DNA of 64,000 nt from Basidiobolus meristosporus CBS 931.73 (lineage: Eukaryota; Fungi; Basidiobolomycota). The stretch is from the NCBI GenBank assembly GCA_002104905.1, contig MCFE01000432.1:1-64000 (forward strand). The letters are read 5' to 3'. The notes below the pieces were generated by a model. The model saw only the letters and a list, made by a program, of their open reading frames with translations. It made no database searches and was not told where the DNA came from. Position numbers and translations under genes: made by a program. Positions 1 through 64,000 of the stretch are shown piece after piece (position 1 is the stretch's first letter; each line of letters starts with the position of its first letter).

Positions 1-979
1 TCTTCCTTCTTATTGGCACTTGATTTTCTTAATTCTTCATCCAGGAGCCTTCCATATGTTGCAATATTCTGAGGAGTATTGGAAGTGATGTGGAGTACTA
101 TAGGATTTACATGTTATTCACTTGTAGATTTATTGATCAAAAGTATGGTATTTATACTTTTGATAAAGTAGAGAAAACAAACGTGTAGAGTTTGTTAAGG
201 AAGGTCCCAAGAATATGTGTGCAAAGTTTGGGGTCTTTTTGACGACTTTGAGAAAATAATAATCTGGGTACCTGACAATTTGGTGAAAATATTCTAAGTA
301 AATCCCGACAAGAAATCTAGTCAGGACAGAATGTTAATCACAGAATAAGATCTATGTGACTAAGTTAGCATGAATATTTAGGTGACAATTCAATAATTAC
401 AACACCATATACGTAATTTAAGGTCAAATCTTCAGTTCTGGACTCTAGGGCTGATACAAGGCCCTGAAACTTGTCTGTCAGGCTATTCAGGATGGTAACT
501 ATTGCATCCTCATCAGTAGTTGGTACGCCCACAGATTCCATCTCATCTACCAGCAGGGTAATTCTGTTAGTTAGATATTTCATTTCTTCTCCTGGCAGCA
601 TCTTTGTAGTAAAGAATTTTTGTCTCAGATACATTTTCTTGGCAGCTGAACATGACTGGTAGGTGTCTTCCAATGCTTTCCAGGCATTCTTTGCTGTTTT
701 TGCTCTTGAGCATTGAATTAGCAATTTGTCCTTGACATTAAGGCAAATGCAGTTAAAGGCACTTTGTTCTTTCTTCTGGTACTTTAAGGCTTCCTCTCCC
801 ATGTTTTTAGGAGGGCATTCTTCTCCCATGACAATATCCCAAAGGCCTCTTTCTTGTAGCAGCATCTTCATCTTCACCTTCCACACTTGGTAGTTGAATC
901 CATCCAACTTTTCAGCAGAGGGAAGAATTCCAGCAATAGCAGTAGTAGACACTGCAGAGAGTGACAGCTTGGGGTTCAT
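1..979 (-). pseudogene. Ty1/copia gag (Retrotran_gag_2/UBN2-like), copy 1, interrupted by a solo LTR; continues off the window edge
   Basis: EKLDGFNYQVWKVKMKMLLQERGLWDIV...AKNAWKALEDTY...KKMYLRQKFFTTKM; ATG at 979 overlaps the PBS. Confidence 0.85.
57..404 (-). mobile_element. Solo LTR (348 bp) of the local Ty1/copia family, inserted in a gag gene
   Basis: Starts TGTTGCAA, ends TTACAACA (inverted termini); flanked by the 5-bp target-site duplication CCATA (52-56 and 405-409); the gag frame resumes on the other side (YG|YGRLLDEELRK). Confidence 0.85.
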
Positions 980-983
980 AACC

Positions 984-1332
984 TGTTGTAAGGGTCTTAG
1001 AGATACTGGAAGTGATTTGGAGAACAAGTAGATTATGTGATTTTCACTTAATGATTTATTGAATGTAAAAGTAGTATTTGTACTTTTACTTGGTCTTGGC
1101 ATTACAAACACGTAGAATAGGTTAAGGAAGGTCCCAAGAACATGTGTGCAAAGTCTGGGGCTGTTTAGACAACTTTGAGAATTTTCATGTTCTGGGTACC
1201 TGGTATTTTGATGAAAATATTCTAAGTAAATCCCAACAAGGAATTTGGTCAGTATTCTCTAGGATTTGAAGGTGATGATCTAAGTGACTAAGTTAGGTGA
1301 ATATTTAGGTGGAAATACAAATTTTTACAACA
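984..1332 (-). mobile_element. 5' LTR (349 bp) of copia element 1, followed by PBS
   Basis: TGTTGTAA...TTACAACA termini; immediately followed on the minus strand by GGTTATGAACCCC, resembling the copia-type PBS (GGTTATGGGCCC) that pairs with an internal part of tRNA-iMet. Confidence 0.85.
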
Positions 1333-1994
1333 CTTTGTTGGTTATCATTACTTATTAAAGCATTTTCTTCTTCCTTCTTTATTGCGCTTGATTTTCTTAA
1401 TTCTTCATTTAGGAGCCTTCCATATATGTAATTTAAGGTCAAATCTTCAGTTCTGGACTCTAAGGCTGATATAAGACCCTGAAACCTGTCTGTCAGGCTA
1501 TTCAGGATGGTAAATATCACACTCTCATCAGTAGTTGGTATGCCCACAGATTCCATTTCATCTACCAGCAGGGTAATTCTGTTAATTAGATTTTTCATTT
1601 CTTCTCCTGGCAGCATCTTTGTAGTAAAGTATTTTTGTCTCAGATGCATTTTCTTAGCAGCTGAACATGACTGGTAGGTGTCTTCTAATGCCTTCCAGGC
1701 ATTCTTTGCCGTTTTTGCTCTTGAGCATTCAATTAGCAATTTGTCTTTGACATTAAGGCAAATGCAGTTAAAGGCACTTTGTTCTTTCTTCTGGTACTTT
1801 AAGGCTTCCTCTCCAACATTTTTAGGAGGGCATTCTTCTCCCATGACAATATCCCAAAGGCCTCTTTCTTGTAGCAGCATCTTCATCTTCACCTTCCACA
1901 CTTGGTAGTTAGAGCCATCCAACTTTTCAGCAGAGGGAAAAATTCCAGCAATAGCAGTGGTAGACATTGCAGAGAGTGACAACTCAGGGCTCAT
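1333..1994 (-). pseudogene. Ty1/copia gag, copy 2, cut off by insertion of element 1
   Basis: ORF 1305-2270, near-identical to copy 1; the gag-like sequence stops at the LTR boundary at 1332. Confidence 0.85.
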
Positions 1995-1998
1995 AACC

Positions 1999-2347
1999 TG
2001 TTGTAAGAGTCTTGGAGATATTGGAGGTGATTGGGAGGACAAGTAGATTATGTAGTTATCACTTAATGATTTATTGAATGTAAAAGTAGTATTTATACTT
2101 TTACCTGGTCTTGGCACTACAAACATGTAGAATAGGTTAAGGAAAATTCTAAGAGCATGTGTGCAAAGTTTGGGGCTGTTTGGACAACTTTGAGAATTTT
2201 CATGTTCTGGGTGCCTGGTATATTGGTGAAAATATTCAAAGTAAATCCTGACTAGGAGTTTGGTCAGCATTCTCTAGAACTTGAGGGTAATGACTTGAGT
2301 GACTAAGTTAGGTGAATATTTAGATGAAATTACGAATTTTTGCAACA
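1999..2347 (-). mobile_element. 5' LTR (349 bp) of copia element 2, with PBS GGTTATGAGCCC
   Basis: Same termini and length as 984-1332; PBS directly adjacent. Confidence 0.85.
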
Positions 2348-3540
2348 TAGAATAGGTTAAGGAAGGTCCCAAGAACATGTGTGCAAAGTTTGGGGCTGTT
2401 TGGACAACTTTGAGAATTCTCATGTTCTGGGTACCTGGTATTTTGGTGAAAATATTCCAAGTAAATCCCAACAAGGAATTTGGTCAGTATTCTCTAGAAT
2501 TTGTGGGTAGTGATTTAAGTGACTAAGTTAGGTCAATATTTAGGTGGAATTACAAATTTTTACAACAATACTTTTACATGGTCTTGGAATTACAAACATA
2601 TATAATAGGTTTAGGAAGGTCTTAAGAACAGGTGTGCAAAGATTGAGGCTGCTTGGACAACTTATGTAATTTTCATGTTCTTGGTACCTGATATTTTGGT
2701 GAAAATATTTCAAGTAAATCCTGACAAGGAGTTTGGTCAGTATTCTCCAAGATTTGTAGGTATTGATCTAAGTGACTAAGTTAGGTGTATATTTAGGTGT
2801 AATTACAAATTTTGACAACACTTTGGAGGGCTTTGATATTTTCATGCTCTGGGTACCTGATATTATGGTCAAAGTATTCTAGTTAAGTCCCAACAAGTAA
2901 ATTAGGCAGTTCCCTCTAAGGTTTGTAGATGATGATCTAAGTGACCCAGTTAGGTGAGTATTTAGGTGTAATTACAAAATTTACAAAGCATCCTAGAAAT
3001 ATTGCACATATTTGCTTTGCCTAGGCCATATAATAGTACAAATACCACTTTCACATTCAGCAAATTGCTAGTGATAGCCACATAATCTACTAGTACTCCC
3101 AATCACTTCTAATATCCTCAAGATCCTCATGGCAATCTTGATATGGCAGGATGTATGATGAATGAGTATTCAATGTTTATATTCAGGGCCACTATACTTT
3201 GTGTTGTGAGAATATCAGAGATATTGGAAATGATTAGGAGGTCAAGTATATTATGTTGGTTTCACCTAACGACTTGGTGAATGTAAAAATCTTGTTTCCA
3301 CCATTATACGGTCTTGGAGAAGCCAGTAAATATAATACGCTTAGGAAGGTCCCAAAAGATATGTGTGAAATTCGGGGTGATTTGGATAACTGGAAGAAAT
3401 ATTGTATTCCAGGCACTTGACATTCTGGTGAATAATCCTCCGGCACAGAACTTGGTTGAGAAATATGAAAGTGCGTGGACTGGAATCGATGTGACCACAT
3501 GGGTGCAAATATTTAGGTGTGAACACAAAATCTACAACAG
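2348..3540 (-). mobile_element. Stack of partial, progressively more decayed LTRs of the same family
   Basis: Partial copies end at ~2567, ~2820, ~2990 and ~3539 (…acaaca-like termini); shared core gtgtgcaaagtttggggctg…aagtgactaagttaggtg. Confidence 0.75.
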
Positions 3541-3847
3541 ACACTACAAATTCTTCTAAACATGCCAGGTCACCTCCAAGGTTCCACTGCTACTTTCGAC
3601 AAATCCTTGGTTGCAAGTGGAGTGGGTAGGCAGAAATATGATGGCCTAATGTCATCACAACTGGAGATAGCACAAAATCACATCGTTTATTGGGATTAAA
3701 TGGAAAGATAAAAAGTACAGGTTTCTAAAATACTAGAGAATATGCCGCTAAAAAAAACGTATGAAATCCATGGAAACTCGTCTGGAGATTTTGTATATTT
3801 CAAGAAATCGTCGGGGACCTTTCGCTCCCCCCCCCCTACCGTCACGC

Positions 3848-6800
3848 TTAAAGTACCATCAGCCTTGGGGCGATGTTCATCGCCATGAGCTCTTGGAACA
3901 GAAGTTTGCAGGCGTATGGGATGTGGAGCTGTGAGATCTGAGTTTTGTTCTTGCAAGAACGGCATTCGAAACTGTTCTTCTTTAGATTGGCGATGGCCAT
4001 CAATCCGCAGAGATCACAAACGTGGACACGGTAGGCATCGGACGCGTCGAATAGACGTTCCTAGAGACGAATTTAGTCCGGATCCGAGGTGATATGGATG
4101 CATACGCTATGTTACCTTCAAGAATTGGGCTACTCCGTGAGAAATCATACAATCACGTTCCATCTCACCGAAACGCAAACCACCATCTCTACTTCTACCT
4201 TCTACCGGTTGGCGGGTCAAAATCTGCACTGGACCACGAGCACGTGAATGGATCTTGTCGTCCACCATATGCTTCAAACGTTGGTAATAGGTAGGCCCGA
4301 AGTAAATTTGTGCAGTGAGCTTGCGCCCGGTGTGGCCGTTATAAAGAACTTCGAAACCACGCTTCTGATAGCCGTGCTCCTCCAATGCATGAGAAATAGC
4401 TTCAACGGTGACTTCAGTGAAAGGAGTGGCATCACCCTCATTACCGCTTAATGTGGAAACCTACGTTCGTCAGATGGTTAGGAAATGTTGCGCCTGGTGG
4501 ACAAGGCGAAAGGCGGATTACCTTACTGAGCAGACATTCGACCATATGCCCGATTGTCATACGGGATGGAATAGCGTGTGGATTAATGATCAAATCCGGA
4601 ACAATTCCCTCGTTGTTGAAAGGCATATCCTCTTGTCTGTACGTGACACCGATTGTACCCTTCTGACCGTGACGACTAGCAAATTTATCTGCAAACAACC
4701 CAGTGTTATCAGTCAGGATTCAAAAGAATGGCAATCATTTGGCCTGAATACGAACCTCCCATCTGCGGAACTCTTGTACTTCTGACACGGACCTTGACGA
4801 ACTTCAATCCCTCCTGGTTGGTGGTCAACATGACTTGATCAACAATACCATTCTCAGTACTTCTCAAGGGTGTACTAGCGTCACGCTTTGTATGGGTTTT
4901 GGTACGTTGACCAAGCTCCTCCGAGTCGGGCGGGATGGGTGCCGTCTTGCCAATGATAATGTCGTCACCAGAGACACGAGTGCCAGGAGCAATGAGACCA
5001 TCTCCTTCGAGCTTCTCGTATGTGCCGTGCTTCAAGCGAAGGGTTGTCTCACGGGTAGGCTTCTCGAACTCCTCCATGACCATCATACCCTAAATTGCAC
5101 CATCAGCATGACTGACTGGAAATCTACCAATAAGAACAGATACATTACCACTTTCTTTTCTTGGTCCATGTAACTACGGTAGAAGATACTTCTGAAAAGC
5201 CCACGATCGATACTAGTCTGGTTCATAATCAGGGAATCTTCCTGGTTATATCCACTGTAGCATAAAATCGCCACAATGGCATTCTGTCCGGCTGGGAGCT
5301 CACGGAATCGCAGATACTCCATAGCACGAGTGGTGCAGAGAGGTTTTTGAGGATAGTACAAGATGTTGGCCATTGTGTCCATTCTGAGCTGATAGTTGGT
5401 GACATAGATTCCCATGGCTTGCTTACCCATAGCAGATTGGTAGGTATTACGCGGGGACTGGTTGTGATCTGGGAACGGAATAATACTAGCACAAATACCC
5501 AAAATCATACTGGGATGAATTTCACAATGAGTCCAGGTGTGAGTAATCAACGCTGCAGAACTCTTGACTCTGGAGGCAACATCCACCTCACGCTCCGGAA
5601 TGTAGCCCAGCTTACTGTACATTCTAGACTCAGCAAGATCTTCTGGAGTCATGCAAATCATGGAAACTTCCTCTTCTTCCGCATCAAGGTATTCTACAAT
5701 ACCATTAACCACCAAATCTTGCCATCCGAATGGCTCCCCGTCATACTCTCGCATTTGTAGTGCTTGCACATGTTCTTTACGGAGCATAATACGCTGATTC
5801 TCGACGACGTAGAGTGGTCTACACACACGTCCGGCATCGGTATAGAAGCGGATTTCCTTATCACGAATGTCTCGGACAATACTGACTTCCGGACTGATAT
5901 CTACTCTTCTTCTGAACCTTCTCATGGTTTCGATCAAGTTTCCTGGATCACGATGGATACCAACCCAAACACCATTGACGAAAATCTTGGTGGCATCAGC
6001 AATATTGTTGGCGGAGAATTGTTCCAAACTTTCCATAGCCCAATCGGCCAGAACCTCGACTACTGGAGCAGAAGGGTTACCGACCGAAATATAGGACATG
6101 AGCGCAAGATTCTTCACGAGGCCACAAGCTTGACCTTCAGGAGTTTCGGCGGGACACACCATACCCCAATGGGTGTTGTGTAATTGACGAGGCTTGGCAA
6201 TTTTACCATCACGTCCGATAGGAGTGTTACATCTTCTCAAATGAGAAAGGGTTGAGGCAAACGTATATCTGTTCAACACCTGAGAAACACCAGCTCTTGC
6301 TTGCATGGCCTTCTTCTGATCACCCCAATTACCAGTGGCGAGAGAGTATTTCAATCCGTTGGTGATAGTATTAGACTTGACCGCCAGAGTAAGATTGAAT
6401 TCACGATTGGAATCAATGCATTTCTGAAGGTATTTTCCAACATCCTTGGTGAGCTTTCTAAAAAGCATTCGGAACAACATAGCAAGAAGGGGACCAGCAA
6501 GATCCATTCTCTTCTTTCCATAATGATCACGATCGTCCAAATCACGTCTTTCGAGAGCAGCAAGAAGTAATCTGTGAACCATGTAGCCAAAGAAGTAAGC
6601 TTTCTTGGTCTCCGTATGTGCTTCTGTGGCAACGTGGGGAAGGAATTCTTTCTGAAGAATCTCGGTAGCATATCTGAAAGGAACAATATTAGTACCTTTA
6701 GCTCACACAAAAATATTGCTAGAGACTCACTTTATACGCTTATCCTTGTTGATACCGACAGTAGTACCACGCTTACCGATATAATCCAAGGCGACCTGAA

Positions 6801-8239
6801 GATCGAAAATATGTTAGATGTGCAATAAACACCCGACAAACTGGAGTAGCATCACTTACATGCTGCTCTTGAATTACGAACGCTTCTTCGATACAAGGCT
6901 TAAGAAGTTCTAACATGGAATAATCATCTCGATCGTAACAAATGTGCTCCAAAATATCCCGATCTGCGACAAGACCGAGAGCACGGAAGACTACCACGAT
7001 AGGAACATCTTGACGAATATATGGCAAAGTTGCTCGGATATATTGACCAGATGTCTGAGAGACGAAGAGCTGGGTTAGATCGCCATCCATGCATGTAAAA
7101 ATCAAAGGAAGACCCTTACTCCTTTGTCACCACCTCTTGCAAGCATTTTCAAAAATAATGGACTGGCGTTTTTGGAGCCTTTTTCGGCAACACTTCGAAT
7201 TTCAGCGGTAAAAGAGTATGGAGATGGTGGGGTTTTGGAGAAAACATAAACGGTATTGGAAGCCATTCTCTCCTGTGCAATCAGAACCTTCTCTGATCCA
7301 TTAATCACGAAGTAACCACCCTATGAGAATATACGTAATCCGGGCATGAATATCTTCCCTGCTGATATACACAAAGGTGCATACTGACCTGATCATATGG
7401 ACATTCGTTGAGTTCATGTAAATCTTTATCTTCAAGGCCAGACAAGATACAGAACGTTGATCTTAACATGATAGGTACCTAGGTGATTACGTTGTTGAGT
7501 AAGGCTGCCAGAAAACAATATATAAGCTTGTATTTACTTTTCCAATGAAAACTTTGGTGAAGTTTCCACTATCACGGTCTGTACGATCTTCGACCATATG
7601 CCAGTCATTGAAGTTTGTATTGTCACGATTCCTAGGGTCATTGGGATCGCCAATGAGCACCTGCTTACGCATATCAACGTATAATGGAGCGGCATATCTG
7701 AACAAAGAAGATTAGTCACAGCTCGAAGGATTAAAGAACTAGTTGATTAACCTACGTCAAATTACGAAGACGTGCCTCTTGTGGATACATTGATTGAGTA
7801 CTACCATCAGATTCTGTCATTGTGGGTTTGGATAAATAAATTTGGCCGAAGTGAATATGATAACGTTTCTATCGATATTAGAAGGGCTTAGAGATATAAA
7901 ATGGGAAGGCAGCTACGCAATAAACTCACTGCAACTTCGCCACCATGAGCGCTGTGTTGTGTAGTAGTTTGTAAGACCATATTGGAACTTTCATCCACGA
8001 TTTCTTGAATAGTGTTCTGAATGAATTCGTCGAAAGAATCCAACTGCTGACGAACTAAACCCTTATCTTCGAAAAAGGAAGTAATAACAGCCCAACAGTC
8101 TTCCTGTGTGATCTCCTCAATTTCTTCTTCTTCACCCTCCTCCCCGTATTCTAAGCAAAAGAGTTATAGCAATCTACTTGGTTGGTGGAAGTGGGAATCT
8201 TCACTTGAATGATCTACCTGTAAAGAATTCTTCATCCAT
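3848..8239 (-). CDS. RPB2: RNA polymerase II second-largest subunit (multi-exon)
   Basis: MDEEFFT|[33 protein letters not shown]; [17 protein letters not shown]; [28 protein letters not shown]; [12 protein letters not shown]; [17 protein letters not shown]; C-terminal Zn finger [22 protein letters not shown]. Confidence 0.98.
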
Positions 8240-8826
8240 AGTTGTGATTCTGTGTTAAAAGATTTAAGAAGTGGCTGATTTTTCAGAGAGACACCAAATC
8301 GAACTGATCAAAGATGTCAAGAAACGCGTAGTGTAAAAATCGCGAGGCAAGAAGCAAACTATCCTTGACCAGACTTCGACAGTTAAAATATCATTTCGGT
8401 GTGATTATTTTGAATATACCCCTTGCCAACCGCAGTGATACTTTCGACACGGGACCAAATGGTAATATACAAAGAAAAAAATTACGCAATAAATTATTTT
8501 AACTATAGCAGTGTATGATTTCTCAAAAGTTGGCTAACTCCAACGTGAACTTAACCATTCTAAATTAAAAATCAGAGTTCGAGTGTAGTGGCGAATTGAC
8601 CAGAACATTTATCCGACCTTTTCAGCACGTCGCAATAATACACGTTGAAATTATGCAATGCCTTATTGAGTGTATCGAGCACATTAAACAACTTTCATGA
8701 GCATTTATTCATATTCATCGAAGCAACGAAAATTTTGTTTGCTAGTAGGTGTGGCTACCAGTGACTGACCTGAATCGTGTCTTTACCTATTGCATTTATG
8801 AATAATTGCAGGCATTATTTTTAGAT

Positions 8827-11800
8827 ATGCACGGAGCTTTTCAAGTACAAAGAAGAATTCCACTAGCTTGTAGTTGCTATTTTTACAACTCGTTGACTGC
8901 ACCTAGAAAGGTCACATTCCCCAGGTTCATCCGTTCACTTCGGTCACATTCCACAAAACAGATATCCACTACCCATGTCACCGAGAACGAATTAGAAAAG
9001 CGTTTGAGGAACCTGTTCCTTCAAACAAATCCCCAAAATATCCTTCAATTACGCTTACAAATTCAAGAATTGAAGCACATTCCTTCGGACATACTATGGA
9101 GGCCTGCCAACAAAATATTACACGACCTTGCAAAAGCAAGCCTACCTAGGGCGTATGAAGCATATCAGCTTCTATTAGAGGAGGGATTTAAGCCTGTGTC
9201 AAGTACCTATAGTACTCTGTTTAAGGCTTGCACGAACCACAGGGACGTTTCCCTTCTGAAGAAAATGCATGAGGAGATGTTGCAGGAAATTGGGACACCA
9301 AATACAGTGGTGTATAGCACGCTTATTGACGCTTACGCAAAAAATCACCAGCTTGATCGAGCTTTTGCATTGTATCAAGAGATGTGCTCGAATAAGCTCT
9401 CACCAGATATTGTTACGTTCAACATACTTCTTAATGCCTATGTGAAACGTCAAGAGATCTCAAAAGCGACTGAGTTGTATAACTCCTTGAGCCAGCACGG
9501 CATTCTTCCAAATGTGATCACATTTAATACACTACTTAATGGGTACGCCAAATCTGCAAACATGAATCAAGCAATCCAACTCTTTCAGGAGATGCCAGTT
9601 CATAAAGTTTGCCCTAATGTAACTACATACAATACGTTAATCAATATGTATTGCAAGGCCGGTAATCTTCAGGAAGGTTTCTTGTTGTATAAAATGATGC
9701 TTTCAAAAGAAAAATCGCCGGATATCATCACCTTCAATATACTGCTGAATGCATATGCAAAGGAAGGAAGATCTGAGCCGGTAAAAGCGTTGTTCGACGA
9801 CATGCTTAACCGAAGCATAGCCCCGGACATCATTACGTATAATGCGTTGCTCCTGTTACATGCCAAGAAGAGAGACTACGAGTCCGCTTGGAAGATCTAC
9901 AACAAAATCATCCACAGAAGACTGGAGCCAAATGCCTTTTCTTACAAAACCCTTCTCGACTTGTATGGCACCAAGAGCGATACTGAGAAAGCGCTTTGCA
10001 TATGCCGTAACATGGTTGCTCAGAATATAAGTACTGAGCCAGTACTCTACTCTATTTCTAAATGGGGTTTACCTGTCATAGCACTAGCACAGCAAGAGTA
10101 CGGAATTCGAAAGGCGCACCAAGTCTGGTCGGTGTTGAAAAAAGCTGGGCTAGAGCCCAAGGTGCTTACCAGTGAGTCATGTCAATACCTTGCGTTATTA
10201 AGCAAGAGCCAAGAAGACGGGAATCGCGAACGAGGTCTGGAGGTCATTGCTGCTCTGAAGCAGAGAGATGGGTTGATTCGAACTGGCAAAGAGCTGAGAG
10301 GCATCTTGGCCTTTGGAGTTCAATACCAAGTGCTTGATCAAATTGGGGATTTGGTAAACAGGGCATTGACACACAACAAATTGAAGCCCTTCCACGCCGG
10401 TTTTAATGATTTTATCGTTGATATCGGTAGGAGAAGTCCCAGAGAAGTCTTGGTATTTTATAGATGGGCTCTCAAATGTGGTCTTGGTATAGACTCATCG
10501 TCGCTTAGTATGCTACTCTCGGTTGCTAAACTTCATAAAGACTTAGACCTGGTCACCTACGTTCATCACACACTAACCCGCGAGAAGCAGCTGTCCAACC
10601 TATACCTATATACACAACTGATAGATTGCTACGCCAAACGCTGCGAATGGAAAAAAGCTGAATTGGCATTCAACGAAACGCTTGAACAGAACCTGGATCC
10701 CGACGTGATCACATACAATGCTCTTATTAACGCATATGTAAGATCATATAAGCCTGATCTTGCCTACAAGATATATCGCCAAATGATCCATCAGAACGTC
10801 CGTCCTAATCTGGTGACATACAACAGCATGTTGAATGGATACTCGAAAGTACTCAATATGGAGCAGGTTCAAAGCATTTATGGAGAAATGCTGGAGAGTG
10901 GTGTCACTCCAGATGTTGTTTCTTACAATACGTTGATCCGCGCGTATGTTAAGAACTCAGCGATGGGCAGCGCAGTCAGTATGCTTCGCGAGATGAAATC
11001 AAACAACCTCATGCCTGATCTCTTTACCTACAATACTTTGATTGATGCTTATTGTAAGCAGGATATGATTTCTAAAGCAGTCGAGTTATATCACGATATG
11101 GCCATTTCGAACGTACAACCAGACATAGTCACCTGCAACACCTTAATCAGCGCTTATTCTAAACAATCGAAGCTGGGGGAAGCAAAGAAGATATTTGATG
11201 GCATGATACTTCAAGGGACCCGTCCAGATGCTGTGACATACACTTCTTTAATTGAAGGCTGTTCTGTTTGTAAGTCGACAGAACAAGCGCTTGAATATTA
11301 CGAGGACATGCGCAGGCGGAGTGTACAACCAGATGTCGCTCTGTACACATCCCTTATCAATACGCTTGTCGGCTCTGGTCAGGTTGAAACAGCTTACAGG
11401 ATATTTGAGCAAATGCCCGATCTTCGAGTAGCTCCAAGTGTCAATATCTTTAATATCCTCATTCATGGATATGGGAAGTCTGGCGATTACACTCGCATGG
11501 AAGCACTCTATCATGAACTTACGAACTCAAGTCTAATGCCTGATATCGTCACCCTCAATACTCTGCTAAACATCTTCTGCAAGAAGGGTGACCTTCCGAG
11601 GGCTCTCGAAATATATGACTCTATGAGAAGATATCATCTGAAACCCAACGTGTTTACGTTTAACATACTTATCGACAGTTACATCAAAAATTCGGGAATC
11701 TCGAAAGCTCTAAACCTTTATGAGCAGATGTGTCAGGAGGGTATTGAGCCAACGACTGAAACATTCAATTCTTTGGTTGACGGTCACCTCAAAACCCATC

Positions 11801-12306
11801 AACTATCCAAGGCCCTGGAGTATTACCAGCAAATGCAGCAGCTATCCATCGAGCCCAATCATTACACCTACGCTATCATGATGAACTGCTACAGCTTCCT
11901 CAAACGCAATGACAAAGTCGAAGAGTTTTGGAAGAAAGCAAAGGCAACCTATGGCTTTGAGCTATTAGATGGCCACGTCTCCATACTTCTAGATTCCTGC
12001 AGTCTCAATGAAGATATATCTTCACTTAAATCTGCTTGGAATACCTTGAAAGTGGAGAAATTCCCTTTTAGTGTCAATAACTGTTCTTCATTCTTGGAAG
12101 GTCTGTGTCATCATAATGCTACGCGAGAAGCGGTGGAGTTCTTTACTCGGGAGCTTCAGGAGCTGAAAATCAACCCAGATTATAAGTTATCCATGACTCT
12201 TATTAAGCATCTCCGGTCAAAAGGCCAGCGAGAAGATGCCACTTCGATACTAGCATATATCAATACACACTTCCCACAAGTTTTCAACGAATTGGATGGG
12301 CAGTAA
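8827..12306 (+). CDS. Large intronless P-class pentatricopeptide repeat protein, probably mitochondrial
   Basis: About 8 + 13 canonical 35-aa repeats (P[DN]xxT[YF]NxL[IL]xxY); Arg/Ser-rich, acid-poor N-terminus; first ATG at 8827. Confidence 0.93.
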   Translation: MHGAFQVQRRIPLACSCYFYNSLTAPRKVTFPRFIRSLRSHSTKQISTTHVTENELEKRLRNLFLQTNPQNILQLRLQIQELKHIPSDILWRPANKILHDLAKASLPRAYEAYQLLLEEGFKPVSSTYSTLFKACTNHRDVSLLKKMHEEMLQEIGTPNTVVYSTLIDAYAKNHQLDRAFALYQEMCSNKLSPDIVTFNILLNAYVKRQEISKATELYNSLSQHGILPNVITFNTLLNGYAKSANMNQAIQLFQEMPVHKVCPNVTTYNTLINMYCKAGNLQEGFLLYKMMLSKEKSPDIITFNILLNAYAKEGRSEPVKALFDDMLNRSIAPDIITYNALLLLHAKKRDYESAWKIYNKIIHRRLEPNAFSYKTLLDLYGTKSDTEKALCICRNMVAQNISTEPVLYSISKWGLPVIALAQQEYGIRKAHQVWSVLKKAGLEPKVLTSESCQYLALLSKSQEDGNRERGLEVIAALKQRDGLIRTGKELRGILAFGVQYQVLDQIGDLVNRALTHNKLKPFHAGFNDFIVDIGRRSPREVLVFYRWALKCGLGIDSSSLSMLLSVAKLHKDLDLVTYVHHTLTREKQLSNLYLYTQLIDCYAKRCEWKKAELAFNETLEQNLDPDVITYNALINAYVRSYKPDLAYKIYRQMIHQNVRPNLVTYNSMLNGYSKVLNMEQVQSIYGEMLESGVTPDVVSYNTLIRAYVKNSAMGSAVSMLREMKSNNLMPDLFTYNTLIDAYCKQDMISKAVELYHDMAISNVQPDIVTCNTLISAYSKQSKLGEAKKIFDGMILQGTRPDAVTYTSLIEGCSVCKSTEQALEYYEDMRRRSVQPDVALYTSLINTLVGSGQVETAYRIFEQMPDLRVAPSVNIFNILIHGYGKSGDYTRMEALYHELTNSSLMPDIVTLNTLLNIFCKKGDLPRALEIYDSMRRYHLKPNVFTFNILIDSYIKNSGISKALNLYEQMCQEGIEPTTETFNSLVDGHLKTHQLSKALEYYQQMQQLSIEPNHYTYAIMMNCYSFLKRNDKVEEFWKKAKATYGFELLDGHVSILLDSCSLNEDISSLKSAWNTLKVEKFPFSVNNCSSFLEGLCHHNATREAVEFFTRELQELKINPDYKLSMTLIKHLRSKGQREDATSILAYINTHFPQVFNELDGQ

Positions 12307-12583
12307 GAAGGCCAAGCTGATATCTTGTTACCAACAAGATGCAGGGACCAGAATATACACCGTGGCTTTTAGGTATTAAACCGCCATCCTGACCATATCA
12401 AAGATGCCTTTGGAGAGATATATTATGGGATGGGGAACTATTCAATCATGACGATCCACGCTATGTACATTAAATGAAATCCACTCATACAGATCATTCC
12501 ACACCCCAGAATTTGTCAATTGCCATTATGTAATAAATACACCACGTACGTACGGGGAGACACCACTTCATTTTTCTTGGATA

Positions 12584-12934
12584 ATGTTCGGAAGCAACAA
12601 GGAATTACCCCAGCTAGCCCCTCCCTTGGACACTCCTTATACTCTTGAGGAGCTCAAGAAGTATGATGGTAGCAGTCCTGATGCTCCAATCTACCTAGCC
12701 GTCAAGGGTGTTGTTTTTGATGTTACCCCTAGACGCGAGATGTACGGCCCAGGCAGCGGATATCACATCTTTACCGGTAAAGACGCCTCCCGTGCCCTTG
12801 CCACCTCCTCCCTGAAGGCAGAAGACTGCATCGCCAACATCGATGGCATCACCGCCGAGGAGATGGAAACCTTGAACAAGTGGTACGACTTCTTCTCCAA
12901 GAGATACAACACCGTCGGTAGAATCGTAGAGTAA
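12584..12934 (+). CDS. Cytochrome b5-like heme/steroid-binding protein (MAPR/Dap1/neudesin family)
   Basis: YTLEELKKYDGS..PIYLAVKGVVFDVT..MYGPGSGYHIFTGKDASRALA..L..W..FF..RY..VGR. Confidence 0.92.
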   Translation: MFGSNKELPQLAPPLDTPYTLEELKKYDGSSPDAPIYLAVKGVVFDVTPRREMYGPGSGYHIFTGKDASRALATSSLKAEDCIANIDGITAEEMETLNKWYDFFSKRYNTVGRIVE

Positions 12935-13436
12935 GTTTTCTTCCACTCCAAACCACCCACCACGTTTTTTCGGCTCGGAGGATCCCCCGTCTCTACCCCG
13001 GTCAATATGAGGGTTGTGTGTGTTTCCTCCACTTTTAAGCCTAAATCCAATCAACGCGATAAAGTACTTTCTAGTCAAACCCATCCTTTCCCACAACAGT
13101 GCTCACAAAAAAATTGACTTGTGCCCATGAATCTAGGAACAGGCACCGGCTTTGAGGCTTGTCGCAGGGTGCCACTCCAGTCGCAGGAAATAAAGGACCC
13201 GGGAACCGGTTGGGTGGACATCATTTTAATCTACAGCATAGCTATACACGTTCTGCATATGCATAAAGTCGTATTTCATGAGAAACTGGTTTCAATATGA
13301 GTGGGTGGTTGCTTGAGGTTCAATGGAACCAAGGGAAACGCTGTCTAATTAAGGAACGGGCGTCGTACAAATCATTTGGCCGTGAAAGAAGGCGAGGGAT
13401 CCGGTATAGATTGGAAAGGGGGGGGGAGACGAGGCC

Positions 13437-14243
13437 TCATTCCGAGCCTTGGGTGACCGTGTCAAGGGCGTGCTCAACACTGGGCTTGGGCCCGATCTGG
13501 ATTTTCAGGCTTTTGATCTTGCCACCTTTCTCCACCACGATGTGGCTTCTCTTGATTCCTTTTGGTTGCTTGGTGACGCCCAGTCGCTTCAGAACCTTAT
13601 ATTCAGGGTCGCACAGCAACGTATAGCCTAGATTGTGTTTGTTTTTCCAGCTAGTCTGAGCCTTGGGGGAGTCCGCGGACATCCCATAGATCTTGTATCC
13701 GTTAGAGGTGGCATCGGGCAATCGGTCTCTGAAGCCGCACGCTTGGATGGTGCATCCGGGGGTGTTCGCGCGAGGGTAAAAGAAGATAATGAACCCGTTG
13801 GACTTCGCAAGCTCTTGAAGCTTCACTTCCTCCCCAGAGTCGGTCACCACGGGGGCCAAATCTTCGGGTAGATAGGACCCTTCAGAAAGCCCCTGACCGG
13901 CGTCTGACTCCGGCTTTTCCTCCGTTTCCTTTACCTCGCTCTTGGAACGTGAGGCTCGAGCTTTGGCGGGCTTGGCTTCGGGCGCCGTGGCAGTGCTCTC
14001 GGGGCTGGGGCTTTTTTTGGCCGGCTCCTCTGGTTTATTTTCGGACTTCGTGGCACGCGGTTTACGCGGTTTGGTTTCCTTCTTATCCTCCGTAGGGCTG
14101 ATCTTGGCCTTGGCCGCTCTGCTTGATACCGGTTTCTTTGTTTCCGTTTTCAACTTCTTACTGGCCGACTCATCTGTAGGGATGGCCTTGGCAGCAGCAG
14201 CAGCAGCGGAAGCAGATCTTGTAACGCGTTTGGTAGGTATCAT
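13437..14243 (-). CDS. DOT5: Peroxiredoxin Q/BCP (Dot5-like) with a long Lys/Ala/Pro-rich N-terminal extension
   Basis: FFYPRANTPGCTIQACGFRD active site; likely ATG at 14243 (MIPTKRVTRS), consistent with nuclear Dot5-type proteins. Confidence 0.85.
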   Translation of the reverse strand: MIPTKRVTRSASAAAAAAKAIPTDESASKKLKTETKKPVSSRAAKAKISPTEDKKETKPRKPRATKSENKPEEPAKKSPSPESTATAPEAKPAKARASRSKSEVKETEEKPESDAGQGLSEGSYLPEDLAPVVTDSGEEVKLQELAKSNGFIIFFYPRANTPGCTIQACGFRDRLPDATSNGYKIYGMSADSPKAQTSWKNKHNLGYTLLCDPEYKVLKRLGVTKQPKGIKRSHIVVEKGGKIKSLKIQIGPKPSVEHALDTVTQGSE

Positions 14244-14731
14244 TTGTATATTCTGAACGTAGTCGGGCGGGTGACGAACGTAACAAGAGGAAGGTAGGAA
14301 GCAACCGAAAACCCCTTTGAGTAAGAGAAATTTGGTGACGGAGCTGGAATTATAGCTAGATGTTATGGAGTTCGTGGTCCACCAGTCAAGAGAGAGCGAT
14401 TCCAAGATTGGTGGGATGGCGAGGGAATGATCAGTTGAATTCCATTCGAAATAATTGGGAAAATTCACGCGATTTGTTGGAGTGCGAGGATCTTGCATAT
14501 ATGGAGGAATTGGCATTTGCCACCACACTCGCTTTCGCGTAGCACCTTATCTTGTAGGCTAGATTGGTGCGGGCCCACTACCAGTTCACATAGGTCTATT
14601 AGATTGCTGTTGTGAACAATAGAATAACAATCTTCTTGGAAGAGGCTTGCATCGCGAATATTAAGCTTGATGGGCTATGGAAATTTTCGCAACAATCGGG
14701 GATACGGTGAATGTAGAATCAATAAAATGTA

Positions 14732-14803
14732 GGGCTCAACCGGGAATTGAACCCGGGACCTCCTCGACCCGAACGAGGAATCATACTACTAGACCATTGA
14801 GCC
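14732..14803 (-). tRNA. tRNA-Pro (anticodon CGG)
   Basis: GGCTCAA/TTGAGCC acceptor stem; anticodon arm CCTCG-TTCGGGT-CGAGG; T-loop GGTTCAATTCC. Confidence 0.95.
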
Positions 14804-15833
14804 GTCGTCGATTGCATGGGAGTTAAAAATGTACTCTACCATCCATCACCTATGCATCTCACTACTCGTCTATGCATTCTCGATGTACCAATAGTAGTCG
14901 CCATGGGAATTTTTGATCTTCGAGAATTGCCAGTTGTGGAGTAGAACCCCATATTCCAAACTAGTTTCACGAAGCTAATACATCTTTTTATGAGATTGAT
15001 GTGTATTGGACGGATCGAGCATCAATTGATAACATGTCTTCCTAGTAGTTCAACCTGATTCCATTCCGAATCAGGGTGAGGGAGGAGGCTAAGTCAGGAG
15101 TAGGGTAAAGGCGGCGGTTTTGGAAACTGGCTTTTGCTGTGCGCAGTGTACGTTGAGGCTGGTTCACGGCTTGTCATATTTCCAGCAGTTCCAACGCCAT
15201 GCGATGTGGTAGGGTTTTTCTGAAGCAACAGCACCCACAGACGTATGTCTCGTCGCAACTTCAGTCAATGCTGTGTAATGCCCGACTAGATAAATGATGG
15301 TGGCTAACATGGTGTGCAGTCATGGTGGCGAATTTACATAGGATATCTAGCTTGGATTCTGAGTAAAAAAGGGGTATTTGCCATAACGCCTGGTGACGTA
15401 TGTGTATATAGCGTGGAAAATGTAGGACCTCTCATGTCAAGTATCAATGTTTGTAAACAAATTCCCTATTTCGCCATATGGAATAAAGGATGCATTGCCT
15501 CTACAAGCGACCACAGCTGAATAAAGGCCCTCATAAAAGTTGCGGCAATGATGTAAATAGAGTTCTACCACTGCAACTGGGTTGTGGCCGATATGTGTCT
15601 TGATGTTTCACAATAAAGATCTAATCCTAGGGGAACAATTAAGGGTGAAGGAGTGCTTTTCAGGAGATTAAAACGAGGTCGTAACGACAAAAAATATCAG
15701 TTTCAAATACTGGCTTATATGAGAGACTCCGGGTATATAACCTTGACGATTTTCCTACAATATAGTACAGCTTGCTAGTGCACTTCAATAGATACCAACA
15801 AGCATCTGGTTAACATCCAATACATCATATACA

Positions 15834-18565
15834 ATGAGAATCTCAGCCTCTACTCTACTTTTCGTTATCTCAACTGCCTGCACCGTTGGGGCCGCAACAG
15901 CAGGAGCAGCAGGTGCGTATGATACCACAGATCTTTCCAATGGATCAGGAGGTTCTGGTGGTAACGGCGGTGGTAATAGTGCCGGGACTTATGGCGCTGG
16001 CAACGGCAGCGACGGTAATGGTGGAGGTGCCGGTGGAAATGGCGGAGGCAATGGCGGCAATGGTGGTGGTAATGGTGCTGGATCTTATGGCACCGGAAAT
16101 GGAGGAAATGGCGGAGGTAGTGGTGGCAATGGAGGAGGCGCTGGCGGAAACGGCAGTGGAAATGGTGGAGGAAATGGCGGCAATGGTGGCGGTAACGGCT
16201 CTGGAGCTTACGATTCTGGTAATAGTGGCAATGGTGGAGGTGCTGGCGGAAACGGCGGAGGAAACGGTGGTAATGGAGGAGGTGCCGGTGGTAACGGAGG
16301 AGGAAATGGTGGTAACGGAGGAGGTGCTGGAGCCTACGACTCTGGTAACGGTGGCAATGGAGGAGGTGCTGGCGGAAACGGTGGTGGAAATGGCGGCGGT
16401 AACGGCTCTGGAGCTTATGACACCGGAAACGGCGGAGGAAGCGGTGGCAACGGAGGAGGAAGCGGTGGTAACGGAGGAGGAAATGGTGCTGGAGCCTACG
16501 ACTCTGGTAACGGTGGCAATGGAGGAGGTGCTGGCGGAAACGGCGGAGGAAATGGCGGCGGTAATGGCTCTGGAGCTTATGACACCGGAAACGGCGGAGG
16601 AAACGGTGGCAACGGAGGAGGAAATGGTGGTAACGGAGGAGGTGCTGGAGCCTACGACTCTGGTAACGGTGGCAATGGAGGAGGTGCTGGCGGAAACGGT
16701 GGTGGAATGGCGGCGGTAACGGCTCTGGAGCTTATGACACCGGAAACGGCGGAGGAAGCGGTGGCAACGGAGGAGGAAGCGGTGGTAACGGAGGAGGAAA
16801 TGGTGCTGGAGCCTACGACTCTGGTAACGGTGGCAATGGAGGAGGTGCTGGCGGAAACGGCGGAGGAAATGGCGGCGGTAATGGCTCTGGAGCTTATGAC
16901 ACCGGAAACGGCGGAGGAAACGGTGGCAACGGAGGAGGAAATGGTGGTAACGGAGGAGGTGCTGGAGCCTACGACTCTGGTAACGGTGGCAATGGAGGAG
17001 GTGCTGGCGGAAACGGCGGAGGAAATGGCGGCGGTAACGGCTCTGGAGCTTATGACACCGGAAACGGCGGAGGAAACGGTGGCAACGGAGGAGGAAACGG
17101 TGGCAACGGAGGAGGAAATGGTGGCAACGGAGGAGGAAATGGTGGTAACGGAGGAGGTGCTGGAGCCTACGACTCTGGTAACGGTGGCAATGGTGGTGGT
17201 GCTGGCGGAAACGGCGGAGGCAATGGTGGCAACGGAGGAGGAAATGGTGCTGGAGCCTACGACTCTGGTAACGGTGGCAATGGAGGAGGTGCTGGCGGAA
17301 ACGGCGGAGGAAATGGCGGCGGTAACGGCTCTGGAGCTTATGACACCGGAAACGGCGGAGGAAACGGTGGCAACGGAGGAGGAAACGGTGGCAACGGAGG
17401 AGGAAATGGTGGCAACGGAGGAGGAAATGGTGGTAACGGAGGAGGTGCTGGAGCCTACGACTCTGGTAACGGTGGCAATGGTGGTGGTGCTGGCGGAAAC
17501 GGCGGAGGCAATGGTGGCAACGGAGGAGGAAATGGTGCTGGAGCCTACGACTCTGGTAACGGTGGCAATGGAGGAGGTGCTGGCGGAAACGGCGGAGGAA
17601 ATGGCGGCGGTAACGGCTCTGGAGCTTATGACACCGGAAACGGCGGAGGAAACGGTGGCAACGGAGGAGGAAATGGTGGCAACGGAGGAGGAAATGGTGC
17701 TGGAGCCTACGACTCTGGTAACGGTGGCAATGGTGGTGGTGCTGGTGGAAACGGCGGAGGAAACGGTGGTAATGGAGGAGGTGCCGGTGGTAACGGAGGA
17801 GGAAGCGGTGGTAACGGAGGAGGAAATGGTGGTAACGGAGGAGGTGCTGGAGCCTACGACTCTGGTAACGGTGGCAATGGTGGTGGTGCTGGCGGAAACG
17901 GCGGAGGCAATGGTGGCAACGGAGGAGGAAATGGTGCTGGAGCCTACGACTCTGGTAACGGTGGCAATGGAGGAGGTGCTGGCGGAAACGGCGGAGGAAA
18001 TGGCGGCGGTAACGGCTCTGGAGCTTATGACACCGGAAACGGCGGAGGAAACGGTGGCAACGGAGGAGGAAATGGTGGCAACGGAGGAGGAAATGGTGGT
18101 AACGGAGGAGGTGCTGGAGCCTACGACTCTGGTAACGGTGGCAATGGAGGAGGTGCTGGCGGAAACGGCGGAGGAAATGGCGGCGGTAACGGCTCTGGAG
18201 CTTATGACACCGGAAACGGCGGAGGAAACGGTGGCAACGGAGGAGGAAGCGGTGGTAACGGAGGAGGCAATGGTGGCAACGGAGGAGGAAATGGTGCTGG
18301 AGCCTACGACTCTGGTAACGGTGGCAATGGAGGAGGTGCTGGCGGAAACGGTGGTGGAAATGGCGGCGGTAACGGCTCTGGAGCTTATGGCACCGGAAAC
18401 GGCGGAGGAAGCGGTGGCAACGGAGGAGGAAGCGGTGGTAACGGTGGCAATGGAGGTAATGCTGGCGGTAATGGTGGAGGTGCTGGTGGAAATGGGCAAT
18501 ATGATACCTCGGATCATAGCGGAAACATCCTTGGCACTTTGTACAAGAGATTCTTTGGGAACTAG
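15834..18565 (+). CDS. Secreted Gly/Asn-rich repeat protein (~910 aa if repaired) with a 1-nt frameshift at ~16707
   Basis: Signal peptide MRISASTLLFVISTACTVGAA; GGN/GGG/AGG repeats punctuated by GAYDSG/GAYDTG; the Gly frame resumes after the shift and ends QYDTSDHSGNILGTLYKRFFGN* (TAG 18563-18565). Confidence 0.8.
15930..18500. repeat. Coding minisatellite array (roughly two dozen near-identical Tyr-punctuated modules)
   Basis: Recurrent gcctacgactctggtaacggtggcaatgg and gcttatgacaccggaaacggcggagga units. Confidence 0.95.
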
Positions 18566-19085
18566 GCCTATTCACTCGAAAACATATATATATATATATA
18601 CCTCTAACTAGAATTAGTTCAAGATATCTCGTAATAGTCAAGCAACTATTTGGCCCTCAACTAATCTTTGAAAATAAAAGCGAACACGGATCTAACTTAC
18701 TCCATCTGGCCCTAAGCAAGTTCGATCAACCGTTAGACACGATGATGTCCGCAAGTGTGGATATTGTGGGGATAACCTGGAGCAATGTCGTATTGGTTGA
18801 AATTTTTATGATTGATTATACTTCAAGACATCTGGAAATGGGAGTAACAAAAGGGAGCCTGGGAAAGATAATAATGGGGTTGTCACAGTAGATCAAAATA
18901 GATCGAAGGTGAGAGAAAAGCAATGATTCTTAGCAGCAGTTTAGAGGACATTTTATCTTAGAATGTCGAGATAACCGATAGAAGGTAAGGGAGTAGTGAT
19001 TAGCGATCCGGGATAGGGTTGTTTATATTCTAAGCCTTGGAAATCTTCAGAAAATGGCCAAGGGGGGCGCCGAGCGGACCGGATC

Positions 19086-20023
19086 TTAACAAGCGCAATA
19101 GCCAGCATCCTCTTCGTTATTTCCTTCGGTGAGTTTAACTCCCGAGGACTGGGTTTGCTTCTGCCATAACGATGGCGTATCAATAATCTACAAGCAAGGT
19201 CATGACCAGTGTTAGGTTGATGCGAGCCAAAGAAGAGCAACTCACCTTGCGAACGAGCTCTTCGACGGCCTGGTGAACGCCGACCTTGGTCTTGGCTGAG
19301 CACTCAATAAACAAGGTTTGCATTTTTCGAGCATATTCAGCACCTTCCTTGCGACTAACCACTCGAGATGATTCCTATATTGAAAGAGATACCGGTAAGC
19401 GCAGTTCAAATCATATTCCGGATGCTGGGTCGAAGCTACCTTGTCAACTTTGTTTCCTACTATCATCTTGACAACATCCTTGCTAGAACAATAGGTGTTC
19501 AGTTCGGTAAACCATTGGTCCAGCTGCTCAAATGTATCTCGCTCGGAGACGTCGTAGACTAGTGTATGAAATGGACTTCGTTGATATGCGTTTGATAAGT
19601 CGAGGGATTCGTCCATTAGAACCTACCTAAAATTACGCCCTGTGCGCCACGATAATAGGAGGAGGTCAGGGTGCGGAAACGCTCTTGCCCAGCAGTATCC
19701 TAATAGCAAGTGATGAATATTTGGAGAAACAGAAACACAGTTGATTTGGCCTATTTACCCAAATGGTGAGCTTGTATTTCTTATCGTCCACCTCTATGAC
19801 CTTAACCTTGAAATCGACCCCTATATTCCCGAAGAAAGCGCGATTAAAACGGGTACAGGGGACTGGTAAACAGGAGCGGTATGAATGTACCAATGGTCGC
19901 GCTAACTTCATCCTGGGGTAAAAATGTGTCGTCGGTGAAGCGAAGCAAGATCGAGGATTTCCCGACACTCGAGTTGCCAATCAGCAACAGTTTCAAAGTA
20001 GCAGCAACCTCTCCGTCAGCCAT
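19086..20023 (-). CDS. RAB18: Rab18-like small GTPase (multi-exon)
   Basis: LKLLLIGNSSVGKSSILLRFTDD; ATIG|VDFK; WDTAGQERFRTLTSSYYRGAQG; VGNKVDK; FIECSAKT; C-terminal CAC* prenylation motif. Confidence 0.9.
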
Positions 20024-20723
20024 TGTGTATTAGTGAGAATCTAGAGATGGAATACGAGTGAAAGTGCTTTCTAGTGGGTGGGAGTTGCAGAAGCTATGAT
20101 TGTTGACCATGAATGTGGGGGGTTCAGAGTAATTAGGGATATGAGATTAAAACCAATTCAGGGTCAAAGGGTTACAGAAGTAACCGATAATATGGGAGAA
20201 TGTGCTCATGGGATTTCCATCTTATTTCACGATCATCGTCATCGGAACATTCATCGATGCTACCAAGAGCTAATCACCCATTGTAATCACCCACCTCTGC
20301 TCTTCGAGGTCACATGCTGGTCAGTGGGTGCTGTGACGTAAGGATTGGCAAGGTTCAGTTTCCGATCTGATCAAGGGAAGTTGAATCCTTTTCACATCCA
20401 TCGTAGTACCTACCTTATACCGCCTAAGGTTGGTTCTACAACCAATGAGTCAAAGAGCCTCTTGGGCAGCCTAATGCGGGGGGGGGAGTCCAAAGCTATA
20501 TTCACGGCCACACAAGCCTGGATAAGGTGCAAAACCATTAACGACCATCCAAAGTTGGAAGGGGCACAAATACGTCGCAGTATCGTCATGATTGAATCAG
20601 CATCAATGAGGTATTTAAATGCAGAAGCCTATTGATTTCGAAAGTCGATTGATTTGTCCGAAGCCATTCTTAAAATAATCGAGGATAATCTAACTTGTCA
20701 TTTCTTGATCATCAAATTTCTAC

Positions 20724-22514
20724 ATGTCTAGCTATGGCTCTAGGAGTTCATCGAGGTACTCATTTCTAGGCGAACAAAGGCTACCAGGAAACAGTCAAGC
20801 CGGGGTTGACATTCCTAGAAGCAGCCGGGATTCCCAGCTTTCAGTAGACGACTTTGATTACGGCAGCTTGGGCGCCTCTATCACCCATGACATCTATAAA
20901 AACATCGAGCCCACCCAGCGAAACACACGTTCAAACAGCTTTTCCGAGAACATTCACGCACTCTACACGAACGCTGATAACGGAAAGAGTGCTGTTGGTA
21001 TGATGAAAGAGCCCGGTGGTTTCCGCAGAGATTACATTGTCCACAAAGCCCACAAGCAAGGGAAAGCGCCGCCGGTGGAAGCAACCCGAAGTTTCATGGA
21101 CTATATGTATCTTTTCGATCACTTTGCCGGAGAAGATCTCGAGAGTGAAGACGACTCTGAGGAAGAGGAGGAAAGCCCAAGCGCGGTTGAATCCAGCGGT
21201 AGTCGACGTCCCTTGCTCGGACGAAGCGGGCGCAGAATTTCCCGAGCCGCCTCTCAGATTCAAGGAACCGCCTCACTGTCCAAAGCCTTTTTCTTGCTGT
21301 TTAAGGCATTTGTCGGGACGGGTGTGCTGTTTTTGCCAAAAGCGTTTGCAAATGGAGGGATCGTCTTTTCAAGTGTGGTCGCGCTCTTTGTTGCCTTCTT
21401 ATCAGGGCTCTCGATGCTGCTGCTGGTGAAGGTTCGGGAGGAGGTCCCCGGGGGTTTTGGAGATATCGGAGGACAGCTATTCGGGCCAAGAATGAAATAT
21501 GTCATTCTTTCATCGATCGCGCTCTCACAGGTACCGATCTTTACAGTGTTTCTTGATGGAAGGTTTTATTAATGGCCACACAAACAGATTGGGTTCTCAT
21601 GTGCATACATGATCTTCATTGCGAAAAACTTGAGCGATATGATTCTGACCATATCCAAGTGCCAAGTGGTTGTATCGGATCAGATCTTGATTCTGGTTCA
21701 GCTTGTGCTCTACATTCCGTTCTCATGGCTTCGTAAGATGAACAATCTATCGAGCGCAGCCTTGGTTGCCAACATAGCGATCTTCTTCGGCCTGATCTAC
21801 ATCTACTTTACCGACGTCTCGATTCTGGTCACCGAGGGCCCCGCCCCGCTCAAGGCTTTCAATAGCGAGAGTTTCGGGCTCTTCTTGGGCACCGCATTCT
21901 TCACCTTCGAGGGCATTGGGCTGGTGATTCCGATAGTGAGTTCCATGAAGGAGCCCAGGAAATTTCCGCAGCTATTGACGGGGGCGATGTTTCTTATTGC
22001 GTTGATTTTTGTTTCCATGGGCTCTCTGTCGTATGCTGCGTTTGGCCAGGATGTGGAGGCGGTCGTGCTGCTCAGTCTTCCGCAGAACGCAGTGACCCAA
22101 ACCGCCCAGGGTCTGTATGTGATTGCCATTGCTCTGACCGTGCCGCTGATGCTTTTCCCAGCGATCCGCATTGTAGAAAACGCGCTGTTTGGCAAAAAAA
22201 CGGGCAAATACTCGATCAAGATCAAAATCGAGAAGAATATCTTCCGGGCGGTCCTTTGTGTATTTACCGCCGTTGTAGCCATTGGCGGCTACTCCAACCT
22301 CGATAACTTTGTTGCACTGATCGGTGCTCTAGCTTGTATTCCGTTGGCATTCATCTTCCCAGCGCTGTTCCATTTGAAGGCGCTGGCCACCAAGCCCTGG
22401 GTTCGTGCGGGGGATATTGCGCTGTTGATATTCGGTGTGGCGGTGATGATATTTGTCACCATCAACACGCTTGCCACCTGGGGCGCCCACCCTACCAAGG
22501 ATAAGTGCGCATAG
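20724..22514 (+). CDS. Vacuolar amino-acid transporter, Avt3/Avt4-like (Aa_trans), one intron at ~21531-21587
   Basis: PGGFRRDYI; LFDHFAGEDL; FLLFKAFVGTGVLFLPKAFANGG; FTFEGIGLVIPI; PLMLFPAIRIVE. Confidence 0.93.
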
Positions 22515-23885
22515 AGGTATAATCTATTTTTAGAAGATATGAACCCCGTTTCCTTATTTGACCATGTGCCATCAGCCATTTCTCCATAGCACGGAGTCTA
22601 AACCAATGCACGCCTATTGTGATGCTCATTCATTACGTCAATAAAAATATTCCATTGTACCAATGTGCCTCACCCCTTCCCAGCAGCGACTCTAGCCACA
22701 TACCGTATTAGTCGAGGATTACCAATGGCCTTCAGCAAACCGGATTCTTGACTAGGGAATGGAAAGACCCAAACCGAGGCGATAGGGGTATCCTCCCTCC
22801 AGTGAACCAAATCATGTTACCTCCAGTGAACCAAATCATGTTGACCATATTACCACATTTATTTAAGCCTAAACCTGAATCAAGATGCTTCTCTTATTAC
22901 TCCTAATGGAAATGGTCCTTGGGTGACATCACCCAGCTTCCAGCGCTTGGAGCAGTTGACCCGGTAGCCATATCCATGTTGAATACGGCAGAGCTTAGCA
23001 GCCAGTCCAATGATAACCAACCGCTCCGCCTTGCTCTCGGTGACGTTACACCACCGTAGGGTGTGGAAGGTGTATGAATCTAGACCGCTTGGCAACTAGG
23101 AAATAATAGTGCTACCCACAGCATGCTTGAGAGCACTTCATACGGCTGGTAACCGGTTGAGGACCTCCGATGTGCAAGGTAAAAGACTGTGACGATCACT
23201 GATGTTGAGAGTGCACCCTCCCATCCAATCAGCCGCCATCCTGAACGATCTAACAATAGCGAATCGAGGAGGTGCTTGGTGAAGGTGTGGAAACAGATAG
23301 CCCGTTGCTTGGTGTCATTACAATAAGACATATACATCAAGCCTCTTAGCCCGGCATTACAGAGGCCTCACCTGAATCATGAACCTTGGTAAAATGGAAG
23401 CCTCCTCGCCAGGGTATTGGAGGGTTGATGAATCACCCGTGTGGACGAAGATGCACAGAGATCCTAGGATATAAAAAGAAGAAACATGGCGGCCATAACA
23501 GAAAACCTGGGATATTCAAAGAAGACACACGGCGGCTACAATAGAAACACATAACAGTCGGATCGGAACCAGAACAACCTTAAACCTGCAACCTGCAACC
23601 TGCAACCGCTCCAGTACTCCTGATTAAACCTCAACCAAAAATACCAGCCAATCGCCCTGGGTGCTGGTTCAAGTTAACTAAATAACATTTAGGTAGATGT
23701 CGAGTCCATTGTTACCGTTTTGGGAAATTCCACTTGGCAGACATGCACGATATGGTTTCACTCGAGATCAATGGTAGGAGGAGATGAAATCGTGGGCGCG
23801 GGCGAACTAATAAATACGGACATTTCCGCTCTCGACAACCCCATCCTCAAGATACTTAGATTCTTTTCCTCCTACTGTAACAACA

Positions 23886-25238
23886 ATGCTTGACCAAGAG
23901 ATTCCACAATTGAGTATTTTCTCCTACAACTCGGATCAAATACCAATCCAATCTTCATTTCAGGAACAACCTGACCTATCTGATTTCTTATCTGCCTCAA
24001 TGCTAGAGGCATCTAATATGGCTTCTCTCGCTGATGTGCCCACTCCCGACTTCGAAATCTATCCAGCCACCCCACTTAATGAAACTCCTGGCAACCAGAA
24101 TATCTTGCCTCTATCCGCTGTTAGCAATAGTCACATTCAACAACAAAACCACCTTCAGCCAAGGCCCACCCATAGAGCCAGGAGCTCCAGCATTTCTAGC
24201 CTTTCTAGTGTTGCTTCCAGTGTCTGTAGCTTTGACGACGCTTTGGAGCAGGAAATCGTGTTAGGGAACACGGGTTTGGTGGATGCGGGCATCAACATGA
24301 GCAATTTCAATCTAAATTCGCCACACTCCGCCTGGAGTTCACCAAGTATGGGATCTCCGCAAGATCCTACGTTAATTACCTCTTTCGTTCCTAGCCAGGA
24401 GGAGCTATTGTTACCTCAAAACCAATATCTGAACGCCAACACCTCCTTAAGCAGAAGCTCTAGTCTATCGAGCAATAGTAGCCAGACCAACTACCTTGAC
24501 ACCGCAGCTGGTACAACTGAGGATGATGAGAGGTTCCAACAGCTGCTAGCTTCGCAGCTGTTTGCCTGTCGCCGCGCTAGTATGTGCAACGCTGGCACCC
24601 CAACCTCCTTTATTGATCCAGATTTCTGCACTCAACAAGAATTGTTGAATATTCAGAGCGGCCACGGTCGTAGCTACAGTCTTTCCACCATCGACTTCCA
24701 ATCCTTCGACGAAGGCTCTCCCTGTCAGCAGGGAGATCTATCAGTCCCCGAAACTCAATACCTCGGCGTGAATCTTTCGGAAGAGCTGATTCCTCCCACG
24801 TACGATGGATCGCTTCGACTCTCCCAAGAAGAGCTTGAATTCCTTGCCCTCAACTCCGATCTACAGGCTCTGAATGGCCAAACCCAATGCGAGCAGCACG
24901 GCGAGAACGCCGGTCCGCAACCCAACACATCTAACCGTTCACATACCGAATATGCATGCACGGTGTCCGGATGCTCCAAGACTTTTCGCCGCAAACATAG
25001 CCTCCTATCCCACCAAAGAACCCACTCCGATGATAAGCCTTATCCATGCGAGTATTGTGGTCGGCCATTTGCTCGCAAGCACGATATGCTGCGCCATCGT
25101 AGAATGCACACTGGCCAGAAGCCGTACCAATGTGAATCCTGCGGACTTGGCTTTTACCGCACAGACGCCCGACAGCGCCACTACCAGGCAGAGCCGAAGT
25201 GTTGGGCCGTAGCCATGAAAGGCCAGACAAACGCTTAA
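23886..25238 (+). CDS. C2H2 zinc-finger transcription factor, Crz1-like
   Basis: Three C-terminal C2H2 fingers (CxxxxC..HQRTH; C..C..FARKHDMLRH; HTGQKPYQC..RTDARQRH); Ser-rich acidic N-terminus. Confidence 0.85.
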   Translation: MLDQEIPQLSIFSYNSDQIPIQSSFQEQPDLSDFLSASMLEASNMASLADVPTPDFEIYPATPLNETPGNQNILPLSAVSNSHIQQQNHLQPRPTHRARSSSISSLSSVASSVCSFDDALEQEIVLGNTGLVDAGINMSNFNLNSPHSAWSSPSMGSPQDPTLITSFVPSQEELLLPQNQYLNANTSLSRSSSLSSNSSQTNYLDTAAGTTEDDERFQQLLASQLFACRRASMCNAGTPTSFIDPDFCTQQELLNIQSGHGRSYSLSTIDFQSFDEGSPCQQGDLSVPETQYLGVNLSEELIPPTYDGSLRLSQEELEFLALNSDLQALNGQTQCEQHGENAGPQPNTSNRSHTEYACTVSGCSKTFRRKHSLLSHQRTHSDDKPYPCEYCGRPFARKHDMLRHRRMHTGQKPYQCESCGLGFYRTDARQRHYQAEPKCWAVAMKGQTNA

Positions 25239-28200
25239 GAACACAACCTACAGAATCTAGATGGAACCCAAGCCCATTCTTGTACATGCATTCTTTTTGT
25301 AAAATGCGATTATTTCATGGTGAATTGTAGCCGGTCCCCGACCTGTGATTGCCTAATATTTTGTCTGGATCACCCGCCACCACCCCCATATTCAACGATA
25401 TCTATGTATTTATAAGTCATCCTCCCATATCTACCCTTTTGAACTCCCCTTGTGTATAGATTAGCCAAGATAACATCGTCAAGTAAAAAGGTTTGAATAG
25501 AAATGGGACTTGTTACATCATACTTCCGCAAGCGCTTGGACATGTGAGGGAAATTGAGGAGGTGGGTGATGAATTAGGGACGCCGAAAAAGGAAAGATCG
25601 GGGCGCGTTCCATGTTACGGTTTGCGGATCAGCATCATACCGATTGATGCGCTGCATTTCGAGGCTTCGACAGCTTCGCATGAGACCGCATACAATAGTC
25701 ATCGTTCCGCGGCGTATGCCACCGAAAGATCTTGTTTGTCTCTAGGAGAAAGGTATTTCCTCGGGTAATATCCGAACTACCTGGCCATCCAACTGGGATC
25801 GAATACAGATCATCTGCCTCCCTGGCTTCTGGTACAATGGGCAACAAGGAACAGAACAAATGTTCTATTTTCCGTCACCTGATTATGTCGTGGTGGTCAT
25901 CACTGCCCATATGCATGGCTATTGGCTGGCCAGTAGGATGAGCCTTGGCGATCTCTTGGCGAGTACTACATAAAGATGAGCACACGGTAAGGCAATTGAT
26001 CAAGTAGGTTGGACAATATCGAGGAGGAACCAACCAGGAAGTTACCCAAAATCAGGAATCCTGCTGCAGCTTCCAGAAACCGAAGTCCCACTTAACTGGT
26101 CGAATGAACCGAATTCTTGCTAAAAACGAGATGCATGATGGATGCGGAAGCAATGTACCGGCCCTCAACGTTTATTTGATGGATGTCCGCATCCATCCTT
26201 CTGTTACACGTAGATTTAGGCTTCACAACTCCCAGCCGAACCTCACGACCAGGCCAATAGGGCCTGAGTTCGGGCACTCAAGGTTGAGAACAAAACCAGT
26301 CGAGCAATTAGTATGTGAGCTCCCTCATGATGGAGAACATAGCTCAAGATGCCAAATCCGGAACGATGTGATGCAAAAACGCTAATTCGCAATCATGAGA
26401 GCCCATTGCCTCCTATCTTATCAGCAACGCTTCTGCGGTGGATGTTCTATCCGCAGGCGACACAAAAACATGATCTCTGATCAGTGTGCTCTCCACGACT
26501 TCCTAGATTGGCTATAGATGCATGTTGATTTTCTGGACGAAGGCAGGCCGTGGTGTTGAGGCGAGCAATGTGCCACTTTGGAATCAAAGGCACCGGCAGA
26601 TTTATCCGAAGAATTTGCAGAGTCGAGGGTGAAACCACGTTGGACCAATCAAGTGAATAGCTTAGGCCAGGAAATAAGACACCAATTAGGGGCCTCAAGG
26701 TAGATTGTCAGTCAGACTGATAGGTGGAGAGGGGCTTGGGTGACATGTCCAATTCAGTGAGATTAAGTCATGTGTTTGTGAAGAATGAATGAATATACTT
26801 GTGCAGATTACCTCCGCTACGAGACATGCATGTGGGCACATAGTATTTCCTAATATGATGGAAGCTTGTGTATTGTTTCCTTTTCGAACACAGCTGCAAC
26901 AACACCAGATCATCTCAATCGATGACGAAACTTCGGGTTCTGGTCAAAATACAAGTTACGCCATCTTGTGCTCTGCAATATGGATAAACAGCGGCTTGGG
27001 AAACAACATGGATAAAAATGCCACTTAGGAAACAATATGGATAAACAGCAGCTTAGGAAACAATACAGATGGATAGCGGCTTAGTAAACAATATGACCGG
27101 CAACGATGAGAATGGAAACAATACGGATTGACCCAACCTTTGGACCCCCATGTAACCTTGCACATGCTTGACGAATCTATACAAATCAAGCTACTCGATT
27201 GTTACTTTTCCTGGTAATATCATTGCTAAGACAAATTTAGCTTAATCTTCAGTACCTCCTCACGTTCAGTTCCTAGATGCTGAATCACTAGTCCAAGCGT
27301 ACATCATCATTGATTAGTAACAGTAGCATGCTGATCGGTTGAGGACTCCCCTGGTACTTGTTGGAACTGAGTCCAATGTGTGACAACTGCTACTGAGTAC
27401 AACCTAGGATTCCTACTTTTTTCGCATTAATCTGTTCCGCTTCCATAACATGGTTTTGGAGAATACGATTGATTAAAGACAAATCAACATAAGCTGTAAC
27501 CCATGAGCTAGGGGATTCTGGGCGTAATCTCGGTTTGAAACAACACCCTTGCCGATGGATATATAGCTTCCTAATGCGATTCCATATGTAACCCTCGTTA
27601 GCTTCACGATGGATGTGTACCATAATACCAAAATAAAAAGTCCGTGGGGTTCCTGTGCGATGTTGAAGGCTTTAAGAGAATATGGGCCCTTGAGGGATTC
27701 CATCTCATTTGTATGCATGCTCACATCAATATCATTCAGATTGAGCGTATACATGTGTGGATTGCCGGGAAATTGTAACATCAAGTATGTACCGTATTTG
27801 AGCACTTTCTGAAGCGGGTAATAACAATAAGCTTGAGGCTTCTTTATATAATTAATAAATAATGTCGGCATATTTCGTTAATTTGTGTCGAGGGTGGCAG
27901 ATATTTTTAATGAAAGTGGTGAAGGTATCTTTAGATTCAACTCCAAGAGATCCTGACCATTGCTCACAATATTCCTGTTGCAATTCGCTTGCTTGGCTAC
28001 TACATTATTCAAACACCACAATATGCTGATCTGGTTTTTAGAATATCATGTTCGAACTGAGGGTTTGGTTCATAAACCACAATTTAGACTTTTAAAAAGC
28101 TATCTGATACGTGATGTCATTATTAAAATTGGTTAGCTTGGCACCTAAATTATTCATACAACCCAAGTTTCCACTTAGCTAAATACTGTTGGAAGTTTTT

Positions 28201-28804
28201 AAAGAGTATTGAGAGCGACTTGGTAAACTAGAAGAAATTGCATGATACTCACTTATTGTTCATTGAGTTCAAACAAAGTGCGAATACTTTCTGAAGAACT
28301 TCGTAAAAGTAGTGATCTCATATATCTTAAGAAAGGTCTCAGGAATTAGCGCTGAAAGTTCGGGTCCTTTTGGATGAGCTTTGTATGATATCCACCAATT
28401 CCAAGAATTGGCTAAAATCTTGCGAACTAAGCAAATAGATCACCGTTTAATAATAAGCTAGGCATAGTGTTAAGGAACTTTGGTGTGGGCTAAATACCTA
28501 AAAGAAAAGAATCTTGAATATTACTCAGCAGTATGGTTGTATAATGTATGTTAGTGCAGTGAATTGTGGAATTCCTGGAAATTGCTACAAGCTACAATGA
28601 GAATGATGAATTGATTTTTCCTTTGTTTTATAGTGAGCTAGTATATATACTTTTGGGTGAGCCTAGAAGTGTATTGCAGCAGCTGAGCTGAATGGCTGTA
28701 TAGTAGGATCTCAATCAGTGCATCTGATAACTAAACACTTCATATAATCAAAGTGCCTGCTGTACGCATTATCAAGATTTTGCATATAAATTTTCAGGTT
28801 GGCC

Positions 28805-30266
28805 TGTGAGATACTGGAAGCGATTGGGAGAACAAGTAGGTTATGCAATTTTCACTTCATAATTTATTCAATGTAAAGGTAGTACTTGTTGTAAGAGTCC
28901 TGGAGATATTGGAAGTGATTGGGAGAACAAGTAGATTATGTGGCTTTCACTTAATGATTTATTGAATGTAAAAGTAGTATTTATACTTCTACATGGTTCT
29001 GGCATAACAAGCAGGTAGAATGTGTTTATGACGGCCTCAAGAGCATGTGTGCAAAGTTTGGGGCTGTTTGGACGACTTAACAAATTCTCATGTTCTGGAC
29101 ACCGGATGTTTTGGTGAAAATATTCCAAGTAAATCCCAACAAGGAATTTGGTCTGTATTCACTAAGATTTGTAGGTAATGATCTAAGTGACCCAGTTAGG
29201 TGAATATTTAGGTGGAATTACAAATTTTTACAACAGTTTTTACACTTTGACAAGGTCTTAGCCTAACAGATGTTGTAAGAGCTTTGGAGATATTGGAAGT
29301 GATTGGGAGAACAAGTAGACTCTGTGTTTTTCACTTAACGATTTATTGAATGTAAAAGTAGTATTTATACTTTTACATGGCATTGGCAAACAATAAGCAT
29401 AGAACATATTTGGAAAGGGACTAAGAACATGTGTGCAAAGTTTGGGGCTGTTTTGACAACTTAACAAAATTTTATGCTCTTGGTACCTGATATTGTGGAG
29501 AAAGTACTCAATGTAAATCTCAACAAGGAATTTGGCGAGAATTCCTTAAGATTTGTAAACAATGATCTAAGTGACCAAGTTAGGTGTATATTTAGGTGTA
29601 ATCACGAAATTTACAACAACAGATACATACAACATACTAAAGAATGCTCAAGAAGTATATGTACAAAGCTAGGGGGCTTCTGGACAGCTTCGAGAGTGTT
29701 TGTACTTAGAGTGCTTGATGTTTTGGTGAGAGTATCCAGTTAGTTGGTCTCCACAAAGAAGTTTGGCAGAAGATGTCAAAGCATGTAAGCTATAATCCAA
29801 GTGTCCAAGTTAATTTTGTTTACAACTGAATAATCCTAAAACCACTGCCAAATTCCAAACCAATATGCCTTTATCACATGGCTGAGCTGAGAATGAAAAA
29901 GAGAATACTTAATACAGGCTCTCTCAAGACTGACGGATATGTGGTGAGAATGTTGCAAGACCTCAGGGAGTACCAAAAGTGATTTGGAGAACTAGAAAAA
30001 TCACATGATATTTACTTGTTGTTTGATTGAGCTAAGATAAGGATTTCTATCTTGTTGGGAACTTCAAGGAAGGTCCCAGAAAGCTGTATGCAGAATTTGG
30101 GGTCTTTTGGAGTAGGTAGAAAATATCGATAACTTCTAGGCCTTCACTAATTCGAAGAAATAGTCAATCTCTTACTAACTAAATCTAAAGTAAATAACTC
30201 CGCAATAAGCTAAACAGAATCTTATGTTATATGAATGGGTTGGGTGTAAAATGAATATTCACAACA
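28805..30266 (-). mobile_element. Second nest of copia LTRs: two solo LTRs (28887-29235, 29271-29618) inside an older LTR, plus a decayed copy at ~29951-30266
   Basis: TGTTGTAA…TTACAACA termini, 348-349 bp; perfect 5-bp TSD ACAGA around 29271-29618; the flanks rejoin into one older LTR. Confidence 0.85.
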
Positions 30267-31509
30267 GAAAATACATTTGAAAGAAGGATGTGGGCAACGT
30301 GTGGGGTCTTTAGAACATCAGATCATTATTTCCACATTTCTGAAGAATAAGGAAAAGAGAACTTTTCTAACATTGCCAAGGTGTCGGATCATCACATGAA
30401 CAGTTGGATGCAATACAGATCGTTTTTGATCAAGCCTCTCTGGCACATCATAGTTAAACCAGGGACAAAATCATGGCATGGGGGCAGTATTCGAATAGTG
30501 ATGCACCTAGTCATTCATTAACCTTTGTTTCCGATTCTCCTATACTACTCGCAATACGTTGGTTTTAGGAAGTTTTACACAACAGTGCAGCACAATAGAT
30601 TTCCATCAACTCCACGCATGAACCATGGCCATGGAAACATAAGGCAATGAAGCTCGGAAATTTCGGTTTGTTATACATGTGTACTGTGTGGAAGGCTCCC
30701 CAATAATTATGCTAATATTTACATCCCAACAAATATAAAATTTGGCTACATCGCCAGCAACTATACAAAGTGCACTGCACCCCACCATTATCTCTGTTCT
30801 ACTGAAATAGTTATTATACAGTCACGCGCCACCAATCTATTCTCAAATGTACCTTTGAAGCCAATGCTTTTTTATGCTGCAGACGTTAAGCGGGGGCTTT
30901 GAAATAGGTGAACAACCACAAAGATCATCACCATTGAATGCACTCATATGGATTTGAATGACACCCATTACCCAACTCTTTTAATGAATAACACCAACCG
31001 CGCTCCAAGATCCTCGCAGATCATGAAATCTGCCGTAGTATGGCCCGAATCATTTCGATCGAGGCATGGAAACAAGCAAGTTTCCTACTACGATCCAGCA
31101 TCGACTCCTTTTTCGGGGCACAAATTCAAACCTGGGCTCGTGATCAATTTAGAGAAAGCCATCACCATTGGTGGATGTAGGGGAAGGATGGCCACAGGAT
31201 TGCCACATTTGGTGGCAACGTCCTATTCAATTCCCCACAGTAGATCCCCTTCCCAACTCGCTGCTCCGGAAACCATGGGGATTCAGTACGGTCGGCATGA
31301 ATTTTCGGGAAATGACTAATAATTCGTCTGCTATACGTAAGGCGAATTCGCGGATGACTCATTCCTATTCATGTTGCCTCGACAATGGGATATTTAAGTG
31401 ACCGCCTCACGTACACGTTCACGCTTGAGTGTCGAGCCCGTTTCTTTAGAACCCTTCAAACAAATAACCCTTCCCCCGCCCACCAATCTACCTACCTACT
31501 CTACACGTC

Positions 31510-32755
31510 ATGACCGCAGGAAAAGTCGCTTCCGCCAACATCGACTGGTCCAGCTTGGGCTTCAGCTTTATCCCAACCAACGGCCACATGAAATACACCT
31601 GGAAGGACGGTAAGTGGGACCAGGGCGAATTCGTCACCGAGCCTTGGATCAACATGCATATCGCCTCGAGCGGTTTGAACTATGGTCAGGAGGTAAGTAC
31701 CTTTCGGGACGAAAGAAATTTTCCAACTCGATACTCATCTTCCCGACTGTTTAGTGTTTTGAAGGACTCAAGGCCTGGCAATGTAAAGACGGAAAGGTTA
31801 GCATATTCGCATATCCCCTCGCACCAGAGTCCCCGCTGACCAGCTGTCCCCACAGGTTCGTCTCTTCCGTCCCCAGAATAACGCTGACCGCTTGAGGTAC
31901 TCCGCATCCAAAGCCTGCATGGTGGCTCCTTCACGCGAATTATTCTTGGAAGCCGTAACACGCGTGGTCAAGGAGAACATCGAATACGTCCCACCCTATG
32001 GCTCTGGGGGCTCTTTGTACCTTCGACCATTGCTTGTGGGAAATGGACCTATGCTGAACTTGATCCCATCCAACGAATACACATTCATCGTGTACGCAGT
32101 ACCAGTCGGAAACTTCTACAAAGACGGGATCAAAACCACCAACGCAATTATCATTGACGACTTCGATAGAGGTGAGTGCCATCATGTATTATTTGATTAG
32201 GGTAGCAAGCTAACTCTGGCCGACCATTCAGCCGCCCCTCTCGGCACTGGCTCTGTGAAACTTGGTGGAAACTATGCCCCATGCTTGCCTTCCACCCAAG
32301 CCGCCCACGAAGCTGGATATACAATGGCTCTGTTCCTTGATGCTGCCACACGCACCTATATCGAAGAGTTCTCGTCCTGCAATTTCATAGCGGTGATTAA
32401 CGGGGAGAGCATTGAAGACACCACCATCATCACACCTGATTCCCCCTCCATTCTACCCTCCATCACCACCCAGACCATTCTTGAGCTTGCCGAATCGTTC
32501 GGGTGGAAGGTGATCCGTCGCCCCATTCCTCTTGAGGAAGTGAGATCAGGGAAGTTTGACGAGATTGCTGGATGCGGCACCGCAGTCATCGTCACACCAG
32601 TTCACACGATCCACCATCAAGGCCAAGACATCAAGATCACCTCCAACAAGACACTCGGACCCGCCCTCGAAAAGATCTACTCCACCGTGCGTGCATTGCA
32701 GATGTTGGAAATCGAAGACAAGTTCGATTGGAGCTACCCAGCTGAAGGTTTCTGA
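31510..32755 (+). CDS. Branched-chain amino acid aminotransferase (class IV PLP), three introns
   Basis: IDWSSLGF; GLNYGQE|CFEGLKA; RLFRP; GSLYLRPLL; DFDR|AAPLGTGSVKLGGNYAPC; LFLDAATRTYIEEFSSCNF; GCGTAVIVTPV. Confidence 0.95.
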
Positions 32756-34980
32756 TCCCAACTTCGACCACCCATTCCCATCCCCATCTCCATCTCCACC
32801 ACCACACACCATCTTATTTTCTTTGTAAAATCATCCTTTGCACCACCAATAAATCCACTTCTGGTTACTCGTGATCCGTTCGGTTGCTGTACCGATTCCG
32901 ACCGACCGAAATCAAACAGGAAGTCAAGTGCCACGGAGGCCAATCAAGGCAGATCTGTTTTCATAGATAGACTTGGTCTCCCTAACTTGTTCGATTGGGT
33001 TGAAGATTTGGTCAGCAACCCGCTTCTACTACGGATCTTCACTGTGTCACTAGTTCACGTTCATTTGGTGTGCAAGACCTGTGACAAACGTATATAACTG
33101 GCTCCACTTATCAACGACTCAGCTCCACGTTACATTGATCTTGATGGAGACTTTCATCTGGCACTCAATCTATCTCAAGCCATTCGATCGAATGTGCTAT
33201 CAAATTTACAAATGACCCAGGTACCGCTAATGTCTTGGTAGGGCTGGGGGCCCACCAATGACTTCATCCCCAGTATTCACATCGACAGCGATTTTTTCTG
33301 CTTTGTCTGAGCCACATCTCTTAAACAGTTGGGTTCGCGGGTCATGATCCCCAGCAACGTGCGGAAAGTTTCACGCCATGGATCTTTCTTGTCATCACCT
33401 CTGGTGGACTACTTTCTCACGACTCCGCCTATCCCGGACGATAGATGGTAACAATCAATCGGTCTAAACAGGTCTCCCACGGTTTAAAGGTTGATATTGA
33501 CTCTAGGTTCGACAATGAAAATTTTTGTCCCGGTACGATGCGGGTCACATTCTCGGCATGCAGGTCGCCAGCATGGTGGAGCAAACGCCACGCCCAAAGC
33601 GGAATCCCCCATGACAGGTTCATACTCGTATACTGGAATATACTGCATAATAATTGCGCTGAATAAATAACTACGCATGTAATACCTTCCACTGAGTGAC
33701 CAGGGTTTTTTTTTTTCTGGGCAGAACTTTGGCTTACCTCGTAGATGATGTGGGTCGTATTTGGAAGTGAATGGTTTAGTACTCAAATATTGATCCATGG
33801 ACACTGCATGTAAAGCACCGATGTCTAGACTTCAAGAATTGGTTAGCCAAGTACAACCCTGTAGTACTGATAACTAAAGCATAATTTCGAGTTGGCTAAT
33901 GAGAATGTCCGCCTAACTGCTGAATTCGCAACTGTAATACCAACTCTATTCAGAAACAGGGAGGTAACATAGTTTCGGCCACTATCAGATTTCGAATGTG
34001 GTAATAGGAATACAGGAGGCACATACGATATGGCAGATCCACTATTCAACTGGAAATCTAACTTCGACCCAGTGAGGATTCGAGATATCGATCGCGGTTT
34101 CTCCTCAGCGAAACATGAAATTCTTGATCGATCGGTTAATCGGTTACTGAATCTCCCTCATTGGTGATCAAAGTTACCATACGGCAACATGTGTGAAAGG
34201 TTTTGGAAAAATCACAACTCGTGGGGAAGTTCATGATTCGTGGACATCTGGAAATCAGCACAAAACCGTGTGAAGGATATGGAGCGTGCAACGATCAGAT
34301 CCCAACCACAACACCACCCCTATCTACCTGATGCTTCCCAAACTAGAGCCAGTGAGGCCTCGTCGATACAACCAACATGCAAGCAGGCTGAAGTCATCGC
34401 CTGTGCAAACGTTATCCAATACATCAACACTTCGCTATAAGTGGTGCAAATTCTAATGGAAATAGAAATCCGTCCAAACCAATTAACATTCCATCTTCCA
34501 AATCGAAAAGCCTTCCTCATGACCATATACCATATGGTTTCCTAATCTGAAGTAGTCGTGACTTATTGGTCAATCTACGAAATTCATCATGAGACTCGAT
34601 GGAACCTTCACTCACCAAAGTAATGTTGAGTCAACGCGAATTTCTAAATGTGGATTGTCAGTGGTATATTGGTGCTACTTATTTGGTTACCGTAAGATAA
34701 GGAGTCAGATGACAACTAGCTATCGTGCTATTGTTCAGCAAATGAAGAGCCGCGCTGCTCTCTAAGTGAATTTAAGATAGATCAATATAATTGCTGAGGG
34801 TGAAAAAGGAAATGGCACATACCGAGGTTATCGGGAATTGGTCAGCGAAAGTATAAAATGTCTTGGACCTCTGGATGGAATTAGTATCTTTCAGTTTCAT
34901 TCCCCAACACAGTATTCGGGCCTTTGAAAAAATCCTTTGCGCTTGACCTTCTACCCGATTACTTCACACCGAACTTAATC

Positions 34981-36231
34981 ATGTCAAAATACGACGAAAA
35001 AACCCTCGACTATGAGGCCAACATGGAGAACGAAACCGGAAGAACCAGCTCTTCCTTCGGAGCTTACTTCAACATTGTGTGCGTTATTGCTGGTATGGGT
35101 GTTCTACAGATGGCTTCTGCATTCAGACAAAGCGGGTGGTTTGGTGCTGTTATCACAGTATTCTGCTGCCTCCTCTGTATCTACACCGGTCACCTGCTCG
35201 TAAAATGCCTATATTTCGATGGGAAAACCAGATTGCCGGGCTATTCAGCCATTGGACAAGCGGCCTTTGGCAAATTCGGAAGATACATGGTAGAGGGTTT
35301 CTTGTTCTGTTTCTACTTCGGAGTTGCGTGCATCTTCATCATCTTGATCAGTAAAGATCTGTCAGAGTTGTTCGAACTGGTGAACATTCACCTGAACTTG
35401 AAGATCTGGACCATCATTGCCGCCGTCATTATCTGGATTCCATTTGTGGCCTTCAAGGCCATGAAGGAAGTCGAAATCCTCGCACTGTTCGGTACCCTAG
35501 CCACCGCATTTACTGTTGTGGTGATCGTCGTTGTTGGTATCATGGATCTGCCAAAAAACAAGATGCAAACTCACGAATTCATCCAACCCTCCGGCTTGCC
35601 TATTGCCCTGGCCTCCATCAGCTTGTCATTCGGTGGTAGCCCAGTATTCCCCGCAGTAGAGAAGACCATGAAACGCCCCAAGTCCTGGACCATGGTTCTG
35701 TCCTTTGCCATGGGAACCGCCCTGATTCTGTACATCCTTGCCGGCGTCTTCGGTTACCTCGTTTACGGAAACTCCGTTCAATCACCCATCTTCACCAATT
35801 TGACCAAAAACGGACTTACCGTTGCAGCAATGATTGCCATGACCTTCCACATCATGTTTGCTGCTCCCATCCTGCTGATCAGTTTCTCACTGGAAGTGGA
35901 GAAGTGGTTGAAAATCACCGACAACTACATGACAAAGTCCAAACAGGTTGTCAGCCGAGTTTGCATGAGAACTGCATTGATGGTGGTGTTCTGCTTGATC
36001 TCCATGTTTGTCCCAGCATTCGGAGACTTCATGTCACTTGTCGGAGCCCTCACCAACTGCCAAATCATCTTCGTGTTCCCAGTCGTCTTCTACCTGAAGC
36101 TCTACGGATGGAGAAACATCCGCTGGTACGAGTTGATCCTCTGTGCCATCATCATTGTTGTTGGCATGGTTAGCTGCGTCCTGGGCACCATTGATGCCAT
36201 CAAGAGTTTGAAGGCAACTTTGTCCGGTTAA
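34981..36231 (+). CDS. Amino-acid transporter (Aa_trans, Avt1-like), intronless
   Basis: SSFGAYFNIVCVIAGMGVL; SLSFGGSPVFPAVEKTMKRP; about 11 hydrophobic segments. Confidence 0.93.
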   Translation: MSKYDEKTLDYEANMENETGRTSSSFGAYFNIVCVIAGMGVLQMASAFRQSGWFGAVITVFCCLLCIYTGHLLVKCLYFDGKTRLPGYSAIGQAAFGKFGRYMVEGFLFCFYFGVACIFIILISKDLSELFELVNIHLNLKIWTIIAAVIIWIPFVAFKAMKEVEILALFGTLATAFTVVVIVVVGIMDLPKNKMQTHEFIQPSGLPIALASISLSFGGSPVFPAVEKTMKRPKSWTMVLSFAMGTALILYILAGVFGYLVYGNSVQSPIFTNLTKNGLTVAAMIAMTFHIMFAAPILLISFSLEVEKWLKITDNYMTKSKQVVSRVCMRTALMVVFCLISMFVPAFGDFMSLVGALTNCQIIFVFPVVFYLKLYGWRNIRWYELILCAIIIVVGMVSCVLGTIDAIKSLKATLSG

Positions 36232-36698
36232 ACCGCCATCTCCAAACCCAATCATCACTCGTTACTTTGAAAGCAACACTATCTCACTATCTCATCATGT
36301 TCATAATCCAATATCTAATGTAAATCAACTGACCTCCTATACATAATAATAAACACCCAACATGAAAAGCACTTCTCCATTGAGCCAATCCCGATGTCGA
36401 ATAGCGGTTTCCTTTTTCTCCAAATGAAACAGACCGATCGTGGAAGTGAGTCATCGCGCGCCTTTCCCCATTCCAGAACCAGCACACCAATAAGATAAAG
36501 TGACCATATTTGGAGGGGTAAACAAATCCCATGGGGGTAAATGGAAGTCCCAATTGGAAAATCGACGGACCAGCAACTCGCATGCGTATATGGTATTGAG
36601 TGGAAGGTTTATTGAAATCTTATGTACAAATATGGATTAAAATAGGAATGGATTCTAGAGAATGGCGAAGGGCTGAAATGAAATGAAGTGAATGAATC

Positions 36699-37967
36699 CT
36701 AGTTGGACAAAGCAGTGATCAAATTTTTCACTGCATCAATGGTGCCCAGGACGCAGCTAACCATGCCAACAACAATGATGATGGCACAGAGGATCAACTC
36801 GTACCAGCGGATGTTTCTCCATCCGTAGAGCTTCAGATAGAAGACGACTGGGAACACGAAGATGATCTGGCAGTTGGTGAGGGCTCCGACAAGTGACATG
36901 AAGTCTCCGAATGCTGGGACAAACATCGACACCAAGGCGAACAGAACCATTAGTCCGGTGCGCAACACTGGGCGGACTATCCTTTGCTTTGTTTGTGACA
37001 TGCACTCGTCGTTGATACGAAGCCACTTCTCGATATCAAGGGAAAAGCTGATCAACAGAATGGGCGCTGCGAACAATACGTGGATGGTGATGGCGGCGGT
37101 GGCAGCGAAGGTCAGGGGGGCGCCTTGGGGGAAATTCTGGAAGATCGGGGAATTGACCGAGTTTCCGTAAGCTAGGTATCCAATCACGCCAGCCAACATA
37201 TACAAAACCAGGGTGGTGACCATGGCGCAGGTCAGGATCTTTGTCCAGGATTTAGGGGTCTTCATGGTTTTTTCGACGGCTGGGAAGACGGGACTACCTC
37301 CAAACGACAGACTGATGGATGCTAGAGCGATTGGGATCCCGGAAACATGAACGAATTCGTGTTTGTATTGCTTGCTCTCGTCCAAGTGGCCAATGCCGAC
37401 AATGAGAATGACCACCACTGTGAAGACGGTGGCGAGGGTACCGAACACAGCCAAGATCTCAACCTCCTTCATGGTCTTGAAGATCACGAATGGCACCCAG
37501 ATAACAACCGCGGCAATGATGGTCCATACTTTGAGAGACAAGTGTACGCTAGTCTGGTCGATCATGTCCTTCATGTTGATACCAATCAACATAATGAAGG
37601 CACATCCAACGCCGAAGTAGAAGCACAAAAGAAACACCTCGACTAGATATTTTCCGAATTTTCCAAAGGCCGCCTCGCCAATAGCAGAATAGCCGGAAAG
37701 TCTGCTCTTGCCGTCGTAGTATAAGCATTTGACCAAAACGTGACCGGTGTAGATGCAGAGGAAGCAAGAAAATACGGTAAGAAAAGCAGCGAACCAGCCA
37801 CTTTGGTTGAAGGCATAGGCCATCTGAACGACACCCATACCAGCAATGACGCATACGACATTGAAGTAAGCGCCGAAGTTGGAGCTAGTGCCAGCATGAG
37901 GATCGTTATTCACCTCAAACGAAAGGTCTTTTTCGTAGGTGTTCTTTTCGTCAAAATCAGTTGACAT
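36699..37967 (-). CDS. Amino-acid transporter (Aa_trans, Avt1-like), convergent paralog of 34981-36231
   Basis: Same motifs; C-terminal ~65 aa identical to the neighbour. Confidence 0.93.
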   Translation of the reverse strand: MSTDFDEKNTYEKDLSFEVNNDPHAGTSSNFGAYFNVVCVIAGMGVVQMAYAFNQSGWFAAFLTVFSCFLCIYTGHVLVKCLYYDGKSRLSGYSAIGEAAFGKFGKYLVEVFLLCFYFGVGCAFIMLIGINMKDMIDQTSVHLSLKVWTIIAAVVIWVPFVIFKTMKEVEILAVFGTLATVFTVVVILIVGIGHLDESKQYKHEFVHVSGIPIALASISLSFGGSPVFPAVEKTMKTPKSWTKILTCAMVTTLVLYMLAGVIGYLAYGNSVNSPIFQNFPQGAPLTFAATAAITIHVLFAAPILLISFSLDIEKWLRINDECMSQTKQRIVRPVLRTGLMVLFALVSMFVPAFGDFMSLVGALTNCQIIFVFPVVFYLKLYGWRNIRWYELILCAIIIVVGMVSCVLGTIDAVKNLITALSN

Positions 37968-39123
37968 TTCGAGATATGGTGTGGATCGGAGTTTGTAACG
38001 TGTGGCAGAAAGGTTCTTGTGTTAGATTGAGCCAAGTGTACTAGAAAGTGGATAGATATTATCAAATCTGGGTATGAACACAAGGAGGCGATGACCGGTT
38101 TTTAAAGAATTTCAGAAACGCCTTGTCAAAGCCAATTTAACTTTAGTAAACGTTATCTACTAGTGATCATCAACCAATGTAAATAAGCCCAACTGGAGAA
38201 AAGAAGTTTCCTGTCCTACTTTCAATAATTGACATGTAAGGCTAGTGGCCCAATCTTATTGGGTCAATCCCGAATCTCAAGATTATGACTCAAAGAGTGT
38301 GGAAAAAAATTGGACAGGAAAGGGAACGTGGATCAAGAGCTTGCACCAAATGTTTAAATCCATTCAGACCAGTGTTCCTGTTCGGTAATTCGCTCTCAGT
38401 AGCCGATTTCAATTGGAAGATGAATGAATGATTATGATACACCAGAGTACTGAGGCCTATTATGGAAGGGTTCACGTTTCTAATCATGAGACTAAAGTAT
38501 GTAGTTGTCCCAAGAAGTGGATTAATATTACTTGAAATATCCTATCGATTCTACCACCAATTTTACCACTCCATCAAATAGCTCACCTCTGTTACCCGGT
38601 AACATTATGCTATCATATCGCGTCATACGTGGAACACTTGAATCCGGATTGAAACCAATCCTGCTTAGTTTACTCTTCCTCAATGCATCATTTTAATCAT
38701 ACATCAGTTGGGCTGAGATTGAAAATCTCACATCCATTAACATGCGCTTTACCCTTCGTGGTAGGTGTGCACAATAGGGATCATTCAAAGTAGACTGACA
38801 TCGAGTTTATGCTGACTTGGAGGTTAGGTAGCTGGAGTCACTATTGACGTTAAAAGCGTAGCATCCCTATCATTGGAACGTCATCAAATGCGTATGATGG
38901 GATTGGCCAAGAAAAAACAAACAATTCACATGAAAATACGGCAAAGTTTGATCATTCATTTCGCTATAGGAGCTAAACATGCCAAATTTATCATGTGTTG
39001 CTATTGTGTAAATTCTCTGATCTCACCAGCAAATCATTTCATTTTAAGCTGGATGTATTTCCGTTGTTGGTTACGTTAAGCAAGCGCCTTACAACTTCGC
39101 TTTGTACTCAGACTCAGTAAAAC

Positions 39124-40316
39124 ATGGACAAACTCAAGGAAGTAAGTTCACTATTCCATCACCAGGGGCCCCTTCATATTTTTTATGTTTTGAGGATAGC
39201 AGCTTTGATGCGTATTGATTTGGGCTTTCTACTACACAACATACTGCAGTAATTTGGATGTCTTCATCCACTGCTGGTCCACACTTTCCATTAGCAGCGT
39301 GTTGACTTTTTTGCATCTATAGAGAATCAACACACTTCGTGCCGAGGCTGATGCAGCTGCCACTCGCGCCGAAGAAGCGGAAGCCCTAGTGAAGAAGTTG
39401 AACGCCACTCAACTTGACCATGACCAAGAAATCATTGGTTTCCAGAAGAAGATTCAATTGTTGGAAGAACAGTTGGACAAAGCAGAAGAGAGATTGGTCG
39501 AGTCCAAGGCCTCTAACGAAGCAACTGAAGACCATAGAAGCCTGAACGATTCCTTGAGTAAGAAGTTGTCCATGGTGGAGGACAAGTTGGAGGAGACCGA
39601 AACCAAACTTAAGGAGGCCACCGAGAAGTAAGTGTTATTGTGCGGGTGAAGCTCCCTCACTCTTATCAATGGCGGTGTGGCTCACCCTAAATCTTCTTGG
39701 TAGACTTCGTGACATCGATTTGAAGGCAGAGCAGGCTGAGCGTAAAGTCCAGCAACTCGAGAACGAGAAGATTGAACTGGAGAACAAGTCAGTATATTTG
39801 TGTGGTATCTTATCATTTGTGGAATGGAGCCTAACGCTTTAGCAATTAGACTCCAAGAAGCACCCAACCCTAATGTCAACAACCACGAGCGGGACCAAGA
39901 GCTTATCGCACTACAAAGTAAGCTGAGCATGTTGCAAATCGAGCTGGATCGTACCGAAGAAAAACTCGAGAGCGCCAAATCCACTCGTGTTGGCGAAGAT
40001 CAAAGCAAGACTGAGATCGAGGCTAGAGACAAGAAGATTGGCTTGCTTGAGGATGATCTCGAGGAAACCAAGAACAAGTTGCGTGAATCCAATGAGAAGT
40101 GAGTGTGCTCTAATACGATCCCTTCAACAACCGTGTCCTTACTGTCTTTTTAGAACTCGTGACCTGGACCTGAAGTGTGAGCAGCTAGAGCGCCGTGTAC
40201 AACAGATGGAGAACGAGAAAGACAAGTTGGAGAAGAAGTTGGAGGAGGCACAGGAGAAATACAACGAGGTTCGCAAGGAGCTGGATGATACTTTGAAGAC
40301 AATCGAAGAGATGTAA
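39124..40316 (+). CDS. Tropomyosin with internal duplication (5 exons, 272 aa; 161 aa if exons 3 and 4 are skipped)
   Basis: MDKLKE|RINTLRAEADAA N-terminus typical of fungal tropomyosin; exons 39124-39141, 39323-39627, 39704-39787, 39850-40098, 40154-40316; heptad coiled coil; ends LDDTLKTIEEM*. Confidence 0.9.
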
Positions 40317-40554
40317 ACCCCCTATTTTGTATCCTGCCAAGAAGCATTCATACTCCTGCTTATTTTAAATCATCGCCACATCCACTCCGCACCAACCGAT
40401 GTAAATAAACCTATGTTTGTTGATGCGATCGAAGCAAGCACCAGAAGTATGCAGTTCAAGGGATCTTTATATATCAATTTATCCAAGGAAATCGAAGGGA
40501 CATGTATGGTAGGGATGTGTAATGGCGAATTCTAGTGGGCCAAGGTCATGAGGC

Positions 40555-42855
40555 TCATTCCGAAGCGGTGGAGATGAATTCAATGATGCTTGGTGCTGAG
40601 CGCTCATTGATGTTGAATGGACCTGGTGGACTGCTTTGGGCCAGGGTGATATATGCCTTTCGCAGGTCAACACATTTCTTGCCACAAAATACCCCCGATT
40701 AGTCTCGTGACTGAGGTAGAAACTTGCAAGCATAAACATCTTACCTCCTCGTCGTCTAGCTCCTTTGTTCCGATCTTGCACATTTTCTCGGCCCAATCGT
40801 TCACCAATTTCAGCACTTCGGGGGACTGACTGTTGATTCCAAAGGACTGGACTTCGGTCAAAAACTTCACCCCTTGGGTATGTGCAAAGATGCTCCACTC
40901 GGTACAGCGAATAAAGAAGTCCTCCACGAGGATCTTTTGTAACTTTCTGGATCCCAAAATTACATTGATCGACTGAACCAGCAGAGAGAGTATAGACTGG
41001 AACAGATCTTCGTAGCTGCTAGGGTTTGTAGGAAGCACCTGAAAGAGAACGGGTGCGATTCGATTGAAGGCAACCAGATCGCTCTCGTAGAGACGATCCA
41101 ATGCATATTGGCAGAAAATCTGGTCGAAACGGCCGCGTCAGTGTGGATGGAGATGTCTGGTAAGCTGCATGAAAAATCACCTTTCTCGCCACTTCGCTCC
41201 TCCCCAAGACGGCAATCTCGCTCTCGGTCAACGCCTCCGCCAACACCTCTTCATCCTCCACGGCGTTGTTTTTCTTCGCGTGCTCCTCGCGGTGGATGTC
41301 GTCGGTAATCAGGCCCACCATGGCCGAGTAGAATTTGGACGTGACCTCCTTGTCAACCTTGGGGATCTTGAAGCTCCTCGTCTGAATCATGATTCTGGCA
41401 TGGTATCCCAGATTCAGGATAGTGGAGGTCCAAATGATGTTTCTTTCAGACTGAAATCAAAAATGTGGGTGAGGCTTTGCTGCGGCGTAGGGGCTGAAAT
41501 GGTGATTACCTTGGGCTCAAGCTGCTTGGATGCTGCCGTGTGAAGTAAATGCAATAGCTGAAGAGAGAGCATATTTGCGGTGAACGGGCCAAGCAGTATC
41601 ATGGCAATATCGCTAAGAACGTATCGGGTTACTCATCGAGATGGCGGTGTGAAACATACGCGAGGGGATCTATACCCATATACTGGATCCTCCTTCACCA
41701 CACCGTCAAAGAACTTCTGCATATCGCGCACTCGTCGTTCGTCCATCGATTGTGTGCGAATACATGCGTCCAGCGCCCAGACAAGCTGATGACATGGATC
41801 CTTTTCATAAATCTACAGAGATTCCGGGGGGTGAGTACCGGGGGATTCAACGCAGCCTCGCACTCCAACTTACCTCGTTTACATCCGCCTCATGCATAGC
41901 CATTAACAGGTCGAATCTCAAAGTACAATAGTTGGTGTAACCGGTGCTAAGAAACAAGGTTCTCAAAAACCCTAAAACTAGATCATATAAAGTAATATTT
42001 GTCCCGATTACATGAACCAAATCTTTGATGGTTGAATGCTCGCGGCTGGGCCGATGTGTTAGAAAGGTCGCTCGCAGGAGCCAAACGGGAAACCCATCTC
42101 ACCGAAGTTTGGTTATCTTCACTACGTCCTTGTGTCTCAACTCCCTTCCTATTCCATAATGGTCCATGTCGTAATGGTATCGCTGTAGCTTCGGGACAAC
42201 GTAATCACTGAAGAGCGTATTATCATTCAACCACAGTTGACGTTTCACTTCCACGGGACATTCAGCGTAAACCTCGGCTTGTTGTGATATACTCTCGAGA
42301 ACATCCTTTGGAATACGCTCTGGGTGTTTACTCAGCAGTTTCATAGGGACTTCTCTTAACTCCTTCAAGTGAATGTACGTCAAAGTTTTCTTCAGAAGCT
42401 TCTGGAACCTAAAGTGCATTTGGTTGAGCCTTTGGGTGCGTTGTATATCTCCACTATGTAGGATGAATCCAATAATACCTCTCTTCGTCCAGATCCTCTT
42501 TCTGTATTTTTTCCAGCATCCGAGTTTTCATCGAATCCAGAAACGCGCCATGCATCTCAGCACGGCTGTATTCCAGATGGTCAAGCAGCGGATAGATTGC
42601 CTGTATGTTTGGTAGTAAAAGAAGAAAGCAAAAAAGGATCATAGGTCATTTAAATCTATTGACGAATAGTGTGGTATGTTGCAAGCTTGAAAACAGTATA
42701 ACAATTTGACGAAAGGTATCATCCAATCCATATTTCGCGCGAATTTCTGCTATAACTATCTTGGGGTCATTCAGCGACAGGGAATTCTTCACATGTTGCC
42801 CACCTTCCACACCAACTAAATAGTGTTTGGGCTCGGTCTCCATTGGATCTGACAT
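40555..42855 (-). CDS. NELFB: Negative elongation factor B (COBRA1) homolog, multi-exon
   Basis: YAECPVEVKRQLWLNDNTLFSDYVVPKLQRY, LRSRLLMALHE and DPCHQLVWALDACIRTQSMDERRVRDMQKFFDGV match my recollection of human NELF-B blocks (YRACAVEVKRQIWQDNQALFGDEV; DPCHKFTWCLDACIRER). Confidence 0.85.
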
Positions 42856-43173
42856 AATGATTCTACTGTGTGGTTTTTCGGTGTGTATCGTATTCGTGGT
42901 TCTCTGTGGCGTGAGTGTGCTCAAGTACCTGTCGAAGAAAATGTCGAGTCAAAGGACTTACTTTACTAGGCCTATAACCAAGTGTTGTTTCGGAATTTTC
43001 CAAGGAAATTTTTACTTACTATTACTTCATCCAAAGGTAAGATAGTCCTCACCCTACATCTCAATTTAATCAATTTAGTCATATTCTCAACTGGAATTGC
43101 ATTAAACTTAAACCTGAAATTCCCTTCGATTTTGCTTTTTTTCCTCCTCAAACAATTCAATTAAATTTCACCA

Positions 43174-43253
43174 ACGCGTTATATCATACTACACGAAACG
43201 CGTGGATCGCTAATCGAAATGGATATGATTTCAATTTAGAAGGCTGATTGGTC
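43174..43253. promoter_or_regulatory. MCB (ACGCGT x2), overlapping SCB (CACGAAA) and reverse CCAAT box upstream of H2A
   Basis: ACGCGT at 43174 and 43198; CACGAAA at 43192; ATTGG at ~43247. Confidence 0.45.
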
Positions 43254-43336
43254 GAAGTTTGTATTGGATGCAGTCTATATATTGCAGTGACCTTCGTTCT
43301 CAAACTTCACAAACACATCTTGTCCTCAATATCAAA

Positions 43337-43735
43337 ATGTCTGGCAAAGCTGGTGGTAAGAGCGGTAAAGCTGTAAGCGGTGGTTCCAAGTCCCGTTCCT
43401 CAAAGGCCGGACTTCAGTTCCCAGTCGGTCGTATCCATCGTCACTTGCGTAAGGGCAACTACTCCCAGCGTATTGCTGCTGGTGCACCAGTCTACTTGGC
43501 TGCCGTATTGGAGTACCTCGCGGCCGAAATCCTCGAGTTGGCAGGAAACGCCGCCCGCGACAACAAGAAGACAAGAATCATTCCTCGTCACTTGCAACTG
43601 GCCATCAGAAACGATGAAGAGTTGAACAAACTGCTGTCAAACGTCACTATTGCACAAGGTGGTGTTCTGCCCAACATTCATGGATCGCTTCTTCCCAAGA
43701 AGTCCAAGAAGGAAGGCGAATCCCAAGAGCTGTAA
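43337..43735 (+). CDS. HTA: Histone H2A with C-terminal SQEL (H2A.X-type) motif
   Basis: [17 protein letters not shown]…[41 protein letters not shown]…ESQEL*; ATG at 43337. Confidence 0.98.
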
Positions 43736-43904
43736 GTGGGAAAACCTACATAATTGTAGTATGCACCTCTCAAGAGGTCCACATCATTCTGTCCATGTAT
43801 AGTGTTCTTATAGTTGTATTAACGAAATTAAATAATAGCCAAGTGCATTTAAAAACTTTATATGAAGTTCATAATGTAACCACGTTTATTAGAGACGATT
43901 GAAT

Positions 43905-44437
43905 TTACAGCTTTTGAATAATGGCTTCGCTGGATTTTTTAACCTCGTCGATGGAGGGTGACTTGGCGGGCCAGCGGATACCTAATCCCTCAGCTTCGTT
44001 AGGCTTGGGAATGACGTGGAAGTGCACATGTGGTACAACTTGATGGGCAAGAGAGCCGTTATTCTATTACATAATATTAGCAAGAATTGAGAAAGAATTG
44101 ACAATGCATGGCGTACCTGCAAGATGTTGTAGTTTTTAGCACCAATAGCTAAGGCAACCTTCTTAGCTAATGGAAGCATATCAGCCAAATATTCGTCAGG
44201 GACCTCATGAGCAAATTGAGCGTGGTCTATCATGGACATACAATTTAACGTATTGTTTGAAACGATACAGGTTTGTTATCAGTACTTACACTTGGGGATA
44301 ATCAATGTGTGTCCTTCAGAGAGTGGTTGAATATCCATGAAGGCATAACTCAAGTCAGTCTCGATTACTTTGCAAGAGGGGATTTCACCACGAATAATCT
44401 TGCAAAAGATGCAATCATCAGCAAGTTTCTGGGACAT
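43905..44437 (-). CDS. HNT1: HIT-family nucleotide hydrolase (Hnt1/HINT), multi-exon
   Basis: DDCIFCKIIRGEIPS..AFMDIQPLSEGHTL; NNGSLAHQVVPHVHFHVIPKP histidine triad. Confidence 0.93.
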
Positions 44438-44849
44438 GGTGTAGTGGTAGCTTATGAATATAAGGTGGAGTTCAGTGAATGGGAAATGGTTGATTAATAT
44501 ATGTCCAAATTGTTTGCGTCATCAGCAAATCTACTAAATTTGGGGTTTACGGGCTCTCCATATTTACTGATTTACACATCGTTTTCTGAGGTGAATGATG
44601 AGAATGGAAGGTATTAGAGAAACCAAAGTGTCTTAGTTCTTGATTATATCCTGTTTGTTTCTTCGGAATTGTAACTCAACAGGTATGATATCGGAGTACA
44701 AATGCGAATATCATTCAAGCCTCATTTTTCATGGAAATCATTAAATCGTGCTATAGGTAACCAATCTAATATCGAGATAAATAACGGTGCTTCTTTGGTG
44801 GTATATGCCTATTCGTCAGTTTATAGCTAGACTCGATTTAAGTATCGGA

Positions 44850-44922
44850 GGGGCATTGGCCTAATGGATAAGGCATCAGACTTCGGATCTGGGGATTGTG
44901 GGTTCGAGTCCCATGTGCCTCG
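44850..44922 (+). tRNA. tRNA-Arg (anticodon TCG)
   Basis: GGGGCAT/GTGCCTC stem; D-arm TGGCCTAATGGATAAGGC; TCAGA-CTTCGGA-TCTGG; T-loop GGTTCGAGTCC. Confidence 0.95.
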
Positions 44923-45089
44923 TATAATTTTTTTTGTAAATAGTGAATTTCTTCCATGTCCGTATCATTGTTTACAATCTAAATATCGCAATAAACAGGT
45001 TGACGATTGCCTTGGTATGCATTCAATCAAATCTGATCTGTCATTGAAAAGTAGGGGGATGCGTTTAGTAAAGAGCACTTGTATATTCT

Positions 45090-46814
45090 ATGGAGACGTT
45101 GCCCAGTGAAGTATTGTTTTATATTTTTCATGAGGTAGACGACATTTCCCTGTGCTTTCGAAGCCTACTTCAAACGAATAGACGGTTGTTTGGTCGCCTT
45201 CTTGGCAACCATACCTTCTGGTATCGACAATGGTTGCTCTGCTTCAGTACTGAGCTAGGCACTTCCGAGCGTACCAGTTGTCGTCGATTCATTTCGGAGA
45301 AAGATTCTAAAGAGAAAAGGGATTTACTTCACAAGAGTTCTGGCTCTGCTACCAATGCCATCACTCCTGAAATATCGGACTGGTTCTGGTTGTTTCGGGC
45401 ACGCGCAATGTTGACACATGCTTGGGTTAAGAGGCGGTTTCAGACCCAAATCTTCGATAAGCCTTCTAATTCTAGAGTATTCCTGGTAGACAATAACCCA
45501 GATCTACTTGGTATATTGTCTCCTCGGCTCTCCCTGTTGACCATCCAATCGCTAAGAGATGAAAAAAAGTATTGTGTCGAACTTCCTCCTAGGATAGAGG
45601 AAGTATGCTTTCTAGTTTCGGACGGCTCGTGGGTGCTTACTGATATTCGCTCGCGGAAAAACAGAGAAGCAACTGCTGTCGATCGTGTAATCAATGTTGT
45701 TAGCCTCAAAACAAGCGCCTCTTGCAACATACGCCTTAATCCTCAACAGGTCGAAAATGGATTCTTAGCGTTTAGAGAGCCCATGTTGATATTGGAAAAA
45801 AGTAGCGACTCCATCCCAGAATGTGCCATTGTCGATGTCAGGAATAGAGCATATCCGCCATTGACTATAGGTATTGAGCCTCAAGCCATCGGGGTTCTTG
45901 AGGAAAAATCAGGTACGGAGGAGAACAAGGTACAACTGGAATCGTACGCGATCGAGGAGGCCTTGCTTCATCCTCAGTTGCCAATTGTTATGGTGATTGC
46001 TTCTGGACAAGTCCACTTTTACATGTATCACGGAGAAATCGGCGCTAGAAAACATGCAACTCTTCTTCTTAACATTGACCTGAATTCGCAGGTTACTGAT
46101 CATTATTGGAACAAATTCGAGCTCCCGGCTGTGATATGGCAAAAGCAACCAGACCGTCAAAGCGGGTACATCGATGATTCTTGTGCAATAATTACCTGGC
46201 TTGTGCACCCTCTTGACCCATTTGTGACGTCAACGAATAGTGGGGTGTATTGCATGAAGATCAGCATTGATTCTAGGAGAGGCACTGATATCAAATGCCA
46301 GACTTGTGGCGAGCACCATAGGATTCCTAAACTCCAAGTCGACTGGCGCACGCGCTTTGTGGTGAAGTTATGGACAGAGCTTAATGATGAGAGACGCTAC
46401 GACAAGAATCAAATCTTTTCTTTTAATCCAAGAAATCTTTTGTCCATTGGCATTCGGACGCAATCCAAGTTCGTGTTCCTGATGTTAACTCTGAGCTCTG
46501 GGAAGTTCTGCAGGTCTGCTGAGGTCGAGGTGCTATCCAAATACTCCAAATATCACGTCGCCAAATTCCCCAACATCAAACCAATGCTATCAATCTTGAA
46601 CAAACAACTCTGCCAGGTCGAGTTTCTCTGCTGCGAAACTGGGTGCTTGGTCAATTCATGGAGCTTCCGAGATAACACAAAGAGCCCCAGAAAGCTGAAA
46701 AGACACACAAGGCACATTAATGTTGCAAATGTTAGTGAAGAGGCTTTCATTGTTTCTCCTCAATTACACTATTTGTTCTTCGGGGAAAATGTCCATCGTA
46801 GAATTATGAGATAG
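45090..46814 (+). CDS. F-box protein with an unassigned, beta-rich C-terminal region (intronless)
   Basis: N-terminal LPSEVLFYIFHEVD..L..LLQTNRRL…FW F-box-like motif; 574-aa open ORF. Confidence 0.65.
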   Translation: METLPSEVLFYIFHEVDDISLCFRSLLQTNRRLFGRLLGNHTFWYRQWLLCFSTELGTSERTSCRRFISEKDSKEKRDLLHKSSGSATNAITPEISDWFWLFRARAMLTHAWVKRRFQTQIFDKPSNSRVFLVDNNPDLLGILSPRLSLLTIQSLRDEKKYCVELPPRIEEVCFLVSDGSWVLTDIRSRKNREATAVDRVINVVSLKTSASCNIRLNPQQVENGFLAFREPMLILEKSSDSIPECAIVDVRNRAYPPLTIGIEPQAIGVLEEKSGTEENKVQLESYAIEEALLHPQLPIVMVIASGQVHFYMYHGEIGARKHATLLLNIDLNSQVTDHYWNKFELPAVIWQKQPDRQSGYIDDSCAIITWLVHPLDPFVTSTNSGVYCMKISIDSRRGTDIKCQTCGEHHRIPKLQVDWRTRFVVKLWTELNDERRYDKNQIFSFNPRNLLSIGIRTQSKFVFLMLTLSSGKFCRSAEVEVLSKYSKYHVAKFPNIKPMLSILNKQLCQVEFLCCETGCLVNSWSFRDNTKSPRKLKRHTRHINVANVSEEAFIVSPQLHYLFFGENVHRRIMR

Positions 46815-47359
46815 CCATATGCCTCGGTCCTTGCACGTGCCAGTCAACATGGTTGGAAATCAGCCAAATAAAGCCACATTCACCGGCAGACAACCAAGGG
46901 AGAGGAAATGCGTAGTGGTTTCACCGGAAGAGGCGCATTTTATTGGCGCATATCATTGACCGGAATGGAAGTATTGTTGGGTATTGATCTATTTCAATGG
47001 GACGCTGTCTTGAAGCCGCTCTGGTAAAAATGAGCTAGATTTGGTAGCCAGATGATCCTTCTCCACAAAATATAATGAGCTTCGAATGTTCCAATCAAGC
47101 AAATTCTCCAAATCAGTTAGCCATTAATCACTTTTGCCGGGTTGGAGGACAAGTTGTAACTTTATCTGTAGCTTATCCCGAAGAAGGCATATTGTCTTTT
47201 TTCAAGGTTTGCCAATTCTATTAAGAAGAGCTAGAGCTGACAAAAAATATAACCTTCCTTCTATGGTATTGATCCACGAAGAACTCGAGTGGTGATAAAT
47301 ACTCCTCGGCACTCTTGTGAGTCAGCACATAATTCTCTTCTCTCTGAAAACCCTACAAG

Positions 47360-49033
47360 ATGTCTACCGAAAACAACGGTATCCTGGCCAGACTGAAAGA
47401 CTTTCGCGAGTCGAAAACTGCCGTCTTGGTTGTCGTCACTCTTGCCATCTTTACGTATGTGCCATTGATAAAGTATGTGGTTTCATTGAACTAAAACCTC
47501 TTGCTTTTCATAGTGATATGCTTATATACGGTATAGTGGTAAGTAGCGCATTATTGTATCTATTGACATTCCATATCCTCAACCGGGGTTTCCATATAGG
47601 TCCCCATCTTACCCACGATTGTAGAAGAAAAGCTTCAGGGTGATTCTACTACAGTTGGTCTTCTCATGGGCTCCTTCGGTAAGATTTCTGATGTCACACG
47701 TAACATGAGTGGGCCTGCTAACCCTTCCCATAGCTGCTGGATTGTTAGGAGCAACCCCAGTATTTGCTCTGCTTAGTGATCGCTATAGAAAAAGAAAACT
47801 CCCCATGCTCGTCAGCTTACTGTGTCTGTGCATCGCATGCGCCCTTTTCCCACTGGCAAACGCATTTTGGGAGTTCTTGCTTATCCGCGTTGTGCAAGGA
47901 ATCTCAGCTGCTGCCTCTTGGGTGATTGGAGTAGCTATGTTGGCTGATGCATTCCCTCCAAATCAATTTGGAATTGCCGTTGGAACAGCTATGGGTGGCC
48001 ATGGAGTGGGATTTGCAGTTGGCCCAACCATTGGTGGCTTGCTCTTTGAACACTCTAGCTACGCCTCTCCCTTTATCCTTTGTGCATCACTGGCATTTTT
48101 TGATTTCGTGGTACGCTTGTGCATTGCCCCCAACGATTCTCAGATGAAACAAATGTCGGAGGCCATAGAGGAAGCAAGCAAGAAGCTTCACACGGATGCT
48201 GAAAAATCCACCAGTAGCGAGATCAACGACGGAGTTAGCGCCGAGCCAAAATCCCTGAACATGCTAACAATGATGAAACACTGGCCGATCATCAAGTGCT
48301 TTTTAATCACCCTGCTATCATCCTCAGCTTATGCTTGTAAGTTACCCTAATCATGAGCTCAACCTCTTACCTTGGGTCAATGCTAAATAGGTTCTTTTTG
48401 TTAGGTGTTGAGCCAACACTCACAATCTATCTAGGCGAGGAGTTCGGCTACAACACTGGCACGATTGGATTGCTATACATCGCCCTTGTTGTTCCTAATG
48501 TATTTGTTGCTCCAATCTCTGGATGGCTGAGCGATCATTATGGGCGCATGTTTGTGAGCGGTCTCGGTTTGCTCGTGTTCGCCCCGATAATTGTTCTGTT
48601 GGCTGTTCCCAAGGTTCTCTGGGGCCTCATTGTGGTAATGATGGTATGCGGCGCAAGTCAGTCAATGGTGAGATTTTTGTGGTAGCTCCTAGTCCGAAAA
48701 AAAAACGCTAATTTCACCCTTAGGTGATGACACCGGTGCAACCAGAACTCGGTGATTATATTCGTACACTTGGTGGAGGTGCTTATGCTCAGGCCTTTGG
48801 CCTCTTCAACATGGCGTTTAGCGGAGGTACGTCTCGCTGTCTGTAAGTGTTGTGATACTCAGTTGAATTGACGTTTGAACTTTAAAGGCATGTTCATTGG
48901 CCCAATCATTGGAGGCATTGCTTATGACCGGATTGGATTTCTATATACATTGCTAATCTTTGCCATTATGAATGCTCTTCTAATCCCATTTATTATCACC
49001 AAACCGCGAAGAAACGCGCCAACAAGCGAATAG
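47360..49033 (+). CDS. MFS transporter, SLC18 (vesicular amine transporter)-like, multi-exon
   Basis: VVVTLAIFT|DMLIYGIV|VPILP; LSDRYRKRK; RVVQGISAAASWVIGVAMLAD; GFAVGPTIGGLL; GWLSDHYGR; AFGLFNMAFSG|GMFIGPIIGG. Confidence 0.85.
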
Positions 49034-49321
49034 AAGTTGTGCCAGTTTGATGAGTCCGACTCGGCCATTGTTATCACATTTTCAATGGCCCTTCCGGGCA
49101 GTTGTAGAAAGCTTGTAATATATACACAAGAGACTTTCTTTGGAATTCTCCACTTACTGTAGTTCAGTTAATCAACTCTTAACCATTTGCGCAATAAATA
49201 TGTGAACGATACATAGTGACTGCAGTTTGACCGATATGGAGATGTAACCATATTAAAATAGCCATGCAAGTAGAATGGGCGCAATTGGGTTTTAATGAAA
49301 TTAATGCAATGCTTATCGCCT

Positions 49322-49789
49322 CTAAGGCTTGTTCAATTCCTTCCACAATGCATACACCTCAATGGCGTCTTTTCTAGGTTCGCTAACCATAGGGAGACGA
49401 CGTTGATCAATTGGCTTCTTGTATTCGTCGTAGAAGGTGGCCAACTCGAAGTACTTTCTGTCATCCGTATAGTAATCGGCATATTCCTCACGGGTGGTCA
49501 AGTAGATAACCTTCTTTGGGCTGCAGTAGTAAAGAGAACCCAGACACATAGGGCATGGGCCAGCAAGAATATAGATCTCACAATCGGTCAAGTGCTCAGT
49601 CTTGAGTTTCATGCAAGCTTGTCTCACGGCAAGAATCTCAGCATGAGCAGTGGGGTCGCTAGTTTGGGCGACGAGATTTGGGCTCTCTGCGACGATTTCG
49701 CCGTTTTGCACAATTACACAGGCAAAAGGACGTCCTCCGTTTCTGACGTTCTCTTTGGCAAGCTCGATGGTACGGTCGGCGAAATTCAT
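49322..49789 (-). CDS. Zn-dependent nucleobase deaminase (GuaD/cytidine-deaminase superfamily), intronless and bacterial-like
   Basis: GGRPF..DPTAHAEILAVRQAC..PCPMCLGSLYY motifs (HAE…PCxxC). Confidence 0.92.
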   Translation of the reverse strand: MNFADRTIELAKENVRNGGRPFACVIVQNGEIVAESPNLVAQTSDPTAHAEILAVRQACMKLKTEHLTDCEIYILAGPCPMCLGSLYYCSPKKVIYLTTREEYADYYTDDRKYFELATFYDEYKKPIDQRRLPMVSEPRKDAIEVYALWKELNKP

Positions 49790-50482
49790 ATTAGCTTTTT
49801 ATGAGGTTAGAGCGTTCCAAAATACGGGGCTTATATGTTAACTTCGTTTAGTCCTTTGGGGAGACAAGTGACACGATGACTAATTGTAGGGTAGATTCCA
49901 ACTCACGCGTAGCATCTGAACCGTATTCAATTCGAGAACATCAACGAATCATAGGTTTTGATCGACTTTGATAATCTTGGTGGCTACTGAAATATCAAGA
50001 TCTCGAGTCTAACCTATGAATGAGTGTCTATTTTGAGTGTGGTTGGAAGGCCTACAAAACGGACAAGGGTAAAATATTTTCCCATCTTCGGGATAATCAA
50101 AATACTTATTCGGAAAGGTTAATATATGCATTTTGTATAAACAAAACCTAATTTACTATCCCTTCTCGAATTTGCAAAATGCATATTCCAAAGCATCAGA
50201 ATAAACCATTTGACTAAAGAAAACCTAATCGGAGGTGCTTATTAATATGGGAGACTTGTGTTATCATCATTGATAGAGTAATGGGGAATCATTGGATGAC
50301 TTCATTAAAAACTTCCATTTCTGGCAATTGGAGTTGCTAAGAATTTCCAGGAAGGGCGCGGGTGAAGCAGTTTGTCCACCTCCGCTTCTATGTCCGTTAT
50401 GGTGACCCGTCTCAATATGTATAAATACGCAACAGCCTATTTAGAGTTTTATGAAAAAAACCCACCTACTTTATCACAACAA

Positions 50483-53400
50483 ATGGGTTTGAATACAGAT
50501 AGCGAACTTGACAACCTGCCGTGGCATTCTCTAGATCTTGAGTCGGTGATACGGGAGCTTCATACAAACACAGAAACCGGATTACAGAGTTTAGACATTT
50601 CCGACAAGCTGAGCCAATATGGTCACAATGAATTAAGCGGTGCTGGTAGCATAAAGTGGTATACTCTACTATCATATCAACTCAAGGATGCGATCAATTA
50701 CATCCTTCTTGCTGTCACGGTATGGAGGTTCAATCAACATGATTACGGCGTTTCCTAATCCCGATTTCGCTTGTAGGTCCTGTCTTTTGTACAGAAGGAT
50801 TACATCTCCGGCTCCCTGGTTCTTGCCATCACATTGCTCAATATATTCCTAAGTGCACAACAGGTATTCAAAGCGGAACAGACGATGAAAGCCTTACGTG
50901 GAATGTCCTCACCCTCTGCTCGTGTTCTACGGGATGGGGAAGAATTGGTGATCAGCAGTCGGGACATAGTCCCCGGAGATGTCCTTCTCATCCAAGAAGG
51001 CGACTCAATCGCTGCCGACATTCGACTTTTCTACGTATCTAACTTTGAGGTCGATGAGGCATTACTGACAGGAGAATCCGAGCACGTCAGCAAAAAGTTC
51101 GTTTATTTCGGATTAGGTTTTCATTGACCGATTCTAACCCGGTTCGTTTTAAAGACTAGACCTTCTTGATAAAGAAGATATACCCTTAGGCGATCGTAGT
51201 AACATGGCCTACTCTTCAACCATTGCCTCCAAAGGGCGTGCCAAAGGAATCGTTATCGCTACCGGTATGAGGAGCGAGATCGGAAAAATCGCACAAACAA
51301 TTTCTGAATCCGGGAATGGCGGACAAACAAAATTACAGAGAAGGTAACCAATTGTAGATCCATTGCCCTTGTCAATTCCTAACAATATTCCCGTTGTATA
51401 GTTTAAACTATATGGCATTATTTTTACTACTCTGCGCGCTGATTGTTGCTGTTATTGTGATGGCCATCAGTAAATTTGAGCTAACGTAAGATTCCTGTTT
51501 GCTGCATTGAATGTCTTCTATGTACTCAACCATGCTCCTAACTAGTTATGACATTGGAATGTACGCTATGACTGCTGGTCTTTGTGCAGTTCCTGCTGGA
51601 TTGACAACAGTGGTCACTGTCACTTTCGTAATTGGCGGTAAAGAGATGATCAAGCAGAAGGCCATTGTTCGTAAGCTGAACTCCCTCGAGACATTGGGCA
51701 GTGTAACCAACATTTGCTCAGACAAGGTTAGCTGCCCAGAAAAGAGTCTGCCTTCCGTCACCCTTTCTTACCTTATTTCTATCCACAAAGACTGGTACCT
51801 TGACGCAAGCACAAATGGTTTTGGTTCAGTTTTGGGTTTTCAAAGATGGCTATTACTCTGTAACCTCGAAAGGAATCGAGCCTGAAGGAGAGGTATACCG
51901 TTTAGGTTCTTCGGCGGAATCCGATGGCGACGTTGCAGAGAAGCAGGACCCCGTTGACAAAGCTCAATTATCTGAAGATATGAAGAAGTTTGTGAGCTGC
52001 GCGGCTCTTTGCAACATGTCGGGTATTCGCAAGAACCAATCGGATGAGTGGATTGCCAGTGGGAATCCAACTGAAGTTGCTCTTCAGGTGTTCGCTCACA
52101 AGTTCGCCATGGGAAAACCAGATTTGGAGGAGCAGAATTATGAGCTTCTATTCGAGTATCAGTTCGACTCATCAATCAAGAGAATGTCGGTCGTATATCG
52201 GCTTAGAGATACAGAGAAGTTGATTATGTTCACCAAGGGAGCCACCGAAAGAATCATTTCCCTCTGCCAAAATATCGAGGATGACAAAGAAATTTTGCAG
52301 AAAGTGGATATTTTGGCTTCGAAAGGCTTAGTAAGTTGTTTGTTTGTTTGTTAAGTTTGATATTCTGACTGACCCGTTTTTAGCGTGTCTTAACATTGGC
52401 ATACAAGACTCTCGACCTAAACCCAGAGGATGTGCAGAACTCAAGCAGAGAGGATTTGGAGAAAAATCTGAACTTCTTGGGGCTAGTTGGTATTTATGGT
52501 ATTTGGTGGCCACTACATCTTATGATGTGCGTTATGACTCAACTCTAGTAACATAGATCCCCCGAGACCGGAGAGTCGTCGTGCAGTACAAGAAGCTTAT
52601 GGTGCTGGGATCATGGTGCATATGCTTACTGGTGATCATGAGGAGACTGCCACTGCCATTGCAAAGGAGGTTGGGATTTTGAAGTCAAGCTTCTCCGATG
52701 AGAAGATCAAAAATTCCGTCATCACCGGGCCCCGTTTTGATTCCATGACTGAAGAAGACCTGGACAAATTGGATCAGTTGCCGCTCGTCATTGCTAGATG
52801 CTCCCCTGACACGAAGGTCAAGATGATTCGGGCTTTGCATCGCAGACATCTAGTGGTAGCCATGACTGGTGACGGTGTGAATGGTTAGTATTGCTATTTC
52901 TGCTCAGAAAGGTTTCCGTCTTAACTCAAGATATACTTTGCTAGATTCACCATCACTCAAGATCGCTGATGTTGGTATTGCGATGGGAATGAATGGATCA
53001 GATGTTGCCAAGCAAGCTTCAGATATTATTTTAACCGACGACAACTTCGCCACCATCATCCGCGCCATTGGCGAGGGCCGTCGTATATACCAGAACACCC
53101 TGAAGTTCTTACTCTACTACCTGATCAGTAAGTTGCATATCGGGAGTGTTGGCTTGTGTATCCATATTAAATGAATTGTTCTACGTAGGTATCTTAGCAC
53201 TTATCATCTTGTTGCTGGCGGTCCTTGGATTCAAGGATCCGGCTGGCCAAGTGGTGTATCCCTTGAGTCCCATTCAGATTCTTTTCATGTTCTTCGCTAT
53301 CACTCCTCCAGCCGCCGAACTTGGAGTCCAGGAGCCTAGCAAGACCATTATGAACGAGCATCCGAGATCTCCAAAGAAGAGTATCTTTTCCTTTGAAATA

Positions 53401-53967
53401 ATACTCGACACGTTTGTTTATGGAGTCGCTTTGGGTGTATTCTTTGTAGCAGCATTCAGCATTGTCCTTGTTGGAAAGGGGGATGGCGTGCAAGCCTTGA
53501 ACTGCAACTCTGAATACAGTGCTGGTTGCGAGACCCTCTATCGTGCCCGTAGTACTGTTTTGGTGATTCTTATTCTGCTACTCAACATGCAGGCTATAAA
53601 CAATCGGAGCTTCCGCGACGCCGAATGGTCTCTCTCTGGGCTCAAGAAAACCCTGAAATCCAAAGTTCTTCTTTGGACATTTGCGATTGACCTCATCTTG
53701 TTGATCGTCTTTATATATGTTCCTCAGTAAGTTGATTGTGATAGATGGTTATGTGGGATGTATCTAACCATTCCAACCCATAGGGTCAATACCGTTGGAT
53801 TCAAACAATACAATATTGACTGGGAATGGGGCTTAATTGCTGCCTCGATTGTGTTGTACATTGGTTTCTCAGAACTCTACAAGTACGCCAAGCGGAAAAT
53901 GATGAGACCGGTGGTGATCCCGTTCAACAAAGAAGCAGTTCTCTCAGAGAAAGCATTTGTAAACTAA
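50483..53967 (+). CDS. P-type ATPase, ENA/P2D (Na+/K+ efflux)-like, multi-exon
   Basis: VDEALLTGES; ICSDK|TGTLT; GNPTEVAL; KGATE; GIY|DPPR; MLTGDH; ARCSPDTKVKMI; MTGDGVN|DSPSL; FATIIRAIGEGRR. Confidence 0.92.
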
Positions 53968-55362
53968 TCTCATTACTAGAACCACACACACATATATATA
54001 TTCCACCCACGCATTTCACTATTAAAATAAATCGAAGTATCTTCGACTATATGCCATCGGGTATTAACCGCTGTGACATAGTTTACTGAAGTAGTCGCAA
54101 AAGATCCTTGTATTACCTGTATCCAGTTGGCCCTGTATCCAGTTGGTACCATTGCACGGGAAAAATAGTGTTGGTGGCTTTGAATCCTATATGTTTCCTA
54201 ACTTGAAATTTCCCTTAGAATCTATGTATTACTGATCACCGAGAATAAGTTCAAAATCTGAAGTAGTCGCTGGATCCTGATTTAAACAAGAGGAAGCACG
54301 GTTAGACATATTACAAAGTGATAGGTTTGATGAAAATACTTCCATCAGAATCATGGCTGTTTCACGGCGATTCGTATCACTATAGTTGGTACATATGGCG
54401 GGGGTAATGTCTAATATGGAAGGTGAAAGTGGTGCCAAGGTACGATTAAGTATTCCTCTCCAGTAGCTGCAGCGTATATTATGTGACTCTCCAGTAGAGC
54501 TATGCATGAGGCGTGGAACGCGTCTGTTAATATTACCTTCATTTATGTATGTAGTCATCAAAGGGCATAATCCTATTTTTGCAAGAGCATGCTAGTTTAC
54601 ATTAAGGTTGACTCACCAACTTCATGATAGGCTACTCACACTACACTCACCCGTATGCCGGTCATCGTACTGTTCCAACGTATTACAGTAAGCATGCGTG
54701 TCTTCAAAATGCTTTGGCTAAATCTTCCTCATACGCAATCAAGCTCAGCACGCCATTCGTAACCACATAGATTGATGCAACTGAACAGCCAGTTCGATTT
54801 CGAAGTCCGAACAGTGATGGTTTTCGGCTGCATAGTCGAGTAACTGTTTCGGCCTATATTTGAATATGTTTCGTACTCCAACTGTCTTCTTTCGAATGTT
54901 CGTTCTTTTGATGGTTGCGACGCCACATAAAATGAGCGATTGGCTACTGTTGATATGGTAGAAGATATCGGTAAATGCATCGATGCATATTCATAATTTG
55001 ATTCAGTAACCAACAACGTTGCCTATGTTTCGATCGAAAAATGCCAACCACGGACCCAGTTGGCCAAGTGTCACCCAAGGAGCCATCAAATCACTTCAAA
55101 TGTTGCTAAATTCGCAGCCATACTATCGAGTACATTTCAGCGCCACATTGTCACTCACGTTTGCTTCAGTAAAGTGAGAACTGCCTCTCGAGTCAAACCA
55201 CATCCTACTGATGCTGATGATTTCTGCTAGATTCAGGGCGATCGTTGCAACGTGTTGATTGGGCTATAGATGGCGTTCCTTAAGGAGGCTTCAGTGATGG
55301 ACGTTAGCAAGTATTTAATGGGGTGAGCTGCCGTTACATTCTATCATATACAAAAACCAACA

Positions 55363-58300
55363 ATGAGACATACTCTAGGTCAAGCAGAACTAAAGCAATT
55401 GTTAGCAGCTTTTGAGCCACAGTTCCCCATGTTGCCCATTGTGCTCGCTTCGAATATGTGCATATTAGTCTACCGATACACAGATACCGAAGTGGCCACT
55501 CTGCATTTTTCAAATTCCGGATCTCAAGATGGGCCGTGGAAAGTCGCGGTCGCTTTACGACCCGAAATGTCCGTCAGTGAGCTCCTAAACATAGTTGGAG
55601 AGAAAGTGAAGACATCCCGTAATGGTAAAATGCCAACAATCGTAGGCTTGAGCATAAGCTTGTACGATTCTACTTCTGAAATGATTATGAGCGTTGGCTC
55701 AATCGAAGATCCCCATGGACAGGTGATCAGTATATTGGATGTTAACGATTCCGTCGCAAGCAACAGCAGTGTGCGAGCTAATATACTGAGTCACTGGAGT
55801 ACTCTACTGAAAAGCTTTTCCGACTATCCTGATGAACCTATATCCAGAGTTAATATGCTCTCTTCCACAGAAATGGCCCTTTTAACCTCATCAGCCTGGT
55901 CATCCACTCCACCAGTTACTATCGCCCAGATCCCATCTCACCAGAATGTATCATCTGACGAGATGTTTCTGCACACTATATTCGAGAATACTGCCAAAAT
56001 GTATCCTAGTCGCATAGCCATACTGTACGAGGATTCAGCAGGGAAAGAGAGAGCCTATACTTACCAAGACGTGGAGAATTCCTCATCACTCTTGGCCAAA
56101 CATCTTTACGATAACTACGATACCGGGCCAGGCAGGTTCATCGGTCTCATGATGCCCCAGATGCCTGAGGCATACATTGCGATGCTCGCTATTCTCAAAA
56201 CCGGATCAGCCTACGTCCCAATAGACCCAAGCTATCCCGTAGATCGCATCGAGTATATACTTGAGGACTCTCGAGCGGAACTGCTATTGTCCAAGAAAGC
56301 AATCGCCAAACATCAAATATCATGGCCAACATTCTTTCTCGATGATTGGCTAGATCCCATGCGATCCAACTCGCTTGGCTGTGGACAGTTCTCTTCTGGA
56401 TTGCTGAAGGTAATGGATGTCGCTTATATGATATATACGAGTGGAACAACTGGCCGGCCAAAAGGTAGATTCATTCTTTTAGCCAGGTTTGATCTCATTG
56501 CTAAGGCCAAATACTCTCCATAGGGGTTGTTGTCGAGCATCGGAATGTAGTCAGCTTGATTAAGGCTGAGTATCTAATCTTCAATTTAACCGATGAAGAT
56601 CGAGTCTATCAGCAGTTTTCAATAGCATTTGATGCTTCCATTGAAGAGATATGGCTACCATTCATGGTTGGTGGGGCACTTGTTCCCGCTACTCAGAAAC
56701 CAGGGCCGGGCCTCTCGGATATCCTGGAAGCCAAAGGCGTGACTGTTCTAAGTTGTGTGCCGACTCTGTTGACCATGTTGTCGGAAGATGAGAAGTTGCA
56801 AAGTCTTCGTTTGCTGATTCTTGGTGGAGAGGCTTGTTCGAAGTTCTTGGTGGAGCGCTTTGGTTCTAGATGTCGAATGGTGAATAGCTATGGTCCAACT
56901 GAAGCAACTGTAAGTGCCTCTACGTATTGCTTCAAAAAGCCATTTCATAACCAGTTATATTAGGTCATAGCAACATGGAAAGCCTGCTGCCCGCAAGACA
57001 CTATTGTAACCATTGGACGTCCGGTGCCGGGATATTCAGCATTCATCTTGTCAGAGCACGATCAGCTCCAACCTATTGGCATTGCGGGAGAGCTGGTTAT
57101 CGGGGGTCCAGGCGTTACACGAGGCTACCATAATCAGCCTGACCTAACTAAGAAAAAGTTTATTCAAAACAAACTACTGGACCCCGAAGGTCAGTTGTAC
57201 AAAACAGGCGACCTGGCTCGCTTTACCCCGAACGGGGAAATTGAGTACCTAGGGCGAATTGATACACAAGTAAAGCTACGCGGATACAGAATTGAGCTCT
57301 CTGAGGTGAATCTTCAAATTGGACATGACGAAGTAACAGCTTGCTAAAACCTCTCTCTAGGTGGAATCGGCCCTTCAGCGCTTCAAAGATATACAGGCTG
57401 CTGTAGTCGATGTCTATGTAGACTCTTTCAATGTGGAGCATTTGGTGGCGTACATCACGCTCAGTGGTGATATCACTCATTTGAATAGCCAAGCCATCAA
57501 GGAAGACCTCCTGAAAACCATGCCTTACTTCATGGTTCCATCCATATTTCAAATTGTACAAGAGCTGCCAACACTACCAAGTGGTAAGATTGATCGTAAG
57601 AGCTTGCCAAAGGTGACTGTCGATATCCTGATGGCCAAAGAAGATGACTCAAAGGTCACAATTGCTCCGAGAACTCCGATGGAGACAATGCTGGTGGAAA
57701 TCTGGTCACGCTATTTTACGGGAAAACCCGTGTCAGTGTCGGACAATTTTTTTGACCTTGGAGGTCATTCTCTCTTGGCCGCAATGCTTGTCACGGAGTT
57801 ACGTCAATACGAGAACACGAAAGGAGTATCAATGGGACACATCTACCAATATGCGGTGTTGGAGCATCTAGCAAGCTTCATCGACTCCTGCTTCGGTTCA
57901 AGCGACAACATAGCGCTACAAATCCACGAAAAATCCCCTAAGAGCAGCGAAGTGGATCAGGAAAGGGATATTGAGAAGTTGAGTAACTTGGATAGAGCTG
58001 ACTTCCCTCCTATACCGGGCTATCTCCAATCTACCGGGCTTTTGATTTGTCAGTTTGCTGCGATCTTTACTGTCTATCTAATTTCCACGCTGCCGACATC
58101 ATTGCTGTACTTACTGTACAAGTTTACCGATGCGCCCTTCGCAGGGTTAACCCTGTTCTTTGCTTTAGACTTCTGCTGGATGCCGCTGATCGCGGTATGT
58201 GTCAAATGGGTATTGATCGGCAGGTATCGACCGGGCAAGTGGCCTGTCTGGGGGTACTACTATTGGCGCTGGTGGGTTGTACATTCCGTTACAAGAGGGC

Positions 58301-60536
58301 TGAAATTATACCTCTTCGAAGGGTCTCCGCTTCTCAACGTATTTTATAAGCTTATGGGCGCAAATATCGATATGACAGCCTACATTGGGTCGCGGTATAT
58401 AAGCTGTTTCGACCTCCTCACAATTGACGCCAACGCATCCATAGGCTTGAATTCATATCTCAATGGCTACAAGGTTGAAAGTGGATGGCTAATAGTAGGC
58501 TCTGGTATTCATGTACATTCTGGCGCACGAGTCGGCAACAAGGCAACACTAGGCCTGAGCTGCGAAATTCACAATGGGGCCAACCTGGACGATTTGTCGG
58601 TGCTTCAAGATGAGCAGGTGATATTAGAAAACGAGCGTTGGGCTGGATCTCCAGCAAAGTTGGTGGAAATTCCAGCCGAGAGAGATGAAGAAATTTCCGC
58701 CTCTTGTGGCACAATATGGCTGTTTTGCACACTACACCTCATAATTGCCACGCTGGTCAACGCGATCTTTGGATTGCTGGCTTCACTTACGGGTATGTAT
58801 TTCTGAAGAGTGGGTTTAGGCTCAGGCAACTCAATATCTCCTTAGGAATCATTGTTCTGGGAGTGATCCCTATTTTGCTGCCCACAACCAATCCATATAT
58901 CACGGTCATGGTCGCTAGTCCGGTTGTGGCTATCACAGCAATGCTTTTGTTCTGTCTAGGGATAGCTTTGCTTAAGTTAATAGTGCTTCCCAAGATCACG
59001 CCCGGAAAATATGGACTCCGAAGTATTTTCTACTTGCGTAAATGGTATACACACATATATAGCTATGACCCCGGATACACATATATATAGCTGTGGCCAC
59101 GGATCTAGCGCAGAGTTGGGTGCCATACTGACATCTTGATTCTAGGTGCTTAGACCTCTTGATGCATATCTCTCTTGAAATGGTGAACTCAGTCTACGGA
59201 ACGCTATACGCACCACACTGGCTTCGTACTCTTGGTGCAAAAATTGGCAAAACTTCGGAGGTCTCCACCGTCGCCTACATATCTCCCAATTTATTAAGGA
59301 TAGGAAATGGCTGTTTCTTGGCCGATTCTGTCGTGGTTGGACCCCCGCATATCCATCACGGAAAAATCTCGCTTGATTATGCTACGATAGAGGAGCGGTC
59401 CTTCATTGGGAATGGTGCGCTCTTCCCTGCTGGTGTAAAGATGGGTAGGGATCAGAAACTCTTGTCCAGTGGCAGTGTATTGAGCTAACAAGTCACAATA
59501 CAGGAAAGGATAGCCTTCTAGGTGTACTATCGACACCAGATTATGATGTGAGAGCATTGGCCGATAATACCTCATGGCTTGGTTCCCCGGCGATTTTCCT
59601 TCCTAATAGGCAAAAGGCTACTACAAATTGGCCCAAGGAACGTACCTACGCTCCTACCAAATGGTTGTATCTAGCTCGTTATCTAGTGGAATTCTGGCGA
59701 GTATTCTTACCAAATATGGTGAACATTACTTCATACGTCCTTGTGGCAGTGATATTGGAAATCCTCTATGAAGGGACCTCCGATCGCAATATTCTTCAAG
59801 TTGAAGATGTCTTCAATTTGACCAATGGAATATTTACAAATCTGTCACGCGGTGCACTGATTGGCTCATTTCTATTTGTATACCTGGCCGTGTTTTGGGT
59901 GGTGGCATTAGGCGCATGCTGCTTTGTTCTGATCATGAAGTGGCTTCTGGTAGGGACGTATAGGAAGCGTGAAGCGCCCCTTTGGAGCTCTTTCGTGTGG
60001 AGGCAAGTTAATGTTTTGACTCCTTGGTTGGCAGGTCTACTAACCATGTGCTAGGACTGAGCTAAGTACAGCACTGCAGGAAGGGATCGCCGACAAACAG
60101 TTAATACAAAACCTGTGTGGCACCCCTTTAGTATGCGCGTGGTTCCGATTGCTAGGAAGCAAAATCGGAAAACGTGTGTGGATGGATACATTGCAAATCA
60201 CCGAGGCCGATTTAATCCACATAGAAGATGATGTCAGCATTGGTGCTGACACTATTCTCCAGGTAGATTTTGCTGATTGTTTTCCCACCACAATCCCACC
60301 TGATACACCACACTAACCCTCCTCACATGTAGACACATCTCTTCGAGGATCGTATCATGAAAATGGACGCATTGTTCATTGGCTGTTGTTCCAATATTGA
60401 TGCGATGTCAGTGATTCTATACAGCGCCACCTTAGAGGAGAACGTCTCCATTGGCTCGCTCTCATTGGTAATGAAGGGTGAGACTTTGCCGGCACACTCA
60501 AGGTGGAATGGGATCCCATTGAGGCATGAGAAGTAA
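55363..60536 (+). CDS. Membrane-bound single-module NRPS of the epsilon-poly-L-lysine synthetase (Pls)/PosA family (9 exons, ~1556 aa)
   Basis: A domain (YTSGTTGRPKG, FDASIEE, GGE, NSYGPTE, YKTGDL, GRIDTQVKLRGYRIELSE, LPSGKIDR), T domain (FFDLGGHSL), then three repeated TM + LbH/acetyltransferase-like units, ending THLFEDRIMK…LVMKGE.LP…W.GIP; all exon joins stay in frame. Confidence 0.93.
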
Positions 60537-60599
60537 ATCCTCAATTTTACTTCAATATCATTATTGCATTGTAACCACTCTTATTTATAAATAAACTCA

Positions 60600-63500
60600 A
60601 CTATATTTACCAGGTAACATCCTGAAGTGCTATTGCCATTGGCAAGAAGTTGCAGTGCCAGTTGAGAAACACCAGAAGGCATGGTAGTCAGCTTACCAGA
60701 TTATGACTTTTTATAATTATGGTAGTGGCAGTTGCGCACCAATTATCAGAAGTCGCGACAGATTGTAATAAAGTAATGCATTGGCTATACATCTCAGGAA
60801 GTTACAATTCCATCTAACCCGTCATCGCTAAATATATAATTATTGAGCCATAATAATATCTCATCATATTGGTGAAGCTTGGAGGATGGGCGGTGACAAT
60901 CACCAACAGGCATAAACATTTTGACAATAACTCCATGTAATGAAGCCTGGTACTATATGGGTAGCATTTTTACAAGTGGATCAAATGGTTCAAGAGGAGT
61001 CAAACACAGTTGAGTGGTACTGGAGGGATAACTAAAGGAAGTAGTGCCATATTAACTATTGCAACAAAGTTGGACAAGCATGAGTTAGAAGAAAGTAAGA
61101 ATGGGTTGAGGGAAAAGTCACCAGTATGGTGAGATATCAATTGGGGGTGTGTGACAGTCACCAACAGGTGAGATCTTGATTTCAATAGCTCAATATATAG
61201 GAGCCATATGCTACATGGGTTGCTCTTTTACAAATGAATGAGGCAAAAGGATATTCTGTGAAAGCTTGTAAGAAATGTCACTAAGTTCAGGAGGAGTTAA
61301 AATAGAATTAAGAGGTACTGGAGGGTTAGCTCAAGGGAGTAGTCTTGATAAAGATTGGTATTTGCACATAAATATTCACCTACCTTAGTCACTTAGATTA
61401 TTATTCACAAATCTTAGAGAATTCTGACCAAATTACTTGTTGCAATTTACTTAAAATATTTTCACCAAACCATCTTTGGGTAAGGGGGGGGGAGGCAGCC
61501 ACCAACAGGTGAAATCTTTATTTCAGTTGAAACAACAAGGCTAGCACTACTGTTGTTGCTTTGATACAAGAGTGTGTAGCTGAGGGGAATTGCTAGGTAA
61601 GTTAATAAGTAGAAATGATAGCTCTTCAGTGCTCAAGACACTGTTCAGTGGGAATGGGTTAGGGTTAGGGTTAGATAAGTGTAATATGACTCTTGAATGG
61701 TTTAACTGAACCCAAGTGACAACCAAATGCAGAATCTTAGAATTGTCAGAGAGTGGTGGAAATATTAGCAGAGAGGTTCTGGTCTAATATTGGTCTTGTA
61801 TATTACTTATATTTTTCTGATCAAGTTGATTTACTTTGCACCAAGAGACTGGAATAACTGAAATCAGTTTAACCCTAAATTGCATCATCAATCAGCTACT
61901 GTTGTGGCAACTGCTAAGTGGTTGGAAAGATCTCAGATGACAAATCACTTGGAAAGGCTTAACAAATCAGTTGAGGATGTAATGAATACATGAAATTGAT
62001 CAGGTGTGACAGCTAAGAATAGATTCTGAGATGTGATAAAATAATCCATTACAGGGATCTATAATGTTTGGGTTAGGGAAAATTGGTTAGGGTACTAGCT
62101 TTTATAATGGAGTAAAATTGGCCAAGTTTTGAATGTTGATGCACAACAGTCAGTACTATAGGGTACCTGAAGCATTGCAGAGGCACTGATGCACTGACCA
62201 TTGGCCTCCTTTGTACTCAGCCATGCACTCTGAAAGTATCCTCTATCTCATACACTAGCCCAGGTCAAGTATATCATTAACTAAGAGTAACAAATTAAAC
62301 AGTGGCAGTGTAAAGCTGGTGTGCAACAGCCAAACTGGTAATATGGTAATACCTGCATGCACTTAATGTATTTTTGACACAGCTGTATGCATTACTCTCT
62401 GATCAGAGGGAACTAAGCACAGCTACAGTAAAGGAAGCACTACTTTGCTGTTGTTATTCACTGATAGGCAGCTATCATCACCTTATTATGCTTGCATTGC
62501 TGATGTTACTTGTTACTTTTCAGGTATTTAGGAAGATCTTCTGGGCTGTAAGTGTATACATATGGAGGTCATCAGGGTACTGTTGACCAGCATAAGCACT
62601 TACTGTAAGCCCATTTGGTGCTGCTTTTGAACTCCAGTACAGCAATTTGTTCACAATGAAAAACAGCTGCCAGAGAGCTTAGTTGGATAATGTATACTAT
62701 TGCTGATGATTTTGCATCCTTCTCATCTTACTTATTGTGTTCATGCTCTGAGAAAAAGAACAAGAAAGGACCATCTCAATACCATAACATATCAGTTGAG
62801 TTCCAAGTCTCACTAAACTTACAGCTGTCATCATGTAAGGTACTAGCTATTTTGCAGACATACTTTTCAGGTGGAGACAAGACCAACTAGAATTAATACC
62901 AAATCTGACCATCAACTACTCTCTACTTGCCCCTAAAATTGCAGCCAGAAATCTAAAGGAAAAACACCAGCAGAATACCAGCTGATTATCAGATGAGTTC
63001 CAGGTCTAAGATGTCTCATAGCAAGGTAACATCTATGCTTTCTGTAAACCTAGGTTATAATTTACAAATCTTTGAGAGCTCTAGCCATTGACCTTGTATA
63101 AAGTCACTCAGCACAAGTATCAGATACATAAGACATGAAATATCTGAGAGTTGTCATAACAGCCCCAAACTTTGCACACATGTTCTTGAAACCATCATAA
63201 TTGTATTCTTCATGTTTGCATTGCCAAGACCATGTTGAAGTATAGATAATACCCTTGTATTTGATGAACAATTAGAAGCAGACCACAAATACTGCTTGTT
63301 CTCCCATTCACTTCCAGTATCTCTGAGACTCTTGAAACAATATACTCTATAATCTGCATACCCACTCTGATATTCATCTAATTTGCTTATGTCCAGCTAT
63401 TTGTGACATCACAAGAGTCTAAATACTTCTTCAGTCTACAAGCAGTTGCTTTTACTTTGCAAGTTGTATCACTTCACCTTGGACATCTCAGGTTTGTTGC

Positions 63501-64000
63501 TTAGTTTAATACCTAGACTTTTGAATAGTATTGGTATTGCCATTTTTGCCTTGCCTGGAGTAGAACAAGTCATCCCATTAGCCATATAGATGCTGTCATT
63601 CAAGGCTGCACAACTGAGTACTGGAGGAGTGAGCAATGTAAGCTACCAATGGTTCACTTTGTGTTCCTCAGGTGCCCAAACCAACTGAGCAGTGTTAAGT
63701 GCTATGATAGCAGCACTGAGCACAGTTGTCTGGTTAATAGAGCTTCTCCACTCTATGGATTGACAAGTGCTCATCATTGTCAGGATTATAGTCATGATCC
63801 TAGTCAAAGCACATCAGTTATTCAATCAGGCCATCAGTCTATAATTCAAAGCTGGAACTTTCAAGTTTATTAAGTCTCTAAAGTGTTGCAACAGCTGTGG
63901 GCTAAGTATTGGCATTGTAAGTGCAGTGGCAAGTTGAGATGATAGACCCAGATCGAGGATGCAATCACTGCAACGGTAGGAAGAAAACTGAAAGCTATGT
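60600..64000. mobile_element. CpG-depleted decayed repeat island with copia LTR relics in the opposite orientation (~61370-61470, ~62990-63340)
   Basis: Reverse-complement matches to the LTR core (agccccaaactttgcacacatgttcttg; aatattcacc…ttagtcacttag); almost no CG; no credible ORFs. Confidence 0.7.
61656..61674 (+). repeat. Short interstitial telomere-like (GGGTTA)3 tract
   Basis: GGGTTAGGGTTAGGGTTAG. Confidence 0.5.

Follow-up and report, generated by a model that had tools for sequence, protein, structure and literature searches.

The gene on the forward strand at positions 39124-40316 of Basidiobolus meristosporus contig MCFE01000432.1 is best read as a protein-coding tropomyosin gene whose normal product is most likely a 272-residue form, the outcome of an old internal duplication. 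The evidence supports the added 111-residue cassette as a real and old within-gene duplication that arose independently of animal tropomyosins. The protein is an ordinary member of the tropomyosin family with an unusual, lineage-specific lengthening by three periods and a proline hinge, and not a new kind of system. As a gene call the 272-residue model is already known, with the public annotation placing a gene on exactly this interval and giving it a 272-residue product for which no Pfam hit is on record.

Gene model, family membership and neighbourhood

The window, meaning the whole 64,000-nt stretch of the contig that was analysed, contains the gene as five exons separated by introns that all begin with GT and end with AG. 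Joined together, exons 1 to 5 give 819 nt and 272 residues with the sole stop codon at the end, and the joining of exons 1, 2 and 5 gives 486 nt and 161 residues. These values, which an earlier note on this DNA had proposed, are all exact on recomputation. The common phase 2 that it gave for introns 2 to 4 is confirmed from the exon borders, and the APNPN motif that it placed at the junction is found at residues 140-144. The features of the locus are as follows:

39124-39141 (+): exon 1, 18 nt, encoding MDKLKE, the canonical tropomyosin N-terminus; an 18-nt first exon is also present at the B. ranarum loci L003 and L001
39142-39322 (+): intron 1, 181 nt, phase 0, GTAAGT..TAG; the B. ranarum 161-residue gene has an intron at the equal position
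39323-39627 (+): exon 2, 305 nt, equal in size to exon 2 of the B. ranarum 161-residue gene
39628-39703 (+): intron 2, 76 nt, phase 2; its position and phase are those of the only internal intron of the 161-residue paralogue
39704-39787 (+): exon 3, 84 nt, the first cassette exon, a copy of the start of exon 5
39788-39849 (+): intron 3, 62 nt, phase 2, GTCAGT..CTAAC..TAG, 4-5 codons before the duplication junction
39850-40098 (+): exon 4, 249 nt, the second cassette exon, copied from the latter part of exon 2 and since diverged
39860-39874 (+): APNPN codons, the proline hinge at the duplication junction
40099-40153 (+): intron 4, 55 nt, phase 2, by position the duplicated copy of intron 2
40154-40316 (+): exon 5, 163 nt including the stop codon, the C-terminal end, equal in size to the last exon of the B. 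ranarum 161-residue gene
39401-39862 (+): duplicated unit A, residues 33-140, spanning introns 2 and 3
39872-40250 (+): duplicated unit B, residues 144-251, spanning intron 4
40404-40409 (+): AATAAA, a likely polyadenylation signal read from the sequence, 88 nt after the stop codon

Judged by its position and phase, intron 2 appears to be the ancestral intron. Translation of exon 3 on into intron 3 runs into a stop codon, and intron 3 is therefore needed. An ATG within intron 3 (39824-39849) lies in frame with exon 4 in an open reading frame at 39800-40102, from which a transcript starting in or retaining intron 3 could give a product of about 145 residues with a non-canonical N-terminus; the 17-codon open stretch involved is not unusual by chance.

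The family scan, the database searches and the folding were carried out exon by exon, and the joined products were used only for lengths and for comparison with themselves and with relatives. For exons 2, 3, 4 and 5 alike, the highest-scoring Pfam family is tropomyosin (PF00261). Exons 2 and 5 score 61.8 and 46.7 bits, above the curated cutoff of 38.6 bits, and exons 3 and 4, scanned alone, score 25.0 and 23.2 bits and fall below it. Exon 3 matches profile positions 190-215 and exon 5 positions 191-242 of 242, while exon 2 lines up colinearly with residues 7-107 of 8puz, a solved structure of the S. pombe tropomyosin Cdc8. The N-terminal start and the C-terminal end are each present once, with the duplication confined to residues 33-140 and 144-251. 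The heptad register is continuous within each of these units, and the coiled coil is interrupted at residues 141-153. The total length agrees with growth by whole actin periods of about 36-39 residues, 272 being 161 + 3 x 37.0, an agreement of arithmetic only.

The surroundings of the gene hold several further features. Two tail-to-tail amino-acid transporter genes (PF01490) lie at 34924-36231 (+) and 36699-37967 (-), and their last 260 nt are 90% identical as against 72-74% elsewhere, with about 65 C-terminal residues nearly the same, a pattern that looks like gene conversion between inverted paralogues. A tract of G-rich tandem repeats occupies about 2.4 kb at 16030-18450; its nested periods are 21, 42, 156 and 288 nt, its GC content is 0.60 and its GC skew 0.48, and its repeat unit would encode a Gly/Asn-rich repeat protein on the forward strand. 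A COBRA1/NELF-B homologue (40555-42855, -) is convergent with the tropomyosin gene and is followed by a histone H2A gene (43337-43735, +). In B. ranarum the H2A protein is identical and its gene adjoins COBRA1 and HIT genes on small contigs; as H2A stands beside COBRA1 in both species, the local gene order is conserved.

The internal duplication and the origin of intron 3

Set against each other at an offset of exactly 111 residues, the two halves of the product give a gap-free alignment that matches residues 33-134 with 143-244 and has a BLOSUM62 score of 240, compared with 64 +/- 9 (maximum 95) for plain shuffles and 80 +/- 10 (maximum 117, the best of 500) for shuffles that preserve the heptads. 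Along this diagonal, residues 33-140 and 144-251 are 45% identical with a score of 260. Both of the resemblances that had been noticed by eye, that of exon 4 to the second part of exon 2 and that of exon 3 to the start of exon 5, belong to this one ungapped alignment. About 420 fungal tropomyosin-like proteins were fetched and those of at least 150 residues were scanned for internal repeats; the strongest repeat among them is that of the 272-residue product, and ordinary 161-residue proteins give self-scores of 67-85 at offsets of 35, 38, 59 or 80. Identity between the two copies is 56%, 70% and 38% at first, second and third codon positions, respectively, and the duplication must be old because third positions are saturated. 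At the DNA level the start of exon 3 against the start of exon 5 is the only part still alignable between the copies, and a sequence comparison of introns 2 and 4 finds no alignable similarity. An assembly artefact was considered as the source of the duplicate and was rejected, the copies being only 45% identical. The 333-nt cassette is open in the frame that is used and closed in the other two, an openness that occurs in 0.2% of shuffled or random sequences, and it retains a clean a/d heptad pattern. The open frame, the heptads and the helical fold of the cassette are signs that point to long-term purifying selection on its translation.

Three relevant genes are present in the B. ranarum genome (GCA_040143965.1). 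P0012 (KAK9762412.1) is a 161-residue protein from a separate gene with exons of 18, 305 and 163 nt, the sizes of B. meristosporus exons 1, 2 and 5. One intron of this gene follows codon 6 in phase 0, the other interrupts the EK|LR site in phase 2, and both positions agree with those in B. meristosporus. Its protein is 51% identical to B. meristosporus exon 2, and exon 3 is 72% identical to its residues 108-136. The layout of the P0012 gene is the unduplicated plan. P0001, annotated as 'tropomyosin-2, variant 2', is a 157-residue protein with 77% identity that covers exons 1-3 and then continues into the intron at the intron-3 codon; directly after its exon-2 part it retains 22 of the 28 exon-3 residues. 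A second species thus has, in a second gene, cassette exon 3 together with its junction to exon 2 and with intron 3. The syntenic orthologue is P0003 on L001, which has the same transporter upstream and about 90% identity over the comparable residues, and whose contig ends inside exon 2. The public 66-residue 'tropomyosin-2' model for P0003 (L001 3908-4329, JASJQH010001072.1) begins within intron 1, at a false ATG, and finishes in unrelated sequence. No long Basidiobolus protein is found in the search with P0001 (proteins of 86-275 residues), a weak absence in a library that apparently lacks B. meristosporus' own proteins. None is found in the search with a 246-residue Tulasnella protein (135-430 residues), which returns only basidiomycete proteins, mostly of 161-162 residues. 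Loci reached through the identical neighbouring histone H2A are only short B. ranarum contigs that do not carry a tropomyosin gene.

In a tree of the units, unit B is most similar to unit A of the same gene, with a branch length of 1.17 compared to 0.11 for unit A, and identity to P0012 is 35.5% for unit B and 52% for unit A. Unit B has thus diverged at a much higher rate than unit A. For four of the five other fungal sequences compared, unit B shares 20-23 residues with unit A and 8-13 with the other fungus, while for the fifth, the basidiomycete P0004, the counts are 20 and 17. A tree in which units A and B and P0001 are held together is not rejected (p-AU 0.46). With regard to whether the duplication or the split of long and short genes came earlier, shared positions divide 14 to 10, which is not significant, and the tree favours neither order. 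The gene structure indicates that the long genes descend from the short three-exon form. The proposal that this fungus took its own route to a longer tropomyosin is upheld by the unduplicated B. ranarum gene of 18, 305 and 163 nt and by the fact that unit B is closest to unit A.

The long gene would accordingly trace back to an ancestor of three exons (18, 305 and 163 nt) encoding a standard 161-residue fungal tropomyosin, in which a tandem duplication would have started midway through exon 2, near codon 30, taken in the sole internal intron and stopped near codon 140, early in the last exon. Such an event would lengthen the coding sequence by 333 bases (111 codons) and double the intron, and the expected layout immediately afterwards would be exon 2, intron, a fused 333-nt exon, intron and last exon, with intron 3 then splitting the fused exon into 84 and 249 nt. 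Intron 3 sits 4-5 codons ahead of the point at which the exon-5 pattern (KLxEA) gives way to that of exon 2, and the matching site has no intron in either exon 5 or the 161-residue paralogue. Intron 3 should therefore be new, gained at or soon after the duplication and before the two long genes separated, which makes the locus a dated example of intron gain no more than five codons from a duplication junction. Comparison of intron 3 with exon 5, exon 2 and intron 4 finds no similarity above shuffles, and against intron 2 only a marginal score. A derivation of intron 3 from duplicated exon sequence was rejected for want of an above-shuffle match to exons 2 and 5. Residues 1-32 at one end of the protein and the tail beyond about residue 251 at the other would have stayed single, and since the duplication spared them, the head-to-tail overlap for polymerising on actin should be kept. 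The Met-Asp start is likely a substrate for N-terminal acetylation, as in yeast tropomyosins.

The product, its hinge and alternative readings

Tropomyosins of 284, 248 and 161 residues span seven, six and four actins, and the step in length per actin is 38 residues in yeast (Tpm1 199 versus Tpm2 161) and 36 residues in human (284 versus 248). The 111 residues of the cassette are 3 x 37, and 37 falls between these two values. On the basis of the three added 37-residue periods, a dimer of the 272-residue form would cover about seven actin subunits rather than four, as the earlier note had suggested; that suggestion fits as period arithmetic only, and a dimer of this length may bind seven actins in register.

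The architecture at the duplication junction bears on how such a protein would behave. Pro141 and Pro143 lie at the junction, and by a simple home-made register score none of the 13 residues that separate A140 from L154 occupies a core position. The heptad register jumps from 3 to 6 at this point because 111 is 15 x 7 + 6. The paired prolines and the three-position register shift mean that the coiled coil, unlike that of animal tropomyosin, is interrupted, and a short Pro-Asn-Pro hinge would separate an N-terminal segment of about 140 residues from a C-terminal segment of about 130. Folded alone, exon 4 is modelled as one long helix from its residue 7 (mean pLDDT 90.9), with its first six residues (LQEAPN, L137-N142) non-helical and the helix starting at Pro143. 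In this model the helix may be broken over just two or three residues, which would make the break a hinge instead of an extended linker.

The 272-residue protein could also be made with a hinge that uncouples its halves, giving two tethered short rods instead of one seven-actin rod, for example for bridging or bending between filaments or for binding other partners. The prolines, the register shift, the 13 residues that lack a core position and the non-helical LQEAPN all favour such an uncoupling, as does the faster divergence of unit B seen in both its branch length and its identity to P0012. It nevertheless seems unlikely, in view of an added length that is an exact multiple of a plausible actin period, the resumption of the modelled helix at Pro143, and the stretch of unit A that matches the junction (residues 33-42), which is likewise poor in core positions. 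Regulated skipping of the cassette, by which one gene would produce animal-like isoforms of 272 residues (all exons) and 161 residues (exon 2 joined to exon 5), draws on the exon lengths and phases. The introns flanking exons 3 and 4 are all in phase 2, so that the exon 2-exon 5 join is in frame and gives exactly 161 residues, and exons 3 and 4 are each divisible by three, so that forms of 189 and 244 residues are in frame as well. However, the equal phase of introns 2 and 4 and the divisibility of the 333-nt cassette by three follow from the duplication itself, which leaves the phase of intron 3 as the only independent agreement, at odds of roughly 1 in 3. Furthermore, the length of the cassette-region introns, 55-76 nt, suits intron-by-intron recognition, and fungi seldom skip exons when introns are recognised in this way. 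The 161-residue form has a gene of its own in B. ranarum, and P0001 of that species, the only variant annotated for the long gene, keeps intron 3 and skips no exon. Protein searches return no 161-residue protein identical to exons 1, 2 and 5, a weak negative in libraries that apparently lack this genome's proteins. Skipping is on these grounds quite improbable; if true, it would yield seven- and four-actin tropomyosins from one gene and would mean that a fungus has independently arrived at an animal-style sorting of length isoforms.

The cassette could also be a dead duplicate, with exons 3 and 4 never entering mature mRNA and only the 161-residue protein being made. Nothing positive speaks for this beyond the canonical length obtained on skipping, and it can be given hardly any credence. 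The cassette frame has stayed open despite saturation at synonymous sites, the six cassette splice sites are all canonical, the heptad pattern is kept, and tropomyosin remains the best Pfam family for exons 3 and 4. In addition, an annotated B. ranarum product carries a conserved exon 3 attached to exon 2, and the public gene model includes the cassette. The presumed inclusion of exons 3 and 4 in the mRNA is thus based on gene models together with signs of selection.

Comparison with other tropomyosins

Published work describes fungal tropomyosins of 161 or 199 residues, which span four or five actins, and a long animal form of 284 residues, which spans seven. A limited check of the literature, in which not all journals were covered, found no work on Basidiobolus tropomyosin or on long fungal tropomyosins. 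The 161-residue proteins, including S. pombe Cdc8, S. cerevisiae Tpm2 and P0012, share with the B. meristosporus product the PF00261 family, the MDK/MEK start and the C-terminal end. Relative to this plan, the B. meristosporus protein has 111 extra residues between positions 140 and 141 and a proline hinge, and its gene has two extra introns. It provides a natural test case for the effect of length and of a built-in hinge on actin binding, and for the sorting of filaments when a 161-residue paralogue shares the cell.

S. cerevisiae Tpm1, with 199 residues, equals the 161-residue Tpm2 plus an internal duplication of 38 residues. It resembles the B. meristosporus case in being fungal, in having an internal duplication alongside a 161-residue paralogue that is kept, and in growing by increments of about one actin period. 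It differs in having gained one period (+38 residues, five actins), whereas B. meristosporus gained three at once (+111 residues, about seven actins). The S. cerevisiae TPM1 gene is intronless.

A full-library search with exon 2 gives 191 matches, and the best 150 are mostly proteins of about 161 residues, fragments, or models with unrelated extensions. Among the matches listed there is one other protein with a strong internal repeat, KAJ3339805.1 (P0040) of Gonapodya sp. JEL0774, which counted from its MDKIR start has 237 residues, or 161 + 2 x 38, and strong self-similarity at an offset of 38. Its locus (L004 1501-3296, JADIIX010000054.1) encodes a tropomyosin with two extra 38-residue periods, and the 120-residue non-coiled N-terminal extension of the model is probably a modelling error. 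Gonapodya is likewise an early-diverging fungus with a lengthened tropomyosin. In contrast to the single three-period block of Basidiobolus, its repeats are tandem single periods, and it represents an unrelated event in another phylum.

The animal tropomyosins (TPM1-4; 248 and 284 residues) are similar to the B. meristosporus protein in overall length and in belonging to PF00261, and the start of exon 2 aligns with the vertebrate tropomyosin start in a lower-scoring stretch of the best solved match. The B. meristosporus protein owes its length to a separate and recognisable duplication, however, and its coiled coil is interrupted. Animal isoforms are generated by alternative promoters and mutually exclusive exons, devices for which there is no evidence at the Basidiobolus locus. 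Here a fungus has come near to animal tropomyosin length in one recognisable step, of exactly three periods and with both polymerising ends untouched. Taken with the one period added in Tpm1 and the two in Gonapodya, the three added in Basidiobolus suggest that tropomyosin length changes in whole actin periods.
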